A stretch of 64,000 nucleotides of DNA from a virus: positions 4,681 to 68,680 of IMG/VR virus record IMGVR_UViG_3300031653_000001. One strand, given 5' to 3'. This document shows positions 1 through 64,000 of this stretch, piece after piece (position 1 is the first letter of the stretch; every line of letters starts with the position of its first letter). Under the pieces are notes generated by a model. It did no database searches, was not told the DNA's origin, and saw only the letters and a list, made by a program, of their open reading frames with translations. The position numbers were made by a program, and so were the translations under genes.

Positions 1-8
1 GAAAAACA

Positions 9-404
9 TTGTTAAATGTCGATGAAGTTAGAAACGATATAGATAAAAATGTTAGAGCTGATTATCATGTAAATGGATATGATTTGGTTTTAGAGTTTAT
101 AAAAAGAGACAGAAAATTTGATACAGTTGTACTAGATCCTCCATTCTCAATTCGCAAGAGCCGAGAAAAATACGAAGGTCGATGGATAGGTAAATTAACA
201 AAATTAAAAAATTTATTACCTAAAATTTTAACAAACAATAGCAGAGTTATTACTTGGGGGTATTCAACAGTAGGAATGTCAAAATCAAGAGGATTTAAAA
301 AAATTGCTATATGTTTAGTATGTCATTCGGGAGACCATAATGATTCTATAGGTTTAGTGGAGCAAAAAATAGAAGAGAGAACACTTTTTGATGTATTAAA
401 ATGA
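9..404 (+). CDS. DNA amino-methyltransferase-like protein (probably 5'-truncated by the window edge)
   Basis: FDTVVLDPPFS resembles catalytic motif IV (DPPY/F) of N6A/N4C methyltransferases. Confidence 0.6.
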   Translation: MLNVDEVRNDIDKNVRADYHVNGYDLVLEFIKRDRKFDTVVLDPPFSIRKSREKYEGRWIGKLTKLKNLLPKILTNNSRVITWGYSTVGMSKSRGFKKIAICLVCHSGDHNDSIGLVEQKIEERTLFDVLK

Positions 405-454
405 TAACAAAAGAACAAATAGTAAAATTACAAAAGGAGAAAAAATGAGGAAGA

Positions 455-586
455 ATGTTATATAAAATAGCTTATTTCATAATGATTGTAAGTTTTTTGT
501 ATTTGGGTTTATCAGCATCGAGTATGAAGCAAAAACTGATAGGGATTGTTTTGGCAATAGCAAATGCTTTAATATTTTGGAAATGA
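455..586 (+). CDS. Small two-TM membrane protein (43 aa, not in ORF track)
   Basis: Manual translation MLYKIAYFIMIVSFLYLGLSASSMKQKLIGIVLAIANALIFWK; GAGG just upstream. Confidence 0.5.
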   Translation: MLYKIAYFIMIVSFLYLGLSASSMKQKLIGIVLAIANALIFWK

Positions 587-641
587 AATATCTTGGTTGG
601 TTCTCTTGTGGAGTAGACCCCAAACCAAAGGAGGAGAAGAA

Positions 642-950
642 ATGAAAGTTATAGCGATAATTGACAAAGAAGATTATGGTTCAAGTAAAGTTTTAGTGGA
701 AACTACGAAAAGTGAGTTAGAGAATATTAGAGGCAACTGGATTTACAGTTCCAGACCCTACGGTAATAGCAAAGAGATAAAAGTGGGAAGTCTTATCAAT
801 GTTAGTAATATTTATGATAATGCGAGAAAAATAATTGATTATTATGACAATTTTAAGAAGATAATTGAAGAATTTGGTAATAAAGCAAAGTTCTTAAAGA
901 AAATTTTGGATGCAAGAGATGGGACTTTAAAAAGGGGAGTAGATGATTAA
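642..950 (+). CDS. Hypothetical phage protein
   Basis: AAAGGAGGAG RBS before ATG at 642, in frame with the tracked ORF. Confidence 0.6.
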   Translation: MKVIAIIDKEDYGSSKVLVETTKSELENIRGNWIYSSRPYGNSKEIKVGSLINVSNIYDNARKIIDYYDNFKKIIEEFGNKAKFLKKILDARDGTLKRGVDD

Positions 951-989
951 TGATATAGATTTATCCAACCTACCGTTGGGAGAGGAGGA

Positions 990-1310
990 GTGATGAAACC
1001 AAAGTCAATATTACCGAAAAAAGATAAACAAAGCATCAATCCAAATGATTGGGATACATATGAAGCAATGGCTGAAGGTTATAACCAAGCCATATCCGAT
1101 TGTGAACAAGCCCTCAAGAAAGCAGTAGATGAGGCGTGTGATGAGAAGAGGTTAGCCAATATAATGATTATCCAAAAAAACAATAAATATGTTCAAGGAG
1201 ATGAATACGAAAAACAACAAATAGTAGGAGAGTATAAACAATTTATTTATGATTCAGTAAAAACTATTGCCCAACACATAAGAGGGTGTTTTTATAAGGA
1301 GGTATTATGA
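990..1310 (+). CDS. Hypothetical phage protein
   Basis: GAGGAGG RBS; GYNQAI segment common in small phage early proteins. Confidence 0.55.
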   Translation: MMKPKSILPKKDKQSINPNDWDTYEAMAEGYNQAISDCEQALKKAVDEACDEKRLANIMIIQKNNKYVQGDEYEKQQIVGEYKQFIYDSVKTIAQHIRGCFYKEVL

Positions 1311-1849
1311 AAAAATACAAATTAACAAAAGAAAAGAGAACCATTCTCGGAAGAACAGCCTATCGGATTCAAGCACTACGTGATTTTTCCAACGTCAAAA
1401 AGGGAGATTTGGGGGGATTTGTAGAAAGCGAAGATAATTTAAGTCATGATGGCGACTGCTGGCTATACGGTGACGCCGCTAACATCGAGAACAGCAGAAG
1501 AGGAGAAAATGCCTGTGGATACGATTCTGTTATATCTTTTGGCAACTCTCGACAATCTGGCGACTCTTGGCAATCTGGCAACTCTCAGCAATTTGACAAC
1601 TCTCAACAATCCGGTTACTCTCTGCAATGTGACAACTCTCGACAATCTGGCGACTCTCAGCAATTTGGTCACTCTCTGCAATCTGGCAACTCTTGGCAAT
1701 CCGGTCACTCTTGGCAATTTGGCAACTCTCGGCAATGTGGCAACTCTCGGCAATCCGGTCACTCTCTGCAATTTGGTCACTCTCTGCAATCTGGCAACTC
1801 TCGACAATCCGGTTGCTCTCGACAATCTGGCAACGAAGAAAGTATTTAA
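1307..1849 (+). CDS. Phage hexapeptide-repeat (beta-helix) protein
   Basis: N-terminus YRIQALRDFSNVKKGDLGGFVESEDNLSHDGDCW typical of this phage family, followed by 16 hexapeptide repeats; AAGGAGG RBS. Confidence 0.8.
   Translation: MKKYKLTKEKRTILGRTAYRIQALRDFSNVKKGDLGGFVESEDNLSHDGDCWLYGDAANIENSRRGENACGYDSVISFGNSRQSGDSWQSGNSQQFDNSQQSGYSLQCDNSRQSGDSQQFGHSLQSGNSWQSGHSWQFGNSRQCGNSRQSGHSLQFGHSLQSGNSRQSGCSRQSGNEESI
1541..1828 (+). repeat. 16 x 18-bp imperfect tandem repeat (consensus GGCAACTCTCGRCAATCT)
   Basis: Units read directly; TCT and CAA codons invariant in every unit. Confidence 0.95.
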
Positions 1850-1862
1850 AGAAGGAGGTATA

Positions 1863-2039
1863 ATGAGTTTTATAGAAAGATTATATGGTTTAGACAATGA
1901 GAGAAGTAAAAAGTATGAATGTTCTTGTGTGGACTGTGGTCATAAAGAGAGTTATGATGATCATTGCAAAAATCATCGTTGTAGCAAGTGTGGAGGTCAG
2001 ATGAGAAGGGTCTCACGACCAGGTAGTGGAAAGGAATAA
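1863..2039 (+). CDS. Small Zn-ribbon protein (58 aa)
   Basis: AAGGAGG RBS, ATG at 1863; CSCVDCG...HC...CSKCGGQMRR. Confidence 0.7.
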   Translation: MSFIERLYGLDNERSKKYECSCVDCGHKESYDDHCKNHRCSKCGGQMRRVSRPGSGKE

Positions 2040-2277
2040 TATGGATGATATGAAAAAAATCCGTCTTGAACAAGCTTATTTATATCATATCCTTTCTCCA
2101 TTACTGCGATTACAAGGCATACAAGAAAGAGACAGAGAAGGTAGAGTAAAAGAGTTTGTAGATAAGGAGGTTATTGCCGATAAAATAATTGAAATAATCA
2201 ACGAACATGGAGAAGTATCAATAGAACAATTGGAGAGCGAAATGAAAAAAATGGAGGTTGATAAGAATGAAACTTGA
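2026..2277 (+). CDS. Hypothetical protein
   Basis: ORF tightly packed with neighbours. Confidence 0.5.
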   Translation: MERNNMDDMKKIRLEQAYLYHILSPLLRLQGIQERDREGRVKEFVDKEVIADKIIEIINEHGEVSIEQLESEMKKMEVDKNET

Positions 2278-2476
2278 TCTTAAACGTTCAGAGATTGCCC
2301 TGAAACGGATGAAGTATATAGTAGATAAACTATTAAAATTTTCCACAAAAAATCGGTTTTACAAAAAAGTGCTTATAGAAGCAACGCTTTTAGCGATACA
2401 GACAGAAGATAAAATTAGGTTTTTAAAAACAGAGCTTTTTAGGGAGGCACATTCAGAAACAGAAGGAGGAGAATAA
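2258..2476 (+). CDS. Hypothetical protein
   Basis: GGAGG RBS; overlaps upstream ORF. Confidence 0.5.
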   Translation: MIRMKLDLKRSEIALKRMKYIVDKLLKFSTKNRFYKKVLIEATLLAIQTEDKIRFLKTELFREAHSETEGGE

Positions 2477-2477
2477 A

Positions 2478-2807
2478 ATGGAAAAAATAAAAATTGCAAA
2501 AATATATCATAATGATAAGAATAAAGATGGGAAACCATATGTTAGTAAGGAGGGAAAATCTTATAGTGTTTGTAATATTTATACTGAGGATGGAAGGTGG
2601 GTTAGTGGTTTTGACAACCAAACAACTAAATCTTGGGCTGTAGGAGATACTGTTGAGGTAGATATTACTAAAAAAGGTGATTTTAACAATTTTAAACTAC
2701 CAGCAAAAACAGTAGGTGGAGAAGAATTAAAAAAATTAGAAGATAGAATAGAAACATTAGAAATACAAATAGAAATGATATATAAAAGGATTGATGAAAT
2801 AAGTTAA
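2478..2807 (+). CDS. Hypothetical OB-fold-like protein (possible ssDNA-binding) with C-terminal coiled coil
   Basis: AAGGAGG RBS; beta-rich segment WAVGDTVEVDITKKGDF. Confidence 0.4.
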   Translation: MEKIKIAKIYHNDKNKDGKPYVSKEGKSYSVCNIYTEDGRWVSGFDNQTTKSWAVGDTVEVDITKKGDFNNFKLPAKTVGGEELKKLEDRIETLEIQIEMIYKRIDEIS

Positions 2808-4024
2808 TGCAACCAATAGAGCTTATTACAAAACGATTTTTGCTAAATGGCGAGATTTTACGATCTCGCTTTTTTTCTATACCAAAGAATCAAACAATTT
2901 TAGTTTTTGCAGATATTATTGATAACACATTATTCAAACAATTAATGTGTTTTTTATCACAAAAATTGAATGTTATTTTGCTGACATTAGAAAAATCATC
3001 TTTTCAGCACAAAAATCTTTTTACAATAACAGTCTCGCCTATATGGTATATTCATACTTTGTTTAAAGATCCATTGCATTTTCATTTTGTATATGCGTAT
3101 GGTGTTTTGGCAAAAAGGTTAGCTGTTGCTTTTAGCCAATTTACATTATACAAGATAGAGATTGTTAAAAATATAAGTCATTTAAAGGATATAATATCAA
3201 AACAAGAAAATAAAATTCTAATTCAAAATTTCGATGGTACAGGGGATTGTTTAATGATGTTACCAGTTTTAAAAAAATTGTATCAGCAAGGGTATAAGAT
3301 TGATGTTGCTGGAGCCCCAGAAAGAAAAGGAGTTTTTGATAATTTGAGTTATATAAATTCTTTTTCATCTCAAAGAAAAGGAATAAATTTATCATATTAT
3401 AAAAAGTTCCAAGATATTTCTGGAAAATATTGTGATTATAGTAGTTTAAAAAATCATAAGCATAGAATTGATATAATATCGGATTTACTAGATGCAGGAA
3501 AAGTAGAACACGATATTGATATTTTTCTTACTGAAAAAGAAATAGAGCAAGCAAGAAAAGTTACAAAAGATTTGCATAGGAGAAAACTTCTGGTTGCCTT
3601 TGAGAGCAATGAGCAAAATAGGAGTTACAGTTATGATATGGCTATAAAATTAATTTCGCAAATAAAAAATTTTGATTTAATTTTTGTGGGTAAAGCTCGC
3701 AAAGATTATCCTTGTAAAAATTTAACAGGAAAAACCAAAAATATACGAGAAGTGTTTGCCTTTGTTTATGTGAGTGATGTGGTGCTAACAGTCGATACTT
3801 CTATATTGCATATAGCAAGAGCTTTTAATAAACCTACAGTTTTGTTACCTGGGGTAATAGACTATAATTGGCGCATTTATGAAAATGTTTTTGTAATAAA
3901 ACCAAAAATTTTTTGTTATCCCTGCAATCGGCAAAAACCCGAAAAATCCCCATGTTCATTGAACAAATCCTGTCCTGATTTTATTCCGCAAGACAAAATT
4001 CTAAAAAAACTTTCCCAAATCTGA
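2807..4024 (+). CDS. Glycosyltransferase family 9 (heptosyltransferase-like) with extra N-terminal domain
   Basis: DGTGDCLMMLPVLKKL, NLTGKT, VLTVDTSILHIARAFNKPTVLL, CYPC. Confidence 0.85.
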   Translation: MQPIELITKRFLLNGEILRSRFFSIPKNQTILVFADIIDNTLFKQLMCFLSQKLNVILLTLEKSSFQHKNLFTITVSPIWYIHTLFKDPLHFHFVYAYGVLAKRLAVAFSQFTLYKIEIVKNISHLKDIISKQENKILIQNFDGTGDCLMMLPVLKKLYQQGYKIDVAGAPERKGVFDNLSYINSFSSQRKGINLSYYKKFQDISGKYCDYSSLKNHKHRIDIISDLLDAGKVEHDIDIFLTEKEIEQARKVTKDLHRRKLLVAFESNEQNRSYSYDMAIKLISQIKNFDLIFVGKARKDYPCKNLTGKTKNIREVFAFVYVSDVVLTVDTSILHIARAFNKPTVLLPGVIDYNWRIYENVFVIKPKIFCYPCNRQKPEKSPCSLNKSCPDFIPQDKILKKLSQI

Positions 4025-4053
4025 AACATTTTTAAATCTCATTCGTCTTTAAT
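4022..4053 (+). promoter_or_regulatory. Putative late promoter copy 1, ECF-type TGAAAC-N16-CGTC
   Basis: 32-bp sequence identical to 16561-16592; upstream of tail tube/protease/capsid operon. Confidence 0.75.
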
Positions 4054-4104
4054 GTTGGTAACTTATTTTAATGGGTCGAACTATAAATTGAGGAGGTATT
4101 AGAT

Positions 4105-4494
4105 ATGTCAGCAGACATTAAAGCGAATGTAGGAAAAATAATTGTAGGTACAAAAACCTTTGCATATTGTACTGGAATTGAAGTAAATAGTGATGATAAT
4201 CCTATTAAGGTTTTCGCAGGAGATAGAAAATATCCAGTTTATGTTGGAGCTGGAAATTCAGAAATGACCATTACTATTGACGCCGCAGAATATAAAGCCG
4301 ATGACGCTTATATTTTAGAAACAATCAAGCAGAATCAAATTCCTGTAACTGCTGAGTTACAAACTGGAGAAAGAGGAGGCGGAATTGCGGCAACATCTTA
4401 TGATAATTGTGTAGTTACTAATTATACGGTAACTTCTGCAAATGGGGCTGAGGTTAAAGCGAGAATAATTTTATCAAGACAGGCGGCAAGTTAA
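4105..4494 (+). CDS. Probable major tail (tube) protein
   Basis: 129 aa beta-rich, strong GAGGAGG RBS, first gene of late operon; no other tube candidate in the tail block. Confidence 0.6.
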   Translation: MSADIKANVGKIIVGTKTFAYCTGIEVNSDDNPIKVFAGDRKYPVYVGAGNSEMTITIDAAEYKADDAYILETIKQNQIPVTAELQTGERGGGIAATSYDNCVVTNYTVTSANGAEVKARIILSRQAAS

Positions 4495-4495
4495 T

Positions 4496-5968
4496 ATGTA
4501 TAAAAAAACTTATATTATAAAACAGCCGAAAATTAAGGTTGATAAAGATTTATTGGAAATAGAACATGTTATTAGCTCAAAAAATTTAGATCGTTATGGA
4601 ACCTATATAATCCCTAGTGGGGCTGAGTTAGAAAATTATTTAAGGAATCCAAAAGTTCTTTGGTATCACAATCATGATGAAGCGACAGAGAAAATTCCTA
4701 TTGGTAAAGCAGTTAAATTAACTGTTAATGAAGGTGATGTTATTGCAACTACAAGATTTAATCCCAATGACCCCTTTTCAGTAAAAATATTTAATGCTTA
4801 TGCGGATGGGTTTTTATCAGCGTGGAGTATAGGGTTTACATCAAAAGATTTTATTCCTGTAACCGAGAAAAATAGAGAAGAACTTAACAAAAAATATAAA
4901 CTTAATATTGATAAAAAAGAATTGGAGAAAAACAATAAACGGTTTATGTGGGGGACGTTTGTTGTGTCAAAATGGGAATTGTTGGAATATTCTGCTGTAC
5001 CAGTTGGAGCAAATCAGGATGCTCTAGTAGCAACAGAGGAAGAGATGGAAGCAATGCTTACAAGAGGTTTAATTAACGATAAAAAAGACGCAAAAGAATT
5101 TTGTGATTTTGTTTCTTGCCAAAAATCTCTTTTTACTAAAGAGGATTTAGAAGAGAAAAAAGATCAAGAAGATGAGAAAGTATATAAGTATATATATACT
5201 TGTCCAGAATGTGGAGCAGAAAAAGAGAGTGATAATGAACTTTTGTTATGTGAAAAATGTAATATTTCTATGAGGGCTAAATGGACTACTAAATATAAAA
5301 ATTCTTTGCCTGACAGCGCATTTGCTGTTATAGAACCAGACTACAAGAGCGGCAAAACAAAAGATAAAAATGCCCGCCATTTGCCACATCACGATGGTAG
5401 TGGAGATTTGGGCAAAGCAGTTAGTAACGCAAATATAGATATGTCTCATTATAAAAATGCAAGAGCAAGAGCAAATCAAATAAAACCTATAACTGATAGT
5501 ATTACTACAGAGAAATTAAGAGAAAAAGCAACTGCTCATTTAGAGAGACATCATAAACAATTATTAAAGGAGGGAAAAGTGAAAAAAAGCGCAGAAGAGT
5601 TAGAGAAAGAAAAAAAGGCCGAAGAGGAAAGAATAAAAGCAGAAAAGGCTGAGTCTAATAAAAATGATTTAACTGAGAGAATTGTAAAGATAGAAGAGTC
5701 TGTTAGTGCAGTATCTGTTGAGAATAAAAAGAATATCGAGGAAGCCTCAACAGTAACTCTTTCGTTATCAGAGAGATTGGATAAAATAGAAAAGGTTATG
5801 TCTGAGTCAAAAACAGCAGAGGAAGTAGTAGAATTGAAAAAGACTGTAGAGGATTTAAAAACAGCATTAGAATCTATTGCTAAACATTTATCAGTAGATA
5901 GTATTGAAGGTTTAAGAAAACTAGAAGAGAATGGCGGGGAGTCATTTTTGGAAGGATTATATAAATAA
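4496..5968 (+). CDS. HK97-family prohead protease fused to Zn ribbon, LPDSAFA (DUF6582-like) domain and coiled-coil scaffold
   Basis: LDRYGT, NPKVLWYHNH, PIGK, WSIGF, LLEYSAVPVGANQDA. Confidence 0.9.
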   Translation: MYKKTYIIKQPKIKVDKDLLEIEHVISSKNLDRYGTYIIPSGAELENYLRNPKVLWYHNHDEATEKIPIGKAVKLTVNEGDVIATTRFNPNDPFSVKIFNAYADGFLSAWSIGFTSKDFIPVTEKNREELNKKYKLNIDKKELEKNNKRFMWGTFVVSKWELLEYSAVPVGANQDALVATEEEMEAMLTRGLINDKKDAKEFCDFVSCQKSLFTKEDLEEKKDQEDEKVYKYIYTCPECGAEKESDNELLLCEKCNISMRAKWTTKYKNSLPDSAFAVIEPDYKSGKTKDKNARHLPHHDGSGDLGKAVSNANIDMSHYKNARARANQIKPITDSITTEKLREKATAHLERHHKQLLKEGKVKKSAEELEKEKKAEEERIKAEKAESNKNDLTERIVKIEESVSAVSVENKKNIEEASTVTLSLSERLDKIEKVMSESKTAEEVVELKKTVEDLKTALESIAKHLSVDSIEGLRKLEENGGESFLEGLYK

Positions 5969-6001
5969 TGTTTTCATAAATATTTAGGGGGTGTTTTTAT
6001 T

Positions 6002-6937
6002 ATGGATTTTAAAGTCCCAGACAATGGAGGTAGTTATCTACCAAAAGAAATAGCCAAGCAGGTTGTAGATTTAGCGGTTGAAAAAGCGTTAGTTCTAAAA
6101 CTTATTAATGCTAATGGTGGAATGGTTGATGTATTGAATGAGAAATCAGTCCCTGTATCAGGAGCGGCTGATGATGATAAGATGTATTACATAGAAGCTA
6201 CATCTGATGTAACTACTTTAACTGAAAATAGTGTTACTTTAAAGAGTGTCTTAGTAGCTCCTAAAGAGTTAGGTGGATGGTTCTTTTTAAGTGATAAAGA
6301 TATTCGGCGCTACAAAGCGTTGGGTTCATTAGAGGATTTTATAAAAGGAAAAATGTCTAAGTCATTAGGAAGAACACTACAAAAGGTTGCACTAGTTGGA
6401 GATACTACAGCTACTGGTACAAGTGCTCTTCAGATAGCCAATGGTATTTATACCATAGCGGCTGATAGTTCACTTTGCTCTCTTAGTCCTGTTACTTTTA
6501 CTACAGAGACTACACAGGGTATTGTTAACGCAGTTATAGATGCAAAAGAGGATTTAGGGGCTTATGCTGAGAATAATGACAATTTGGTTATTTTAGCAGG
6601 GTCTACATTTTATTCTAACTCCAAGAAAAATGCATCTACATTGATTATTGGTTTTGATCTTAATGATTATCCTGTATTAGGTCTTAAAAGGATTCCTTTT
6701 ATTGATGGAACTCCTGTAATTCAGAGAACGGATATTTCTGCCAAGAACGCAGTTCTTTGTGATATTAGAGGGGCTAAAGTAGGTTATGAACAGGCTATTA
6801 AGATTGAGCCTGAAAGAAAAGCCGGAAAAAGAGGATATAACAACATAATCACTGTAAATGCTGATTTTGCTTGGGCATATCTGAACTCCAGCAATAAGAA
6901 TGAAGGTCTTGTTCTTATACAGGACAACGCAAGCTAA
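6002..6937 (+). CDS. Major capsid protein (HK97 fold)
   Basis: GGSYLPKEIAKQVVD, PKELGGWFFLS, ALVGD...NGI; follows protease; followed by terminator. Confidence 0.85.
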   Translation: MDFKVPDNGGSYLPKEIAKQVVDLAVEKALVLKLINANGGMVDVLNEKSVPVSGAADDDKMYYIEATSDVTTLTENSVTLKSVLVAPKELGGWFFLSDKDIRRYKALGSLEDFIKGKMSKSLGRTLQKVALVGDTTATGTSALQIANGIYTIAADSSLCSLSPVTFTTETTQGIVNAVIDAKEDLGAYAENNDNLVILAGSTFYSNSKKNASTLIIGFDLNDYPVLGLKRIPFIDGTPVIQRTDISAKNAVLCDIRGAKVGYEQAIKIEPERKAGKRGYNNIITVNADFAWAYLNSSNKNEGLVLIQDNAS

Positions 6938-6959
6938 TTTGAAAATAATTTATTTAATG

Positions 6960-6990
6960 GGGGCTGAACAATTTAACTTTCAGCCCCTTT
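6960..6990 (+). terminator. Rho-independent terminator after capsid gene
   Basis: GGGGCTGAA-10 nt loop-TTCAGCCCC followed by a short T tract (TTTCTCTT). Confidence 0.8.
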
Positions 6991-7014
6991 CTCTTCAAAA
7001 AAATTGAAAAGTCA

Positions 7015-9024
7015 ATGTTGATAAAATTAATAGCAGAAAACAAAATATATTCATACTCCCCATATTATAAAAAATTAATACCTCAAAAAAGTAAATATTC
7101 TTTTGCCCCAGAAGGGGATTTTTTAATTTTATTTTTTATGGAGCATGTTACCTCTAGAGATTCACAACCAAAAATAGTAGAAGAAGCAATAAAAAATAAT
7201 ATAGGAATTGTATATGTTTGTGATGAACTACCAAAAAATAATATTATATCACCAAACATTTTATATATAGAAACAGGATGGAAATGGTTTGTTCATTTAT
7301 TGATACAAAATACTGTAGATTTTCGTGGAGTATATGCCAACAAAAAAGCAGAATGGCTTAAAAAAAGATTTATAACAACAAATCCTTATAAAGTACCAGA
7401 TATTAAAGATTTAGTAGATATACAAAACACAGCAAAAATGCAAGAAAGAGCTAACAACCATATTTTAATAAATATAGATGGCGGGATAGGTGATAATCTA
7501 CTTACGATACCGAGTATAAAAACATTGGTTCATAAAGGAAAAAAGATTTCTTTAATAACAAAATATCCAAAATTATTTAATAACTTAAACTATATAGGAA
7601 AAATCTATACACTAAAAGAGGAAATTAATATAGCAAACATAGATAAAATAATATATTTAGATTTTGGTTCATTTATGTCTAATTATACTAATGATATAAA
7701 TAAACAAAATCGTATTTTTACAATCGCCAATATTTGTGGATTATCACAAGATGAATTAGTGATAAAAAAACCAGAGATTATTTTATCAGATAAAGAAAAA
7801 AATATGTTTAATGAATACGAAGCATTTTTAGGTGTTACAGCAGATAGAAAATGGTCTGAACTACCACAAATTTTGGCACAAAAAATAATAGATAATAATC
7901 CTAAAATAAGATGGGTAACATCATCTTTAAAAAAATTGGAATTAAAAAATATACAAATATATAATGATATTAATATAAGAGAATTATTTGCTTTAATGTA
8001 TAAATGTAAATATTATGTGGGTGTAGATACATCTTTTTTACATATCGCAGGAGCAATGGATAAAAAGATTATTTTGTTTCCGAGTGTTATACCACCAGAA
8101 TGGAGAATGTCAACATATAAAAATGTTAAACTTTTAGAGCCTAAAGTTCCTTGTTATTGTTGCGTAAACAAAAGCTTTGTAGTACCAGAAAAAAGACTAT
8201 GCGAAAAAACCGGCAGATTAGAGTGTTTTTATAGTATTGATTATGATAAGGTTTTTGATGCCCAAAAAGAGACTCAGAGCGTTGTAGGGGATAGTGAGAT
8301 GAAGATTGCGATAATTATACCAACTGCGTGGAAGTCTCCTTGTTTGCACAATTTGTTAGAAGAGATATATAGTTCAATTAATAATGTAGATATTTTCTTA
8401 ACAGCAAATATAGAAAAAGAGAAACTACAAACATATATTAATTCATCTGTTTCATATACTTTTATGAAACACAATTATGCTGAGTTTAATTATTCAGCCC
8501 TTATGAATTGGGTTATAAAAAAAATAAATCATAAAAAGTATGATTATATTTTATTGCTAAATGATGACATTGTGCCAAAAACAAAAAATTGGATTGACAT
8601 CTATATAGATGAAATTAAAAAGACAAAAGCAAATATTTTGGGCGTGAAACTTTTATTTCCTGGAACAAATATTATTCAGCATTTTGGTGTAGTATTTCCT
8701 CCAAACTCAAATATAAATCCATATCATTTTAAAGAACACCATATGGATGGTATTGAGTTTCAAGGAGTAAGAGAATTTAGGGCGGTTACATTTGCTTGTG
8801 CTATGCTGAAATCGTCTTTGTTTGATAAATATTGGTTTGACGAAAATCTAAAAGCGGAACTTCAAGATGTGGATTATTGTTTGCAAGCAAGAAAATGTTT
8901 TGTTACTTCAAATGTGGTGTTAGAACATTATGAATCTTATAGTAGGAAAAAAATGGGATATTCAGGTACACAACCTAACGACAGAGCATATTGGCAAATA
9001 AAATGGGGCAACAAAAAAATATGA
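7015..9024 (+). CDS. Bifunctional GT9-GT2 glycosyltransferase
   Basis: GGIGDNLLTIPSIK and GVDTSFLHIAGA (GT9); IIIPT, FNYSALMN, LLLNDD, AVTFAC, QDVDYCL, HYES (GT2). Confidence 0.85.
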   Translation: MLIKLIAENKIYSYSPYYKKLIPQKSKYSFAPEGDFLILFFMEHVTSRDSQPKIVEEAIKNNIGIVYVCDELPKNNIISPNILYIETGWKWFVHLLIQNTVDFRGVYANKKAEWLKKRFITTNPYKVPDIKDLVDIQNTAKMQERANNHILINIDGGIGDNLLTIPSIKTLVHKGKKISLITKYPKLFNNLNYIGKIYTLKEEINIANIDKIIYLDFGSFMSNYTNDINKQNRIFTIANICGLSQDELVIKKPEIILSDKEKNMFNEYEAFLGVTADRKWSELPQILAQKIIDNNPKIRWVTSSLKKLELKNIQIYNDINIRELFALMYKCKYYVGVDTSFLHIAGAMDKKIILFPSVIPPEWRMSTYKNVKLLEPKVPCYCCVNKSFVVPEKRLCEKTGRLECFYSIDYDKVFDAQKETQSVVGDSEMKIAIIIPTAWKSPCLHNLLEEIYSSINNVDIFLTANIEKEKLQTYINSSVSYTFMKHNYAEFNYSALMNWVIKKINHKKYDYILLLNDDIVPKTKNWIDIYIDEIKKTKANILGVKLLFPGTNIIQHFGVVFPPNSNINPYHFKEHHMDGIEFQGVREFRAVTFACAMLKSSLFDKYWFDENLKAELQDVDYCLQARKCFVTSNVVLEHYESYSRKKMGYSGTQPNDRAYWQIKWGNKKI

Positions 9025-9788
9025 GAAAAGGAATTATTTTAGCCGGAGGAAAAGCAACAAGACTATATCCTATTACAAAGGTAGTTAGTAAACAGTTGTT
9101 ACCAGTGTATAACAAACCTATGATTTATTATTCCTTATCAGTTTTAATACACGCAGGAATAAAAGATATATTATTAATATCCAATAAAGAACATATAAAA
9201 CTATATAAAAAATTGTTTAGTAATACAAAATTAAAAATAAATATTTCTTTCGCAATTCAAAAATCTGCAGGTGGTATTCCACAGGCTTTTATTATCGGCA
9301 AAGAATTTATTGGTGACAATAGTGTTTGTTTGATACTTGGTGATAATTTGTTTTTTGGTTATCAACTAATAAAAAAAATTAATAGAGCAAATAATATTAA
9401 TAATAAGGCCACTGTATTTGTTTATTCTGTTAATAATCCTAATAGATATGGTGTGTTAAATGTAGATAAAAATAATAAACCAATTTCAATAGTAGAGAAA
9501 CCAAAAAAACCAGAATCAAAATGGGCTGTAACAGGGTTATATTTTTATCCAAAAGGTATTGTAAAGATAGCAGAAGGATTAAAACCTTCTAAACGTGGAG
9601 AGATAGAAATTACAGATATAAACCAATTATATTTAAAAAGAAATAAACTTAATGTTGAATTTTTAAATAATGGAATGGCTTGGTTTGATATGGGTACATT
9701 TGAATCTCTAATTAATGCTTCTTTATATGTAAAAACATTAGAAGATAGGCAAAATATTATAATAGGAGATTTATTATGCGAAAGATAG
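9021..9788 (+). CDS. rmlA: Glucose-1-phosphate thymidylyltransferase
   Basis: RKGIILAGGKATRLYPIT, SKQLLPVYNKPMIYY, LILGDN, EKP, PSKRGEIEITD, WFDMGT. Confidence 0.95.
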   Translation: MRKGIILAGGKATRLYPITKVVSKQLLPVYNKPMIYYSLSVLIHAGIKDILLISNKEHIKLYKKLFSNTKLKINISFAIQKSAGGIPQAFIIGKEFIGDNSVCLILGDNLFFGYQLIKKINRANNINNKATVFVYSVNNPNRYGVLNVDKNNKPISIVEKPKKPESKWAVTGLYFYPKGIVKIAEGLKPSKRGEIEITDINQLYLKRNKLNVEFLNNGMAWFDMGTFESLINASLYVKTLEDRQNIIIGDLLCER

Positions 9789-10597
9789 GAATTATTGGTT
9801 CTGGATATATTGGTAATAGAATTTATAAAGAACTGGGAGCAGAGTTATTAAATGAGCATATATATACTTTGGGTGATTGTTATAAATTTTTAGACAAATA
9901 TTCTATAATAATAAATACAGCTGGATATATAGGAAAAAACAATGTTGACGAATGTGAATTAAATAGACAAAAAACATTATCAAGTAATGTGTTTTTGCCA
10001 ATAATTTTAGGCGAATATTGTTTACGTACAGGAAAAAAATTAATTCATATTGGTAGTGGATGTGTTTATTATTTTGACGAAATAAAACAATCTCCTATAA
10101 CAGAAATAGATGAGCCAGATTATTATAAATTATATTATAGTAGAACTAAAGTTTATGCAGAAAAGGTTTTAAAATATATTGCTAAAAAAGCAAATATTTT
10201 GATTTTGCGAATTAGAATACCTTTGGATTATATTTCTCATCCTAAAAATATTTTGAATAAATTAATTAAATATAAGAGTGTTATAGACGCAAAAAATAGT
10301 GTAACATATATTCCTGATATGATTTTAGCAATAAAACATTTAATTATTAATGACAAAAAAGGTATTTATAATTTGGTTAACAAAGGGGCATTGTATTATC
10401 CAGATTTGATGAATGAATATAAAAAATATAATACAAATTTTGAATTTACTATAATGAGAACAGAGGATTTGTTATTGGATAGAACAAATTTATTAATGAA
10501 CACAAAAAAGTTAGAAAAAACTGGGTTTAAAATTAGAGAGATAAAAGATATTATTCCAGAATGTGTTAGAAAATATGTGTCAAATGAAGTGCTATAA
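9776..10597 (+). CDS. NRS/ER (UER1)-type NDP-4-keto-6-deoxyglucose 3,5-epimerase/4-reductase (RmlD-like SDR)
   Basis: GSGYIG, AGYIGKNNVDECE, GSGCVY, YSRTK, LRIRIP, HPKNILNKLIKY, NSVT, GIYNLVNKG. Confidence 0.8.
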   Translation: MRKIGIIGSGYIGNRIYKELGAELLNEHIYTLGDCYKFLDKYSIIINTAGYIGKNNVDECELNRQKTLSSNVFLPIILGEYCLRTGKKLIHIGSGCVYYFDEIKQSPITEIDEPDYYKLYYSRTKVYAEKVLKYIAKKANILILRIRIPLDYISHPKNILNKLIKYKSVIDAKNSVTYIPDMILAIKHLIINDKKGIYNLVNKGALYYPDLMNEYKKYNTNFEFTIMRTEDLLLDRTNLLMNTKKLEKTGFKIREIKDIIPECVRKYVSNEVL

Positions 10598-10910
10598 ATG
10601 TAAAAGAAATTTACCGAACAAAAAATATTCAACAGCAAAAGGATGTATTTGGTGTGATAACAACTATGGATATAAAAAGAGCAAAGATAAAACAAAACAA
10701 ATTAAATTAAAACCAATATCTTTTATTTTTGATAAAGACCTTAATAAAATTGATATTCATCCTCTAAATATAACTTACTATACAATTACTGATAAAGTAA
10801 TTAAAATATTTACTAACAATAACATAACAATAGATATAAAGAGAGATAAAGTTTTTTATTGTCACTGGGAGCAGGACAAAAAAATACTGGAAAAATATTT
10901 TGAAAAATGA
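10584..10910 (+). CDS. Hypothetical protein with N-terminal CxxC/CxxC
   Basis: CYKC...CIWC; coupled to neighbours. Confidence 0.5.
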   Translation: MKCYKCKRNLPNKKYSTAKGCIWCDNNYGYKKSKDKTKQIKLKPISFIFDKDLNKIDIHPLNITYYTITDKVIKIFTNNNITIDIKRDKVFYCHWEQDKKILEKYFEK

Positions 10911-11539
10911 GATTTGATTATAATTTGAGACAAAAAGCTTGGACAGAATATTATAATAGTTTAATTTGGGATAAAAATATAACTTGGATGGGGATACTAA
11001 CCCAAAAACATCCATGTGATTTATGGATATATCAAGAAATTATCTACAAAAAAAGACCAGATATAATAATAGAAACAGGAACATTAAATGGTGGATCTGC
11101 TTTATTTATGGCGAATATTTGCGATGTGCTCAACAATGGTATTGTTATGACTATTGATATAAATTCAAAACCAAGAAATATAGATAGTTTTCCAAATCAT
11201 TCAAGGATAGAGTATATTGTTGGCTCTTCTACCAATGAAGAAATTTTTAGTAAGATGAAAAGATTTGTCTATAATAAAAATGTAATGGTTATATTAGACT
11301 CAAACCATTCTTATAACCATGTATTTAGGGAGTTGGAGCTTTATTCTTCTTTGGTAACTTCTGGGCAATATTTGATTGTTGAAGATACAGATAGTGAATA
11401 TTTTGGAGGAAATAGCAAAAGCGAAGCACTAAAGGCATTGACAGATTTTTTAGAAAATAACAATGATTTTATTGTAGATAGAAAAAGAGAAAAATTTATT
11501 ATAACTCAAAACCCAAAAGGATTTTTATTAAAGATATGA
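10907..11539 (+). CDS. CmcI/rhamnosyl O-methyltransferase family
   Basis: QKHPCDLWIYQEII, PDIIIETGTLNGGSA, VILDSNH, YLIVED. Confidence 0.9.
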   Translation: MRFDYNLRQKAWTEYYNSLIWDKNITWMGILTQKHPCDLWIYQEIIYKKRPDIIIETGTLNGGSALFMANICDVLNNGIVMTIDINSKPRNIDSFPNHSRIEYIVGSSTNEEIFSKMKRFVYNKNVMVILDSNHSYNHVFRELELYSSLVTSGQYLIVEDTDSEYFGGNSKSEALKALTDFLENNNDFIVDRKREKFIITQNPKGFLLKI

Positions 11540-11820
11540 TATATTATGTGGATATAGATGGTACATTAACTGATAACCCTAAGAAACAATGGGGAAAACC
11601 AAGAATAAAAAATATTAATAAAGTTAAAAAAATAATAGACGATCCAAAAAATATAGTAGTTATATGGAGTTCAGGAGGATGGGGATATGCAATGCTTTTT
11701 TGTGTAAAATATGATTTGAATCCAGATTTTATATTACCAAAACCAGATTATATCATTGATGATATACCTACTATTCGCAGTAAAGGAAGAATAACCTATT
11801 TGAACCCAGAACAGATATGA
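11536..11820 (+). CDS. Minimal HAD-family phosphatase (capsule-biosynthesis type)
   Basis: VDIDGTL, IWS, KPDYIIDD. Confidence 0.8.
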   Translation: MIYYVDIDGTLTDNPKKQWGKPRIKNINKVKKIIDDPKNIVVIWSSGGWGYAMLFCVKYDLNPDFILPKPDYIIDDIPTIRSKGRITYLNPEQI

Positions 11821-12770
11821 AATATAAAAGATTTTTAGTTAGTGGAGGATTGGGTTTTATTGGTAGTGAGTTTGTTAGACAGTTATATTATTATGGGCAA
11901 AAACCAATAATACTTGATAGTTTTACTTATGTTGCTGATTATAAACGAGTTAAAGAAACAGGATTAAAGGTTTACAAAGAAGATATATGTAATACAACGA
12001 AAATAAAAAATATTGTAGACAAGCAAGGAATAGATATTATTGTAAATTTTTCAGCAGAGTCTCATGTAGATAATAGTATTAAAAATCCAAAAGTATTTTT
12101 AGACTCAAATATCTATGGAGTATATTCTTTATTAGAAGTCGCAAAAAAAACTGGTGTACCCATAATACAAATATCTACAGATGAGGTTCTTGGTGATATT
12201 GAAATTGGTAGTTTTGATGAGAAAGCAAAGTTGAATCCTAAAAATCCATACTCTGCCAGTAAAGCAAGTGGTGAAAATTTAATTCAGAGTTATATAAATA
12301 CCTATGGTACTCAAGTGATAATAATTCGTCCTACAAACAATTATGGAATATGGCAATATCCTGAAAAATTAATACCTGTAGCATTAGCACATTTATTCAA
12401 AAACAAACCAATTCCTGTTTATGGCGAAGGACAGCAAATAAGAAGTTGGTTGCATGTGTATGACTGTGTTAAAGGAATTTTGAAAATTATAGAAAAAGGG
12501 AATATGGGGGAAATATATCATTTGGATAGCCGAGAGGAATATAAAAATATTGACATTGCAAGAATATTAAGTAAGATAGTTTGTAATAACAAAGATATGG
12601 TTAAGTTTGTTCCAGACAGAGCAGGACACGATTTTAGATATTCACTTTCAGCAGAAAAAACAAAGAAATTAGGATGGACACAAAAATGTTTTTTTAGAGA
12701 GAAAATACAATCAATTGTAAAGTGGTATTATGATAATAGAATATGGTTATTTTCAAAAATAAAAATATAA
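11817..12770 (+). CDS. rmlB: dTDP-glucose 4,6-dehydratase
   Basis: GGLGFIGS, AESHVDNSI, ISTDEV, PYSASKA, NNYG..QYPEKLIP, RAGHDFRY. Confidence 0.95.
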   Translation: MKYKRFLVSGGLGFIGSEFVRQLYYYGQKPIILDSFTYVADYKRVKETGLKVYKEDICNTTKIKNIVDKQGIDIIVNFSAESHVDNSIKNPKVFLDSNIYGVYSLLEVAKKTGVPIIQISTDEVLGDIEIGSFDEKAKLNPKNPYSASKASGENLIQSYINTYGTQVIIIRPTNNYGIWQYPEKLIPVALAHLFKNKPIPVYGEGQQIRSWLHVYDCVKGILKIIEKGNMGEIYHLDSREEYKNIDIARILSKIVCNNKDMVKFVPDRAGHDFRYSLSAEKTKKLGWTQKCFFREKIQSIVKWYYDNRIWLFSKIKI

Positions 12771-12901
12771 TGTTTGTTTTGAGTGTTTTTATTATTTCTT
12801 TTTTTGTGATTTTTGTTTTTATACCAATTACTATTGGGATTATAATGGGGGCTAAAACCAAAAAAGATTATATTAAATTATATAGGATATTATTTCTATG
12901 A
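12770..12901 (+). CDS. Small single-TM protein (43 aa, not in ORF track)
   Basis: MFVLSVFIISFFVIFVFIPITIGIIMG...; overlaps both neighbours (TAATG, ATGA). Confidence 0.5.
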   Translation: MFVLSVFIISFFVIFVFIPITIGIIMGAKTKKDYIKLYRILFL

Positions 12902-13635
12902 AAAAAATTTTAATAATTACTCCAATTTACAGTTATAAAAAATATGTTATAAAAGAATTTTTTACTGTGGTAAATAACTTAAAAGTTAACAATACTTTTA
13001 AAGTAGATATGTTACTAATAGACAATACTGATGATATAGGGGAGTTTTCTATATTTTTGATAGATTTTTTGGATAAAATGAATTTTAAAGTTCCTTATAA
13101 ATTAATAAGAATAGAATCTGATTATCAAATGAACTCAAGAGAAAAAGTGGGATTTTCATTTGCTTTGGCGAGAAATTATTTTTTGGGTCATTGTTACGAC
13201 AAAGCATTATTTTTAGAGGCTGATGTTATAGCACCCACAAATACAATATTATTATTAGACCAAGATAGCAAACCTATTGTTTCTGGGGTTGTAACAGCCC
13301 CGGGATTTGAAAAAGGTTGTGCAAAAACAGTAGATTTATGGGGGGCAGGAAAGGTAAGTCGCAGAGAACAATATACAGACCAAGAATATAAAAGGATGTG
13401 TAAAAAATATATTTTTCCTGTTGGCCAAGTTACTTTTGGTTGTTTAATGTTGGATAAGGATATACTTAGAAAAGTAGATATAGAATGGAATATAAATCAT
13501 TTACAACATCCAGATATTTTCTTTTCTTATCGGTGTAGGTTATTAGGATTAAAGATTTGGTTAGACACTAGAGTAAAATGTGTACATAAATGGAAAGAAT
13601 GGCGTAAAGAGAGAGGAGGAGTTATAAATCTATGA
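12898..13635 (+). CDS. GT-A fold glycosyltransferase
   Basis: IITP, LFLEADV (DxD-like), FGCLML, PDIFF, DTRVKCVH. Confidence 0.75.
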   Translation: MKKILIITPIYSYKKYVIKEFFTVVNNLKVNNTFKVDMLLIDNTDDIGEFSIFLIDFLDKMNFKVPYKLIRIESDYQMNSREKVGFSFALARNYFLGHCYDKALFLEADVIAPTNTILLLDQDSKPIVSGVVTAPGFEKGCAKTVDLWGAGKVSRREQYTDQEYKRMCKKYIFPVGQVTFGCLMLDKDILRKVDIEWNINHLQHPDIFFSYRCRLLGLKIWLDTRVKCVHKWKEWRKERGGVINL

Positions 13636-14126
13636 AGTTAAATTTAGGCTGTAGGCATCATAAAATAAAAGGGTTTGTGAATATAGATATAGACAAATCT
13701 GTAAATCCTGATATTGTTATGGATATTACAAAATTTAATAGATTTAAAGATAACTCTATAGATGAGATATATGCTTCTCATGTGTTGGAACATATAAACA
13801 GTGAAGTACGGTTTGATACTTTAAAGAAATGGTATGAATCCTTAAAACTAGATGGTGTTTTGTGGATAATCATTCCTGATTGTGAAATTTTAAAAACAGC
13901 ACCAAGCGAGATTTTTGTTTCTGATGGATATAGATGGGCTGGAAAGACAATAGAAGAACGTAGAGAAAATATTATAAAACATGCTGATGGTTTACACGCA
14001 ATAAAAGTAGAAGAAATGATGCTTGATGTTGGTTTTTCTTTTGTTTTGTCAAATCTATCCTTTTCAAAATGTCCATATATGGTTTCTAAATGGAAAGGAC
14101 AATCATTAACCAAAGGAATAAAATGA
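13632..14126 (+). CDS. Class I SAM methyltransferase (Methyltransf_11-like)
   Basis: KLNLGC, GFVNID, IYASHVLEHI, LKLDG...IIPD. Confidence 0.85.
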   Translation: MKLNLGCRHHKIKGFVNIDIDKSVNPDIVMDITKFNRFKDNSIDEIYASHVLEHINSEVRFDTLKKWYESLKLDGVLWIIIPDCEILKTAPSEIFVSDGYRWAGKTIEERRENIIKHADGLHAIKVEEMMLDVGFSFVLSNLSFSKCPYMVSKWKGQSLTKGIK

Positions 14127-15973
14127 GGAAAAAAATATTATGTGTAGCGTCAAATTATAATGTTTCGGAGGATATTTATAGAGTCTTTGCCAAAATAGCA
14201 AAATCAATGCATGGCTTTGACTTTTATTATATGGTTGGAGATAATGATATTTTGCCAAGAAGGAAAAATGTATCGGAAAATCCAGATATTGTAAAAGATA
14301 TGGATTATCTTTTTGTTTGGAATGGATGTTTGGAAAATGGAATTGGGTATAAAACAGCAAAAAAGGCAGAACAATATTTTATACCAACATTTTATTTGGA
14401 GCGAGGTTTTTTGCCCCAGGAATATTCTAAAAAGGAATGGACTTTTTATGTAGACAAAAGAGGGGTTGAATGTAATTCATCGGTTGGTCTTTGGAAATTG
14501 AAATCACTCACTGATATAGAAGAAAATAAATTAAAGAAAGAGATTAAATCGTTAGGAATATATGATGATAAGAAAGAATATGTTTTATTGGCATTACAAA
14601 TAAATGGTGATATTAGAATAACACAACAATCTACAATTTTTAAGGATATGCAGGAGCTAATAGATTTTGTTTGTGATAATTTAAAAGACAAAAAAATTTT
14701 GGTAAGAAAACATCCATTGGATAATAGAGGATATATATTGCCAAACAACGCAGTTTGGGATACTAATAAAAAGTTGGTAGACTCTATAGCAAAGGCAGAA
14801 AGTGTTATTACCATAAATAGCAGTTGCGGCCTATGGGCTTTGGCGGCGGAAAAACCTACAATAATTTTTGGTAGTTCATTGTATGAAAATATTACATATA
14901 AAGCGAATAAAAAGAATTTTTTAAATGTATATAAACAAGCAATAATGGAACCCAAACAAGGAATAAAATCATTTCTATATAAAATGTTGTTTGAGTTTCA
15001 GTATAATGAAAATAATATAGACAATAAAAGATTACAGAAATATATAGAGAATCCAAAAGTTTCTGTTGTTATAACAAATTATAATCATAATGAATATTTA
15101 GAAGAAAGTATTAAATCGGTTTTCGCTCAAAAATATGAACCTTTAGAAATTATAGTTATAGACGATGGTTCTGATAAAGATATAACATCCATAGTTAGCA
15201 AATATCCACAGATAAAGCTTTACAAACGAGCGCACTATGGGCTGAATAACGTTAGAAATTTTGCCATTCTAAATATGACAGGCGATATTTTTATGTTGCA
15301 TGATGCTGATGATGTTATGTTACCAGATAGAATTAAAACAAGTGTTTATTATCTTACAAAATATCCTGAAATAGATGCTGTTTATGGTAATTATATTGTT
15401 ACAGATAAAGATTTGCGCAACAAACACTTACACAGAAATGAAGAATATAATTTTAATGCTCAACTATTAACAAGAGCAAGCATAGTCCCAGCCGGTTGTA
15501 TGGCTGTTAGAAAAGAAAGTTTTATAAAATCGGGAATTTTTGATGTAAATTTTGATTTTGTTTCAGATTTAGAATGGGCTGACAGAGCATATTTTAATGG
15601 ATTGAAGTTTAAGTTTATTGACAAATCATTCATATATTATCGGCGACATAAAACTTCTATAGGATATTTAAACAATACTGAACAGGAGAGACAAGAAAAT
15701 ATAATAATGAATAGAATTATGGAACATAATAAAAAATTAGAAATAAGGAATAGGAAAAGACCAACATTAAAAGAGTACAAATATTCTAAAATTGAAAAAA
15801 TTATATGTATTTTAACAGAGGTTTGGAAGAGTAGATTTGATTTACAGAAAGCATTTCCTAATTTTCCCAATGATTTAGGGTATAAATATCAAGGAAAAAT
15901 GACTATATTGGAATGGGCTGAAAAACATGGGGTTAAAGAAGTACCAAAAATAAGAGACTATTATAAAAAATGA
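14123..15973 (+). CDS. KpsS/Capsule_synth-like transferase fused to GT2
   Basis: LERGFLP, LQINGD, RKHPLD, TINSSCG; then VSVVITNYN, IDDGS, HDADD, YYRRH; C-terminal RFDLQKAFP...W...HG. Confidence 0.85.
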   Translation: MRKKILCVASNYNVSEDIYRVFAKIAKSMHGFDFYYMVGDNDILPRRKNVSENPDIVKDMDYLFVWNGCLENGIGYKTAKKAEQYFIPTFYLERGFLPQEYSKKEWTFYVDKRGVECNSSVGLWKLKSLTDIEENKLKKEIKSLGIYDDKKEYVLLALQINGDIRITQQSTIFKDMQELIDFVCDNLKDKKILVRKHPLDNRGYILPNNAVWDTNKKLVDSIAKAESVITINSSCGLWALAAEKPTIIFGSSLYENITYKANKKNFLNVYKQAIMEPKQGIKSFLYKMLFEFQYNENNIDNKRLQKYIENPKVSVVITNYNHNEYLEESIKSVFAQKYEPLEIIVIDDGSDKDITSIVSKYPQIKLYKRAHYGLNNVRNFAILNMTGDIFMLHDADDVMLPDRIKTSVYYLTKYPEIDAVYGNYIVTDKDLRNKHLHRNEEYNFNAQLLTRASIVPAGCMAVRKESFIKSGIFDVNFDFVSDLEWADRAYFNGLKFKFIDKSFIYYRRHKTSIGYLNNTEQERQENIIMNRIMEHNKKLEIRNRKRPTLKEYKYSKIEKIICILTEVWKSRFDLQKAFPNFPNDLGYKYQGKMTILEWAEKHGVKEVPKIRDYYKK

Positions 15974-16563
15974 GGCGTTTAGTAAAAGATTTTATTTCTA
16001 TTTGTGTAAAGAATTTTCCTTTTGAAGAACCAATATATGAATTTGGTTCGCTACAGGTTAAAGGACAAGAGGGCTTTGCAGATTTAAGACCATATTTTCC
16101 CAATAAAGAATTTATAGGTACTGATTTTAGGCAGGGTCTTGGAGTAGATAAAATAATGAATCTGCATAAATTACCTTTAAAAAAAGAAAGTATAGGTTCT
16201 GCGATATGTGTAGAAACCCTAGAGCATACAAAACATCCCTTTAAAGCTATGAGTGAGATTTATAGGGTTTTGAAACCTAATGGAATTTGTGTAATAACTT
16301 GTCCTTTTTCTTTTCCTTTACATGATTATCCAAATGATTATTATAGGTTTACTCCAAGTGGATTTAAAATACTTTTATCAAACTTTAAATCGGTATATGT
16401 TGAACAGGCTGGGAGAGATATAATACCTCATACTGTTGTGGGAGTAGCATATAAAGGAGAAATTGACTTTTTGGCAAATAAAAAATTTTTAGGCGAAATA
16501 GAAGAATGGAAGGAATTTTATATTACAATGTATGGAAAAAATAGAAAAAGTGATCAAGATTGA
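15970..16563 (+). CDS. Class I SAM methyltransferase
   Basis: YEFGS, GTDF..GLGVD, ETLEH, RVLKPNG, HDYPNDYYRFT. Confidence 0.85.
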   Translation: MRRLVKDFISICVKNFPFEEPIYEFGSLQVKGQEGFADLRPYFPNKEFIGTDFRQGLGVDKIMNLHKLPLKKESIGSAICVETLEHTKHPFKAMSEIYRVLKPNGICVITCPFSFPLHDYPNDYYRFTPSGFKILLSNFKSVYVEQAGRDIIPHTVVGVAYKGEIDFLANKKFLGEIEEWKEFYITMYGKNRKSDQD

Positions 16564-16592
16564 AACATTTTTAAATCTCATTCGTCTTTAAT
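16561..16592 (+). promoter_or_regulatory. Putative late promoter copy 2, ECF-type TGAAAC-N16-CGTC
   Basis: Identical to 4022-4053; upstream of head-tail/tail operon. Confidence 0.75.
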
Positions 16593-16608
16593 ATTAGAAG
16601 GTGTAAAT

Positions 16609-16809
16609 GTGGTAAAAATTATTTTGGAAACACTTGATTCTTGGGGATTTAATGGGGGTAGTATAACTTTAATTATCCTTTTATTACTTGGCTATGTTAA
16701 GATTATTACAAATCATTACAAGCATATTTTAAGGTCAATAAGTAATATAGATAAAAGATTAGATGATATAGATAAACGAACAGTAAGATTAGAGACTTTT
16801 CACGAATAA
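16609..16809 (+). CDS. Small TM plus coiled-coil protein (holin-like)
   Basis: ITLIILLLLGYV TM segment then IDKRLDDIDKRTVRLE. Confidence 0.45.
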   Translation: MVKIILETLDSWGFNGGSITLIILLLLGYVKIITNHYKHILRSISNIDKRLDDIDKRTVRLETFHE

Positions 16810-16854
16810 GTTTGATTTAATTGACTAACATATTGAAACAGAGGGGGATATATT

Positions 16855-17277
16855 ATGAAAGCGTTTTTATTTAGTGGATATAATTTAGGGGATAAAGTTA
16901 TTTTTGAAATGATTAAAAAATCTTTGTCTATACCTACAGAATATATAGGTCAAGATGTGGATTTGAGTCAAATAAAACCAGTAAAAGAAAATCTGATAAT
17001 AATAATTAATCACTCACTTTTTAAGGTAGATTTAGAGCTTTTAATTGGTTATATAAATAAGGATTTATCTACTCCACTTGTAGTGGTAAAAAAGACCAAA
17101 ACATTTGGGGCTATTGGTTTTGGTGAATATAGAAGGGTAGATAAGATTTGGGCTAACAAAGTTTTTTTATTTGCTGGAATTATATATTTGCCCAAAGCAT
17201 ATTTTAGGAATAGAATGTCTGACATCTTTACAAATCTGGACAGAAACAAAAAGAAGGTAAGGAGTTATATATTATGA
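16855..17277 (+). CDS. Degenerate sugar-phosphate nucleotidyltransferase-like protein
   Basis: MKAFL..G, GDK.IFE.I, ENLIII, FG.I, AGIIYL, but GxGTR loop missing. Confidence 0.45.
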   Translation: MKAFLFSGYNLGDKVIFEMIKKSLSIPTEYIGQDVDLSQIKPVKENLIIIINHSLFKVDLELLIGYINKDLSTPLVVVKKTKTFGAIGFGEYRRVDKIWANKVFLFAGIIYLPKAYFRNRMSDIFTNLDRNKKKVRSYIL

Positions 17278-17861
17278 TACTTAAATCAGAGATAGCAACA
17301 ATTCTAAATATTGAAAGCTCGGACATAGACGATTATGTTTATTCTTGGGCGAAGGACATATTTTATACAATTACGGGGTTTAAAGAGACAGAATCTCAAA
17401 AATGGCATAGGATATTTATTCAGGAGGACACTCATTTTATATTATTGCCAGATAGTGATATAAAAAGTATTGACACTATTAAAATGGATAACACCGCCTA
17501 TGATTACACTAATTTTTCGGAATATACTTTGAACCCAGAAACAGGCTTTATATATTTTGAGACCAGCATTTCAGCAGATGTATTTCTTGAATTACAATAT
17601 ACAGCAAATGCTCATACTTATACAGATATTGATGGTTATCTAATATCACTATTAGTTTACAAAGGTATATGTGTTTTTACCCCTAATAAAATTGGGTTGG
17701 TAAAAAGTGTAAAAATTGGAAGATATAGTAAGAGCTTTAGTGATATATTCAAGGGTGGAGGGGTTTCTTCTTTAATGACATATTTAGAGAATGAAATTAA
17801 GTCAGCAACAAATATTGTTAAGGGTAGCAAAGATGGATTATCCTTTGGTGTCGCTGGGTAA
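17274..17861 (+). CDS. Head-tail adaptor protein
   Basis: Position; YTLNPETGFI, VKSVKIGRYSKSF. Confidence 0.65.
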   Translation: MILKSEIATILNIESSDIDDYVYSWAKDIFYTITGFKETESQKWHRIFIQEDTHFILLPDSDIKSIDTIKMDNTAYDYTNFSEYTLNPETGFIYFETSISADVFLELQYTANAHTYTDIDGYLISLLVYKGICVFTPNKIGLVKSVKIGRYSKSFSDIFKGGGVSSLMTYLENEIKSATNIVKGSKDGLSFGVAG

Positions 17862-17870
17862 GGAGCAAAA

Positions 17871-18203
17871 ATGTCAGATAGTATATTTGAATCGCTTTTG
17901 ACACACACAGTAGATATTAAGAGAAGGGTAAAAGGAGCCGTAAATTCATTAGGAGTTCCAGCAGAAACCTTTTCTACTTTGTATACCGATGTTGCTTGTT
18001 TGATACAAGATCAGCGTGGAACTTACATTTTAGAGCGCGAAGGAGAAGAGGTTAGCGTGGACTCAATAGGGTTTTTTAAAATAACACAGGATATATTAGA
18101 GGATGATATTATAGTTTTCGGTGCTAAAGAATATGCAGTTTATTTCATTGAGGATGCGGGTGGCCAGGAAGATCATTACGAAGTGGGATTAAAAAAGATT
18201 TAA
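17871..18203 (+). CDS. Head closure (stopper) protein
   Basis: HTVDIKR...NSLG...VACLI...EDAGGQEDHYEV; synteny. Confidence 0.7.
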   Translation: MSDSIFESLLTHTVDIKRRVKGAVNSLGVPAETFSTLYTDVACLIQDQRGTYILEREGEEVSVDSIGFFKITQDILEDDIIVFGAKEYAVYFIEDAGGQEDHYEVGLKKI

Positions 18204-18207
18204 AAAA

Positions 18208-18741
18208 ATGAATAAAAGTTTTAGGGTAGACACAACTATGGTTGATTTATATGCAAATCAGTTGCTGATGACTACAGATTTGGGGATTAAAAGATCTGTA
18301 TACAATTATATTACAGCCCTTACATTATTTGCTTATAAAAGGGTTGCATATTTGTTAAGTTCAAGAGCAAAACATTCAACTGGCCATATAAAAGGTAGCA
18401 TAAATATGAATTTGAAAAGTACATCTGATTATATGGAGGGAAAAGTTACAGTAGGTAAAAACTATGAAGTTCCATATCAGAGGGCATTGGAATATGGAAT
18501 TAAAATAAGAAAGACAATAGTGGGGAAACCTTTAATGGCTTTTAGAGCAAGTAAATGGCCAAAAGCTAAAACGGCTCCAAACTCTAAAGGCTACTATGTT
18601 TTTCATATGGTTAAGAGAGGTAGATTTAAAGGTCTCAGATATATTAGGGATTCTTATCATACAGTTAAATTGGTTGCAAAAAAATTATATAAAACACAAG
18701 CAATTCCAGAAATAAAAAGAGTTATAATGCCGAGAGGATAA
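18208..18741 (+). CDS. HK97 gp10-like neck/tail-completion protein
   Basis: TGHIKGSI, PYQRALEYG, basic C-terminus; synteny. Confidence 0.65.
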   Translation: MNKSFRVDTTMVDLYANQLLMTTDLGIKRSVYNYITALTLFAYKRVAYLLSSRAKHSTGHIKGSINMNLKSTSDYMEGKVTVGKNYEVPYQRALEYGIKIRKTIVGKPLMAFRASKWPKAKTAPNSKGYYVFHMVKRGRFKGLRYIRDSYHTVKLVAKKLYKTQAIPEIKRVIMPRG

Positions 18742-18743
18742 GA

Positions 18744-19151
18744 ATGATAGTTTTAGCGGAAAGAATTATAGCATATTTAAAAACAGACGCAACATTGGTT
18801 GCTTTACTGTCGGATTCAAACAGTATTTTTGCCATAGAAGCTCCAGTTGAAAAAAAGAAATATATTGTTGTAGATACTGGAATTGGTAAAGTTGATGCTA
18901 GCATACCATTAGCAGATGATAGGATAAGTGTCATAGCCTGTGTAAAAAGATCGGTTGCTGATTCATTTTCTTTGTGTTTAAGCATTGCAAAAAGAATAGA
19001 TGTCTTATTAAATAAAAAAGAACATTTATTGGCAACGGGAGAGTACAATATAATAAGTTTTTATAGAAATGGAGGTTCGGCGATAACATATGATGATAAA
19101 TTAAAAGAATATTGGATGAGTTTAGACTATAACTATATGGTAACAGAGTAA
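18744..19151 (+). CDS. Tail terminator protein
   Basis: AYLKTDATLVALL, IAKRIDVLL; synteny. Confidence 0.65.
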   Translation: MIVLAERIIAYLKTDATLVALLSDSNSIFAIEAPVEKKKYIVVDTGIGKVDASIPLADDRISVIACVKRSVADSFSLCLSIAKRIDVLLNKKEHLLATGEYNIISFYRNGGSAITYDDKLKEYWMSLDYNYMVTE

Positions 19152-19152
19152 T

Positions 19153-19509
19153 ATGGAAAATAAAGAAAAATTTTATTTAATTGATTTTTTCGCAAACGAG
19201 TATAAATGGAGTTTCGCCGAAGCAGTTAAATTTGTATTTGAGACCCCAAACGATATAGTAATGAACCTATACAAAACAGCATTAAAAAGGCAGAGGGATG
19301 ATATACGCCTAAAAACAAAATTAATTGCTTATGCTGTTGGGGCGGGCTTTTCAGGAAAAATGGAAATATTAGACGAGGTTTTTGGTATAAAGAAAAAAGT
19401 TTCAGAAGCAGAATATTTGAATGGTGTAAGAACATTATGGGCTAAAATGGGTAGAGACCCAAAGAAATTAGAAGAAATGATAAAATCTGGGGAGATGATT
19501 AAATTCTAA
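19153..19509 (+). CDS. Probable tail assembly chaperone (gpT-like part)
   Basis: Directly upstream of tape measure; FANEYKWS pattern. Confidence 0.5.
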   Translation: MENKEKFYLIDFFANEYKWSFAEAVKFVFETPNDIVMNLYKTALKRQRDDIRLKTKLIAYAVGAGFSGKMEILDEVFGIKKKVSEAEYLNGVRTLWAKMGRDPKKLEEMIKSGEMIKF

Positions 19510-21809
19510 TGGCTGATTCAACAAATCTATATATTAGAGTAATAGCACTTTTGCAGGGGATGGCCAAATTCAAAATGTTTGGGAGTCAGCTCAAACTTTT
19601 GAAATCTACCTTTAGGGCTGTTTTTAGAACAACAGCTGTTGTTGCGTTTTTTATGATTTTTAGATCGGCCTCGCAAGCAATTCATAATACTATAGAAAAA
19701 ATAAAAAGTTTGGTATCAGAATCAGCAAAACTACAATTTACAGCACAACAGACTGCGACAGTTATATCCTCTGGCGGCGCAAAAACAGCAGAATATTTTA
19801 AAGAAAGTATTGCAATGGCTCGCAAAATGTCCACAGAGACAATGTTTTCAGCCCAAAAAATTCAAGAAGGATTTTTTAGAGCGGCTATGGCTGGATTTGA
19901 AGCCAAAGAAGGTTTTGAAATTGTTAACAAAACTTTAAAAATGGCGACTATAGCTGGGGTAGATTTTAGAGGTTCAATGTCTGGCGTTATTGGTGTTACA
20001 AGGGCATTTGAAGTCAGTATGAAGGAGCTTCCCCATATGGCAGATGCAATGACTGTCGCATTTACAAAAGCAAATATGACTTTTACAGGTCTTATAACTG
20101 CAATGAAATATGTTGCTCCTGTATCAGTGGCGGCATTTGGATCAACATCAAAAACTTTTATAGATACTACATCGGCTTTGATGACTTTAAGTAATTCGGG
20201 GCTAGATATGAGTAGATCAGGTGTGTATTTACGAGGTACTATGTTAAAGTTAATGGGTGCAACCAGCAAAGTTACTTCAGCCTTTGCCAAGTATGGAATA
20301 AACTTATATGAAGGAGATGGTGAGGCAAAGAAATATATGGGTACGATGATTAAGGGTCAGAAAGTAATGTCGGAACTATATGATACTGTAACAAGATTAA
20401 AAGACGCACAATATGATTTATTATTATCTGGTGAAAGTGGAACCGAAGAATATAAAAAAATAGTAAAAGAGTTAGACGAAGCACAGAAAAAATTAACAGA
20501 ATATGGTTCTGGTGTAAAATATGTTCAAGAGCAATTTAGAACAGCAGGCGGAACTTTAAGACCATTATCAAGTATATTATCCGAAATACAAGCAAAGATA
20601 CCAGGGGCGGCAAGTGTTCTTACTAAAATATTTGGTGTTAGGGGTGGTGCTGGTATTGCGACCCTGTTAACTAAATCAAAAGATTTTGAGAAAAATGTTA
20701 AACTTTTAAGTGAAGTTTGGAAAGAAAGTGAAAAAGGCAAAAGTATTTTGAAAGAAATTTTTGTTGATATATTAAAAACAGCACTAGTAAAATGGGAACA
20801 GATTAAAAACACTGTTTTTGCAATATTTAATGTTATTATAGAGTCTGGTTTAGAGGAAATGACACCTGTTTTAGATACTGTTTTGGATGGACTTAAAGAT
20901 GTTTTAGAGGAAATAGAAAATAATAAAGGTGTATTTGGAGAGATATTCAAAACAGTAATTGATGATTATCTTCCAGAAATAAAGAAGTTTTTTAAAACTG
21001 ATTTGCCAAATTTAATAGAAAAAGTAAATGTTTTTGCTCCTGAATGGTCAACACCTTTATATAAATCTAGATTGAATAAAGAAACAGGTAAATGGGAGGC
21101 AACAAAAGTAGAAGAATTAACAGCAGAAACTCCAGGAGGTAGACTTTTAAAATTAGGAGAGTCAATGGCCTCTTATTTTATTGCTAGTTTTATTTCTTTA
21201 TTGAAAAATCATAAAAAAGATTTTTTATTTATGGGGGGGGCTATTGCTACAGGATTAAAAATAATGTTAGAAGGAATGACAAAAACTTTTACAAATTTGG
21301 GAATCGCTATAGCAGATGGAATGATACAAGAAATGTTAAGCAGAATACCAATAATAGGAAAACATTTTACAGCAAAAGGAACTGCCGAGTCAGAAGTAGA
21401 ACGAATAGGAATGTTACAACAAACTCTTATTGCTATAAACCCAGTTATCGGTAGCTTAATTGCGTCTAAATTTCAATCAGAAAAAGAAGCATGGAAGGAG
21501 AGAACAGAACTTTTAGGACACCCAGGGGGTTTGAGGGGAGCATATAAAACTTCAGAAGTAGTTAAAAGAGAAACCGAGACAGTAGCAGAGAGGCTAGGTT
21601 TAGATTTGGACTCTAAAAAATCAGGAGAAACATTAAAAAAAGCAAAATCAGCAGTAAAACGAGAATTTAGGATTATAGAGCTAATTAGTGATACATTAGA
21701 AAAGATTACTACTATGCAAGAAATGTTTGATGGTAGATTAAAAGAACTAGGTTTTATTGTAGGACAAATTCAGAGAAAAAATGATTATACAGGTGTTACG
21801 AAAGATTAA
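19509..21809 (+). CDS. Tail tape measure protein (TP901-type core)
   Basis: Long helical protein; MADAMTVAFTKAN, AMKYVAP, SGVYLR, IFGVRG. Confidence 0.9.
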   Translation: MADSTNLYIRVIALLQGMAKFKMFGSQLKLLKSTFRAVFRTTAVVAFFMIFRSASQAIHNTIEKIKSLVSESAKLQFTAQQTATVISSGGAKTAEYFKESIAMARKMSTETMFSAQKIQEGFFRAAMAGFEAKEGFEIVNKTLKMATIAGVDFRGSMSGVIGVTRAFEVSMKELPHMADAMTVAFTKANMTFTGLITAMKYVAPVSVAAFGSTSKTFIDTTSALMTLSNSGLDMSRSGVYLRGTMLKLMGATSKVTSAFAKYGINLYEGDGEAKKYMGTMIKGQKVMSELYDTVTRLKDAQYDLLLSGESGTEEYKKIVKELDEAQKKLTEYGSGVKYVQEQFRTAGGTLRPLSSILSEIQAKIPGAASVLTKIFGVRGGAGIATLLTKSKDFEKNVKLLSEVWKESEKGKSILKEIFVDILKTALVKWEQIKNTVFAIFNVIIESGLEEMTPVLDTVLDGLKDVLEEIENNKGVFGEIFKTVIDDYLPEIKKFFKTDLPNLIEKVNVFAPEWSTPLYKSRLNKETGKWEATKVEELTAETPGGRLLKLGESMASYFIASFISLLKNHKKDFLFMGGAIATGLKIMLEGMTKTFTNLGIAIADGMIQEMLSRIPIIGKHFTAKGTAESEVERIGMLQQTLIAINPVIGSLIASKFQSEKEAWKERTELLGHPGGLRGAYKTSEVVKRETETVAERLGLDLDSKKSGETLKKAKSAVKREFRIIELISDTLEKITTMQEMFDGRLKELGFIVGQIQRKNDYTGVTKD

Positions 21810-21814
21810 ATATT

Positions 21815-22195
21815 ATGGCAAACTTTAAGCGAGTAAAATTTACAGTAGATTCGGTAGATTACAATTTGGGCTATTATGAATGGATAACTGAATCATATAA
21901 TGGCAATACCCAAACTCGCATTGTGCCGAGAGCTAAAGGTGTTAAGTTATGGGACACTGAAGAATTGGGTGGTGGCGAATTAACTATTCGTGTGGATGTT
22001 TTTATTACATCTACATCACGTCTGAATTTGGAACAGCAAATAAATACTTTAATAACGAATATAGCGGGCAAAAAAGGAACTCTAACGATAGATGATACTT
22101 TAGTATTTACAGATTGTGCTATGCAAAGCCTACAGCCATCTGGTGATGTGTTGAAGGATTCATATTTTACAATAATATTTATAAAGAGTATGTAA
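21815..22195 (+). CDS. Probable distal tail protein
   Basis: Immediately after tape measure; beta-rich 126 aa. Confidence 0.5.
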   Translation: MANFKRVKFTVDSVDYNLGYYEWITESYNGNTQTRIVPRAKGVKLWDTEELGGGELTIRVDVFITSTSRLNLEQQINTLITNIAGKKGTLTIDDTLVFTDCAMQSLQPSGDVLKDSYFTIIFIKSM

Positions 22196-22207
22196 TAGGA
22201 GATAAAA

Positions 22208-22498
22208 ATGTTAGTAATAAAGACAAACGAAAATGTTTCTTTTCCGATAACCAAAGGTAAATATGATGGTGCTTTGATTTATAATGATATAGAGATTTTT
22301 AAAGGTGAAATAAATGTTGCTATTCTTCACGTAGGCTCATTTAACCAACCTTTTAAACTCCAATTTTATAAGATTAATGATAAGTATTATTATCACGATG
22401 GTAGTGATAAATTGTTTAATAGTGAAATGGAAGTAAATTCATTCATTGAGCAATCAATGACTATAATGAGGAACCAATTAATAAGGAGTAAATTATGA
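22208..22498 (+). CDS. Hypothetical protein (tail region)
   Basis: AGGAG RBS. Confidence 0.5.
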   Translation: MLVIKTNENVSFPITKGKYDGALIYNDIEIFKGEINVAILHVGSFNQPFKLQFYKINDKYYYHDGSDKLFNSEMEVNSFIEQSMTIMRNQLIRSKL

Positions 22499-22986
22499 GT
22501 GCTACGATTGTGGTCGTACAGCGAAGCGGAATAGGATATAGTGCGAGTGATGTAGCGAAAGCGTTGTTTTATTTTTTGCCAATAGATAGTAATGTCGAAG
22601 AACCAGCGGATAATCCTGTAGAGGCGCCAGCCGCTGGAACTGTGTATTCATATGAGCTTTGGTTGAAATTCAGGGTAGATGTAGCCCCATCAACTCAATG
22701 CAATGAGTTTAAGATTTGGACTTCTGGTTCATTAACTCTGGGCAACAATATTACTATCAACACTACCGATATTTCGACATACACAGCCCCTGTAAATAGT
22801 AAGTCAAATAAAGGAACAAGGGCAGATGTAACAGATTATACATCGGAGAATAAACTTTCTATCGCAGGGACATTGGTAAATATTGGCGATGTAAGTAATT
22901 ATATGGTTTTTCAATTAGAGTTAAGCTCATTGGCAGTGGCGGGGGACGAAAACTTTACTATATATTATCAATATACTGAAACTTAA
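22495..22986 (+). CDS. Putative virion structural protein
   Basis: AAGGAG RBS; YSYELWLKF, YMVFQL, YQYTE beta-sandwich-like composition. Confidence 0.55.
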   Translation: MSATIVVVQRSGIGYSASDVAKALFYFLPIDSNVEEPADNPVEAPAAGTVYSYELWLKFRVDVAPSTQCNEFKIWTSGSLTLGNNITINTTDISTYTAPVNSKSNKGTRADVTDYTSENKLSIAGTLVNIGDVSNYMVFQLELSSLAVAGDENFTIYYQYTET

Positions 22987-23006
22987 AATAATAGGAGGAA
23001 AGAGAA

Positions 23007-23276
23007 ATGAAGTATAAGTCAGGTTATGAGGAAAATGTTGATACAAGCGGAAAAGTGTTAGATTCAAGTGATTTTGGTTTTAATAGTTTTGATTATTTTA
23101 GTATTTTTACAGATAGTAATATTACATTAGAGATTTATCAAGGAGCTTATGGAAGCACTATTAGAATATCAGCAAATAATGGATTTAGCAGAGCAATTTA
23201 TGGTACTAAATTAAGAATTAAAGCTGTTACAGGAACAGCTAATATTACATGGTATGTAGATAGTACAAAAGTTTAA
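23007..23276 (+). CDS. Putative virion protein
   Basis: AGGAGG RBS; beta-rich. Confidence 0.5.
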   Translation: MKYKSGYEENVDTSGKVLDSSDFGFNSFDYFSIFTDSNITLEIYQGAYGSTIRISANNGFSRAIYGTKLRIKAVTGTANITWYVDSTKV

Positions 23277-23295
23277 AAATATAGGAGGAATAATA

Positions 23296-24633
23296 ATGGG
23301 TTTTTTTAGTGGATCTGTTACATTAAATGGTATTCAATTAAAGGGATTTAAAGACACAACGGCTGACCTACCTTTAACTGGGAATACTCAAAATGATGTT
23401 TATATGGTCAGATCAGATGACCATTGGTATACATGGAATAAAGCTGAATCATCTGGATTAATTACAGATTGGGTAGATATGGGGGGTGCAACTTCAATAG
23501 CTTGGAGTATCATAACAGATAAACCTAGTTCTTCGGTAAGTGATATAGACAGTGCGGTTTCTTTAAAACATAATGGAAGTACACAAGATACTGCTATTGG
23601 TTTGAATACAACACATAGAGGAGTAGTAACAGGAAATCCACACAGCGTATCTAAAAGTAATGTGGGGTTAGGTAATGTAGATAATAAATCTGAAGCCACT
23701 ATAATTACTAATGTTAAAGCAGACAGCGATGTTGCAGATGCTATTTCTAAGAAACATGCCCAAAATTCAGATACTCAACTTGGAACTATGGCAGCAAATA
23801 TTAATATGAACTCTCATAAACTTACAGGTCTATCAGTTCCATCTACTGATGGGGATTCTATTAGAGCAACTTCTAAAATAACTGAAGCTGCTTTGGAGTC
23901 TACTATAGATGATGTACACACTCAAAATAGTGATACCCAATTAGATAGTGGTGTTTTAGAAGTAGATGCCTCAGACAACTTGGTACTAACCCAAAATAGT
24001 GTTGCGGTAATGACTTCTTTAAATGAAAGTGCAGTAGCTAATACACTTTATTTGAAAGAAGGTTTCGTAGGTCTGGGAACAAATGCTCCTGGTTGTGGAT
24101 TGCACGTAGGAGCAGATGATGTTGGAAGAATCACTACTGCTATAAATAGTATTGGAGATGCTTTTATTAGAAATGATTTACAGGTACAATCTAATCTTTG
24201 GCTTGGTGGAAGCGGTAGACTTAATTTTTATGATACTACAAATTCTAAATATTATGCAAGTTTTGTTAAGGTGATTGATGAGGGATTTCATTTAGGAATA
24301 GGCACGGATGACGGTCGTGCAAATAGAAATTTTGTAATTGTAGACTATGATTATGTAGATAATGACTATGACCATTCAACTTTATCTGCTGACCCTACTT
24401 TGTTTATACACTCCGCTACAGCAGCAGCTACAGCTACTAATCAATGGATTTCTTTTACTCATGATAAAACAGACGGAGTAATAACAACTGGGAAAGGGAC
24501 ATTAAATTTAGGAAGTGCAGATGGCAAAGTAAATTTTTCTACAGCAACAAGAGTAGCTTCAACAGTAACACATGATGGATATGTGGAATTGGAAATAGCG
24601 GGTTCAAGCTATAAGTTTATGTTGGGTTCATAA
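23296..24633 (+). CDS. Tail fiber-like protein
   Basis: IAWSIITDKP, NPHSVSKSNVGLGNVDN, HAQNSDTQL/HTQNSDTQL repeats, VGLGTNAP...LHV. Confidence 0.75.
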   Translation: MGFFSGSVTLNGIQLKGFKDTTADLPLTGNTQNDVYMVRSDDHWYTWNKAESSGLITDWVDMGGATSIAWSIITDKPSSSVSDIDSAVSLKHNGSTQDTAIGLNTTHRGVVTGNPHSVSKSNVGLGNVDNKSEATIITNVKADSDVADAISKKHAQNSDTQLGTMAANINMNSHKLTGLSVPSTDGDSIRATSKITEAALESTIDDVHTQNSDTQLDSGVLEVDASDNLVLTQNSVAVMTSLNESAVANTLYLKEGFVGLGTNAPGCGLHVGADDVGRITTAINSIGDAFIRNDLQVQSNLWLGGSGRLNFYDTTNSKYYASFVKVIDEGFHLGIGTDDGRANRNFVIVDYDYVDNDYDHSTLSADPTLFIHSATAAATATNQWISFTHDKTDGVITTGKGTLNLGSADGKVNFSTATRVASTVTHDGYVELEIAGSSYKFMLGS

Positions 24634-24655
24634 TATTGAAAAAAGGAGGATTCAG

Positions 24656-25135
24656 ATGGAAAAAGTTGAAAGAATTAAGTTGTTTGGTTTGTTAAATGCT
24701 ATTGAGTCGGTTAAAACTATTAAAGATGTTAAATTTGCTTATGCACTTGTAAAGAATAAGAAAAGAATTAAAGAGGAAATAGAATTATTAAAAGAAGCTA
24801 CAAAAGTTTCAGATAAACTACAAGAGTATGAGAAAAAAAGAATAATGCTATGTAAGCAATATTGTGAAAAAGATGATAATAAAAAACCAATTATAAAAAA
24901 TAATAGTTATTGTGGTTTGGACAATAACAAAAATTTTAACGAAGAAATAAAAAAATTAAGAGAGGAATACAAAGAAGAATTAGACAATAGAGAAAAACAG
25001 ATAGAAGATTACAACAAGCTATTAGAAGAAAAAGTAGAAATTGATTTTTACAAGATTTCTTTGAAAAATATTCCACAGGATATTTCTGCGGAACAATTAG
25101 AACCATTAATGATTTTAGTAAATGAAGAAAAATAA
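24656..25135 (+). CDS. DUF1617-like coiled-coil protein following tail fiber
   Basis: VKFAYALVKNKK, EYEKKRIMLCKQY; AGGAGG RBS. Confidence 0.55.
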   Translation: MEKVERIKLFGLLNAIESVKTIKDVKFAYALVKNKKRIKEEIELLKEATKVSDKLQEYEKKRIMLCKQYCEKDDNKKPIIKNNSYCGLDNNKNFNEEIKKLREEYKEELDNREKQIEDYNKLLEEKVEIDFYKISLKNIPQDISAEQLEPLMILVNEEK

Positions 25136-25430
25136 AATATTATTACTACTATTTTTATGGTTGTTTACTGGTTGTACAATATCAAATTCTATTTTATTTG
25201 GCAGAACATTGAATGATTTTTGTCAACATAAATCTTGTTGTCAGCAAGCAATGTTATATGCAGAATATATAGAAGGGAAGGCAATGTCTAATGGAACACA
25301 TTGCTTTGTAGTAAAGAACGAAAAACTTTATGATTCAACTTGTATGAAATATACAGGGTTTTCTATACATAGTTGGAGAGTACAAAAAGTGTATGGGAAG
25401 CCCATTAATTGGAAAGAGTTAAAGCGATGA
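25122..25430 (+). CDS. Putative lipoprotein with transglutaminase-like Cys/His/Asp residues
   Basis: MKKNKILLLLFLWLFTGC lipobox; SCCQQA...THCFVV...LYDST. Confidence 0.45.
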   Translation: MKKNKILLLLFLWLFTGCTISNSILFGRTLNDFCQHKSCCQQAMLYAEYIEGKAMSNGTHCFVVKNEKLYDSTCMKYTGFSIHSWRVQKVYGKPINWKELKR

Positions 25431-25615
25431 TAAATAAAGTAGATTTGTTAGTGAAAATAGAAAAAGCAAAGGGAGAGATTACAGAGATTTTAACTTTATT
25501 AAAAGATAGTGAATACTATTATTGGTATTATTCTTTTCGGACAGTAGTGAGAGAGTTAGATAAAAGAGTTAAAAAGTTTAATGAGGATTTGAAAAATGGC
25601 AAACAAAATCTATAA
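25409..25615 (+). CDS. Hypothetical protein
   Basis: Overlaps neighbours. Confidence 0.45.
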   Translation: MERVKAMINKVDLLVKIEKAKGEITEILTLLKDSEYYYWYYSFRTVVRELDKRVKKFNEDLKNGKQNL

Positions 25616-27659
25616 TTTTGATACTCCAAGCGAATATTCCTATGATGATACTAAAATTGTTGTTGAGAATGGACTTGCTAAATTAAAAGAAAATTTAACT
25701 AATGTTTATGTAAGATACCATTTGAATGAAGCAACAGGAGCAACGGTTTTAGATTCTTCTGGAAATGGAAGAAACGGAACCCCAGTAAATAATCCTTCTT
25801 CTGTTGCTGGAAAATTAAATAATTGTTTATCTTTTAATGGAAGTAATCAAGTTATTAAAGCAACAACCGCCTTTCCATCTAATATTTATAGTGTTGAAAT
25901 GTGGGTATACAAAAATAGTTCTGATTCTTCTTATATATTTGATGCAAGAACAAGTGAAAGTATAGGTATAGGATATTCATTTATATCAAACAACATAATT
26001 AATGTTTCATCAGGTATTGTTTATATTGATGGAATATTGGGAACAAATTTCTCTGCTGGTTCGTGGCATCATCTAGTAATTTCGGGCATTATATTAGAAT
26101 CAACTGAAATAACAATTGGGTGTAGATATTCTATGAGACCACCTCCTCAAGATAGCTGGTTTAGTGGTAAAATAGATGAGATGATAATTTACAATAAAGT
26201 ATTAACTCAAGAAGAAGTTTCTTATCGTTATAACGCTGGAATAGGACGAGAACATTTATATTATTATTCTGATAAACCAACAATAAAACCTACAACCTCT
26301 TGGACAATATCAGGTCTTTCACAATTTACTGCTTTTGTAGAAACTTTAGGCGGGGGGAATCAGGGTAATTTAGCATATCAATTATCAGATGATGGGGGAG
26401 TAAATTGGAGATATTGGAATGGAAGTACTTGGGCGGTTACATCTGACCAGTATAATGATGCTTTAACTGTTCACACAAATATTGGAAGTTTTCCAATAGG
26501 TAATGAAAAAATAATGTTTAGAGCGTTTCTGATAAGTGATGGGGAACAAAAAGTAGAATTAGATACTTTAGAATTTACAGCATTAGTAGGAGATCCCCCA
26601 GTTGTCTATGCAGGTGCGGATAAATCCTGTTATGACCACGAAACTAAGAAACCTTTTTCAGATTGTGTTATAGAAGATCCAGATGGGGACATTGAACAAG
26701 CAAGTGCTTGGTATAATATTGAAGGAAGCGGTTGGATTAACATTCCTAAAGGGGATTATGGGACTCTGCAAGAAGCTATTAGGAATTGGCAATATACTTT
26801 TGATAATATTGCAGTCGTAAACTGTCAGTTAAAGATTATAGACCAATCAAGTAAAGAAACAATAGATGATATGAATATGACTTGCAAAAAATACACAGTA
26901 ACTTTTAACATTAAAGACAAAGATGGAAATCATTTAGCAAATTTTCAATTTTTACCTAATGATGGTTCAGATTGGCAAACTTTAAACTCCCCTTTTACTT
27001 GGGATTATAATTGGCAAGAAGCTGTATACAAGATTATTATAGATAAAGTAGGGTTTCAAACAGCAAAAGCGGATGTGGAAGTAAGTGTTCATACCGAAGA
27101 TATAACAATGAATGTTTTAGGTGCTGTAAGTCCTGAAGAAATTGCTGATGCAGTATGGGATGAATTAAAAGCAGGACATACAATAGCTAATTCTTTTGGA
27201 GATACAAATCAAAAGAAGGTTCCCAGTGAAAATGTAGCGGATTATAAAGCAAGTGAATCAGATTTAAACGCTATTAAAGTGAATACTGATAAGATTCCTA
27301 CAGTAGAAACAAATGTTGATTTAATTAAGGCAAAAACAGATAATTTACCTGTTGACCCAACAAGCGAAACAAATGCTACTACAGATAAAAATTTAATTAT
27401 AACCGAAATAAACGCAAATGAAATTAAATTAGATAATATTGATATTTTAATTAAACGAATTTTGGGACTAAATAAAGAAAATTATAAACTTTATGATACT
27501 ATTTATGATGGTAATCAACAATTGATAACTGGGAAGATAAAAATATATCCTACAGCAACAGATTTAGATAATGATACTAATGTTTTAGGAGCTTATCAAA
27601 TAAATACAGAATACAATACTAATGCAACTTGTAAAACCTTTAAGGTGAAAAAAATATGA
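25596..27659 (+). CDS. LamG/concanavalin-domain virion protein
   Basis: LDSSGNGRNGT, GKLNNCLSFNG, WHHL, FSGKIDEMIIYNKVLT; IADAVWDE motif. Confidence 0.8.
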   Translation: MANKIYNFDTPSEYSYDDTKIVVENGLAKLKENLTNVYVRYHLNEATGATVLDSSGNGRNGTPVNNPSSVAGKLNNCLSFNGSNQVIKATTAFPSNIYSVEMWVYKNSSDSSYIFDARTSESIGIGYSFISNNIINVSSGIVYIDGILGTNFSAGSWHHLVISGIILESTEITIGCRYSMRPPPQDSWFSGKIDEMIIYNKVLTQEEVSYRYNAGIGREHLYYYSDKPTIKPTTSWTISGLSQFTAFVETLGGGNQGNLAYQLSDDGGVNWRYWNGSTWAVTSDQYNDALTVHTNIGSFPIGNEKIMFRAFLISDGEQKVELDTLEFTALVGDPPVVYAGADKSCYDHETKKPFSDCVIEDPDGDIEQASAWYNIEGSGWINIPKGDYGTLQEAIRNWQYTFDNIAVVNCQLKIIDQSSKETIDDMNMTCKKYTVTFNIKDKDGNHLANFQFLPNDGSDWQTLNSPFTWDYNWQEAVYKIIIDKVGFQTAKADVEVSVHTEDITMNVLGAVSPEEIADAVWDELKAGHTIANSFGDTNQKKVPSENVADYKASESDLNAIKVNTDKIPTVETNVDLIKAKTDNLPVDPTSETNATTDKNLIITEINANEIKLDNIDILIKRILGLNKENYKLYDTIYDGNQQLITGKIKIYPTATDLDNDTNVLGAYQINTEYNTNATCKTFKVKKI

Positions 27660-27817
27660 TAACTTATGTTACAAGTGGATTAATAGGAGTAGGTACAGTT
27701 AATCCTATACAAACAGTGCAAGAAATAAATATAGATATGACAATAGAGCCGATTAATATCGGTATAATAATAGATGAGATTAATATAAAATTGGAATTAA
27801 ATGAGGGGGGGGGGTAG
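27656..27817 (+). CDS. Small hypothetical protein (53 aa, not in ORF track) ending in a G10 tract
   Basis: ATGA overlap with upstream gene; MITYVTSGLIG...ELNEGGG*. Confidence 0.5.
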   Translation: MITYVTSGLIGVGTVNPIQTVQEINIDMTIEPINIGIIIDEINIKLELNEGGG

Positions 27818-27821
27818 AATA

Positions 27822-28154
27822 ATGCTGACTATTAATAATCAAGTTAAAAATAAACTGACCTTAAAACAAAAGGAAGCAAAAACATTAATCTTTACTTATA
27901 ATGTAGATATAACGGAGGCTATTTTTAGTTTAGTAGTTTTAAATAGAACAGGGGAGCAAATAATAACAAAAATAGATGATGATTTCGATAAGTCAGATAA
28001 GATTAATAAAATAGTAAAAGTATGTTTAGATAGCAGTGATTTAGATGTAGCAAAGGGTACTTATGACCTTGCGCTTAGAACTGTATGGGACGATGTAAGT
28101 TCTGTAGATATTTCAGATACTATAAGATTAACAATAGAAGAAAGTTTGTTTTAA
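27822..28154 (+). CDS. BppU N-terminal-like baseplate/tail protein
   Basis: DITEA.FS, VKVCLDSSDLD..GTYDLAL pattern; ATG at 27822 after G-rich RBS. Confidence 0.5.
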   Translation: MLTINNQVKNKLTLKQKEAKTLIFTYNVDITEAIFSLVVLNRTGEQIITKIDDDFDKSDKINKIVKVCLDSSDLDVAKGTYDLALRTVWDDVSSVDISDTIRLTIEESLF

Positions 28155-28226
28155 TGATAAATAATTGGCGATCAAGTGTTTATAAATAAGGTAGGATTAA
28201 GCTGGGAGAATTAACAAGAGAATAGT

Positions 28227-28541
28227 ATGAAAATTAACAGAAATTATTTAGGCGCAGAAACAACAGATATAATAATACCATATGCTTTTAGAGATTCAGT
28301 AGCAGATTTATCGGCATTATCGGCAATAACAAGTCCTTTAGATGGAGAAATTCGATATGTAATATCTGAATCTAAAAATTATCAATATGATAAAAGTGTA
28401 GGTACTTGGGACATTATTAATTTATCTGAATCTTCTGTAGAAAATGCTGTTACATCAGAACAAGATGGTGATTGGAAAAAAGTTTTAAAAATTTATTATA
28501 ATCCAACAACAGGAAATATAAAAATATTATATGAGGAATAA
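28227..28541 (+). CDS. Tail-associated protein
   Basis: SVADLSAL...DGEIRYV...YQYD...W fiber-type motif. Confidence 0.55.
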   Translation: MKINRNYLGAETTDIIIPYAFRDSVADLSALSAITSPLDGEIRYVISESKNYQYDKSVGTWDIINLSESSVENAVTSEQDGDWKKVLKIYYNPTTGNIKILYEE

Positions 28542-28569
28542 AAAATCTAGATAAAGGAGGTATAATTTT

Positions 28570-28932
28570 ATGGCTATAGCAAGTGTAGTTTTTGATCCTA
28601 CTGATGGAAGTGTAGCAGAATCTAAAGCTGATAGTGCAGGAGTTGTCGCTAGTACTGCTGACTCTAAAGCTGATAGCGCAGGTGTTATTGGCTCAACAGC
28701 AGATAGCAAAGCGGTTGTAGGCGAATCTAAAGCTGATAGCGCTGGTGATGCGGCAAGCACAGCAGATAGCAAAGCTGTTGTAGCAGATGATGTTGCTGAT
28801 ACTGCTTCTACTAATGTTGCGAGTGCTATTGGCTCCGAACCAGAGGCTGGTGGTTTTAAAGTAACAGATATTGATAGAAATTCAGATGGCGAAATTGTTA
28901 TTGAATATGATGATTCAGCCATTGATTCATAA
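28570..28932 (+). CDS. Ser/Ala/Asp/Thr heptad-repeat protein
   Basis: AAAGGAGG RBS; repeats ADSKADS/AGVVAST/ADSKAVV. Confidence 0.75.
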   Translation: MAIASVVFDPTDGSVAESKADSAGVVASTADSKADSAGVIGSTADSKAVVGESKADSAGDAASTADSKAVVADDVADTASTNVASAIGSEPEAGGFKVTDIDRNSDGEIVIEYDDSAIDS

Positions 28933-28945
28933 AAGTTGAGGGAAA

Positions 28946-29986
28946 ATGAAAGTTTTGCATTTTGCAAATTGGGGAATTAGAAAATCTGGTTTGTATGAAT
29001 GTACAAAAGACCAGATAAAATATGAGAGAAAAAATGGGTTGGATTCTCAACTTGCTCTTTATGAGGTTGAATATCCACCCAAGTCTCTCTTAGATGATGG
29101 ATGGTTAAAACCTGTTTCTTGGGATTGGGCTAAAAACGCCGATTTATTTGTTATTCATCGTGGTTTACCATTAAAAGTTAAAAATAAATATCCAAACAAA
29201 AAAACTTTAATGATAATACATGGAACGGCAGAATTTTTAATTCTTGAGGAAATTATTTCTAAAGCAAATAATAGCTCTTTTAATACACATATCAATTTAA
29301 TAAATAGTTATGATAATAGTGTATCTGTTAATAAACAAGACTACGCAATTTATAAAATTTATGATAGAGATAATAAATTATCATTTATTCATGATGCTGT
29401 TGATATATCCAAATTTACAATAAAAGGATATAAATATCCTTATAAATATCACCCACAAATTTTATATTGTGATAGTTTGAGAGTTAATAAAAACCCATCT
29501 TCTATTATTTGGGCGATGAGTGAAATACATAAAAAAATACCTGACGCTAGATTAACTATTTTGGGATTAGATTTAGAGAGTATTTTAACTTGGAGAAATT
29601 TGATACTTAGGTCTGCAAAAAGAAGATTAAAAGGATTATTAGAGAATATTCAATTATTAACTAATGATGTTAGACCATATATGAGAGGAGCGGATATATT
29701 ATTTAATGGTAATATGAGTGGTATACCGAGCAGGGTTGAAATGGAAGCAATGGCTTGTGGATGCCAAATTATTAGTTATAATGGGGGTTTTACTAGATTT
29801 CATCCTAAACCATTTGATATAAAATCTATTGCAAAAGAGGTAGTAAAATGTTGGGATTATATTAAAAATAATAAAGACCAAGTTAGGCAAGAAGCAAGAA
29901 ATTTTGCTTTAAAATATTTTAATATGGAGAAACAAGTAAAAAAAAGTTATTTGCCACTGTATAAAAAAATTTTGGGAGAAAAATAA
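28946..29986 (+). CDS. GT4 (GT-B) glycosyltransferase
   Basis: MKVLHF, IIHG, DAVD, KNP, YMRGADI, EMEAMACG. Confidence 0.85.
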   Translation: MKVLHFANWGIRKSGLYECTKDQIKYERKNGLDSQLALYEVEYPPKSLLDDGWLKPVSWDWAKNADLFVIHRGLPLKVKNKYPNKKTLMIIHGTAEFLILEEIISKANNSSFNTHINLINSYDNSVSVNKQDYAIYKIYDRDNKLSFIHDAVDISKFTIKGYKYPYKYHPQILYCDSLRVNKNPSSIIWAMSEIHKKIPDARLTILGLDLESILTWRNLILRSAKRRLKGLLENIQLLTNDVRPYMRGADILFNGNMSGIPSRVEMEAMACGCQIISYNGGFTRFHPKPFDIKSIAKEVVKCWDYIKNNKDQVRQEARNFALKYFNMEKQVKKSYLPLYKKILGEK

Positions 29987-31539
29987 TGGGAATAGCAACA
30001 CAAAAAATTCCGCCTTTAGATTCAGATGATGACCAGATTGTAGACAAAGCAGAAAATGTAGATGATGGTGTTGGTAATAATGTTTCAGCAAAAGAAATTC
30101 TTAACAATATTTACAATACTGTTTTATTAGCTTTTAAATTGGCGGTGTTAAACGCTTTAACAATTTTTAATATGGTAAATGGTATTATGGACGAATTTGA
30201 AGATGAAAGTGGTGTAGATACAGTAACATCTACAAATGAAGATTATGATAGTGCTAACGATTTATACAGTCCAGAACAAATATCAACTACAGAATTAGAC
30301 TATTTTGAATATGCCGATAATGCGACAGCACAAGCGGCTTATGTGAGTAGTGATGGTAAATCTACTTTGATTTCTCAACTTGATTCAAATCTTTATGGCA
30401 AAATAGGAGATGATTCTGGTACAGAGTGGCGATATGCACAAAGTTTTACATTATCATCAGGAATAATTATTGAAGGTGTGAGTATTGAGTTTAATGTTAA
30501 TCAAGGCACCCCTGAAGGTAATGTAACATTTCGTATTGAAACCGACAATGGTGGAGTTCCTTCTGGAACGTTGGCAAATGCAAACTTAACTAAAACATTT
30601 ACTCCTGTTGCAAGTTCTTGGAATGATGTTATGTTTTCTTCGGGGGGTTTCTTGAGTTCTGGTCTTTATTGGATTGTCGCTGTTTGTGATAATCAAGACA
30701 ATGAACATTGGTCTTGGAGCGCTGATAGCACAAGCCTAGCTTATGCAGGGGGTAATATGGCTCGCTCTACTGATGGCGGATCTTCTTGGAACGTTCCATT
30801 AGATTGGGATATGGCCTTTAAGGTTTATGCATCTAATTTACAGTGCTATTCTGAATCAACCATTAAAGAACAAGGGTCTTATTCTTTGAAAGCAATAGCA
30901 AAACAAACAGATAGTTTAAATGATACTCTTACAAGGACAGTAAGTCCGACAATAGATTTAAGCGGCAAAAATACTATAAAATTAAAAGTAAGAGCAAGCA
31001 GGACGGGAAGTAATTTTAAAATAGGGATTCACGATTCAGGGGGCACAACTACAGAGCATACGGTAAACATTGCAAGTGCTGATACTTGGCAAGAGGATAG
31101 CTGGGATATTTCGGGAGTAGCAGATGCGAATAAGGATGCTATAGACCAAATTAAAATAACAATCCTAAATGCTGATGTTGACAATACAATTTATTTGGAC
31201 AATATTCGTGTGGATGGAGAAACCCAGAATATGACGTTAGTATCAAGCGCACAAGAAGCAGAAAACCAACCTGACAACTGTAGAATAATTATTTTTGAAG
31301 AAGATACAGATTCAGCAACTTTAAATACAGATTTAAAGGCTTATTGTAGCCGAGACTCAGGAGCTAACTGGGTTCAGGCAACATTATCGGATAAAGGAGA
31401 CTATACTACAGGCAAACGAATATTGGTAGGAGAATCTGATGTGAGCAACCAAGCAGCAGATAAAACAATGAAGTATAAAATAGAAACATTAAATAATAAA
31501 GACTTAAAGTTACATTGCGTTGCGATTTTGTGGGATTAA
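29986..31539 (+). CDS. Virion structural protein with carbohydrate-binding-like modules
   Basis: DEFEDESGVD, AQSF...RIETDNGGVPSG, IYLDNI, SRDSGANW. Confidence 0.65.
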   Translation: MGIATQKIPPLDSDDDQIVDKAENVDDGVGNNVSAKEILNNIYNTVLLAFKLAVLNALTIFNMVNGIMDEFEDESGVDTVTSTNEDYDSANDLYSPEQISTTELDYFEYADNATAQAAYVSSDGKSTLISQLDSNLYGKIGDDSGTEWRYAQSFTLSSGIIIEGVSIEFNVNQGTPEGNVTFRIETDNGGVPSGTLANANLTKTFTPVASSWNDVMFSSGGFLSSGLYWIVAVCDNQDNEHWSWSADSTSLAYAGGNMARSTDGGSSWNVPLDWDMAFKVYASNLQCYSESTIKEQGSYSLKAIAKQTDSLNDTLTRTVSPTIDLSGKNTIKLKVRASRTGSNFKIGIHDSGGTTTEHTVNIASADTWQEDSWDISGVADANKDAIDQIKITILNADVDNTIYLDNIRVDGETQNMTLVSSAQEAENQPDNCRIIIFEEDTDSATLNTDLKAYCSRDSGANWVQATLSDKGDYTTGKRILVGESDVSNQAADKTMKYKIETLNNKDLKLHCVAILWD

Positions 31540-31876
31540 AAAATTAAGGAGTTTTGCGAATGATAAAATTTTTAAAAACAATAGATGAAACAAAAAAAGA
31601 CCCAAAAATAATTTTAAAAAGGTTGATTGTATTATTAAAACAAAAAAAATTAATTACAGATGAAGAAATTAGTTTTTTAAAAGGCGAAATAAATTTAGAA
31701 GAATTGAAAAAATAACTGATGAAGAATAATAATATTATTGAGGAATTAGATTCTGTAATAAAGAAATTGGAAAGAAAAAAGAATAAGCCAAAATTATTAG
31801 TACGAATTATCAATGATTTACAAATAGATGCTTATAATTTGGAAAAATATTTTGAGATTGAGAGGAACAAGAAAAA

Positions 31877-34339
31877 ATGAGTTATACTATTGATTTATGT
31901 ACTGGTGGAACCGCTACAGCAAGTAGTACTTATAGTTCATATTATCCAAGCAAAGCATTTGACGATGATATAAATACTTTTTGGTCTAGCAACGGCATGC
32001 CTTGTTGGATAAAATATGATTTTGGTTCAGGCAACGAAAAAATAATAAATAAATATACTTTACAGGTCATTTATGCGTGGGGCTCATCAGATTCACCACC
32101 AGAAGATTTCAAATTTCAGGGGTCGAATAATGATAGTGATTGGACTGATTTAGATATTGTTACAGGAGAGACTGGTTGGTCTGATGGTGAAATAAGAGAA
32201 TTTACAAATTTTTCAGAAGGAGATAATGCAACAAGTTACAGGTACTATCGTATTTATATAAGCAAAACTCAAGGTAATTCTTCTTACTGTGCATTAAAAG
32301 AAATAGAGATGATGGCTTTTGGTCTAACAGTAGATACTACAGCAACAACAGATATAAGTCAAAGTTCTGCAATATTAAATGGTAATATAACAGATATAGG
32401 TAGCGAAAACGCTGATGAACGAGGATTCGTTTATGATACAACATCTCATGGAGACCCAGGGGATGTAGCACCAGCAAGCTCTGATTATGCAAGTAATGTA
32501 AAAGAAACGGGAGATTACGGAACTGGAGTGTTTAATCTCTCTGCAACTGATTTAGATTCTGAGCAAACTTATTATGCTCGTGCATACGCCCATAATTCTG
32601 GGGGGTATTCTTATGGTGATGAAGTTTCTTTTAATACTTTAGAACCATATTCGTTCGGTCTTGGGTGGTTGGTTAAAAAAATATATTCTTTTGGTTTCGA
32701 ATGGTTAGTTAAAAAAATACAAAGTAGTTCCTTTGGTTTTTCTTGGGTTGTATCTGGTTCACAAAGACGATATAATCTTTTAACATACCCATTATTTTTA
32801 AAAACGCCAACAGTTAGTAGTTTTACATTTTCGGCCTCTGTAACAGGAACATTAGATAGCTTGGCTGTTGATTTTAGCAATACTGGTAGTTCAGGGAGTA
32901 CAATTATAAAAATATATTTAGCAGATATATTAGAATATACATATACTGTAACAGCTAATAATTTGGCGAAAAATGAAACTATCACTCTCAGTGATAACAA
33001 TATCTCTCTGGGTGATAAGATTAGGGTAGAAATAGAATCTGTAGCAACAGGAATAGGCACATTACATATTGCGGTTCAAGAAAAAACTTTTACAGAACGA
33101 TTAAAAATAATAAAAAAATGCAATGTTTTTAATGATACTGAATATGAAGATGAGATATTTTATGGAGACGCAAGTGAGTGGAGGTTGTATATAAATCAGC
33201 CACTATATTCTATTGTAAAAGTGTATGCCAAATCAGGAACAGATATATTTTATCTCTCGGCTTTTTTAGACTATGGCGATATAAAAACTAATTATATATC
33301 TATTACACCAGATACTATTACTAATTATGATGAGTTAATTATAACATCAGAAACAGTAATAGATAAAAAAATTAAAGAAATTGTTATACCTTTAAGGTTT
33401 TATGAAAAAAAAGTAGATTATCCAGATTATGTCTATTCAAGTTTTACAATGGATGTTTATTTATCGGCGATAAAACTTTATTATAGCTGGGATAATATAA
33501 CTTGGTATAGCACAGATATAGATAGAAGTAAAATAACAATATCTAATTTACCAACAACATCTGGGACATATACTTTTTATACTAGGTATTTTTATGATTT
33601 AGAAGGTAAGAAAGTTATATCTGATACTAAAACTATAATCTATAATCCAGATCCTATAGATGTATATATAGACCAGAATATAGTAAATTATAGTGATTCT
33701 ATACCACCAGCCAAAGTAGAAATATATGCAGATGATGTTTTAGAAAAACAGGTTGATATTCCCTGTACTATAAGTGGGTTTGGTAGTTATAGTTTTGACA
33801 GTTCTTCGCAAATTATAACATTAGAAGCTGGTGATTTTTATGAAAAAGAAACTAAATATACTTTTGCACAACAAACATTTACTATAACCGACACTCCAAC
33901 ATTTGAAAGTCCATTGATATATTATGTGATAGGATTTAATACTACAACAAAATTATTGGAATTGAAGAAAATTACTTATGAGTCATTAGATTTAACATTT
34001 GAAGATTTGACAACAGCATTTTTTGTACCAATATGGCAATTTCAATTCAATGCTTATTTTTCTGGGGATGATTTTGTTACAGGAGGTATTTTTGAAATAA
34101 TGGATGCTGAAAAAATATTTTATCCTGTAAAGTTACCAATAATATATGGAGAATCAAGCACAAAATATAGAGTATATGATGTATTGGGGCGATATAGAGA
34201 TATAGAGTTTAATAACACACCAACAAAAGATGATTATCTTTATTATTTGGTAGTAACAGATAGTGAAAGTAATGAATTAAAACAAGGTGAAATTACGCAA
34301 GAAACAACATTAACATTTACTGTGGAGGAATTAGAATGA
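31877..34339 (+). CDS. Tail protein with N-terminal F5/8-discoidin and FN3-like domains
   Basis: ASS..YPSKAFD, WIKYDFG, FQGSN...WTDLD, YRYYRI; ERGFVY, YYARAYAHNSGGYSYG. Confidence 0.75.
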   Translation: MSYTIDLCTGGTATASSTYSSYYPSKAFDDDINTFWSSNGMPCWIKYDFGSGNEKIINKYTLQVIYAWGSSDSPPEDFKFQGSNNDSDWTDLDIVTGETGWSDGEIREFTNFSEGDNATSYRYYRIYISKTQGNSSYCALKEIEMMAFGLTVDTTATTDISQSSAILNGNITDIGSENADERGFVYDTTSHGDPGDVAPASSDYASNVKETGDYGTGVFNLSATDLDSEQTYYARAYAHNSGGYSYGDEVSFNTLEPYSFGLGWLVKKIYSFGFEWLVKKIQSSSFGFSWVVSGSQRRYNLLTYPLFLKTPTVSSFTFSASVTGTLDSLAVDFSNTGSSGSTIIKIYLADILEYTYTVTANNLAKNETITLSDNNISLGDKIRVEIESVATGIGTLHIAVQEKTFTERLKIIKKCNVFNDTEYEDEIFYGDASEWRLYINQPLYSIVKVYAKSGTDIFYLSAFLDYGDIKTNYISITPDTITNYDELIITSETVIDKKIKEIVIPLRFYEKKVDYPDYVYSSFTMDVYLSAIKLYYSWDNITWYSTDIDRSKITISNLPTTSGTYTFYTRYFYDLEGKKVISDTKTIIYNPDPIDVYIDQNIVNYSDSIPPAKVEIYADDVLEKQVDIPCTISGFGSYSFDSSSQIITLEAGDFYEKETKYTFAQQTFTITDTPTFESPLIYYVIGFNTTTKLLELKKITYESLDLTFEDLTTAFFVPIWQFQFNAYFSGDDFVTGGIFEIMDAEKIFYPVKLPIIYGESSTKYRVYDVLGRYRDIEFNNTPTKDDYLYYLVVTDSESNELKQGEITQETTLTFTVEELE
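32648..32755 (+). repeat. In-frame 36-bp tandem repeat (YSFGxxWLVKKI x2 plus a degenerate third copy)
   Basis: Read directly from DNA and protein. Confidence 0.85.
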
Positions 34340-37107
34340 GTGATATAATTGATGGTGGAGTATCAAAAGTTAATTGTAAATTTAGAGATGATGGAGTTAT
34401 TGAGATAGATTTACCAATAGTAGGATCTAAAATTACAAAAAAAACAAGAATCGGAAACCCATCTGGAGCTAGTGTGACATTTGATGTTGGTACTCTAAGC
34501 CCTGAATTAACCAAAGGGTCAGAACATGGTAGAAACACAAACTCTAATGTTTCTATAACTGGTTTTAATGGAGGAGATGATATAAGAATATATCACTGTT
34601 TATATGAAGGATGGGGCGATTATAGTCTTACTGGATGGGATAAACTACGTTGGTGGAGTACCTTTGGAGCATACGATGTTTTTGGTATTTTATCATATGA
34701 CGCCGAAAATCATAAAGGAAGCGGGATTGTAATTGAAAGTTCAAACCCTGATAACCAACCATTTTTAGAAAACTCTCCAACAAAAAATATGATGACAGAA
34801 CGAACAGACTCCATATTAATAAACTGGACTGAAACATTAAAACCAATAACAGACCCAACAAGTCCTAATTATTTAGACTCAACCAAATATAGAATAAACG
34901 CATATGATGGGGCTGTAGATCCAGTACTTTGGAAACTTATGGATAAAACAAAAAAGGAATCTATTATAGACAATAGTGTTGGTGATATTGTAGCCGATAT
35001 AGAACACTCATACTTTGTTGGTGAGGATAATACAAATAGTTCTCTTTTGGATGGGAAAAAAATAGCCGGTTCTTATAGAGTTGATGGTGACGGGAACGCT
35101 ATTATAAACAGCAATGATTCTTATACTATACTGGCAACCAAAGATGGACAGAATTGTTATTACGTTACTTTTCATCCATACATTAAACTATTTTTAACTG
35201 ATTGGTCTGAAATTACTCTTACCGATTGGAAAGAAGATCAGGTAGCCGCAGTAGGTACTGAAGATAACAATATAACAAATGACAATATTGATGATGCGGA
35301 TAAAAAAGACGCAACCGATAATGCGGAAAGCAACACAGTTACTACTACGATTGGTTCAATAGGAGGGATTCGCAGAACACATACTCATTACAACGATTAT
35401 AAAACTTCTTTTGATGTAACATATTTATCGTCTGGTGATTATAATAATTTTGTTAGTGCGGGGGGTGGAATAATATCAGATAGTATTGTCCATGCCAATG
35501 ATAAAGCATTGTTTATAACTTCTATAGATTTAAATATTTCTGGCAATACAATGACTGTTGTTCAATTAGAAAAATTCGATAATACATTAAAATTAACAGT
35601 AGGAGAAAAGATATTTGGATATATAATAAATAATGATGGAGATGTTCAGCCAGAATTTACTGGTTATGTTGTTAGTTTTACAAGAAGATTGGGAGCAAGA
35701 GGACAAGAAATAGTATATAAGTGTAAGGATTGGAAATATTATTTTAATCAATTATATACTCCAATGATATATAGAAAAAAAGACACTATAAGAAATATAG
35801 TAAATGATTTATTAATAAAATCGGGAGTAACCAATTTTACTAATTCTTTACCAAATTTAACAGTTACAGTAGAATACCAAGCAGAATCTATAATGACAGT
35901 ATTAGATTGGGCTTGTACTATAGCTGGAGATTATTGGTTTTGGATTGATGTAAATGGCAAATTACATATAGACCAAATAGATGGGAGTGTTAATTCATTT
36001 AGAGTACCAAGCGTAGCAGAAGCAGTTGGCACAAATAAAGTTTTGAATTTTGATAGTCTTACAGATTTATCTAATAGTAGATCGAGGATAGTAGTTAGTG
36101 GAGGAAGTGGAAGCAAAATTTATGAACAAATGATTTCTACCAGATATAAAGCATCTACTCATTATAATAGTATCCAAGAAGCTATAGACGCAGGAGCAAG
36201 TGGAGAAATAGGAATTTTTAAGTCAGCCGGGGATGTTACAGAAACTAAAACTTATTTGGTTGATGATGGTAATTTTTCTGGTGGAGAATTTGGTACTTAC
36301 CACCATAGCGGTGATAATTATGTTTGGTATAAAGATGGGAAAGGAAAAGTTAAAGTTGGCGATGAGTATGTTGAAAAAGATAAATACTATCATAAAAGAA
36401 CAGATTGGACACAACCAACTTACGATCACTATTATATTTATAGAAAGAAAAATGTAGAGTTCTATTCAGAAATGATAGCAGAGGGCAGACAAGCTTGGGC
36501 TGATCATTATTATTGTAGTCCTACAAGTCCTACAGGTCGTGGGAATTGGAAAGGGGAAGGAGGAGTAAGTATACAAAATGATACAATTAGAGGAGACTCT
36601 GTTGTATATGCCCATAGAGACAGTTGTATAATGGATATGTATTTCGCAGAAAAGAGACAAGATGAAGATTTAACAGTATATATTGACACTGGCCAGGCAG
36701 GAGGGACATATTTATACAAAAATGCAAGTTTTAGATTTGTTAAAGGATTTGGAAGTATTGTTGACGATACTCCATTGATGAAAGCTATTGCGGCCAATCT
36801 AGCTAATTATTTTAAACCTGTTTATGGAGGTACATTAACATTAGCAGGACTAAGAACAGAATTAGAGTTGGGACAAAAAATTTCTTTAACAAATACTGAT
36901 TTACCCGCCACAGAAGCGCAAAATTTAAAAATATTCGGTATAAGTTTTGATATAGCAACCAAAACAACACAAGTAAGATTATCCTCTCGTACAAATTCCA
37001 CTGGGACTTCTATTGATCCAGAAATTATAAAGAATAATATGGATTATTATCGCAGAGCTCTGGCAGATAATAATAGTTTTATAATAAGGACTACACTAAA
37101 ATATTAA
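34336..37107 (+). CDS. Baseplate hub / tail-tip protein
   Basis: FTGYV, YKCKDWK, FWIDVNGKLH, SRIVVSG, LELGQKI, TQVRLS hub-like motifs. Confidence 0.65.
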   Translation: MSDIIDGGVSKVNCKFRDDGVIEIDLPIVGSKITKKTRIGNPSGASVTFDVGTLSPELTKGSEHGRNTNSNVSITGFNGGDDIRIYHCLYEGWGDYSLTGWDKLRWWSTFGAYDVFGILSYDAENHKGSGIVIESSNPDNQPFLENSPTKNMMTERTDSILINWTETLKPITDPTSPNYLDSTKYRINAYDGAVDPVLWKLMDKTKKESIIDNSVGDIVADIEHSYFVGEDNTNSSLLDGKKIAGSYRVDGDGNAIINSNDSYTILATKDGQNCYYVTFHPYIKLFLTDWSEITLTDWKEDQVAAVGTEDNNITNDNIDDADKKDATDNAESNTVTTTIGSIGGIRRTHTHYNDYKTSFDVTYLSSGDYNNFVSAGGGIISDSIVHANDKALFITSIDLNISGNTMTVVQLEKFDNTLKLTVGEKIFGYIINNDGDVQPEFTGYVVSFTRRLGARGQEIVYKCKDWKYYFNQLYTPMIYRKKDTIRNIVNDLLIKSGVTNFTNSLPNLTVTVEYQAESIMTVLDWACTIAGDYWFWIDVNGKLHIDQIDGSVNSFRVPSVAEAVGTNKVLNFDSLTDLSNSRSRIVVSGGSGSKIYEQMISTRYKASTHYNSIQEAIDAGASGEIGIFKSAGDVTETKTYLVDDGNFSGGEFGTYHHSGDNYVWYKDGKGKVKVGDEYVEKDKYYHKRTDWTQPTYDHYYIYRKKNVEFYSEMIAEGRQAWADHYYCSPTSPTGRGNWKGEGGVSIQNDTIRGDSVVYAHRDSCIMDMYFAEKRQDEDLTVYIDTGQAGGTYLYKNASFRFVKGFGSIVDDTPLMKAIAANLANYFKPVYGGTLTLAGLRTELELGQKISLTNTDLPATEAQNLKIFGISFDIATKTTQVRLSSRTNSTGTSIDPEIIKNNMDYYRRALADNNSFIIRTTLKY

Positions 37108-37111
37108 TATT

Positions 37112-39409
37112 ATGGCGAAAAAGAAAAAAACAAACAGTATAGACCTTAATAGCTTCTATAAAGATTTTTGGAAGCAAAAAACAAAATCTAAAAGCAATGA
37201 TATTGTTTCTCCTACCAATTTTTTTAAGAATTGGACTCACGCCCCATTATTTCCCAAACAGATGATACCAGTTGACAAAACATTCACCAACGATTATAAA
37301 TCACTATCAACAAATATTAATGAACTTGTAATAGGATTTGGGAAGAGATGTTTGGATGGAAGCACGAAACTTAAAGATGAAGAAACAAACAGAGAATACA
37401 CAATAAAAGAACTATCAGAAAAGAAAAAAGCAATATCAATAAAAAGTGTTAAAGTAATTGGTAGTAACCAAAAAGGATGGCCAAAAGGAAGGGTTGTTAC
37501 ACAGAAAACAGGAGTACCATTTTATAAAGGAAAATCAAAAATATATAGGGTCAAAACAGAGTCAGGAAAAGAAATTTTAGTTGGGGGGCACCATAGATTT
37601 TTATCTAAAAGTGGATGGAAAGAAATAAAGGATTTAAAGGTTAAAGAAGAAATTATGGTATCTAAAGCACCCAATGAGTCATTATCAAAAGAACAAGAAA
37701 AACAAAGAAAAAATAAAATTAGCAAAAAGATGAAAATGTTAACATGGGATAAAATAACAGAAATAGAGTATGTTGGGGAAAATGATATTTATGATTTAGA
37801 AGTACCCGAAACAAATACATATATTGCGCAGGGATTCGTTAGTCATAATTCAGGCAAGGATTTTTTAATATCAAACCTATTGACATATATACTTTACTTT
37901 CTTTTGAAACAATCAGACCCAGCAGAATTTTTAGGTCTTAAATCAGGAGAACCAATTGATATTGTAAATGTTAGTTTTGATGAACCACAAGCAAAAACAG
38001 TATTCTTTAAGAGATTAAAGAATAGGATAAAAGGTTGTATAAACCCTGAAACCAAAAGAAATTTCTTTGAAGAACAGGGAATGGATTTAAATAGAGATAT
38101 ACAAAAAAACAGTATAATATTCCCAAAGAATATAACAGCATACTCGCTTAATTCTGTAAAATTTAAAGCTGAGGGGAAAAATGTTGTGTTTGCTATTTTT
38201 GATGAAATAGCGCAGTTTAGATTTGATAAAGCAGATGCAATACGTAGGCATATTAAGACAACAGCTAAAGCAACATGTCCTAAATTTTTCAAATTATTTT
38301 ATATTAGTTTTTTAACTAATGGCAATGATTATATGGCTAATTTATTAGAAAAGGCAGAAAAAGGAGAAATGCCAAAAACTTTTTATATGCGAGAATCAAC
38401 ATGGAATGTTAGGAGCCAGAGAGGTTGCCCAAAAGAACTAAAGCCATATATTGTTCATCGTAGTACATACCAAGACGAGTTTGACGAAGATCAGGAGAAC
38501 TCAACATTAATGTTTGAATGTAAAGTACCAAAAACAAGAAAAAGTAGTTTCATAAAACGACCAGAAAAAATACTTCAATCAGTAGGTTATATCTTAGACC
38601 AAAATGGTGAGAAAATATTTCGTGAAGATCCAAGAATAGAAAATGAAAAAATAATAGTATATGATGATGAACTAAAAGATTTAGAGTTTGAATCTTGGTT
38701 TAGACCATTCTATACCTGGGAGATATGGCAATTAGAAAGACAATACGATATACAACCATCAGAAGAATTAGAAAACCAAATAATTAAACTAAAAGAACGC
38801 CAACAAACAGCAGAGTATTATACTCATATTGATTTATCTAGAGGGGTTGTAGATAGCGCAGGGATTGGTTTAGGACACAGATATTATATAATGGACAGGA
38901 TAAAAATATATATAGATTTGATATTGGCTATAAGAGCAAGAAAAGAACAGGAAATAGATATGTCCAAAATATTAGATTTTATATTACTTAGATTGCACAA
39001 AGGAAAAAAATCTCTTGGTGGTCTTGGATTTAATATACAAAAGATAACATCAGATGGCTGGAATAGCTCTCTATTTTTAAATTTATGTGAACGTGAGAAT
39101 ATGGAAGCAGAATTGATAAGTTTGGAGCGCACAACAGCGCCATATAATACATTTAAAGATTTCATATATAAGCAGGGTATAAACTATTATCCATATCCTC
39201 CTCTATTAAGAGAAACAGAAGAGCTTATAATAACAGATAATGGTAAAATACAACACCCAAGATCAAGCAGACGTAGAATGAAAGAAGAAGGGCTATCAAA
39301 AGGTTCGAAGGATTGTTCAGATTGTTGCTCTGGTCTGAGTTATTCTATGACTCAAGATAGTGAAGAGGGCGATATGGCGTGGACAAGCGATCATGAACAG
39401 GAGGAATAA
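37112..39409 (+). CDS. Terminase large subunit containing an intein
   Basis: Walker A GKR|SGKD split by intein; Walker B AIFDEIA; nuclease HIDLS, SDGWNS, KDCSD. Confidence 0.9.
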   Translation: MAKKKKTNSIDLNSFYKDFWKQKTKSKSNDIVSPTNFFKNWTHAPLFPKQMIPVDKTFTNDYKSLSTNINELVIGFGKRCLDGSTKLKDEETNREYTIKELSEKKKAISIKSVKVIGSNQKGWPKGRVVTQKTGVPFYKGKSKIYRVKTESGKEILVGGHHRFLSKSGWKEIKDLKVKEEIMVSKAPNESLSKEQEKQRKNKISKKMKMLTWDKITEIEYVGENDIYDLEVPETNTYIAQGFVSHNSGKDFLISNLLTYILYFLLKQSDPAEFLGLKSGEPIDIVNVSFDEPQAKTVFFKRLKNRIKGCINPETKRNFFEEQGMDLNRDIQKNSIIFPKNITAYSLNSVKFKAEGKNVVFAIFDEIAQFRFDKADAIRRHIKTTAKATCPKFFKLFYISFLTNGNDYMANLLEKAEKGEMPKTFYMRESTWNVRSQRGCPKELKPYIVHRSTYQDEFDEDQENSTLMFECKVPKTRKSSFIKRPEKILQSVGYILDQNGEKIFREDPRIENEKIIVYDDELKDLEFESWFRPFYTWEIWQLERQYDIQPSEELENQIIKLKERQQTAEYYTHIDLSRGVVDSAGIGLGHRYYIMDRIKIYIDLILAIRARKEQEIDMSKILDFILLRLHKGKKSLGGLGFNIQKITSDGWNSSLFLNLCERENMEAELISLERTTAPYNTFKDFIYKQGINYYPYPPLLRETEELIITDNGKIQHPRSSRRRMKEEGLSKGSKDCSDCCSGLSYSMTQDSEEGDMAWTSDHEQEE
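37349..37849 (+). mobile_element. Mini-intein (167 aa) in terminase Walker A
   Basis: Starts CLDGST, block B GGHHRF, ends IYDLEV...YIAQGFVSHN followed by Ser. Confidence 0.92.
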
Positions 39410-39414
39410 CTATT

Positions 39415-39567
39415 ATGTTAAAAAAAATGATTAATTTTTTATTTTCTAAACTAATTGGAAAATTACCCGAAAAAGATAAAGAAAAGATTATGGAAGATTT
39501 TGGAAAGATATTGCGTGAGATTGCGGTTTCTTCTGCCAAAGAAGCAATAAAGAAAAATATTAAGTAA
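39415..39567 (+). CDS. Small hypothetical protein (50 aa, not in ORF track)
   Basis: AGGAGG RBS; MLKKMINFLFSKLIGKLPEKDK...; last gene of + arm. Confidence 0.5.
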   Translation: MLKKMINFLFSKLIGKLPEKDKEKIMEDFGKILREIAVSSAKEAIKKNIK

Positions 39568-39571
39568 TTTT

Positions 39572-40249
39572 TTACAACGAATTATATTTTGATATTCCTA
39601 TACGCCCAACACCTAAATCTATAAGCTTTTCTATTTGCTCCGCAGTATGAACACCACCGGATGCTTTAATATTACCACTCCAATATTTTTGAATTAGCTT
39701 AACATCTTCATATAGTGTTTCAGGATTATTTCGCTTAAACAAACCAGAGTCGGTTTTAATCCATTCTATATTGTTAAATTTTTTGGCAATATCAATAACA
39801 TTATTGAATAATCTATCTTTATTTGATAACGTTCCTGATTGTATTGCTAGATTTATATAGTTTGTCTCTATAATAAGTTTAACAGTTTTAAACTTTTTAC
39901 TCCTTGCAAAATCATGTAAAACAATATCCCATTTCTGTAATATATACATATCATATATATCTATAATTATATCAACTTCATCCGCTTCAATACACAAATC
40001 TAATGTTTCTTCTGATACTGTAGACAATCCTCCTTTTACAAACCAATTTGGGACAACGACTGTTTTTATTTTTGTATCTTTAAGTCTATTTTTAACAAAA
40101 TTAACCCACCCTGGCTGAACACAAACCCCACAGGCTTGGTATTTGATTGCATCAACAACCAATTTTTTTATGTCTTTTCGGATAGCCCTAACATTAAGGT
40201 TTGTTAAGTCTAAATATTTGAAAAGTTTTTGGTTATTAGTCATTACCAT
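39572..40249 (-). CDS. deoC: Deoxyribose-phosphate aldolase
   Basis: LDLTNL, GVCVQP, ADEVDI, VKLIIET, WIKTDSG, IKASGGV, RIGIS. Confidence 0.85.
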   Translation of the reverse strand: MVMTNNQKLFKYLDLTNLNVRAIRKDIKKLVVDAIKYQACGVCVQPGWVNFVKNRLKDTKIKTVVVPNWFVKGGLSTVSEETLDLCIEADEVDIIIDIYDMYILQKWDIVLHDFARSKKFKTVKLIIETNYINLAIQSGTLSNKDRLFNNVIDIAKKFNNIEWIKTDSGLFKRNNPETLYEDVKLIQKYWSGNIKASGGVHTAEQIEKLIDLGVGRIGISKYNSL

Positions 40250-40464
40250 CCTCCTTAATCTCTTCTACAGATATTCGTTTAATAGTTTTAATATTATACA
40301 AATCATCAGCTATTTGACAAGCTTTGTCATAACATAAAGTTTTAATTTCTTTTTTGGAATTGTCTGTATAGATAATAATAACTTTATACATTTTTTATTC
40401 AGGTACTATTCCTATTAGTCTATTATTTTCAAAATCTATGTTTTTAAAAAATAATTTATTTTTT

Positions 40465-40680
40465 TCATTTCAATCCTTTTTTGAACAACCTATAAATTTT
40501 GCATAATACCCAACTAATAAAATCTACTTTTATAATACTACTATCATTATTAAACATTGAATCAATTTCGGCAACTGTAAAATTAGTAGCATCTAAAGGT
40601 ATTGTATATAATATTCGCCAATGACTTGTTACAATATAATCTTTATTTTTATATACTTTTAGCTTCATTATGTATACCAA
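40465..40680 (-). CDS. Hypothetical protein
   Basis: ORF track; same strand as neighbours. Confidence 0.4.
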   Translation of the reverse strand: MVYIMKLKVYKNKDYIVTSHWRILYTIPLDATNFTVAEIDSMFNNDSSIIKVDFISWVLCKIYRLFKKGLK

Positions 40681-40720
40681 TATACAAATATTTGTATATA
40701 TATATACATTTATATGTATA
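40681..40720. promoter_or_regulatory. Two tandem TATACA-N6-TGTATA palindromes
   Basis: TATACAAATATTTGTATA at 40681 and TATACATTTATATGTATA at 40703. Confidence 0.55.
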
Positions 40721-40751
40721 AAATCTTGTTACTGTTAAATGCTTAAAATGC

Positions 40752-40846
40752 CATTTTAAGCCGTTTTAAGCCCAAACAACGACCCTACCCCTAAACTACG
40801 CTCTATGGGGCTCCTGTGGCGTTTAAAGGGTATTGTAGCAACCTAT
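40752..40846. repeat. Dispersed intergenic element copy A
   Basis: 57-bp core matches 56682-56738 at 44/57 without gaps; preceded by TTTAAGCC x2. Confidence 0.75.
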
Positions 40847-40861
40847 TTTCATAAAATCTAA

Positions 40862-41329
40862 TCAATTTGAAGGTTCAACTTTCTTTTGAGTCGATTCTGC
40901 TCTAAGTAACGACTGCAAAGTGCTTGTGTTTTTTTCATTCATTACTTTATAATTTTGTATAATATTCCTTATTCTACGCAATTCTGTTGTAGATACCTCA
41001 GCTTCTTTTGAAGCAATTGAGACATTAAATGGTCTTTTGTTACCTTTAGTATCATATAATGGTTCTTTATCATATTTTTCTTTCAGTTTTGCCATACAAA
41101 GCAATTCTTTGTTTCGCTTTTCTGTCTCTATAATCCCTAATGCTGTTGTGAAAGAGCCAAATAAACCAGATACTACTGATAATGATTCTTTAATCAATTC
41201 GCCATTATCTATCTTATTGTGTTTTAACAGAGCATTATATTGCTCAGAAAGATTTATATCTTCTGTAAGCTCATCTAATGCCTGAGGTAAATCTGATCTA
41301 ACAAATTTTTCAAAAATAAAAATGTTCAT
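40862..41329 (-). CDS. Hypothetical helical protein (possibly UvsY-like mediator)
   Basis: Size and helical pattern only. Confidence 0.4.
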   Translation of the reverse strand: MNIFIFEKFVRSDLPQALDELTEDINLSEQYNALLKHNKIDNGELIKESLSVVSGLFGSFTTALGIIETEKRNKELLCMAKLKEKYDKEPLYDTKGNKRPFNVSIASKEAEVSTTELRRIRNIIQNYKVMNEKNTSTLQSLLRAESTQKKVEPSN

Positions 41330-42537
41330 TTCTTTTTTGGTTTTTCTGTAGTATTTGTTTTTGATTCCATACCAAAAATATCCTTTCTAATCTCATCTAC
41401 TGTAAATATTTCTTGGTCTTGTGTAGATAATGTTCTTGCTATTCTGGCTCTACTGTAATTCAGTTTTGTTGCAATCATAGGATGGGTTATTTCTAATTTA
41501 GTTGATAAAAATCCCTTTTTCACTAAAATCATGCTAAACAAATAACTTTCGTACTTTAAAATGGGTTCTACCACATTTTCAAGGAATCTACTGTATTGTT
41601 CTCTGGCATTTAAACTACCTACGTTTTCTACTAAGTTAAGCATAAATGGGGGAACTTTAAATGCTGTTGCTATACAATTTCCAAACCACCTAAACATATT
41701 TATTGTTTCTGCACCTGTCCAATGAGGTAGTTCGTTTATGGCAACTTTTTTGTTTAACCCCGCTATAGCGGCACCATTCTCTAACTCTTTGTTCATCCAC
41801 TTTAAAAAGGATTTAAAAATCTTTTCGTTGGCTCTCTCTACACCTAACATAGATGGTAGCAATCCTCCTTTTTTAGACGTCAACATAACTCGTTTAACAA
41901 GTTCTATATCGCTACCGAGATGATAATATAATGGATTCAAAGGACTGGAGGCTAAAGGAGAATCGCTATCTGCGTCTAATTGAAAATGCATCACTTGTTT
42001 ATTAGTCAATTCGATTGTTTTTCCTTTGTCATCAGTTAGCAAAGAATCGGATAGTTTAGCTTTTCTAAACACATAGGTAACAGGTTCTTTGTCTGTTACG
42101 CCCAGGGTATATCCTGGGGCAACCCTAAGTTTACTGGGAACATTTTTATTATAGTCTATTAAACAACAGCCATTACCATATCTTAGCATATCCTTAATAT
42201 ATTTCCTGCGAATTAAAAAGAATGGTTCTACATCAGATGGATATTTTAAAAAAGCATTTATTTTGGCAATTTGTCCTCGCAAATATGTATTTGATTTAAT
42301 CCCCTTTTCTAATTGAACAGTTAATGGATATTTTACTACTTCGTCAGCTATTGTGCTAACACAAGCATTTATCCAAAAATCATCCTTGATTAAATCTTTT
42401 ATCTCACTAACAGTAAAAACAGGAGATTTCTGAAGATAGACTGAATCACTATCACTAATCCCAACATAACTTTTTTCCTGATAATATTGCTCAGGTTTAA
42501 TAATTCGTTCTTTCTTACTTATTTTATTTTTTTTCAT
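41326..42537 (-). CDS. Portal protein (HK97 family)
   Basis: WINACVSTIADEV, DMLRYGNG, VMHF, SPL, IATAFKVPPFML, TVDEIR. Confidence 0.9.
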   Translation of the reverse strand: MKKNKISKKERIIKPEQYYQEKSYVGISDSDSVYLQKSPVFTVSEIKDLIKDDFWINACVSTIADEVVKYPLTVQLEKGIKSNTYLRGQIAKINAFLKYPSDVEPFFLIRRKYIKDMLRYGNGCCLIDYNKNVPSKLRVAPGYTLGVTDKEPVTYVFRKAKLSDSLLTDDKGKTIELTNKQVMHFQLDADSDSPLASSPLNPLYYHLGSDIELVKRVMLTSKKGGLLPSMLGVERANEKIFKSFLKWMNKELENGAAIAGLNKKVAINELPHWTGAETINMFRWFGNCIATAFKVPPFMLNLVENVGSLNAREQYSRFLENVVEPILKYESYLFSMILVKKGFLSTKLEITHPMIATKLNYSRARIARTLSTQDQEIFTVDEIRKDIFGMESKTNTTEKPKKK

Positions 42538-42797
42538 ATTTGTTCCTCCTCATTTTTTATATTGTTTATAACCTCTCTTTTACATATATTAAAAAAATCA
42601 TTTATATGATATATTTTAGATTCCATATCTCGTTTAGAAATCTCCATAGTATCTGAATAAAGATATAAAAACTCTTTTATCGTGGCAGTTAAAATATTTT
42701 GAACCGCCAATTCGATATTGTCAATATTTTTATTGAGATATTCTCTTGTTAATTTTTTTAGTTTGATCTCAAAATTATTCATCTGCGACCTCAGCAT
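42534..42797 (-). CDS. Hypothetical protein
   Basis: Packed between terminase-small candidate and portal. Confidence 0.5.
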   Translation of the reverse strand: MLRSQMNNFEIKLKKLTREYLNKNIDNIELAVQNILTATIKEFLYLYSDTMEISKRDMESKIYHINDFFNICKREVINNIKNEEEQI

Positions 42798-43350
42798 CTA
42801 TAATTGTTTCTCCAGTTCTTGTTTTTATGTCCAGATTCATCATTATTTGAATAGCCTCATTGCGATACTGTTCGGGAACAAAGTTATCAATAATAGATTT
42901 TGTTGCCTCTAATATTTTTTTCATATCGCCAAGAGAAATATTATTGTTAATAATAAGGTTCTTTGGGTTGAACGAATTAAGTATCTTAACTTCCTTTTCT
43001 GTTCTATCGACTATATTTTTCAAAACACGTAATTTCATACCAAATGAATTTTTTGGCGGGATCAACCCATTACTCTTTTCTTTTATTTCCTTAAACATTT
43101 CCCAATACTCATCTCTAACTCTATGTATTTCTTGTCTTAATGCTTCTACATTTGCCACATATTGCTCTGCTAATTTAGGGTGATTTAAAAGCATTTTACT
43201 TCTAAATGCAGTAATATGATTCATATCTTTTTGTGCTGTTGTTTGAGCAATGTGTAGCTCTTTGGCTATCTGATATGATGTCATTCCCTTATCAACCAGT
43301 TTTGCTATAGTTTTCCTTCTCTTTCTTTGATCTTCTTTGGAAATATTCAT
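42775..43350 (-). CDS. Probable terminase small subunit (N-terminal HTH)
   Basis: KGMTSYQIAKELHIAQTTAQKD; C-terminal IIDAEV; near portal. Confidence 0.6.
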   Translation of the reverse strand: MNISKEDQRKRRKTIAKLVDKGMTSYQIAKELHIAQTTAQKDMNHITAFRSKMLLNHPKLAEQYVANVEALRQEIHRVRDEYWEMFKEIKEKSNGLIPPKNSFGMKLRVLKNIVDRTEKEVKILNSFNPKNLIINNNISLGDMKKILEATKSIIDNFVPEQYRNEAIQIMMNLDIKTRTGETIIDAEVADE

Positions 43351-43661
43351 TATTTTATTAATCCTTCTATTTCTTTCCTTCCAACAACTTGATTCAAAAG
43401 AAGGAGAATACCACTTAAAGGAAATGTTTTTGCTATCTCATCTTTTGTTAATCCTTCGTTATATTCTTTCAAAATCATATAAGTAATGTCTACATAACAT
43501 TCTTTTATTTTTTTAGTATCTCCCTTAGCTTTTTCTAAATTCGCCAACTGAGTATCAATTGCTTCTGTCTGATCTAAAGACAATGGATAAGCAACATACT
43601 TTTTGCCTCTGACCTCATACTCGTATTTTTGGGTTAAATTTGTCATCTCTGTTTCCTCCAT
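43350..43661 (-). CDS. Possible tail assembly chaperone (gpG-like)
   Basis: EVRGKKY..YPLS...ILK....LTKDEI pattern seen in tail chaperones. Confidence 0.45.
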   Translation of the reverse strand: MEETEMTNLTQKYEYEVRGKKYVAYPLSLDQTEAIDTQLANLEKAKGDTKKIKECYVDITYMILKEYNEGLTKDEIAKTFPLSGILLLLNQVVGRKEIEGLIK

Positions 43662-43939
43662 TTTTTTAATTGTTCTTTTAACATTTTTATATCATACCCC
43701 AATACTTCTATCTTAAAAAAGGCTATAAATTCACCTAGCCGAATCAAACTATAAGCCACATCCTCTCGGCGAAGTAATTTTAGTTTTTTTTTCATTTTCA
43801 AAAACCCACAGCCTTTTAAATATAAACTCCATAATTTCCATAAATCTTTTGGCAAAAAAGCCTTCATTTTTTTTAGTATACTTTTTTGATTAGTAAGTAT
43901 TTTCTTCCTTTCGTAGTCTATTAATAGCTTTTCGTTCAT
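43643..43939 (-). CDS. Sigma region-4-like HTH protein (C-half of a split sigma factor)
   Basis: LPKDLWKLWSLYLKGCGFLKMKKKL...DVAYSLIRL; own AAGGAG RBS. Confidence 0.5.
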   Translation of the reverse strand: MNEKLLIDYERKKILTNQKSILKKMKAFLPKDLWKLWSLYLKGCGFLKMKKKLKLLRREDVAYSLIRLGEFIAFFKIEVLGYDIKMLKEQLKKWRKQR

Positions 43940-44150
43940 TGATTATTCTCCTTTGTTTATCAATTAAAAAATTTTTAAGTATTATGAACCACTCATTTAA
44001 AGAATGTTTCTGCTCTTTTTTTGACAAATATAATACAAACAAATCATTATATAGATCTCTTCTGTCCATATAAACACATTTGAACTTATAAGCATATATA
44101 TTGGACAAATAAGATATTATTTCTTCAATTTGTTTATTTATATTATTCAT
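43890..44150 (-). CDS. ECF sigma region-2-like protein (N-half of a split sigma factor)
   Basis: DRRDLYNDLFVLYL...WFIILKNFLIDKQRR matches the D.EDL.Q..F.....W....+N..ID..R pattern. Confidence 0.65.
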   Translation of the reverse strand: MNNINKQIEEIISYLSNIYAYKFKCVYMDRRDLYNDLFVLYLSKKEQKHSLNEWFIILKNFLIDKQRRIINERKAINRLRKEENTY

Positions 44151-44163
44151 ATCTTCTACTTTT

Positions 44164-44194
44164 ATTATAACATATTATACTGTGCGAATACAAC
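44164..44194 (-). promoter_or_regulatory. Phage promoter TTCGCA-N13-TATAAT (extended -10) driving sigma/terS/portal
   Basis: GTTGTATTCGCACAGTATAATATGTTATAAT; one of four aligned copies. Confidence 0.75.
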
Positions 44195-44195
44195 A

Positions 44196-44765
44196 TTATT
44201 TTTTGTTTTTTAAGGTTGCCAAGACCAATATTATTGCATCTGCTTGGTCATCTTGGGTTACTTTAAACCCCATTTTCTGTAACTGTTCTATAATCATTTT
44301 CTTTCTTTTGGCATAATTGCCATTTTTAAGTTTTTTTAGCCGATCAATCCCCTCTTTGTTCTTTTTTGTTGGTTTGAGACCATATTTCTTTTTTGCCTCT
44401 CTAATTTCTTTATTATAAGATGGCAAAGTAGTATTAATGCCAGCTATTCGTCTGGCAGATGAGGCCATTATAATTTCTGTTGTAATATTCTTAAAGAAAC
44501 ACTCAACAATAACCCAACCTCTAAGTTCATTCAAAAGCTTCACTGTGGCAAAGTTATTCTTTATAAAAGTGTCCTCAATAATCACAATATTTGGTATTTG
44601 TTCATTGAGTAATTTTTTAATTTTTTGCGCTTGGTATAACATAGCAGATATGCCTTTTGTTTTATTTGGTTTGGCGAAATTGCCAGATAGCCACTTCTTG
44701 GTTACAGTATTGAAAACCGCATAACCTGTTGAACTTGTGCTAATATCTAGACCTAAAATTTTCAT
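44196..44765 (-). CDS. ruvC: RuvC-like Holliday junction resolvase
   Basis: ILGLDISTSSTG, VIIED, DDQADAI. Confidence 0.85.
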   Translation of the reverse strand: MKILGLDISTSSTGYAVFNTVTKKWLSGNFAKPNKTKGISAMLYQAQKIKKLLNEQIPNIVIIEDTFIKNNFATVKLLNELRGWVIVECFFKNITTEIIMASSARRIAGINTTLPSYNKEIREAKKKYGLKPTKKNKEGIDRLKKLKNGNYAKRKKMIIEQLQKMGFKVTQDDQADAIILVLATLKNKK

Positions 44766-45568
44766 TTCTTTTCCTTTTTGACCTTTAATTTGTAGCTTTT
44801 ACCCACTAATACTTTTTCTGCATTGGGTATGCAATGTTTCCAATAGGGGCAATATAGGCAGTTCCAGGGATAAAAATCTTTTTTATCAGGTTCAAAAGCT
44901 CTTGGGGGCAAATCATCTTTTGTAGTGTTTATAATATTTCTAAAATTGTTAATTATATTTTTTACTATTTTGTCATCTCTTTTAACAATTTTTTCTTCTA
45001 TCACGCTATTGTTTTTGTTTATTGCCACAAAAACAGTTTGTTTTATGTCCAAAACCGACATATAGGTATTTGCTTGAGCAATATAACCATCATCTATAAT
45101 CCCCTTTTCAAAGTTTTTAAAACCATAATCGCTCATTGATTTTACTTCTAATAGTGTTGTCCCGCTTTTATCTAATATAATACCATCTGGATGTCCTTTT
45201 ATAATAGTATCATCAACCGAAAATTCAACAGTTAATTGCCTAAAACCTGTTGCGAATAATGGAACGCCGGCTAAACGAGCTAACTCAACTACAGTCAATT
45301 CTATTAAATCGCCGACCCAAAATATTATTTTGGCTCTACTATCAATTTCTTTTCCTGCCGGTTCATAGCCATGATACTTATATGCTTGTTGACGAGGGCA
45401 TTTTCCAGCGCTGGAAAGTCTAAGTGTTTTTTCTGGTGATTTTTCGTTATCCTGCATAAACTGCCTTTGGAAACTATAACCCGAAAGTTTTTCAACTTCA
45501 TATTTAATAGATTCGTTAAGAGTAAAATCCTTTGAACTTAGAAATTTATTAATTTTATCAACTATCAT
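44762..45568 (-). CDS. Cas4-like PD-(D/E)XK exonuclease with Fe-S cysteines
   Basis: CPRQ, GHPDG, LLEVKS, QANTY, CLYCPYWKHC. Confidence 0.85.
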   Translation of the reverse strand: MIVDKINKFLSSKDFTLNESIKYEVEKLSGYSFQRQFMQDNEKSPEKTLRLSSAGKCPRQQAYKYHGYEPAGKEIDSRAKIIFWVGDLIELTVVELARLAGVPLFATGFRQLTVEFSVDDTIIKGHPDGIILDKSGTTLLEVKSMSDYGFKNFEKGIIDDGYIAQANTYMSVLDIKQTVFVAINKNNSVIEEKIVKRDDKIVKNIINNFRNIINTTKDDLPPRAFEPDKKDFYPWNCLYCPYWKHCIPNAEKVLVGKSYKLKVKKEKK

Positions 45569-46418
45569 TTTTATCCTTTTGTTTAAACCCACCATTATAA
45601 TAAAAGGGTATTTTTAATTCCGAACCTATTTTGGAACAACCCATTATTTTATGTTTTTCTACTTTTATTACACTTTGGAAACCAATTATTTCTTTGCCCT
45701 TTTTTGGAGCATTTGCTTTCATACCTTTGCGCATATGTAATGTCATAGATGACCAATGCCGGATGCTATGCCCCCCGCTTAATCCTTCGTGAGTAAAAAA
45801 AGTCCCTATACCTTGTGTTCTTGTTTGACCAATAAAAAGAAAACCTATTTGAGCTTTGTAAACAAAACCAGCAGTTCTACGCAAAAATTTTCCCATTCGC
45901 CGAGCTAATAAAGCAACTTCGTCTTTATCCATTGGTTTTTCAACATGTTTTTTTGTTTCGTTCTCGCCAATACAAGATAATGCTTGTATAGAATCAAGAA
46001 CTATATAATCTACAACTTTTGCCTTTGACAATTTTATAGTAATGTCCATTGCTTGTTCAGCATTTTCTGGACATATCAATATTAATTTATCTATATTTAT
46101 TCCCATTATTTTTGCATATTTTGGGTCAAAAGAATGTTCTAAATCTAACAGAACACAAACTAATCCTTTAGTTTGTAGCATAGCAATCTGTGTATATGCA
46201 AGTGTTGATTTTCCTATTCCTTCCCCTCCGTAAATGATAGTAAAGTTACCACCAGATATACCTCCACCTATAAAATCATCAATCTCTTTTATCCCGAATG
46301 GTAATCTAGTTTTTACTGGTTCATCCTTCGCATAATAAACAGTATTTTTCCCATATGTTTTGTTTATATCCTGTAGAATATTTTTTAGTTTTGATTTAGT
46401 CATTATTTTTTTCTTCAT
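45558..46418 (-). CDS. recA: RecA/UvsX-like recombinase
   Basis: YGGEGIGKST, DLEHSFDPKYA, IVLDSIQAL, LARRM, GGHSIRH. Confidence 0.9.
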   Translation of the reverse strand: MKKKIMTKSKLKNILQDINKTYGKNTVYYAKDEPVKTRLPFGIKEIDDFIGGGISGGNFTIIYGGEGIGKSTLAYTQIAMLQTKGLVCVLLDLEHSFDPKYAKIMGINIDKLILICPENAEQAMDITIKLSKAKVVDYIVLDSIQALSCIGENETKKHVEKPMDKDEVALLARRMGKFLRRTAGFVYKAQIGFLFIGQTRTQGIGTFFTHEGLSGGHSIRHWSSMTLHMRKGMKANAPKKGKEIIGFQSVIKVEKHKIMGCSKIGSELKIPFYYNGGFKQKDKNDS

Positions 46419-46746
46419 AATTTTGAACCTTTTTTAATAATCTAAAAAAATCATCAGCGATTGTAATAACATATTTTTTGCCATTTTTGTTTTCATAAAC
46501 CCAAAAAGGAGTCCTATCGCTATTTATAGGTATTTGGTTCAATAAATGCTCAATTACATTCATACCCAAAACTATATTTTTTTTATCTTTACTTTTACAC
46601 TCCACAAAAAAACGTAAACAATATATGTCTCCTATCTCTGTTTTATTACCAGATCCTCTTGTGGGGCGAACATTATTATACCCAGCCATTCTAAGTTTAT
46701 AAGCGACCCATTCTTCAAGTTTATTTCCTTTTTCTTTTCTAGTCAT
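46396..46746 (-). CDS. Hjc-like PD-(D/E)XK resolvase/nuclease
   Basis: KGNKLE, RGSG, GDI, FVECK. Confidence 0.75.
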   Translation of the reverse strand: MTRKEKGNKLEEWVAYKLRMAGYNNVRPTRGSGNKTEIGDIYCLRFFVECKSKDKKNIVLGMNVIEHLLNQIPINSDRTPFWVYENKNGKKYVITIADDFFRLLKKVQNYEEKNND

Positions 46747-46748
46747 TT

Positions 46749-46979
46749 TTAACTAACCTCAAATATTTTTGTTCTTGATAAATGCTTAATGATTGTTAAC
46801 CCAATGATATATTTTAATTCTAGGGTTACTTCAAATCCACCGAATTTTCTTATATTTTTATTATACTCTATTAACAGTTTATTATAAGTATTCACATCCA
46901 CTTCCAAACATCTCGGCATATAGCCATTATTCATAAAAAAAATTCTTTGCAAATCAAAAATTTTAGGTATCATTTTCAT
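46749..46979 (-). CDS. Hypothetical protein
   Basis: ORF in operon. Confidence 0.45.
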   Translation of the reverse strand: MKMIPKIFDLQRIFFMNNGYMPRCLEVDVNTYNKLLIEYNKNIRKFGGFEVTLELKYIIGLTIIKHLSRTKIFEVS

Positions 46980-47181
46980 TATTCAAATCCTCAAATAATT
47001 CATATAACTCATTTACTATCTTCAAACAATTTTTAATCATTTTATTAATTTTTTTATCATGCTCTCTTATTAAAATATTTAATCTATTATGATGTTCTTT
47101 ACGTTCTTTAGCAATATCGGCAATCAAAAATTTGAATTGATGTATTGTCTTATCAAAAAGTTTTGTATCTTTTTCTTTCAT
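46963..47181 (-). CDS. Hypothetical protein
   Basis: ORF in operon. Confidence 0.45.
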   Translation of the reverse strand: MKEKDTKLFDKTIHQFKFLIADIAKERKEHHNRLNILIREHDKKINKMIKNCLKIVNELYELFEDLNNENDT

Positions 47182-47184
47182 TTG

Positions 47185-47661
47185 CTAATCCCATAAATTA
47201 TCATAATATTTAACAAATAGTCGCATACCATCGTCTATAACTCTTTTTTCTTCTTTTGTATGTGTATATTCGCTCATCATTTTCAATTCAAAACAGTCTA
47301 TTATTTTTTGTAAAATTTCTCTCCATTTTTCCATAGTCATTGTTTCTTCAGATGGGTATCCATGAGAATCTTTTTTTAATTGTTTTAATCCCCTAACAAT
47401 AATTTTTGTTAGATAATAATCAAACTCCCAAACATCTCTCTGAGCAATACCATACTTTACCCTTTGACAACCTGCTTTAATGTCGTATAAAAAGAAATCT
47501 ATAAAAGTGATATAACCTCTTTTTATACTATAATATAAATTCCTTAATTTTAAAAGAATTGGATGATTTTTTGCAAATTCTCTTTTTTTCCTAATTAATT
47601 CTTTAAAGTATAGTGAACTCTCAGCCAGCTTGTTCTCTAATTTTTCTAATTCTTTGTCCAT
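47185..47661 (-). CDS. Conserved phage hypothetical protein
   Basis: DVWEFDYYL...GYP...W...L..I...F...LFVKYYDNLWD pattern. Confidence 0.6.
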   Translation of the reverse strand: MDKELEKLENKLAESSLYFKELIRKKREFAKNHPILLKLRNLYYSIKRGYITFIDFFLYDIKAGCQRVKYGIAQRDVWEFDYYLTKIIVRGLKQLKKDSHGYPSEETMTMEKWREILQKIIDCFELKMMSEYTHTKEEKRVIDDGMRLFVKYYDNLWD

Positions 47662-47685
47662 ATTATTAAGTCTCTATCTAACTAT

Positions 47686-47716
47686 ATTATACCATATTTT
47701 GCCTTGCAAAATCCAC
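47686..47716 (-). promoter_or_regulatory. Phage promoter TTTGCA-N13-TATAAT
   Basis: GTGGATTTTGCAAGGCAAAATATGGTATAAT. Confidence 0.75.
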
Positions 47717-47888
47717 AATTTGTTTTAAAACTATTTAGAAAAATCATTTAGAAACCATAATGGATTTTCATCTATGGCCTTATTGCATTTGTCGCAATAG
47801 CCATTTTTTAAAACTGTTACATTCTTGCAATTTCTACATTCTCCAATGCTATATTTATCTTCGTTAGAATTTGACACTTTTAATACTC

Positions 47889-48968
47889 CTATTTATTTCC
47901 ATTATATTCTTTGCCATTATATATAAATTTGCCTTTAACTATCCTTTTCAAATCAACATCAAAAAATCCATCTTTATAGAAATATATCACTGCAAAACCA
48001 TGAGACCATTTTGCCGGTTTATTACCCATATATGATGGGTTGTGGTCACAAAGACTCCCCAATGAGTATCCTATAGTTGCTAACTCTTTAGCTGGAGAAT
48101 TATCTGTTCTCAATCTTGGTGAGTGTAAATGGGCGTGTAGTACATTTGTTTTAAATTCAGCCAAATGTTTCTTCAAAAAATTTACTCCTGTATACATACC
48201 ATGAGTTATTGATAATCTACCAACTCTTTCGACATGATTAACATTATCATAAACTATATATCCTCTATTTTTTAAATGTAATTCTATTTTGGGGTCAAAC
48301 AAACCCTCCAATTGGGGATATTGTTCAATAAAATCATAATAAAATCTTTCATGATTTCCATACCAAAACCGTTTATCACATTTTTCTGGCAATCGTTTAT
48401 CAAATTCATCTAATATACTATTTCCTATAATATAATCTTTTTTAAGTCTTTTGCTTTCTAAAGTTTTTCTTTTATTTTTTCCCTGTAGCCAATGAGATAT
48501 TGGTGCCATGTCCATAAAATCTCCAACAATAAAAAATCCATCAAAACAAATATCATCTGATAGTTTCAAAACAGATTTTATAGCAATATTATTTTGCTCT
48601 GGAATATGGGTATCGCCAATAGCCAGATAAGTTTTAAATACCTTTGTTTTCAGTCGTTTTTTTGGTTTTATATAACTCCATTGTATTTGTAATTTTCTTT
48701 TCATATCTGTTATATCTTGTTTATCCAGTTTTTCTACCTTAATTATTCTATTTCTATCAACCTTTATTCCTAAAGCAAATTCTAAATCTATAGGATTATC
48801 ACAAAATAACTCTCTTCTTAGCTTAATCAACCCTTCTTTACGAAGTTTTCCTTCAAATTCTCTTATTGTTCTTGGTTTCTTATTATATACTTTACTAGCT
48901 TCAAGGATAGTCATTCCATTATTATATTTTTCAATATAATCCTTTAAACCTTTTTTTGTTAGTATCAT
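47889..48968 (-). CDS. Calcineurin-like metallophosphoesterase with N-terminal HTH
   Basis: GDTH, GDFMD, GNHE, THG, AHLH. Confidence 0.85.
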   Translation of the reverse strand: MILTKKGLKDYIEKYNNGMTILEASKVYNKKPRTIREFEGKLRKEGLIKLRRELFCDNPIDLEFALGIKVDRNRIIKVEKLDKQDITDMKRKLQIQWSYIKPKKRLKTKVFKTYLAIGDTHIPEQNNIAIKSVLKLSDDICFDGFFIVGDFMDMAPISHWLQGKNKRKTLESKRLKKDYIIGNSILDEFDKRLPEKCDKRFWYGNHERFYYDFIEQYPQLEGLFDPKIELHLKNRGYIVYDNVNHVERVGRLSITHGMYTGVNFLKKHLAEFKTNVLHAHLHSPRLRTDNSPAKELATIGYSLGSLCDHNPSYMGNKPAKWSHGFAVIYFYKDGFFDVDLKRIVKGKFIYNGKEYNGNK

Positions 48969-49024
48969 TTTAATACTCCTTTTTTACGCAAATATTTATT
49001 TTTGTTATCCATTTTTTTACTTTT

Positions 49025-49522
49025 CTAAATTAAGTCTACAAACAATAAATCTTTTGGCAAATTAAATTTATAAGTGAACCAAGCTGTAGCAAACCATGAT
49101 CCGCTACCTTTACCACTTGGGGTTTCAAAGTTAATTCTTTTGTTTGGAATAATAATTTGTATTCCATATCTTCTATATAATATCCCCCTCCTCTTACCCT
49201 CTAAAGCGGTTATTGGCATTAAAAGGGCAAATGGTTTATTTATTTCGTAACACCTTGTTAAAAATTTATCTTTAATACTGTAAGGTGGATTAGTAATTAT
49301 ACAATCACACTCTTTATAATTTGTCAAAAAATCAAATTCTTTGTCAGATCCTATAACTTTGAATCCTTCTTTCTTTAAAAAATTGTACAGATTTCCTTTA
49401 CCCCATGCAGACTCCCATATAGTCCAATCTTTTTTAATATAAGGTAATAAAATATTAATAGCTTCTTTAGGTGTTTGATAATTATCAGGGCGACCTGATG
49501 ACTGTATTTTTAATTTTTTCAT
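49025..49522 (-). CDS. DNA N6-adenine methyltransferase
   Basis: YQTP, WESAWGKG, IITNPPYS, PFALLMP. Confidence 0.8.
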   Translation of the reverse strand: MKKLKIQSSGRPDNYQTPKEAINILLPYIKKDWTIWESAWGKGNLYNFLKKEGFKVIGSDKEFDFLTNYKECDCIITNPPYSIKDKFLTRCYEINKPFALLMPITALEGKRRGILYRRYGIQIIIPNKRINFETPSGKGSGSWFATAWFTYKFNLPKDLLFVDLI

Positions 49523-49773
49523 ATAGTCTTTTCTATACTATAAAACTTAATATATTTTACACTATATGGATTTCCAAAGCCTGATTTGTTCACTATAGTT
49601 TCTTTTTTCTTTTTGTCTTTCTTTATCATTTTTTTACCAAGCAATTTGCCCAAACAACCAACATACTTCTTTCCCAATTTTTCTTCTATTATTTTTATTG
49701 TAACATCTTCTTTAGATATTTTTATAAAATCATAAAGTTTCTGTTCATGTGGTGATAGTTCATTTATATTCAT
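49519..49773 (-). CDS. Small winged-helix-like protein
   Basis: LSPHEQKLYDFIK. Confidence 0.4.
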   Translation of the reverse strand: MNINELSPHEQKLYDFIKISKEDVTIKIIEEKLGKKYVGCLGKLLGKKMIKKDKKKKETIVNKSGFGNPYSVKYIKFYSIEKTI

Positions 49774-49782
49774 CTTAATCTC

Positions 49783-50499
49783 CTATTCAAAGTCTCGTCT
49801 TTTTATTTTGCCTAATATTCTCTTTTCTCTTGAAAGTTGTAGAGAATATTGTGGGCGCAAAATAAATCCTTCTAAAAACATATCATTTCCATTTTCTATG
49901 GCTACAACCGATTTAGGATATTTTTTAAACAACAAATAGTGTGCTTCCTCAAAAGTAGGGAAATTTTCTAAAATACACAATGTAGGTACAAACTGTAAAC
50001 CTAAAACCCTGCATAGAGTATCCCTATCTTTAGGAGAAAGCCATGTGTTATTTACTTTAATGTCAAAAACTATAAATCTTCTTTCCCCTTTAGGAAGATA
50101 GTTGGTAGCCTGTATTTTACTTCCAAAAGTCTCTCCCACTATTTTAATTGTAATATCTGGCTGTATTATTATAGAATCAGAATCATTAAGATATTTTATT
50201 TTATACCACTCTCTAATTTTGTCAAAATCAACAGTTTTTTGTATTGTTTCTTTTATATACATTATATCTTTATCTTTTATGTTATTTTTTCTACTATAAA
50301 AATTTATAAACTCTCCTCGTTCATTTTTAAGATAAGTAACTGATGAGTTACTTCCATCAATTTTTTCCTCAACTCTAATCTTTTTCATTAAAGATAATGC
50401 CTGAATTTCATATTGTTTATTAATCAATGGAATAACAAATCGTTTTTCATTCCCCACATCTCTTTGAAAAATTGTATAAATTTTTGAATAATAACTCAT
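49783..50499 (-). CDS. RNA ligase (Rnl2-like nucleotidyltransferase)
   Basis: EKIDGSN (motif I), GETFG, VFDI, EGFILR, KIK. Confidence 0.85.
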   Translation of the reverse strand: MSYYSKIYTIFQRDVGNEKRFVIPLINKQYEIQALSLMKKIRVEEKIDGSNSSVTYLKNERGEFINFYSRKNNIKDKDIMYIKETIQKTVDFDKIREWYKIKYLNDSDSIIIQPDITIKIVGETFGSKIQATNYLPKGERRFIVFDIKVNNTWLSPKDRDTLCRVLGLQFVPTLCILENFPTFEEAHYLLFKKYPKSVVAIENGNDMFLEGFILRPQYSLQLSREKRILGKIKRRDFE

Positions 50500-50500
50500 T

Positions 50501-50863
50501 TTATTTTTTTCCTTTCTTTATCTCTATGGTTGTTTTTTCTGATTCAATATCTAATAATTTTCTTAACTCTTCTAATTTTTCTTTGGTTACTCTTATAAAA
50601 TCCCATTTTTTTCTAACTGTGGAATATTTATTGTAATCGGCAAAAGCAAATCTAATTTCTTCTATAGCATAGGGTGTGTTGGCTTCGTCTGCATAAACCT
50701 CAACTCGACCAATATATGTATTATCCATTTGTTTTGGCCAAAATTCTTCTATAAAAGATAAAAAATATTTTCTACCAAAAGCTTCGTCAAAATTAGCGTT
50801 ATACTTTTTTGAACTATAAACTACACTAAATTTTTTATTTTCAAATTGTGGGTTTTTACTCAT
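50501..50863 (-). CDS. Hypothetical protein
   Basis: ORF in operon. Confidence 0.5.
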   Translation of the reverse strand: MSKNPQFENKKFSVVYSSKKYNANFDEAFGRKYFLSFIEEFWPKQMDNTYIGRVEVYADEANTPYAIEEIRFAFADYNKYSTVRKKWDFIRVTKEKLEELRKLLDIESEKTTIEIKKGKK

Positions 50864-51037
50864 TTTTGTAATTCCAAACTTTTTATTATTTTTTCTTTTT
50901 TTACTCGCCCTTTAGTTCTTTTTCTACTATTCTCTTAATAGCTTTCTTTTGGTCTATCCAACTTCTATCAAAATTTTTATCAAACCACTTATCAAACTTT
51001 TTCCAAATTTCATTCCAATTTAAAATTGATTTATTTT

Positions 51038-51319
51038 TCATAATTCTATATCCTCCTGTAGTTCTTTAATGTTTTCTTTTAAATAATTAGTAACTTTTTT
51101 ATAATTTTCGCCAATACTTTTATCGTCAAACCCTCTGTATCTACAGCGTGCAAAATAAACTTCTTTAATAGTTGTTATTTTATTATTCTTATCTTTGTTA
51201 TAAACAAATACAATTGCTCTGCCAAAAAGATGTAACATTCTATTAATAAACCATAATAAACCCGAATCTCTCATCTCTTGCCAACTACGTTTTTCAATCC
51301 ATTTAATTTCTTTTTTCAT
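51038..51319 (-). CDS. Conserved phage hypothetical protein
   Basis: SGLLWFINRMLHLFG...ARCRYRGF. Confidence 0.6.
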   Translation of the reverse strand: MKKEIKWIEKRSWQEMRDSGLLWFINRMLHLFGRAIVFVYNKDKNNKITTIKEVYFARCRYRGFDDKSIGENYKKVTNYLKENIKELQEDIEL

Positions 51320-52386
51320 TCTAATACTCCTTTTAATCGTTTATTTAATAAAAATTCTTTTAATAATCTTATACCATAATTTAAATCTCTTTCGTTTACT
51401 ACTTCTACCTCTGTGTGCATATTTCTTATCGGTGTAGCGACTATCAAAGCTCTTGTTGGCATATTGGTTACCATTGTCGCTATATAACCAATATTTCCAA
51501 TACTCGCCTGATATTGAATTTTAATTTTATTCTTTTTGGCAATACAACTTATAAGTTGTAAACTTTTTTTATCAATATCTACCCCTCTATATAATACAAT
51601 TCCTCTACCCAAGTCACAACGCCCCACAGTTTCTTCTAAATTTTCTCCATAGTCTGTCCCAAAAGTAACATCACATTCAATAAATAAATCAGGCTTATAT
51701 TTTCTTACTAATGGCCTTGCTTTCGTATTTGTTTCTTCTTGTGCTGAAAAGCTAAATATTAAATTAACCGGTGGTTTTTTTCTGCTTCTGACAATTTCTT
51801 TAATTGTTTGTAATAAAATATAACAACCTGTTTTATCATCTAAACTAATACCACCATAAAATTGTCCTAATTTTTTACTGTTAGATAATTCATAAAACGC
51901 TGGCTTGTAAATTAACGGGTCTCCAATTTTAACTTTATTTAGAACTGTTTTTTTTCCTCTAATACCTATATCAAATTGAGCTTCGCTGATTTTTTCTATT
52001 TTTTCGTTATCAGAATCATCAATTAAATGTATAGGTTTTCTATTTACAACAGCATTTATAATACCATTGTTAGTAAGAATACTAAACCTTCTTGCTGTTA
52101 CAATTTGACTTTCAACACCACCTATAGTTTGAACACTAATAATTCCATTTTTATCAACATTTGTAACGATAAAACCTACAGTGTCGGCATGTGCGTCAAT
52201 TATTATAGTTTTATCTGATATTCCATCAATAGAAGCAATTACATTATTTTGAAAATCAATTTTAACCTTTGACTTGGGCAAAAATTTAAGTAACTCAACC
52301 TTAATAAATTCCGCTATCTTTTCTTCAAACCCCGAAGGGCTGGGAATTTTAATTAAATTGTCTAATAATTTTATTTGGTTTTTCAT
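51316..52386 (-). CDS. M42-family metallopeptidase
   Basis: PSPSGFE, DAHADTVG, LDDKTG, AQEE, DVT, RNMHTEVE. Confidence 0.9.
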   Translation of the reverse strand: MKNQIKLLDNLIKIPSPSGFEEKIAEFIKVELLKFLPKSKVKIDFQNNVIASIDGISDKTIIIDAHADTVGFIVTNVDKNGIISVQTIGGVESQIVTARRFSILTNNGIINAVVNRKPIHLIDDSDNEKIEKISEAQFDIGIRGKKTVLNKVKIGDPLIYKPAFYELSNSKKLGQFYGGISLDDKTGCYILLQTIKEIVRSRKKPPVNLIFSFSAQEETNTKARPLVRKYKPDLFIECDVTFGTDYGENLEETVGRCDLGRGIVLYRGVDIDKKSLQLISCIAKKNKIKIQYQASIGNIGYIATMVTNMPTRALIVATPIRNMHTEVEVVNERDLNYGIRLLKEFLLNKRLKGVLE

Positions 52387-52395
52387 TCAATTTCT

Positions 52396-53010
52396 TTATA
52401 ATACTATATCGGCGTACTTTTTTAATTTTAAAACTTCTTGGTATTCTTTTTGTACAACTTTTTTCCTAAATTTATCGATCTCATTTTCTTTGTTTCTTCT
52501 CTTCCTAAATTTTAAAGTTTGTTCTGGTGTTCCTGTCAAATGAATCGCATAATCACTCAAGCCAAACTTTTTTAAATAATTAGCATACAACCCCTCTACT
52601 ATTAAATATTGTATACCTCTGCTATCTACTGTTTCCAGCATAAAAGAATTTGTATATTTATTTATTACCTGTAGTGATAACTTTTTTCCTTTTTTGAAAT
52701 TTTTTATAGCTGTTTTTACCAAGATCCAATTTATTTCTTTTGTACCTATTGTTTTCAATCCTTTTGTTTTTCTCTCATCATTTCTAAAGTTAAAATGCAA
52801 GGAATAACAATCATCCAAAGAAATTCCCAAACTTAGAATATTATTTTTATAAAGAACCTCCTGAATACAAATTTCTAATTCTGACTTCTTTGTTCCAGAT
52901 CCGCCCCCAATAGTTACAACACTTTTTGTGGGCAAAATAGTAATTTTGGACAAAAGTATCTTGGCTCTTTTTTTATCTTGGTTTGTAATAAAAACATAAT
53001 CTCCAATCAT
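52396..53010 (-). CDS. Uridine-kinase-like P-loop protein
   Basis: IGGGSGTKKS (degenerate Walker A), SLDDCY, LIVEGLY. Confidence 0.7.
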   Translation of the reverse strand: MIGDYVFITNQDKKRAKILLSKITILPTKSVVTIGGGSGTKKSELEICIQEVLYKNNILSLGISLDDCYSLHFNFRNDERKTKGLKTIGTKEINWILVKTAIKNFKKGKKLSLQVINKYTNSFMLETVDSRGIQYLIVEGLYANYLKKFGLSDYAIHLTGTPEQTLKFRKRRNKENEIDKFRKKVVQKEYQEVLKLKKYADIVL

Positions 53011-53222
53011 TGTTTTTGTCTTTTTATTAAAGTTAAATTATTAACATCAATTTCAACAATATCAATATCATTTGAACCTAGAGAAACCAAATCAAGCTTG
53101 ACAAAATAAGTAATTTTTGTACTATTTGAATAGATGTGCTTTTTTACCACAATTCCTGTAAATTCTTTGTAAAAGCCATCTTTAATTTTGACAACATCTA
53201 AAAAGAAAAACTCTTGTTTCAT
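53007..53222 (-). CDS. Small KOW/SH3-like protein
   Basis: DVVKIKDGFYKEFTGIV. Confidence 0.45.
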   Translation of the reverse strand: MKQEFFFLDVVKIKDGFYKEFTGIVVKKHIYSNSTKITYFVKLDLVSLGSNDIDIVEIDVNNLTLIKRQKQ

Positions 53223-53431
53223 TCTATAATGCCCCCTTTATCATTTAATTTATATATCTCGTATTGCCCATTCTTGATATACTTATAAATATATCTTTGC
53301 CCGCAATAACGACAAGAAAATTCAGTTTCTCCAAACGTAGTTATTGTAAAACTTCTACCACAATTAGCACAGACTACGTATAATTTTATTGAACTCATCT
53401 TATTTATTCTCTGTAATCTATCTACAACCAA
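53219..53431 (-). CDS. Small Zn-ribbon protein
   Basis: CANCG...CRYCG. Confidence 0.5.
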   Translation of the reverse strand: MVVDRLQRINKMSSIKLYVVCANCGRSFTITTFGETEFSCRYCGQRYIYKYIKNGQYEIYKLNDKGGIIE

Positions 53432-53462
53432 AACACATGAGTTTTATACATTATAGTTTCTA

Positions 53463-54299
53463 TCATTTAACATCCTTTAAAAAATTTTTAATGGCTTTCA
53501 AACTTACAGTGGCTGTTTCTATTATCATTCCTTTTTTATTCTTATCAATAAATGGATAATTCCAAAATGGAAAATCAATGACAGAAACAACTCCAACTAA
53601 TTCGCCATTTCTATTTATGAGAGAGCCACCACTATTGCCAAAATACGCCTTTACAGAAACAATATATTTGCTATGTAAATCTTCCTCAAATTTACCATAA
53701 GTAATTATATCATCTAATAAATGTGGGTTTCCGCAAATCCAAACCTCTTCTTTATATTTTGGTCGTTTTTTGGCAAGTTCTAGATATGGAATATCTATTT
53801 TTCTATTTATTATTTTTATTATTGCCAAATCAACATCCCTATCTATTTTTAATATTTTTGTTTCTTTATGTTTTGTGTTATCATTAACACCAAAATCATT
53901 GACAATAACTGTTATTAAATCTTTTTCGCTTTCAAATAAATGAGCACAGGTTAGAATATAACTTTCATTATTTATTTTGATGTGAGTTCCAGAACCAGTA
54001 TGGCCTCTTGTTAAATTTGTAATTCTAACATTTGCTTGTGTAATTTTCTTAATATCCAAACCATTGTAATATTTTTCTATTTTTTCAATTCTTTTCTCAA
54101 AACTTTTTTGTGTTCTTATACTTTGCTTTACTATATCAATTAATGTTTTTAAATACATTCTATTATTAGAGTTATATATTTCTATTATTGATTGTAGACT
54201 AGCAATTGTATTTGATGTTATTTTGTTTGCAGTAACATTCAAAGAAACTAATACCCCGATAAGTACTACAAAAAAAGTCCTTGAAATTTTATCAGACAT
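53463..54299 (-). CDS. Trypsin-like serine protease with N-terminal membrane anchor
   Basis: GSG, LTCAHL, DLAI, GNSGG. Confidence 0.9.
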   Translation of the reverse strand: MSDKISRTFFVVLIGVLVSLNVTANKITSNTIASLQSIIEIYNSNNRMYLKTLIDIVKQSIRTQKSFEKRIEKIEKYYNGLDIKKITQANVRITNLTRGHTGSGTHIKINNESYILTCAHLFESEKDLITVIVNDFGVNDNTKHKETKILKIDRDVDLAIIKIINRKIDIPYLELAKKRPKYKEEVWICGNPHLLDDIITYGKFEEDLHSKYIVSVKAYFGNSGGSLINRNGELVGVVSVIDFPFWNYPFIDKNKKGMIIETATVSLKAIKNFLKDVK

Positions 54300-54325
54300 T
54301 TTTACTCCTTTGTTTATCTACTTCT

Positions 54326-54356
54326 ATTATAACATATTTTATCCTGCGAAATCCAC
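54326..54356 (-). promoter_or_regulatory. Phage promoter TTCGCA-N13-TATAAT
   Basis: GTGGATTTCGCAGGATAAAATATGTTATAAT. Confidence 0.75.
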
Positions 54357-54357
54357 T

Positions 54358-54585
54358 TTAAATAGCTGTATTTGGACATATATTCACATTATTCTTTGTC
54401 TTTTTATTCAGAGCATGTAATAAATTCAATACTATTGTTTTGCGACAATACAGGCTTCTTAAATGTTCTTGTCTTGCTACTACAGACTCCACATATTCTT
54501 TTTCACCAATTTTAAATTTTAACTCAATGGTTAACATTTCGTCCATAATTATTCTCCTATGTTTAAAATAGGGTTTTTTGTTCAC
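54358..54585 (-). CDS. Hypothetical protein
   Basis: ORF in operon. Confidence 0.45.
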   Translation of the reverse strand: MNKKPYFKHRRIIMDEMLTIELKFKIGEKEYVESVVARQEHLRSLYCRKTIVLNLLHALNKKTKNNVNICPNTAI

Positions 54586-55597
54586 TCCAACCCATTACAT
54601 CAAATATTTTTTTGGCGGTATTATCAATATTGTTTTTAGTCATTTTATTCCAGTCAATTTTATCTCTATCAATCAAATGTTTTTTATCAATTGCAATTAC
54701 ACCACCATTTTTTAGATACACCCAATAAAATAACTCACCAAATCTTTTCTTTAGCTTGCTATTGTGTAAAGCTCTAACAAAAATGGGAAGTTTCTTTTTA
54801 AATTTTTTATCTCCTCTTATTAGAAACTCTTTATATTCTACATCTTTTAATTTCGCTGGAACCCCAATATCTAACAATGGGGCTGTTAAAAATCGCTCCT
54901 TTTCGCTACCAACCCATTTTTTTGTTTCTGAATAATTTATATCTTTAAATATTTTTTCTTTAATTAAAGTTTCCTGAAATTCTGCTTTAAATTTTGAGCT
55001 TGCCGCTGATTTCATTTCAAGCCCACGAACCTTATAAGTACCATCCGCATATTGTCCAATATAATGACAATTATCAACGTTAAGCATTTTAACAAAAGAT
55101 CTATCAGATTCAAAAATATTATCTTCTATAATTTTGCCATATTTTTCTTTAGCCCATTGTTTTGCCAATTTATTAAATTCATCAACCAAGTCTTTTTCTG
55201 CTTGATATGCAATGCCATCTGTATCAATAAAAACAACCTTAAATTCAATATGAGATTCTATATAATGAAGCATATCTCTAACTAAAAAAGTTATAGTTTT
55301 TGGTATTTTAATGTTATATAAACGAAATGTTTTGAACGCCATCACACCGAAGAGAGAATTATATATTGATTTTATGGATTTATATCTCATTGAAAGAGAG
55401 GGGTTTGTTTTCTTTTGTTCTTTAATATTGGCTTTGATTTTACCTATCTTGATTACCAATTTAGTTACAATACCTTCTCTTTGAGCAAAAGAAACCCCAT
55501 CTATTTCAACTCCTTTTTTATCTACATTCTCTGGAGTTAAGAAAAATAGATCAATCATTGTTGGGTATGCCGATACAATATCTGCAATATAAATCAT
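54563..55597 (-). CDS. polB: Family B DNA polymerase, polymerase half
   Basis: ADIVSAYP (motif A), KSIYNSLFG (motif B), IDTDG (motif C), VRGLE; ends QKTLF. Confidence 0.9.
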   Translation of the reverse strand: MIYIADIVSAYPTMIDLFFLTPENVDKKGVEIDGVSFAQREGIVTKLVIKIGKIKANIKEQKKTNPSLSMRYKSIKSIYNSLFGVMAFKTFRLYNIKIPKTITFLVRDMLHYIESHIEFKVVFIDTDGIAYQAEKDLVDEFNKLAKQWAKEKYGKIIEDNIFESDRSFVKMLNVDNCHYIGQYADGTYKVRGLEMKSAASSKFKAEFQETLIKEKIFKDINYSETKKWVGSEKERFLTAPLLDIGVPAKLKDVEYKEFLIRGDKKFKKKLPIFVRALHNSKLKKRFGELFYWVYLKNGGVIAIDKKHLIDRDKIDWNKMTKNNIDNTAKKIFDVMGWSEQKTLF

Positions 55598-56628
55598 TTG
55601 TAATATCCTGGGTTACTGGTGCGATATGCACCTTTAAATGTTTCTTTTATTTCTTTACCCCTGTTTGGTAAAACTATTCTATCTTCTTTGGCTTGCCGTA
55701 ATAGCATAATATCCATCATTCTACTATTATATAAAGTATTTCCCCAATCACATCTAACAAACCTTCTAATATCATCATAAAAATCTAACAAATGATGTTT
55801 TTGCTCAATTTTCGCCAAATCTTCAATATCTTCAATATTGTGTAATTTTAAATCCTCATTCACAATACTAAAATCCTCTATAGGATGTTTTTTGCCAGTG
55901 CCAAATTCGTATTCTAAAATATAATCCAATTTATATGATTTGCGACCATGTGGAAATATCTTTTTATACATTTCCATATAATCCAAAATTGATACCCCCG
56001 AAGGAACAAACAATTTATTCTGAAAATAAACTGAATTTATTGGACTAATAAAAGAAGAAAAATAACTTCTAAAATATTCGTTCCAGCGATTACATAAATA
56101 TTCCCAATCAAAATTAATATTCCAGCCCACAATTAAATCAAAATCCTCTCGCTTTAGGTATAATGCTAAATTTAACAGTAATTCTTTTTCGTTTTTATAA
56201 TTGGGCAAGAAAAAATTTATTTTATTCTTGTCAAAAGAATTATAGACTGTAACACAACTTACAGGATATTTAGCCTCTCCGGGCTTAGGAAAATCTTTTG
56301 CTTTAACTTCTATGTCCAAAAATGAATATTTGAACTCTGTTTTTTCTATAGAGTTTATTTTGTCAATAAAATATCGATTCCTATACAAAATATCTGATTC
56401 CCAACTATTTTTACTCTTTTGCTTTTTAATAATATTTGGCTCACTAACAAATACCTGTCTAAATGTTTTATTGCCATAAATACCTTTTAATGTTCCATTA
56501 TCTGAAGTTTCATAATAGTAAGGTAAAAAGTTATTGTCAATAGTATAGAATTTTTTGCGATTTTCTCGCTGAAATAAATATATTGTATGTGCTTTGTTTG
56601 CTAAATTTACAAGTTTCATTTTCCCCAA
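55594..56628 (-). CDS. polB: Family B DNA polymerase, N-terminal/3'-5' exonuclease half
   Basis: LDIEV (ExoI), GWNINFDWEYL (ExoII), YKLDYI, HNIED (ExoIII), FKGAY...PG. Confidence 0.9.
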   Translation of the reverse strand: MGKMKLVNLANKAHTIYLFQRENRKKFYTIDNNFLPYYYETSDNGTLKGIYGNKTFRQVFVSEPNIIKKQKSKNSWESDILYRNRYFIDKINSIEKTEFKYSFLDIEVKAKDFPKPGEAKYPVSCVTVYNSFDKNKINFFLPNYKNEKELLLNLALYLKREDFDLIVGWNINFDWEYLCNRWNEYFRSYFSSFISPINSVYFQNKLFVPSGVSILDYMEMYKKIFPHGRKSYKLDYILEYEFGTGKKHPIEDFSIVNEDLKLHNIEDIEDLAKIEQKHHLLDFYDDIRRFVRCDWGNTLYNSRMMDIMLLRQAKEDRIVLPNRGKEIKETFKGAYRTSNPGYYK

Positions 56629-56635
56629 AAATCAA

Positions 56636-56738
56636 ATTTAAGCCTATTTTAGCCTCATTAGCTAAAATACCACATCTACCCCCTAAACTATGCCCAAATC
56701 AGCTCGTATGGCGTTTAAATGATATTGTAGAGACCTAT
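56636..56738. repeat. Dispersed intergenic element copy B, upstream of polB
   Basis: Same 57-bp core as 40790-40846; preceded by 10-bp-periodic TTTAAGCC/TTTTAGCC. Confidence 0.75.
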
Positions 56739-56855
56739 CTAAATATTTTTCTCTTATTCCCTGATATATAATATATTAATGTGAGTAATAACGATATTCC
56801 TGTTGCTATTATTACTACTATTATTAACAAAAAATTTTTTATTTTTTTGAACATT

Positions 56856-57101
56856 TTAAATTTCATTTTCCATAGCAATTTGATATTTTTCCAAAAGAAT
56901 TTCTTTTGATTCTTTTAATATATTACCTGCTTTGGTTACAAAATCATCATAAGATTTTAGATTAGTTTTTATATACAAATAAACTATTAGGCTTGTAGTA
57001 GAGTCGATCAGAGAGTCTAATGTCTCTCCTGCTCGGCGTGAATCACTACACCCCGAAGCGACCAAATTCATTAATTTATTATCAAATTCTTCTCTGCTCA
57101 T
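56856..57101 (-). CDS. Hypothetical protein
   Basis: G-rich RBS. Confidence 0.5.
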   Translation of the reverse strand: MSREEFDNKLMNLVASGCSDSRRAGETLDSLIDSTTSLIVYLYIKTNLKSYDDFVTKAGNILKESKEILLEKYQIAMENEI

Positions 57102-57112
57102 AAAAACCCCCC

Positions 57113-57478
57113 TTAATATTTTTTTCTTGTTTTATATTTTATTTTTAACAATTCATGAGCATAACCTTGAGCATTAAAAAATATTGCGCAAAGTAGCTCT
57201 ATTTTAGTAAGTTTATGACCATCATCTATATCAAATTTTTCATAACCTCTATGTAAAAGCCACAAATCTAAAACATGTCGTAATAAAGATTTCATATATG
57301 TGGCAAAACTCATTCCTTTTTGCCAATTATCCGAATCTCGTTTTTTTCCGTCTGCTTGGAATTGATGTTTAAGCATATACTCGCCAAATGCTTCAATAAA
57401 TAGAGGGTTTATATACCCTTCATAATCTGGTTTATTTGTATCATCGTTCCTAGTCGCCCCCGATTTAAATGTCCTCAT
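57113..57478 (-). CDS. dATP/dGTP diphosphohydrolase-like (DUF5664) protein
   Basis: FKSGATR, DNWQKGM, SLLRH, AIFFN. Confidence 0.75.
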   Translation of the reverse strand: MRTFKSGATRNDDTNKPDYEGYINPLFIEAFGEYMLKHQFQADGKKRDSDNWQKGMSFATYMKSLLRHVLDLWLLHRGYEKFDIDDGHKLTKIELLCAIFFNAQGYAHELLKIKYKTRKKY

Positions 57479-57489
57479 TCTTCCCCCTT

Positions 57490-57966
57490 TTAGATTTTGT
57501 AAGTTTTTCTTAATATATTTTTTAATTGGTTTGGTGTTTTTATTCTTGCGTAAGGATTTTTAACATCCCTATTATAGAGATAATCAATTAAAATAATACT
57601 ACTATAATCATCAAACTTTGGATAATCTTCAATCACAAAAACGCTGTTGCGTATATAATTAATCTTTTCTTTAAATGTAGAGGTATAAATAACCTTAAAA
57701 TTTTTAAAGTGTGTGTTTAGCCAAATATCTGTATATTTTCTCCAAAACATTAATTGACAAGATAAAAATGTTATATCAGGAATATTGTCTCTGATAGTAG
57801 TGTAATATTTTGTAACTGGAGCAATAGATAGTAATTCAGGATTCTTTTTTATAATTCCAAAAATAGGATTACCATCATCCCATGTTTTTGTAGTACCTGG
57901 AACATAGTACATTAAATCCCGCACTACCTCATCTATATCTACCAATAAATTATACATTTTCAACAC
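57490..57966 (-). CDS. HAD-family 5'(3')-deoxyribonucleotidase-like protein
   Basis: VDIDEVVRD, WL..HF, IEDYP, YNR. Confidence 0.7.
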   Translation of the reverse strand: MLKMYNLLVDIDEVVRDLMYYVPGTTKTWDDGNPIFGIIKKNPELLSIAPVTKYYTTIRDNIPDITFLSCQLMFWRKYTDIWLNTHFKNFKVIYTSTFKEKINYIRNSVFVIEDYPKFDDYSSIILIDYLYNRDVKNPYARIKTPNQLKNILRKTYKI

Positions 57967-57972
57967 CCATTA

Positions 57973-58587
57973 TTATATTTTGTATTTTTCTTTTATGTGT
58001 TTAATACAATCATATATTTTATAAAATGTTATTATTTCCCCTTTATTGGAAATTTGGTTGCCAAATAATAAAGATGAGTTACATTCTGTTTTAGTGGTAT
58101 CTGGTAAAATCAAATATATTGGTATTCTGAATAAAAAAGCAATTACAATTTCAAATATTGTTCCTACTGTTTTTATATCTTTAGATATATAAACAATTAT
58201 AAAATCTGATCTAACTACAGCTTCAAAATCACCCCAGGATTGTATTTCTTCTCTATAATTTCCATCTATATATTTCCTCATTCTTAAATTTTGAAGAACT
58301 TGAATTAAATCTGAATTTTGTTGAATCTCTCCTAACCAAATTTTCCACATCTCTATAAAAAACAAATCCCAATGTCCTGCTCGTTTTAAATTAGTTATGT
58401 ATTCTACTGGCTCAATGGATGATTTTCCTATTTTATATGATTCTTGCAAAACTGGATTATAAATTAATAAATCTTGCGAATTTAATTTTTCAGTTATTTC
58501 TGTACGCCAATCTTTCATTTCACTTTTAGAAGCCGATTCTATTGCACCTGCTAAATAACTTGTATATTTTACTCTTTTTCTATTCAT
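57973..58587 (-). CDS. Nucleoside 2-deoxyribosyltransferase / dNMP N-glycosidase family
   Basis: YLAGAI, YNP, D..AVVRSDFII, GTIFEI..A...IPIY. Confidence 0.8.
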   Translation of the reverse strand: MNRKRVKYTSYLAGAIESASKSEMKDWRTEITEKLNSQDLLIYNPVLQESYKIGKSSIEPVEYITNLKRAGHWDLFFIEMWKIWLGEIQQNSDLIQVLQNLRMRKYIDGNYREEIQSWGDFEAVVRSDFIIVYISKDIKTVGTIFEIVIAFLFRIPIYLILPDTTKTECNSSLLFGNQISNKGEIITFYKIYDCIKHIKEKYKI

Positions 58588-58607
58588 TAAATATCCCAGT
58601 TAAATTT

Positions 58608-59477
58608 TTATTTTTTAAACCAATTGCTTATAAATGCGATTTTTTCAGGAATCCCCCAGAAAATATCTCTTAAAATAAGTTTTATAACAACCATTTTTTG
58701 GCTATTGCCTTTATTCAAATAAACTTTAAAAAGATAATGAAGAAAAGGAACTACAGAAATTTTTTCTATTTGTTCATATAAATCTTTCGGCTTTAAATAA
58801 TCTATCTTCTTTACTAGCTCAAAAAAATTCAACTCTGAACCTATTGCCTCTTCAATACTAACACCAGAAACTATTTTAGAAATAGTAGATACCATTTTTC
58901 TTATATCTGGATAAAAAGATTTTATTAATTGTGCTACATCTATTTCTGTTATATCTAATCCTTCTTTTTTTGCGATTGACAAGATTTTTTCTTCAATTTG
59001 TTCTTTTGGAGGATGTGAAAAATCTAACTCAACACATCTACTTCTAATTGGTTTTATTATTTTATTTTTGTTATTAGTAGTAAGAATATAATAGGCGTTT
59101 TTTAAAAATTTTCCCTCCATTAAATCTTTTAATGCTTTTTGTGATGTTGATGTTAGCTGTTCTGCTTCTGACAACAACACTACCTTCTTATTGCCATTAA
59201 AACTATATGTTCTTATAAAAGGCTCTATGCTATCTCTTACAATATCTATACCCCTTTGAGACGAGGCGTTTAAACTCAAAGATTCGTGTTCTAATGTATT
59301 TGTAATTATATAGCTTAATGTCGTTTTGCCAGTGCCAGGGGCATCTGAATACAATAAAAGATTAGGAGTATTATTTTGCTCAATATATTTTTTTATAAGG
59401 TTTTTTATTGCGCTTGGCAAAATAATATTTTCTATTGTTTTTGGTCTATATTTTTCTGTTAGTATTTTATTATTCAT
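58608..59477 (-). CDS. Clamp loader ATPase (RFC-small/T4 gp44-like)
   Basis: EKYRP, PGTGKTT, LNASSQRGID, SEAE, IRSRC. Confidence 0.9.
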   Translation of the reverse strand: MNNKILTEKYRPKTIENIILPSAIKNLIKKYIEQNNTPNLLLYSDAPGTGKTTLSYIITNTLEHESLSLNASSQRGIDIVRDSIEPFIRTYSFNGNKKVVLLSEAEQLTSTSQKALKDLMEGKFLKNAYYILTTNNKNKIIKPIRSRCVELDFSHPPKEQIEEKILSIAKKEGLDITEIDVAQLIKSFYPDIRKMVSTISKIVSGVSIEEAIGSELNFFELVKKIDYLKPKDLYEQIEKISVVPFLHYLFKVYLNKGNSQKMVVIKLILRDIFWGIPEKIAFISNWFKK

Positions 59478-60584
59478 TTATTTTCCTCCAAAATTAACAA
59501 AACTCAAAATATATTTTATAACTGGGACTGTAAATCCATTTCCTATCATTTTATATCGTTGTGTGTTTGAAACTCCTTTGGTGTAATTATCTGGTATCCC
59601 TTGAAGTCTCTCACATTCTAAAGGAGTCAATTTTCTTATATAATCTTTAACTGATAACATACTATCTGTTTGAACAGATGTAAGCGCATTTGCTTTTTTA
59701 TCTTTTCTGATTTCCAATTGCTTTCCTTTATGGTTTCTTGTTCTTTTAGCCACCCCCTTAATTAAATATAATCCTGTTTTAGCTTCCGCTGATAAACTGA
59801 CAGATTTACCTTTTATACTGTATACTCTATCTCCTTGTCCACCTTTACCAATTTTGCCTATTCTTACGGGTTTGCTAATAACATCTTGTTGTGTTGCATT
59901 TCCAGTAACTCCACAACCAGCCTCAATTGTTCTACTTTTATTAAATACTATACTTTTGTTATGGTCTGACCATAACCCATAAAACTTAGAAATATTATGA
60001 TCCAAAATATCTTTTAAATAAATGTGTTTATCTTTTGGTTGTTTAATTGTTGTTTTCATATCACCAAATAAAGTATATTTTTCTGTTTTAATATTTGTCC
60101 AATATAATCTTTCTCTATTTTGGGCTGTTAAAAGAGCAGAATTTATCATAATTGGCAACACGTCTAAATTTCTAGTTATAATTTGTTTGTTTTTTCTATC
60201 CATACTATTTACATTTTCTAATAAAAAATATTTTGGTTTACATTCTTTTAATAATCTAACATACTCATAAAACAAACAACTTCTTAAACCATTTAATCCG
60301 GCTCTATCCTTTTTGGCTATAGATAAATCTTGACAGGGCGAACCTCCAATAAACAAATCAATCTGAGGAATTTGGTTTGTTCCAAAATTGTGAAACAAAG
60401 TCCCATCCCTATATTTAACATTTTTGACATTTCCTAATTGTATTGTATCAGGATAGTTTTTCATAGCAATTTTTATAGCATATTTGTCTATTTCAAAAGC
60501 ATAATAATTACACTTTACCCCTAATTGGTCTAATGCTATTCTTGCTCCAGAAAATCCATCAAAAAGACTTAAAACATTTATCAT
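59478..60584 (-). CDS. DNA cytosine-C5 methyltransferase
   Basis: LSLFDG, GGSPCQDLS, LLENV, QNRERLYW, RKLTPLECERLQG, IGNG. Confidence 0.95.
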   Translation of the reverse strand: MINVLSLFDGFSGARIALDQLGVKCNYYAFEIDKYAIKIAMKNYPDTIQLGNVKNVKYRDGTLFHNFGTNQIPQIDLFIGGSPCQDLSIAKKDRAGLNGLRSCLFYEYVRLLKECKPKYFLLENVNSMDRKNKQIITRNLDVLPIMINSALLTAQNRERLYWTNIKTEKYTLFGDMKTTIKQPKDKHIYLKDILDHNISKFYGLWSDHNKSIVFNKSRTIEAGCGVTGNATQQDVISKPVRIGKIGKGGQGDRVYSIKGKSVSLSAEAKTGLYLIKGVAKRTRNHKGKQLEIRKDKKANALTSVQTDSMLSVKDYIRKLTPLECERLQGIPDNYTKGVSNTQRYKMIGNGFTVPVIKYILSFVNFGGK

Positions 60585-61588
60585 AATTTTACTGGCAATA
60601 ATAACACTATTTTACTCCCTTCTTTACAAGAAATTAAATGTTCTCCATCTATGGGGATGTCTATTCTTGTAATATCTTCATCAAAAACACTTAAAAAATC
60701 CAATAAATAATTGGGGTTAAACCCTATCGTAAGTTTCCTTGTTGCTTTACAATCCATAGAATCGGTAAAATTACCTGTGTCGCTATCTTTACTTACTGTA
60801 AGTTTATCTTTTGTTATTTCTAATTTTATTACCAAATCGTTTTCAGAAACCAAAGGCATTGTGGCCTTAACTAACCTCATCAGTTCTTTATTATCTACCT
60901 CAACATAGTCTTTGTAATCAGGAATGTATTTTTTTACATCAGGAAATTCTCCAACAATTTTTCTTTGATAAAATACCCCATCTGCTGTTGTTATAATTAT
61001 ATCATTTTCGCATATATCAATTTTTTCTATTAAATGTTTCGTTAATTCTGGTTTTATAAAAAAATCTAGTTTTGTTTTAGTTTCTTTTAGTAAAACTCGC
61101 CGACCATCGGAACTACAAACAAAATTATCACCAAAATAGATGTTTTCTAAAACATATTTTGTGCCATCGCCAGAAACAAATTTAGCAAACTCGCTGTAAT
61201 TTTTGTCTAATTTTATAGTTTGTAATATCTTTTTCTCCTGAAAAACATTAGGAAAATCATCAACATCAAGAGTATGTATCTTATATTTGTTTATTTTTAC
61301 ATTATTTTTATTTAACTCTATTTTAACCTCACCTGGCAAATTGGCAATTATTTTGACTAATAGGTTTTCGTTTATAACAATCTTTCCTTCTTTTTCTACT
61401 TTTGCGTTTATCTCAACAACAGAGGTTATGTCTAAATTTGTCTTAACTAATGTTAGTTTATTGTTTTTTGCCTGAAACAAAATTCCCTGTAATATTCCCT
61501 GTAATATTGGTTGCAATGAATTAGTTTTAATTATATTTGTTGTTTTTAACCCATTTACCAAATCTTTTTTATCAACTGTTATTTTCAT
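60581..61588 (-). CDS. dnaN: DNA polymerase III beta sliding clamp
   Basis: PILQGIL, TNLD, DDFP, SDGRR, GEFPD, IGFNPNYLLD, LLLPV. Confidence 0.9.
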   Translation of the reverse strand: MKITVDKKDLVNGLKTTNIIKTNSLQPILQGILQGILFQAKNNKLTLVKTNLDITSVVEINAKVEKEGKIVINENLLVKIIANLPGEVKIELNKNNVKINKYKIHTLDVDDFPNVFQEKKILQTIKLDKNYSEFAKFVSGDGTKYVLENIYFGDNFVCSSDGRRVLLKETKTKLDFFIKPELTKHLIEKIDICENDIIITTADGVFYQRKIVGEFPDVKKYIPDYKDYVEVDNKELMRLVKATMPLVSENDLVIKLEITKDKLTVSKDSDTGNFTDSMDCKATRKLTIGFNPNYLLDFLSVFDEDITRIDIPIDGEHLISCKEGSKIVLLLPVKL

Positions 61589-61612
61589 CTTGTGCCTCCT
61601 TTTAAAATTCAG

Positions 61613-61871
61613 TTAGAAACGACCTTGTTCTTTTGACCCCTTTTTCTGCCACCTCTCGCACCATAATATCTGGCTGAATAACAGGTCAAAATCTTCATAA
61701 TATCCTCTGCCAATTCTTCTTCATACTTCTGCGTCTTGTCTTGGATTATCTCCACCTTGATACCCAAATTTCTGTCTTAAAAGACTTCAATTTAAGCCTA
61801 TTAGCAAGCGTTTTAAGGGTATTTATGCTGACCCCGAGATACTTACTGGCTTCTGTTGTTTTTAGGATCAT
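61613..61871 (-). pseudogene. IS607-family TnpA (serine recombinase) relic with internal deletion
   Basis: 61871-61746 encodes MILKTTEASKYLGVSINTLKTLA (MerR-like HTH); another frame ending at 61613 encodes EEELAEDIMKILTCYSARYYGAR; catalytic core absent. Confidence 0.8.
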
Positions 61872-62449
61872 ATCTCATTCCCCCATGAGTCCCACCCCTG
61901 CACTTTTTCTCTTGCAAAAAGCTCTATTCGGGGTAAATCACCAAATAATTTTACAATTTCATTTCTTATAATCGGAGGCTTTTTAGAATGTCCTATTCTG
62001 TGATGCAAAACTACTTGTCTAACATTTTTTTCTTTTCTTTTATTTCCCATTTTTCCTTTTATTCCTAACAAACATAATTCAATCCCACCAAGCGTCCAGT
62101 ATCCTAATCTACAATTTGGTATTCCAGAACGAGATGTTTTTACCCAACAAAATGCTATCTGTTTATAATCAAACCCCCAGCTTTTAAGAATATCTATTCC
62201 AAAATCTAATCTTGAATTGACAACCCATAAAAATAAAGCACAATTATCATCTGTTATTTTCCCTATTGACAAATCTTTTAATTCCTCATCTTTCATCAAT
62301 GAATATCGTAATTCCGCACCATAACCACTTAATCTGCTTCTACTTACTTTTCCAAAGTTACCCTTAAAATACCAGGGTGGGTCAGCATATATTATTTGGT
62401 ATCTTTTATTAATTGTCCCTAATTCTTTTTTCTTTTCTGGTCTTTTCAT
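61868..62449 (-). CDS. MT-A70-family adenine methyltransferase
   Basis: IIYADPPW, ALFLW, WGFDY, WVK, HSKKP, RIELFAR, GWDSWGNE. Confidence 0.92.
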   Translation of the reverse strand: MKRPEKKKELGTINKRYQIIYADPPWYFKGNFGKVSRSRLSGYGAELRYSLMKDEELKDLSIGKITDDNCALFLWVVNSRLDFGIDILKSWGFDYKQIAFCWVKTSRSGIPNCRLGYWTLGGIELCLLGIKGKMGNKRKEKNVRQVVLHHRIGHSKKPPIIRNEIVKLFGDLPRIELFAREKVQGWDSWGNEI

Positions 62450-62453
62450 TTTT

Positions 62454-62639
62454 CTACTCCTTCCGCATATTGCGTATTTGTTCAAGAATAAACTTCTCAT
62501 GTTCATCCATCATCTCCTGCAATTCCTTAACCGTCATTTCCTCATCCAAAGGCTCAAAAAAGTAAACTCTTTCGCCCTCAGTTTCAAAATACTTTTTAGT
62601 TACTTTAGTGATTTTCATAGTGTTTTTACCTCCAAACAC
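62454..62639 (-). CDS. Hypothetical protein
   Basis: GGAGG RBS before internal Met. Confidence 0.5.
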   Translation of the reverse strand: MFGGKNTMKITKVTKKYFETEGERVYFFEPLDEEMTVKELQEMMDEHEKFILEQIRNMRKE

Positions 62640-62708
62640 CCATTGTTTTTAATCGTTCTTTGTTTATTTTGGTCGGTTTTCATAAGCAGTTACTACCTCC
62701 TTTATACA

Positions 62709-62739
62709 ATTATACCATATTTATATATACGAAATCTAA
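62709..62739 (-). promoter_or_regulatory. Phage promoter TTCGTA-N13-TATAAT
   Basis: TTAGATTTCGTATATATAAATATGGTATAAT followed by AAAGGAGG. Confidence 0.7.
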
Positions 62740-62746
62740 CCAATAT

Positions 62747-63484
62747 TTAAAATAACCTTTTTTGTTTCCTATAATTATTTATTCTTGTTTTTCCAATTTC
62801 AACATATTCTTTATTTTCATCACAACAAATCCATTTTCTTTTAAGTTCTTCACAAGCTAATGCTGTGGTAAAACTACCAGCAAAATAATCTAATACCAAA
62901 TCGTTTTCGTTAGAATGTATCTTAACCAAATATTTTATCAAATCCAGATTTTTTTGTGAAGGATGATTGATATTGCCATCTGGCTTAGTGGGAAAATTTA
63001 ACAAATCCCTTTGTTGTTTTCCTCCATTCAATATTTTTGCTAAATTATAATTAAATGTTTTTACTTTACCTTTGCTAAAATAATTTATATATTCACAACT
63101 ATAACTATATAACCCTATTTGTTTTGCAAATTTTATAGGCATTGCGTTTCCCTTAAACCAAGTTATAAAATTTCTAAAGGTAAATATATCTCTTAACCAA
63201 ATATGAATATCAAAAGCATTGTAAAATATACCAAAAACCAAAATAGACCCTCCTTCTCTCATTACTCTGTAACTTTCTTTGAATGAGTTTATCATCAATT
63301 CTTTATACTCTTTTGGCGTATAACTATCCCATTTTTCGGATATTCTTTTATAAGATTTTTCTTTTATTTCAAAATTACTTTCTTTACAGTTATATGGTGG
63401 ATCAATTAAAACCAAATCAACCGTTTTATCCTGTATCTTTTTTAATAGTTCAAAATTATTACTTAAAATGGGTTCATTTAACAT
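62747..63484 (-). CDS. N4C/N6A DNA methyltransferase (beta class)
   Basis: VLIDPPYN, HPSQKN, VLDYFAGSFTT; ends QKRLF. Confidence 0.92.
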   Translation of the reverse strand: MLNEPILSNNFELLKKIQDKTVDLVLIDPPYNCKESNFEIKEKSYKRISEKWDSYTPKEYKELMINSFKESYRVMREGGSILVFGIFYNAFDIHIWLRDIFTFRNFITWFKGNAMPIKFAKQIGLYSYSCEYINYFSKGKVKTFNYNLAKILNGGKQQRDLLNFPTKPDGNINHPSQKNLDLIKYLVKIHSNENDLVLDYFAGSFTTALACEELKRKWICCDENKEYVEIGKTRINNYRKQKRLF

Positions 63485-63812
63485 TTCGCCAACCTTTTAT
63501 TTTCCATAAAATTGATTCCTCAGCTTCAATAAGTTTATGTTTTGTTTCTGGTTCATAATTACTTTCCTCAGCCCCACATCTATCACAATAATAAGCATAT
63601 GCCTCTGGAGGCAAGTTCCAACCACCCCAACCACCCTTGACTTTACAACCTTTTATATGGCATACCATTCTTTTGCAAAACTGAGGAACATCATAATAAA
63701 AATAAGTATATAAAATATAAAGGATATTCCACAAGATAAGAGGTTTAGCTTTTTTATCAATTAAGTCAATCAATTCTTCTTCTATCCAAATATCAATATC
63801 TTTTAATTTCAT
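63474..63812 (-). CDS. Hypothetical Zn-binding protein
   Basis: AAAGGAG RBS, ATG at 63812; CHIKGC...CDRCG. Confidence 0.55.
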   Translation of the reverse strand: MKLKDIDIWIEEELIDLIDKKAKPLILWNILYILYTYFYYDVPQFCKRMVCHIKGCKVKGGWGGWNLPPEAYAYYCDRCGAEESNYEPETKHKLIEAEESILWKIKGWRNVK

Positions 63813-64000
63813 CCCCTCTCCTTTGGTTTGGGGTGGGGTAAAAATAATACACACCATTATCAACAATCCCACAATATGGACACTTAACGTCACCATTTTC
63901 AAATTCTATTTCATCATATACAGTTTCCATTTTTGCTAAGCTAAATTCTTTGTTGCAAAGAATACACTTGAAAACAACATCATTTGGGTCTGGGCATCTA

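What the first reader, a model, noticed from the sequence alone, without database searches (positions are those of the whole stretch)
43643..44150. Split (two-subunit) ECF-like sigma factor, likely the late-gene switch
Seen: a sigma2-like ORF (86 aa) and a sigma4-like ORF (98 aa) overlap by 50 nt in different frames; the second has its own AAGGAG 8 nt before its ATG; together they equal a typical ECF size. A TTCGCA-N13-TATAAT promoter sits just upstream and two ECF-type promoters head the structural operons. Known: two-subunit sigmas are rare (Bacillus SigO-RsoA). Inference: a middle promoter to split sigma to late promoter cascade. A single-base assembly error or a +1 frameshift cannot be excluded, and the sigma4 match is weaker.
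Basis: partly seen in the sequence, partly recalled or inferred. Interest (0 to 1): 0.8.

Follow-up and report, generated by a model that had tools for sequence, protein, structure and literature searches.

The report
Phage sigma factor split in two genes
An uncultured salt-marsh phage carries what look like the two halves of a small RNA-polymerase sigma factor as two separate, overlapping genes; the split is real and conserved, and adds a new phage family to the few known two-piece sigma factors.

Summary
Two minus-strand ORFs (86 aa, 43890-44150; 98 aa, 43643-43939) overlap by 50 nt. The second is in the +1 frame and has AAGGAG 8 nt before its ATG.

The split is not an error:
- Contigs from three other samples cover the overlap without change.
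- All 19 related loci keep two ORFs, with overlaps of 1-50 nt and two different frame offsets.
- No fused form was found.
- Both frames are under purifying selection.

No sequence profile calls either ORF a sigma. Predicted structures do:
- ORF2 resembles sigma region 4: 12 of the 13 best solved-structure matches, Z up to 9.1.
- ORF1 resembles sigma domain 2 more weakly: Z 7.4, plus language-model features.

Two identical 32-nt TGAAAC-N16-CGTC elements head the head and tail operons. That the pair reads them is inference.

Two-subunit sigmas are already known: SigO-RsoA, Tn916 Sig7-Sig8 and T4 gp55/gp33. This scan has also noted split phage sigmas on other DNA, with 22 findings in at least 20 genomes. 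Verdict: a real new family and variant of a known kind, of moderate interest.

The parts
44164..44188 (-). Promoter-like site TTCGCA-N13-TATAAT with TGT extended -10, 13 nt upstream of the ORF1 ATG. It is one of four near-identical sites on the early/middle arm.
   Evidence: The same TGgTATAAT and the same 13-nt distance to the ATG occur in L001. A C>T variant at 44185 inside the upstream box is seen in 3 other samples.
43890..44150 (-). ORF1, 86 aa: three-helix protein resembling sigma domain 2 (the -10/core-binding half).
   Evidence: dN/dS is 0.057 outside the overlap.
43948..43953 (-). AAGGAG ribosome-binding site for ORF2, inside the 3' part of ORF1, 8 nt before the ATG.
   Evidence: L001 has AGAGGAG at the same place.
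43890..43939 (-). 50-nt dual-coding overlap of ORF1 and ORF2, with ORF2 in the +1 frame.
   Evidence: Contigs of runs X3, X4 and X5 span it with 0 differences and 0 gaps.
43643..43939 (-). ORF2, 98 aa: N-terminal helix followed by a four-helix HTH domain resembling sigma region 4 (the -35/flap-binding half).
   Evidence: dN/dS is 0.109 outside the overlap.
43350..43661 (-). ORF3 (103 aa as listed). Its likely start is the ATG at 43646, which overlaps the ORF2 stop as ATGA and follows a GGAGG. Function unknown; not a conserved partner.
   Evidence: It is present in L001 87 nt after ORF2 and absent from L004-L010, where the TerS-like gene follows ORF2 directly.
4022..4053 (+). Candidate late promoter 1: 32-nt element TGAAAC-N16-CGTC. 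Its TGA is the stop codon of the upstream gene. It lies 52 nt before the head operon (129-aa gene, protease/scaffold-like gene, major head protein).
16561..16592 (+). Candidate late promoter 2: an identical 32-nt element. Its TGA is the stop codon of the upstream methyltransferase gene. It lies 17 nt before a 66-aa membrane-like ORF and the tail operon (tape measure at 19509).
47686..47710 (-). Second member of the TTYGYA-N13-(TGn)TATAAT promoter-like class.
54326..54350 (-). Third member of the same promoter-like class.
62709..62733 (-). Fourth member of the same promoter-like class.

Best explanation
ORF1 and ORF2 are two real, separately translated genes that together form a two-subunit, ECF-like sigma factor of a phage that has no detected RNA polymerase of its own. 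ORF1 would be the sigma-domain-2 half (docks on the beta' clamp helices, reads and opens the -10). ORF2 would be the sigma-region-4 half (docks on the beta flap, reads the -35). They are transcribed from an extended -10 promoter-like site at the end of the replication/recombination arm. ORF2 is translated from its own AAGGAG inside ORF1, so the two are coupled. The holoenzyme carrying both halves would then start transcription at the two identical TGAAAC-N16-CGTC elements that head the head and tail operons. What is shown: two genes, conserved as two genes, under selection, with sigma2-like and sigma4-like predicted folds; a repeated 32-nt element in front of both structural operons. What is inferred: binding to RNA polymerase, joint action of the two proteins, and the choice of those promoters.
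For: The split is real. Logan contigs of three other samples (X3 record 7, X4 record 12, X5 record 16) span 43890-43939 with 0 other letters and 0 gaps. A relative with 84% (ORF1) and 89% (ORF2) amino-acid identity has the same 86 + 98 aa pair with a 50-nt overlap. All 19 of 19 related loci examined (L001-L010, L013-L021, about 8 distinct sequence types) have an ORF1 homologue of 86-120 aa followed by a separate ORF2 homologue of 98-124 aa. Among the nine pairs analysed (the window, L001, L003-L007, L009, L010), overlaps are 1, 8, 14, 23 or 50 nt. ORF2 is in frame +1 in eight of them and +2 in L004, which recurs as L021. Each ORF2 has its own start codon and a stop 3-33 nt upstream in its frame. 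Among 1.84 billion representative proteins, ORF1 has 22 hits at E<=1e-3. Twenty are 74-112 aa, one is a 37-aa fragment, and one 497-aa hit is a spurious tandem-repeat protein. Both ORFs are coding: dN/dS against L001 is 0.057 (ORF1) and 0.109 (ORF2) outside the overlap, against 0.59-2.3 with 4-13 stops in the other frames. Folds: the ORF2 model has pLDDT 79.5, and 85-93 over residues 21-70. By VIA-align against 48,161 chains, 12 of the 13 best rows are entries named for sigma factors or sigma region 4: CnrH Z 9.1, rmsd 2.2 over 66; SigL -35-binding domain Z 9.0 over 78; SigW, SigK, BldN, SigR region 4. LuxR-type regulators come next. Foldseek's best rows are also sigma factors, with probability 0.98 and 0.92 but E 0.21 and 0.68. 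The ORF1 model has pLDDT 90.5. Its best VIA rows are the ECF sigma RpoE (Z 7.4, rmsd 3.3, 80 aligned, chain residues 4-84) and an M. tuberculosis initiation complex. Fourteen of the first 37 rows are entries named for sigma factors or their domain 2, and the T4 gp45-dependent late complex is at rank 25. The ESM Atlas feature search puts ORF1 nearest an 87-aa, all-viral cluster of which 82% carry Sigma70_r2 (score 0.96, 181 of 256 features). The distant ORF2s are homologous to the window's: hhalign probability 87.5%, E 3.5e-6 over 55 columns. Context: no other sigma-family match in the whole 68,680-nt record with PF04542 or PF08281, apart from a weak hit in the TerS-like HTH gene. No RNA polymerase family appeared among the 39 window ORFs, the pair included, scanned against Pfam or PHROGs. 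The 32-nt element has AAC at -35 and CGT at -10 with a 16-nt spacer, the hallmark quoted for ECF promoters (passage of PMC8103513), and it stands before both the head and the tail operon.
Against: No sequence method recognises either ORF as a sigma. Pfam, PHROGs and NCBIfam give nothing. Only 1 of 21 ORF1-family members touches Sigma70_r2, at E 0.022, and 0 of 12 ORF2-family members touch a sigma family. PDB profile searches give nothing for ORF1 and only E 0.3 LuxR-type hits for ORF2. hhalign against E. coli RpoE has probability below 1%. For ORF1, Foldseek E-values are 2.7 or worse, and its Z of 7.4 lies in the range the tool calls common for helical models. Sigma region 4 and LuxR-type HTH domains share a fold, so ORF2 could be an ordinary activator. 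Nothing ties the proteins to each other, to RNA polymerase or to the 32-nt elements. There are only two copies of that element, and the loose motif is not enriched. The relative G003 has no TGAAAC-N16-CGTC at the homologous places; it has a different shared element there. No RNA run holds the region.
Confidence: 0.6

Rival explanations
1. ORF1 and ORF2 are two independent regulators. ORF1 would be a minimal sigma2-like factor acting alone or with another partner, as T4 gp55 does. ORF2 would be an ordinary LuxR/sigma4-fold DNA-binding activator or repressor, or a packaging-associated HTH protein, that merely sits next to it.
For: LuxR-type response regulators follow directly after the sigma rows for ORF2 (DosR, DesR, EsrB at Z 8.1), and the only sequence-level hints are LuxR-type (E 0.3). 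The pair always lies just upstream of a TerS-like HTH gene. The T4 late complex is among the ORF1 matches (rank 25, Z 5.7). The phage encodes a sliding clamp and a clamp loader, as T4 does.
Against: The two genes are linked and overlapping in 19 of 19 loci over about 20-40% identity. Sigma region 4 chains outrank LuxR chains and align over more of the model, including the N-terminal helix. The gene order sigma2 then sigma4 and the summed size (184 aa) match a single ECF sigma. The candidate late promoter has a -35-like box, which a gp55-type factor would not need (passage of PMC2988020).
Confidence: 0.2
2. Neither protein is a sigma subunit. They would be small helical proteins with another role, for example modifiers of host RNA polymerase or host sigma, or proteins unrelated to transcription. 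The fold matches would then reflect common helical arrangements.
For: All sequence-profile tests were negative. The ORF1 Z-scores lie in the range the aligner calls common, and unrelated helical proteins are mixed among the top rows. The BFVD search was uninformative.
Against: Sigma entries are heavily over-represented among the best of 48,161 chains for both models independently. The Atlas feature search for ORF1 scored 0.96 with 181 shared features to a Sigma70_r2 cluster, and the tool says shuffled or reversed proteins reach 0.95 or more only about once in 100. The family's conserved columns (D32, L33, D36, L37, Y41, W54, F55, K59, L62) fall where sigma regions 2.1-2.2 and 2.3-2.4 have their conserved Asp/Leu and Trp/Asn/Asp/Arg positions; that placement is my recollection of the Sigma70_r2 pattern, not a test.
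Confidence: 0.13
3. A programmed +1 ribosomal frameshift, or transcriptional slippage, within the 50-nt overlap joins the two frames into one ECF sigma of about 180 aa. The separate ORF2 product would be minor or absent.
For: The overlap is unusually long, and its 3' 30 nt are identical between the window and L001. The summed length equals that of an ECF sigma.
Against: Among the nine pairs, the overlap is only 1-14 nt in five (L004, L005, L007, L009, L010), and the ORF2 frame offset differs in L004. No shift site can therefore be conserved. The ORF2 frame is closed 3 nt before its ATG, and that ATG has a good AAGGAG. The overlap has no homopolymer run longer than 4 and no RF2-type CUU-UGA site (read). 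No fused protein was found in any database search.
Confidence: 0.04
4. A single-base assembly or sequencing error splits one gene.
For: None was found. This is only the prior that split genes in metagenome assemblies are often errors.
Against: Independent contigs from three other samples are identical across the overlap. The split is kept in a relative at 84-89% identity and in all distant relatives. All homologues in the protein libraries are short.
Confidence: 0.01

Closest known systems
Bacillus subtilis SigO-RsoA (YvrI-YvrHa) two-subunit sigma factor
   Same: The sigma2 and sigma4 functions lie on two separate proteins encoded by adjacent genes, which together direct initiation (passage of PMC8103513; passage of the Tn916 preprint).
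   Different: No sequence similarity was detected; no NCBIfam or Pfam sigma model hit either ORF. My recollection, not a tool result, is that sigO (the sigma4 part) comes first there. Here the order is sigma2 then sigma4, colinear with an ECF gene, and the genes overlap by 50 nt. This pair is phage-borne rather than chromosomal.
Tn916 Sig7-Sig8 (orf7/orf8) split sigma factor (bioRxiv 10.64898/2026.10.01.756105; listing and passages seen)
   Same: A mobile element encodes a two-subunit sigma that switches on the element's main operon. The halves were likewise not obvious from sequence; the authors report that Orf8 was recognised only by a language-model tool.
   Different: That element is conjugative, with a positive feedback loop from its own promoter. 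Here the pair's own promoter is of a different class from the candidate targets. No homology was tested, because no Tn916 sequence was fetched.
Phage T4 gp55 + gp33 (with clamp gp45), called a 'split sigma' in PMC2988020 (listing and passages seen)
   Same: A phage late-gene switch made of a sigma2-like protein and a separate flap-binding sigma4 counterpart. The entry for the T4 late complex is among the ORF1 structural matches (rank 25, Z 5.7, rmsd 2.9 over 83). This phage also encodes a clamp and a clamp loader.
   Different: T4 gp33 does not read DNA, T4 late promoters have no -35 element, and the two T4 genes are widely separated. Here ORF2 has an HTH sigma4-like fold, the candidate promoters have a -35-like TGAAAC, and the genes overlap. 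No PHROG or Pfam family of gp55 or gp33 was hit. No clamp-binding tail is evident by eye.
Single-chain ECF (group IV) sigma factors such as E. coli RpoE and B. subtilis SigW
   Same: The domain content (sigma2 + sigma4 only), the total size (184 against 191 aa), the best structural matches and the AAC/CGT form of the candidate promoters.
   Different: Two polypeptides instead of one. No Pfam match. No recognisable anti-sigma. Its own promoter is not of the ECF type.
Bacillus phage SPO1 gp33 + gp34
   Same: Two phage proteins that together direct late transcription, as stated in the preprint passage.
   Different: Nothing was tested here. No match to the window's ORFs in 50,697 GenBank phage records by tblastn.

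Membership tests
ECF (group IV) sigma-70 family | Sequence match to Sigma70_r2 / Sigma70_r4_2 (Pfam) above the curated cut-off | tested here: not met
   No match for either ORF. One of 21 ORF1-family members hit at E 0.022, and 0 of 12 ORF2-family members. A six-frame search of the whole record with PF04542 found nothing. PF08281 gave only 11.8 bits, in another gene.
ECF (group IV) sigma-70 family | Sigma domain 2 fold | tested here: inconclusive
   The ORF1 model has pLDDT 90.5. Its best VIA row is an ECF RpoE at Z 7.4, rmsd 3.3 over 80, and 14 of the first 37 rows are named for sigma factors, but the Z lies in the tool's 'common' range. Foldseek E is 2.7 or worse. Atlas features score 0.96 with 181 shared to a Sigma70_r2 cluster.
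ECF (group IV) sigma-70 family | Sigma region 4 (HTH) fold | tested here: met
   The ORF2 model has pLDDT 79.5. Twelve of the 13 best VIA rows are sigma region 4 entries at Z 8.2-9.1 and rmsd 1.6-4.4. Foldseek probability is 0.98 and 0.92 to sigma factors, with E 0.21 and 0.68. The fold is shared with LuxR-type regulators.
ECF (group IV) sigma-70 family | Sigma2 and sigma4 in one polypeptide joined by a short linker | tested here: not met
   Two ORFs in 19 of 19 loci, and no fused homologue.
ECF (group IV) sigma-70 family | Target promoters with AAC at -35 and CGT at -10 | tested here: inconclusive
   Two identical TGAAAC-N16-CGTC elements lie before the head and tail operons. No evidence shows that this pair reads them.
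ECF (group IV) sigma-70 family | Positive autoregulation from an ECF-type promoter | tested here: not met
   Upstream of ORF1 lies a TTCGCA-N13-TGTTATAAT site of another class. There is no TGAAAC-N16-CGTC on the minus strand.
ECF (group IV) sigma-70 family | Co-transcribed anti-sigma factor | tested here: inconclusive
   The coupled downstream ORF3 has no informative family and is absent from the distant loci.
Two-subunit (split) sigma factors (SigO-RsoA, Tn916 Sig7-Sig8) | Sigma2-like and sigma4-like parts on separate proteins from adjacent genes | tested here: met
   subject to the fold caveats above.
Two-subunit (split) sigma factors (SigO-RsoA, Tn916 Sig7-Sig8) | Sequence homology to SigO/RsoA or Sig7/Sig8 | tested here: inconclusive
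   No NCBIfam, Pfam or PHROG sigma-related hit. The known proteins themselves were not fetched or compared.
Two-subunit (split) sigma factors (SigO-RsoA, Tn916 Sig7-Sig8) | Both proteins bind RNA polymerase and both are needed for initiation | not testable with these tools
   This needs pull-down and transcription assays.
T4-type late system (gp55 + gp33 + clamp) | Homology to gp55 / gp33 families | tested here: not met
   No PHROG or Pfam hit. There is only a fold-level match of ORF1 to the T4 late complex entry at Z 5.7.
T4-type late system (gp55 + gp33 + clamp) | Late promoters with a -10 element only, and a non-DNA-reading flap binder | tested here: not met
   The candidate promoters have a -35-like box, and ORF2 has an HTH sigma4-like fold. 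The T4 properties come from the PMC2988020 passages.

The most novel reading that the evidence does not exclude
Because the two halves are not tethered, the sigma4-like subunit may be used in modular fashion. With ORF1 it would read the TGAAAC box 16 nt from CGTC at the late promoters. With the host primary sigma, whose region 4 it would displace from the beta flap, it would read the TTYGYA box that lies only 13 nt from the extended -10 at the four middle promoters, including its own. One small phage protein would then drive both a MotA/AsiA-like middle programme and an ECF-like late programme, at promoter spacings that a covalently linked sigma could not span.
Probability: 0.07. Interest if true: 0.8.

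Novelty: new variant of a known kind. Interest (0 to 1): 0.5.

Why it matters
Two-piece sigma factors raise three questions: how the -10 and -35 readers are positioned on RNA polymerase without a linker, why a fission is kept, and how the subunit ratio is set.

This family would offer a compact natural example. It has two proteins of about 10-12 kDa, encoded in the ancestral order. The candidate cognate promoter is a perfect 32-nt duplicate of ECF form placed before both structural operons. That makes a clean reconstitution test possible with either half, both halves, or an engineered fusion.

It also shows that small phage sigma halves escape all profile libraries and appear only through structure prediction. 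Phage-encoded sigma factors are therefore probably under-counted.

Tried and rejected
- **Sequence libraries.** Pfam, PHROGs and NCBIfam on both ORFs gave no sigma hit. Member-wise Pfam scans of both families were essentially negative. PDB sequence-profile searches found nothing for ORF1 and weak LuxR-type hits for ORF2.
- **hhalign against E. coli RpoE.** Not significant: probability 0.3% and 0.4%. The short local alignments fall at RpoE 82-93 and 151-162, which I do not count as evidence.
- **Foldseek.** Against PDB and BFVD for ORF1, nothing reached E <= 0.001.
- **GenBank phages.** blastn of 5 kb and tblastn of both ORFs found no match.
- **Viral contigs.** P0007, P0010 and P0008 found no relatives.
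- **Genome contigs.** Alignment A5 found no relatives, so no host is assigned.
- **Fused forms.** 'Longer' searches with A6 (218-2000 aa) and A3 (197-2000 aa) found none. The tool calls this weak evidence. ORF2-based searches did not cover proteins of 173-217 aa.
- **Promoter and terminator consensus scan.** Uninformative in this AT-rich DNA: 49 found against 52.3 in shuffles.
- **Relaxed ECF-like motifs.** Not enriched: 10 against 14.65. The late-promoter pattern is absent from the close relative's fragment G001, which does not reach the structural region, and is no more frequent than its control in G002-G005.
- **RNA evidence.** No RNA holder is listed for the region, so expression is untested.
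- **Rejected hit.** The 497-aa hit P0014 is a tandem-repeat artefact.
- **Supplements.** Supplementary files of papers were not consulted.
Full report
**What is there.** The window is bases 4681-68680 of a 68,680-nt linear virus record, estimated 56% complete. It has about 30% G+C and two convergent arms.
- The plus arm (1-39409) holds the head, glycosylation, tail and intein-containing packaging genes.
- The minus arm (64000-39572) holds methylases, a sliding clamp, a clamp loader, PolB, RecA, nucleases and RuvC. These are followed by the two ORFs of the finding, a 103-aa ORF, a TerS-like HTH protein and the portal.
- ORF1 is 43890..44150 (-), 86 aa, and ORF2 is 43643..43939 (-), 98 aa. They overlap by 50 nt. 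ORF2 is in the +1 frame, a TAA closes that frame 3 nt before its ATG, and AAGGAG lies 8 nt upstream.

**Is the split real?** Yes, on four independent grounds.
- **Reads.** Contigs assembled from three other salt-marsh samples cover 43890-43939 with no difference and no gap: X3 43822-44018, X4 43781-43976, X5 43782-44271. The one indel listed, at 43676, comes from a 31-nt partial match of an unrelated contig. These samples share habitat and year with the probable source, so they may belong to one campaign.
- **Close relative.** A relative with 84% and 89% amino-acid identity (L001 = L002) has the same 86 + 98 aa pair with a 50-nt overlap.
- **Distant relatives.** All 19 fetched loci have two ORFs. 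That is about eight distinct sequence types, with ORF1 identity down to 30-38%. In the nine pairs, the overlap is 1, 8, 14, 23 or 50 nt, the ORF2 frame is +1 in eight and +2 in one, and ORF2 has its own ATG or GTG.
- **Protein libraries.** A HMMER scan of 1.84 billion representatives with ORF1 gave 22 hits. Twenty are 74-112 aa, one is a 37-aa fragment, and one 497-aa hit is a tandem-repeat artefact. The five close ORF2 homologues are 97-98 aa. Searches restricted to longer proteins found no fused form; this is weak evidence, and 173-217 aa was not covered for ORF2.

Both frames are under purifying selection against L001. dN/dS is 0.057 and 0.109 outside the overlap, while the other frames give 0.59-2.3 and contain stops. 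An assembly error is excluded. A programmed frameshift is unlikely, because there is no conserved shift window, no slippery run in the overlap, and ORF2 has a good ribosome-binding site.

**Are they sigma halves?** Sequence methods say nothing.
- Pfam, PHROGs and NCBIfam gave no sigma hit.
- Member-wise Pfam gave 1 of 21 at E 0.022 for ORF1 relatives and 0 of 12 for ORF2 relatives.
- PDB profile searches were empty or weak.
- Six-frame searches of the whole record with Sigma70_r2 and Sigma70_r4_2 found only a weak hit in the TerS-like gene.
- hhalign against E. coli RpoE was not significant.

The case rests on predicted structure and language-model features.
- **ORF2.** AlphaFold2 on a 12-sequence alignment gave pLDDT 79.5, with the HTH core at 85-93. 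An all-against-48,161-chain structural search returned 16 chains at Z >= 8. Twelve of the first 13 rows are sigma region 4 entries: CnrH Z 9.1, rmsd 2.2 over 66; SigL Z 9.0; SigB, SigH, SigD4, SigW, SigK, BldN, SigF, SigR. LuxR-type regulators follow. Foldseek agrees in ranking but not in E-value.
- **ORF1.** On a 21-sequence alignment the model has pLDDT 90.5 and three helices. Its best rows are an ECF RpoE (Z 7.4, rmsd 3.3, 80 residues, colinear with chain residues 4-84) and other sigma entries. Fourteen of the first 37 rows are named for sigma factors, and the T4 late complex is at rank 25. The Z-values lie in the range the tool warns is common for helical proteins, and unrelated proteins are interspersed. 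The ESM Atlas places ORF1 next to an all-viral cluster of 87-aa proteins, 82% of which carry Sigma70_r2 (score 0.96, 181 shared features). Its own model of ORF1 matches several sigma clusters. For ORF2 the Atlas features are uninformative at 0.82.

The sigma4-like assignment is therefore the firmer one and the sigma2-like assignment is probable. The window's ORF2 and the downstream ORFs of the distant loci are homologous: hhalign probability 87.5%, E 3.5e-6. This is one conserved gene pair.

**Expression signals.**
- ORF1 is preceded by TTCGCA-N13-TATAAT with a TGT extended -10, 13 nt before the ATG. The same arrangement is in L001.
- The pattern TTYGYA-N13-TATAAT occurs five times, all on the minus strand, against 0.31 expected. 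Four sites share AATATG[GT]TATAAT and stand in front of genes. I read these as promoters for the host primary sigma of the extended -10 type, possibly with an activator box. That reading is inference.
- In three other samples the box upstream of ORF1 carries a C>T change at 44185.
- ORF1 would have a very short leader and no clear Shine-Dalgarno sequence, whereas ORF2 has a strong one. Different translation rates of the two halves are possible; this too is inference.
- ORF3 is probably coupled to ORF2 through an ATGA overlap at 43646-43643. It is not conserved in the distant loci.

**Candidate targets.**
- The only long exact repeat in non-coding DNA of the window is a 32-nt element at 4022-4053 and 16561-16592. 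It reads TGAAAC, 16 nt, CGTC.
- Each copy starts with the TGA stop of the upstream gene.
- The first copy precedes the head operon: a 129-aa gene, a protease/scaffold-like gene and the major head protein.
- The second precedes a 66-aa membrane-like ORF and the tail operon, with the tape measure at 19509.
- AAC at -35 and CGT at -10 are quoted as ECF hallmarks in PMC8103513 (passage).
- There are only these two copies in the whole record, and looser versions are not enriched. The promoter reading therefore rests on the perfect duplication and its position.
- In the relative G003, which shares the two-arm layout, the homologous positions before the head and tail operons carry a different shared element. 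It is a block of about 24 nt around a common 12-mer, with 21 identical positions in my reading of the alignment. G003 has no TGAAAC-N16-CGTC there.
- A phage-specific duplicated element at the same two places in both phages, with different sequences alongside ORF1 proteins only about 33% identical, fits co-evolving sigma-promoter pairs. It does not prove them.

**Mechanism proposed.** Host RNA polymerase transcribes the pair from the extended -10 site together with, or just after, the replication genes. The two proteins are made separately. ORF1 takes the sigma2 site and ORF2 the sigma4 site on core enzyme. The resulting holoenzyme starts at the two 32-nt elements and turns on the head and tail genes. 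Only the gene structure, its conservation and the folds are shown. Polymerase binding, cooperation of the two proteins and promoter choice are inferred. My confidence is 0.6.

**Comparison with what is known.** Two-subunit sigmas are established.
- SigO-RsoA of B. subtilis has sigma4 and sigma2 on separate proteins (PMC8103513 passage).
- Sig7-Sig8 of Tn916 was shown to bind RNA polymerase and its promoter (preprint passages).
- T4 gp55 + gp33 is called a split sigma in PMC2988020 (passages).
- SPO1 gp33 + gp34 is described as such in the preprint passage.

The present pair differs in four ways. It has no detectable sequence relation to any annotated family. It keeps the ancestral order, sigma2 then sigma4. 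Its genes overlap. It comes with a candidate bipartite ECF-form promoter, unlike T4, whose gp33 does not read DNA. It fails several ECF membership criteria: single chain, Pfam match and autoregulation. I therefore do not file it as an ECF sigma, only as working like one.

My full-text searches for split, two-subunit or bipartite sigma factors returned no paper on such a phage family. These searches work by words, not by sequence, and cover open-access papers only. Earlier notes of this scan report split phage sigma factors on other DNA: 22 findings in at least 20 genomes, including sigma2-then-sigma4 pairs. None shares sequence words with ORF1.

**Verdict.** The sigma-half reading is well supported for ORF2 and probable for ORF1. 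The late-switch role is a reasonable but untested inference. It is a new family and variant of a known kind, of moderate interest.

Noticed in passing
window 54563-56628 (-): DNA polymerase B is encoded as two adjacent 344-aa ORFs that overlap by 4 nt: the exonuclease domain at 55594..56628 and the polymerase domain at 54563..55597. This may be a second split gene in this phage.
   Followed up: no
window 43350-43661 (-): ORF3 (103 aa as listed) probably starts at the ATG at 43646, which overlaps the ORF2 stop as ATGA and follows a GGAGG. In L001 it lies 87 nt after ORF2, and it is absent from L004-L010. It has no informative family; its only hit is phrog_7947 (unknown function), at E 7e-4.
   Followed up: partly
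window 37112-39409 (+); G002-G005: The 765-aa intein-containing protein at the end of the plus arm has 50-52% identical homologues in the relatives. There they lie between the TerS-like gene and the portal, on the sigma strand. It is presumably the large terminase, which has moved or inverted in this phage; that identity is inferred from position only.
   Followed up: partly
L025 (G003) 3166-3215 and 14245-14290: In the relative G003 the head operon and the tail operon are each preceded by a shared element of about 24 nt around the 12-mer CTGTATTTAATA. Upstream of the tail genes it stands ahead of an inserted HNH-like ORF. It may be a different late promoter at positions homologous to the window's 32-nt elements.
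   Followed up: partly
G002, G003, G004 (L022-L030), minus strand: A 21-nt motif recurs 2-6 times per record directly before ribosome-binding sites and start codons. Many copies of a TTGACA ... TGTTATACT promoter-like pair also occur. The motif is not found in the window: 1 match at 3 mismatches against 0.52 expected.
   Followed up: partly
window 44185: A C>T variant (G>A on the coding strand, inside the TTCGCA box upstream of ORF1) is present in the contigs of three other samples.
   Followed up: no
window 16609-16809 (+): A 66-aa ORF with a hydrophobic stretch starts 17 nt after the second 32-nt element and ahead of the tail genes. It has no Pfam family.
   Followed up: no
window 58456-58480 (-): A fifth match to TTYGYA-N13-TATAAT lacks the extended -10 and lies inside the ORF 57973..58587. 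It is probably a chance match.
   Followed up: yes
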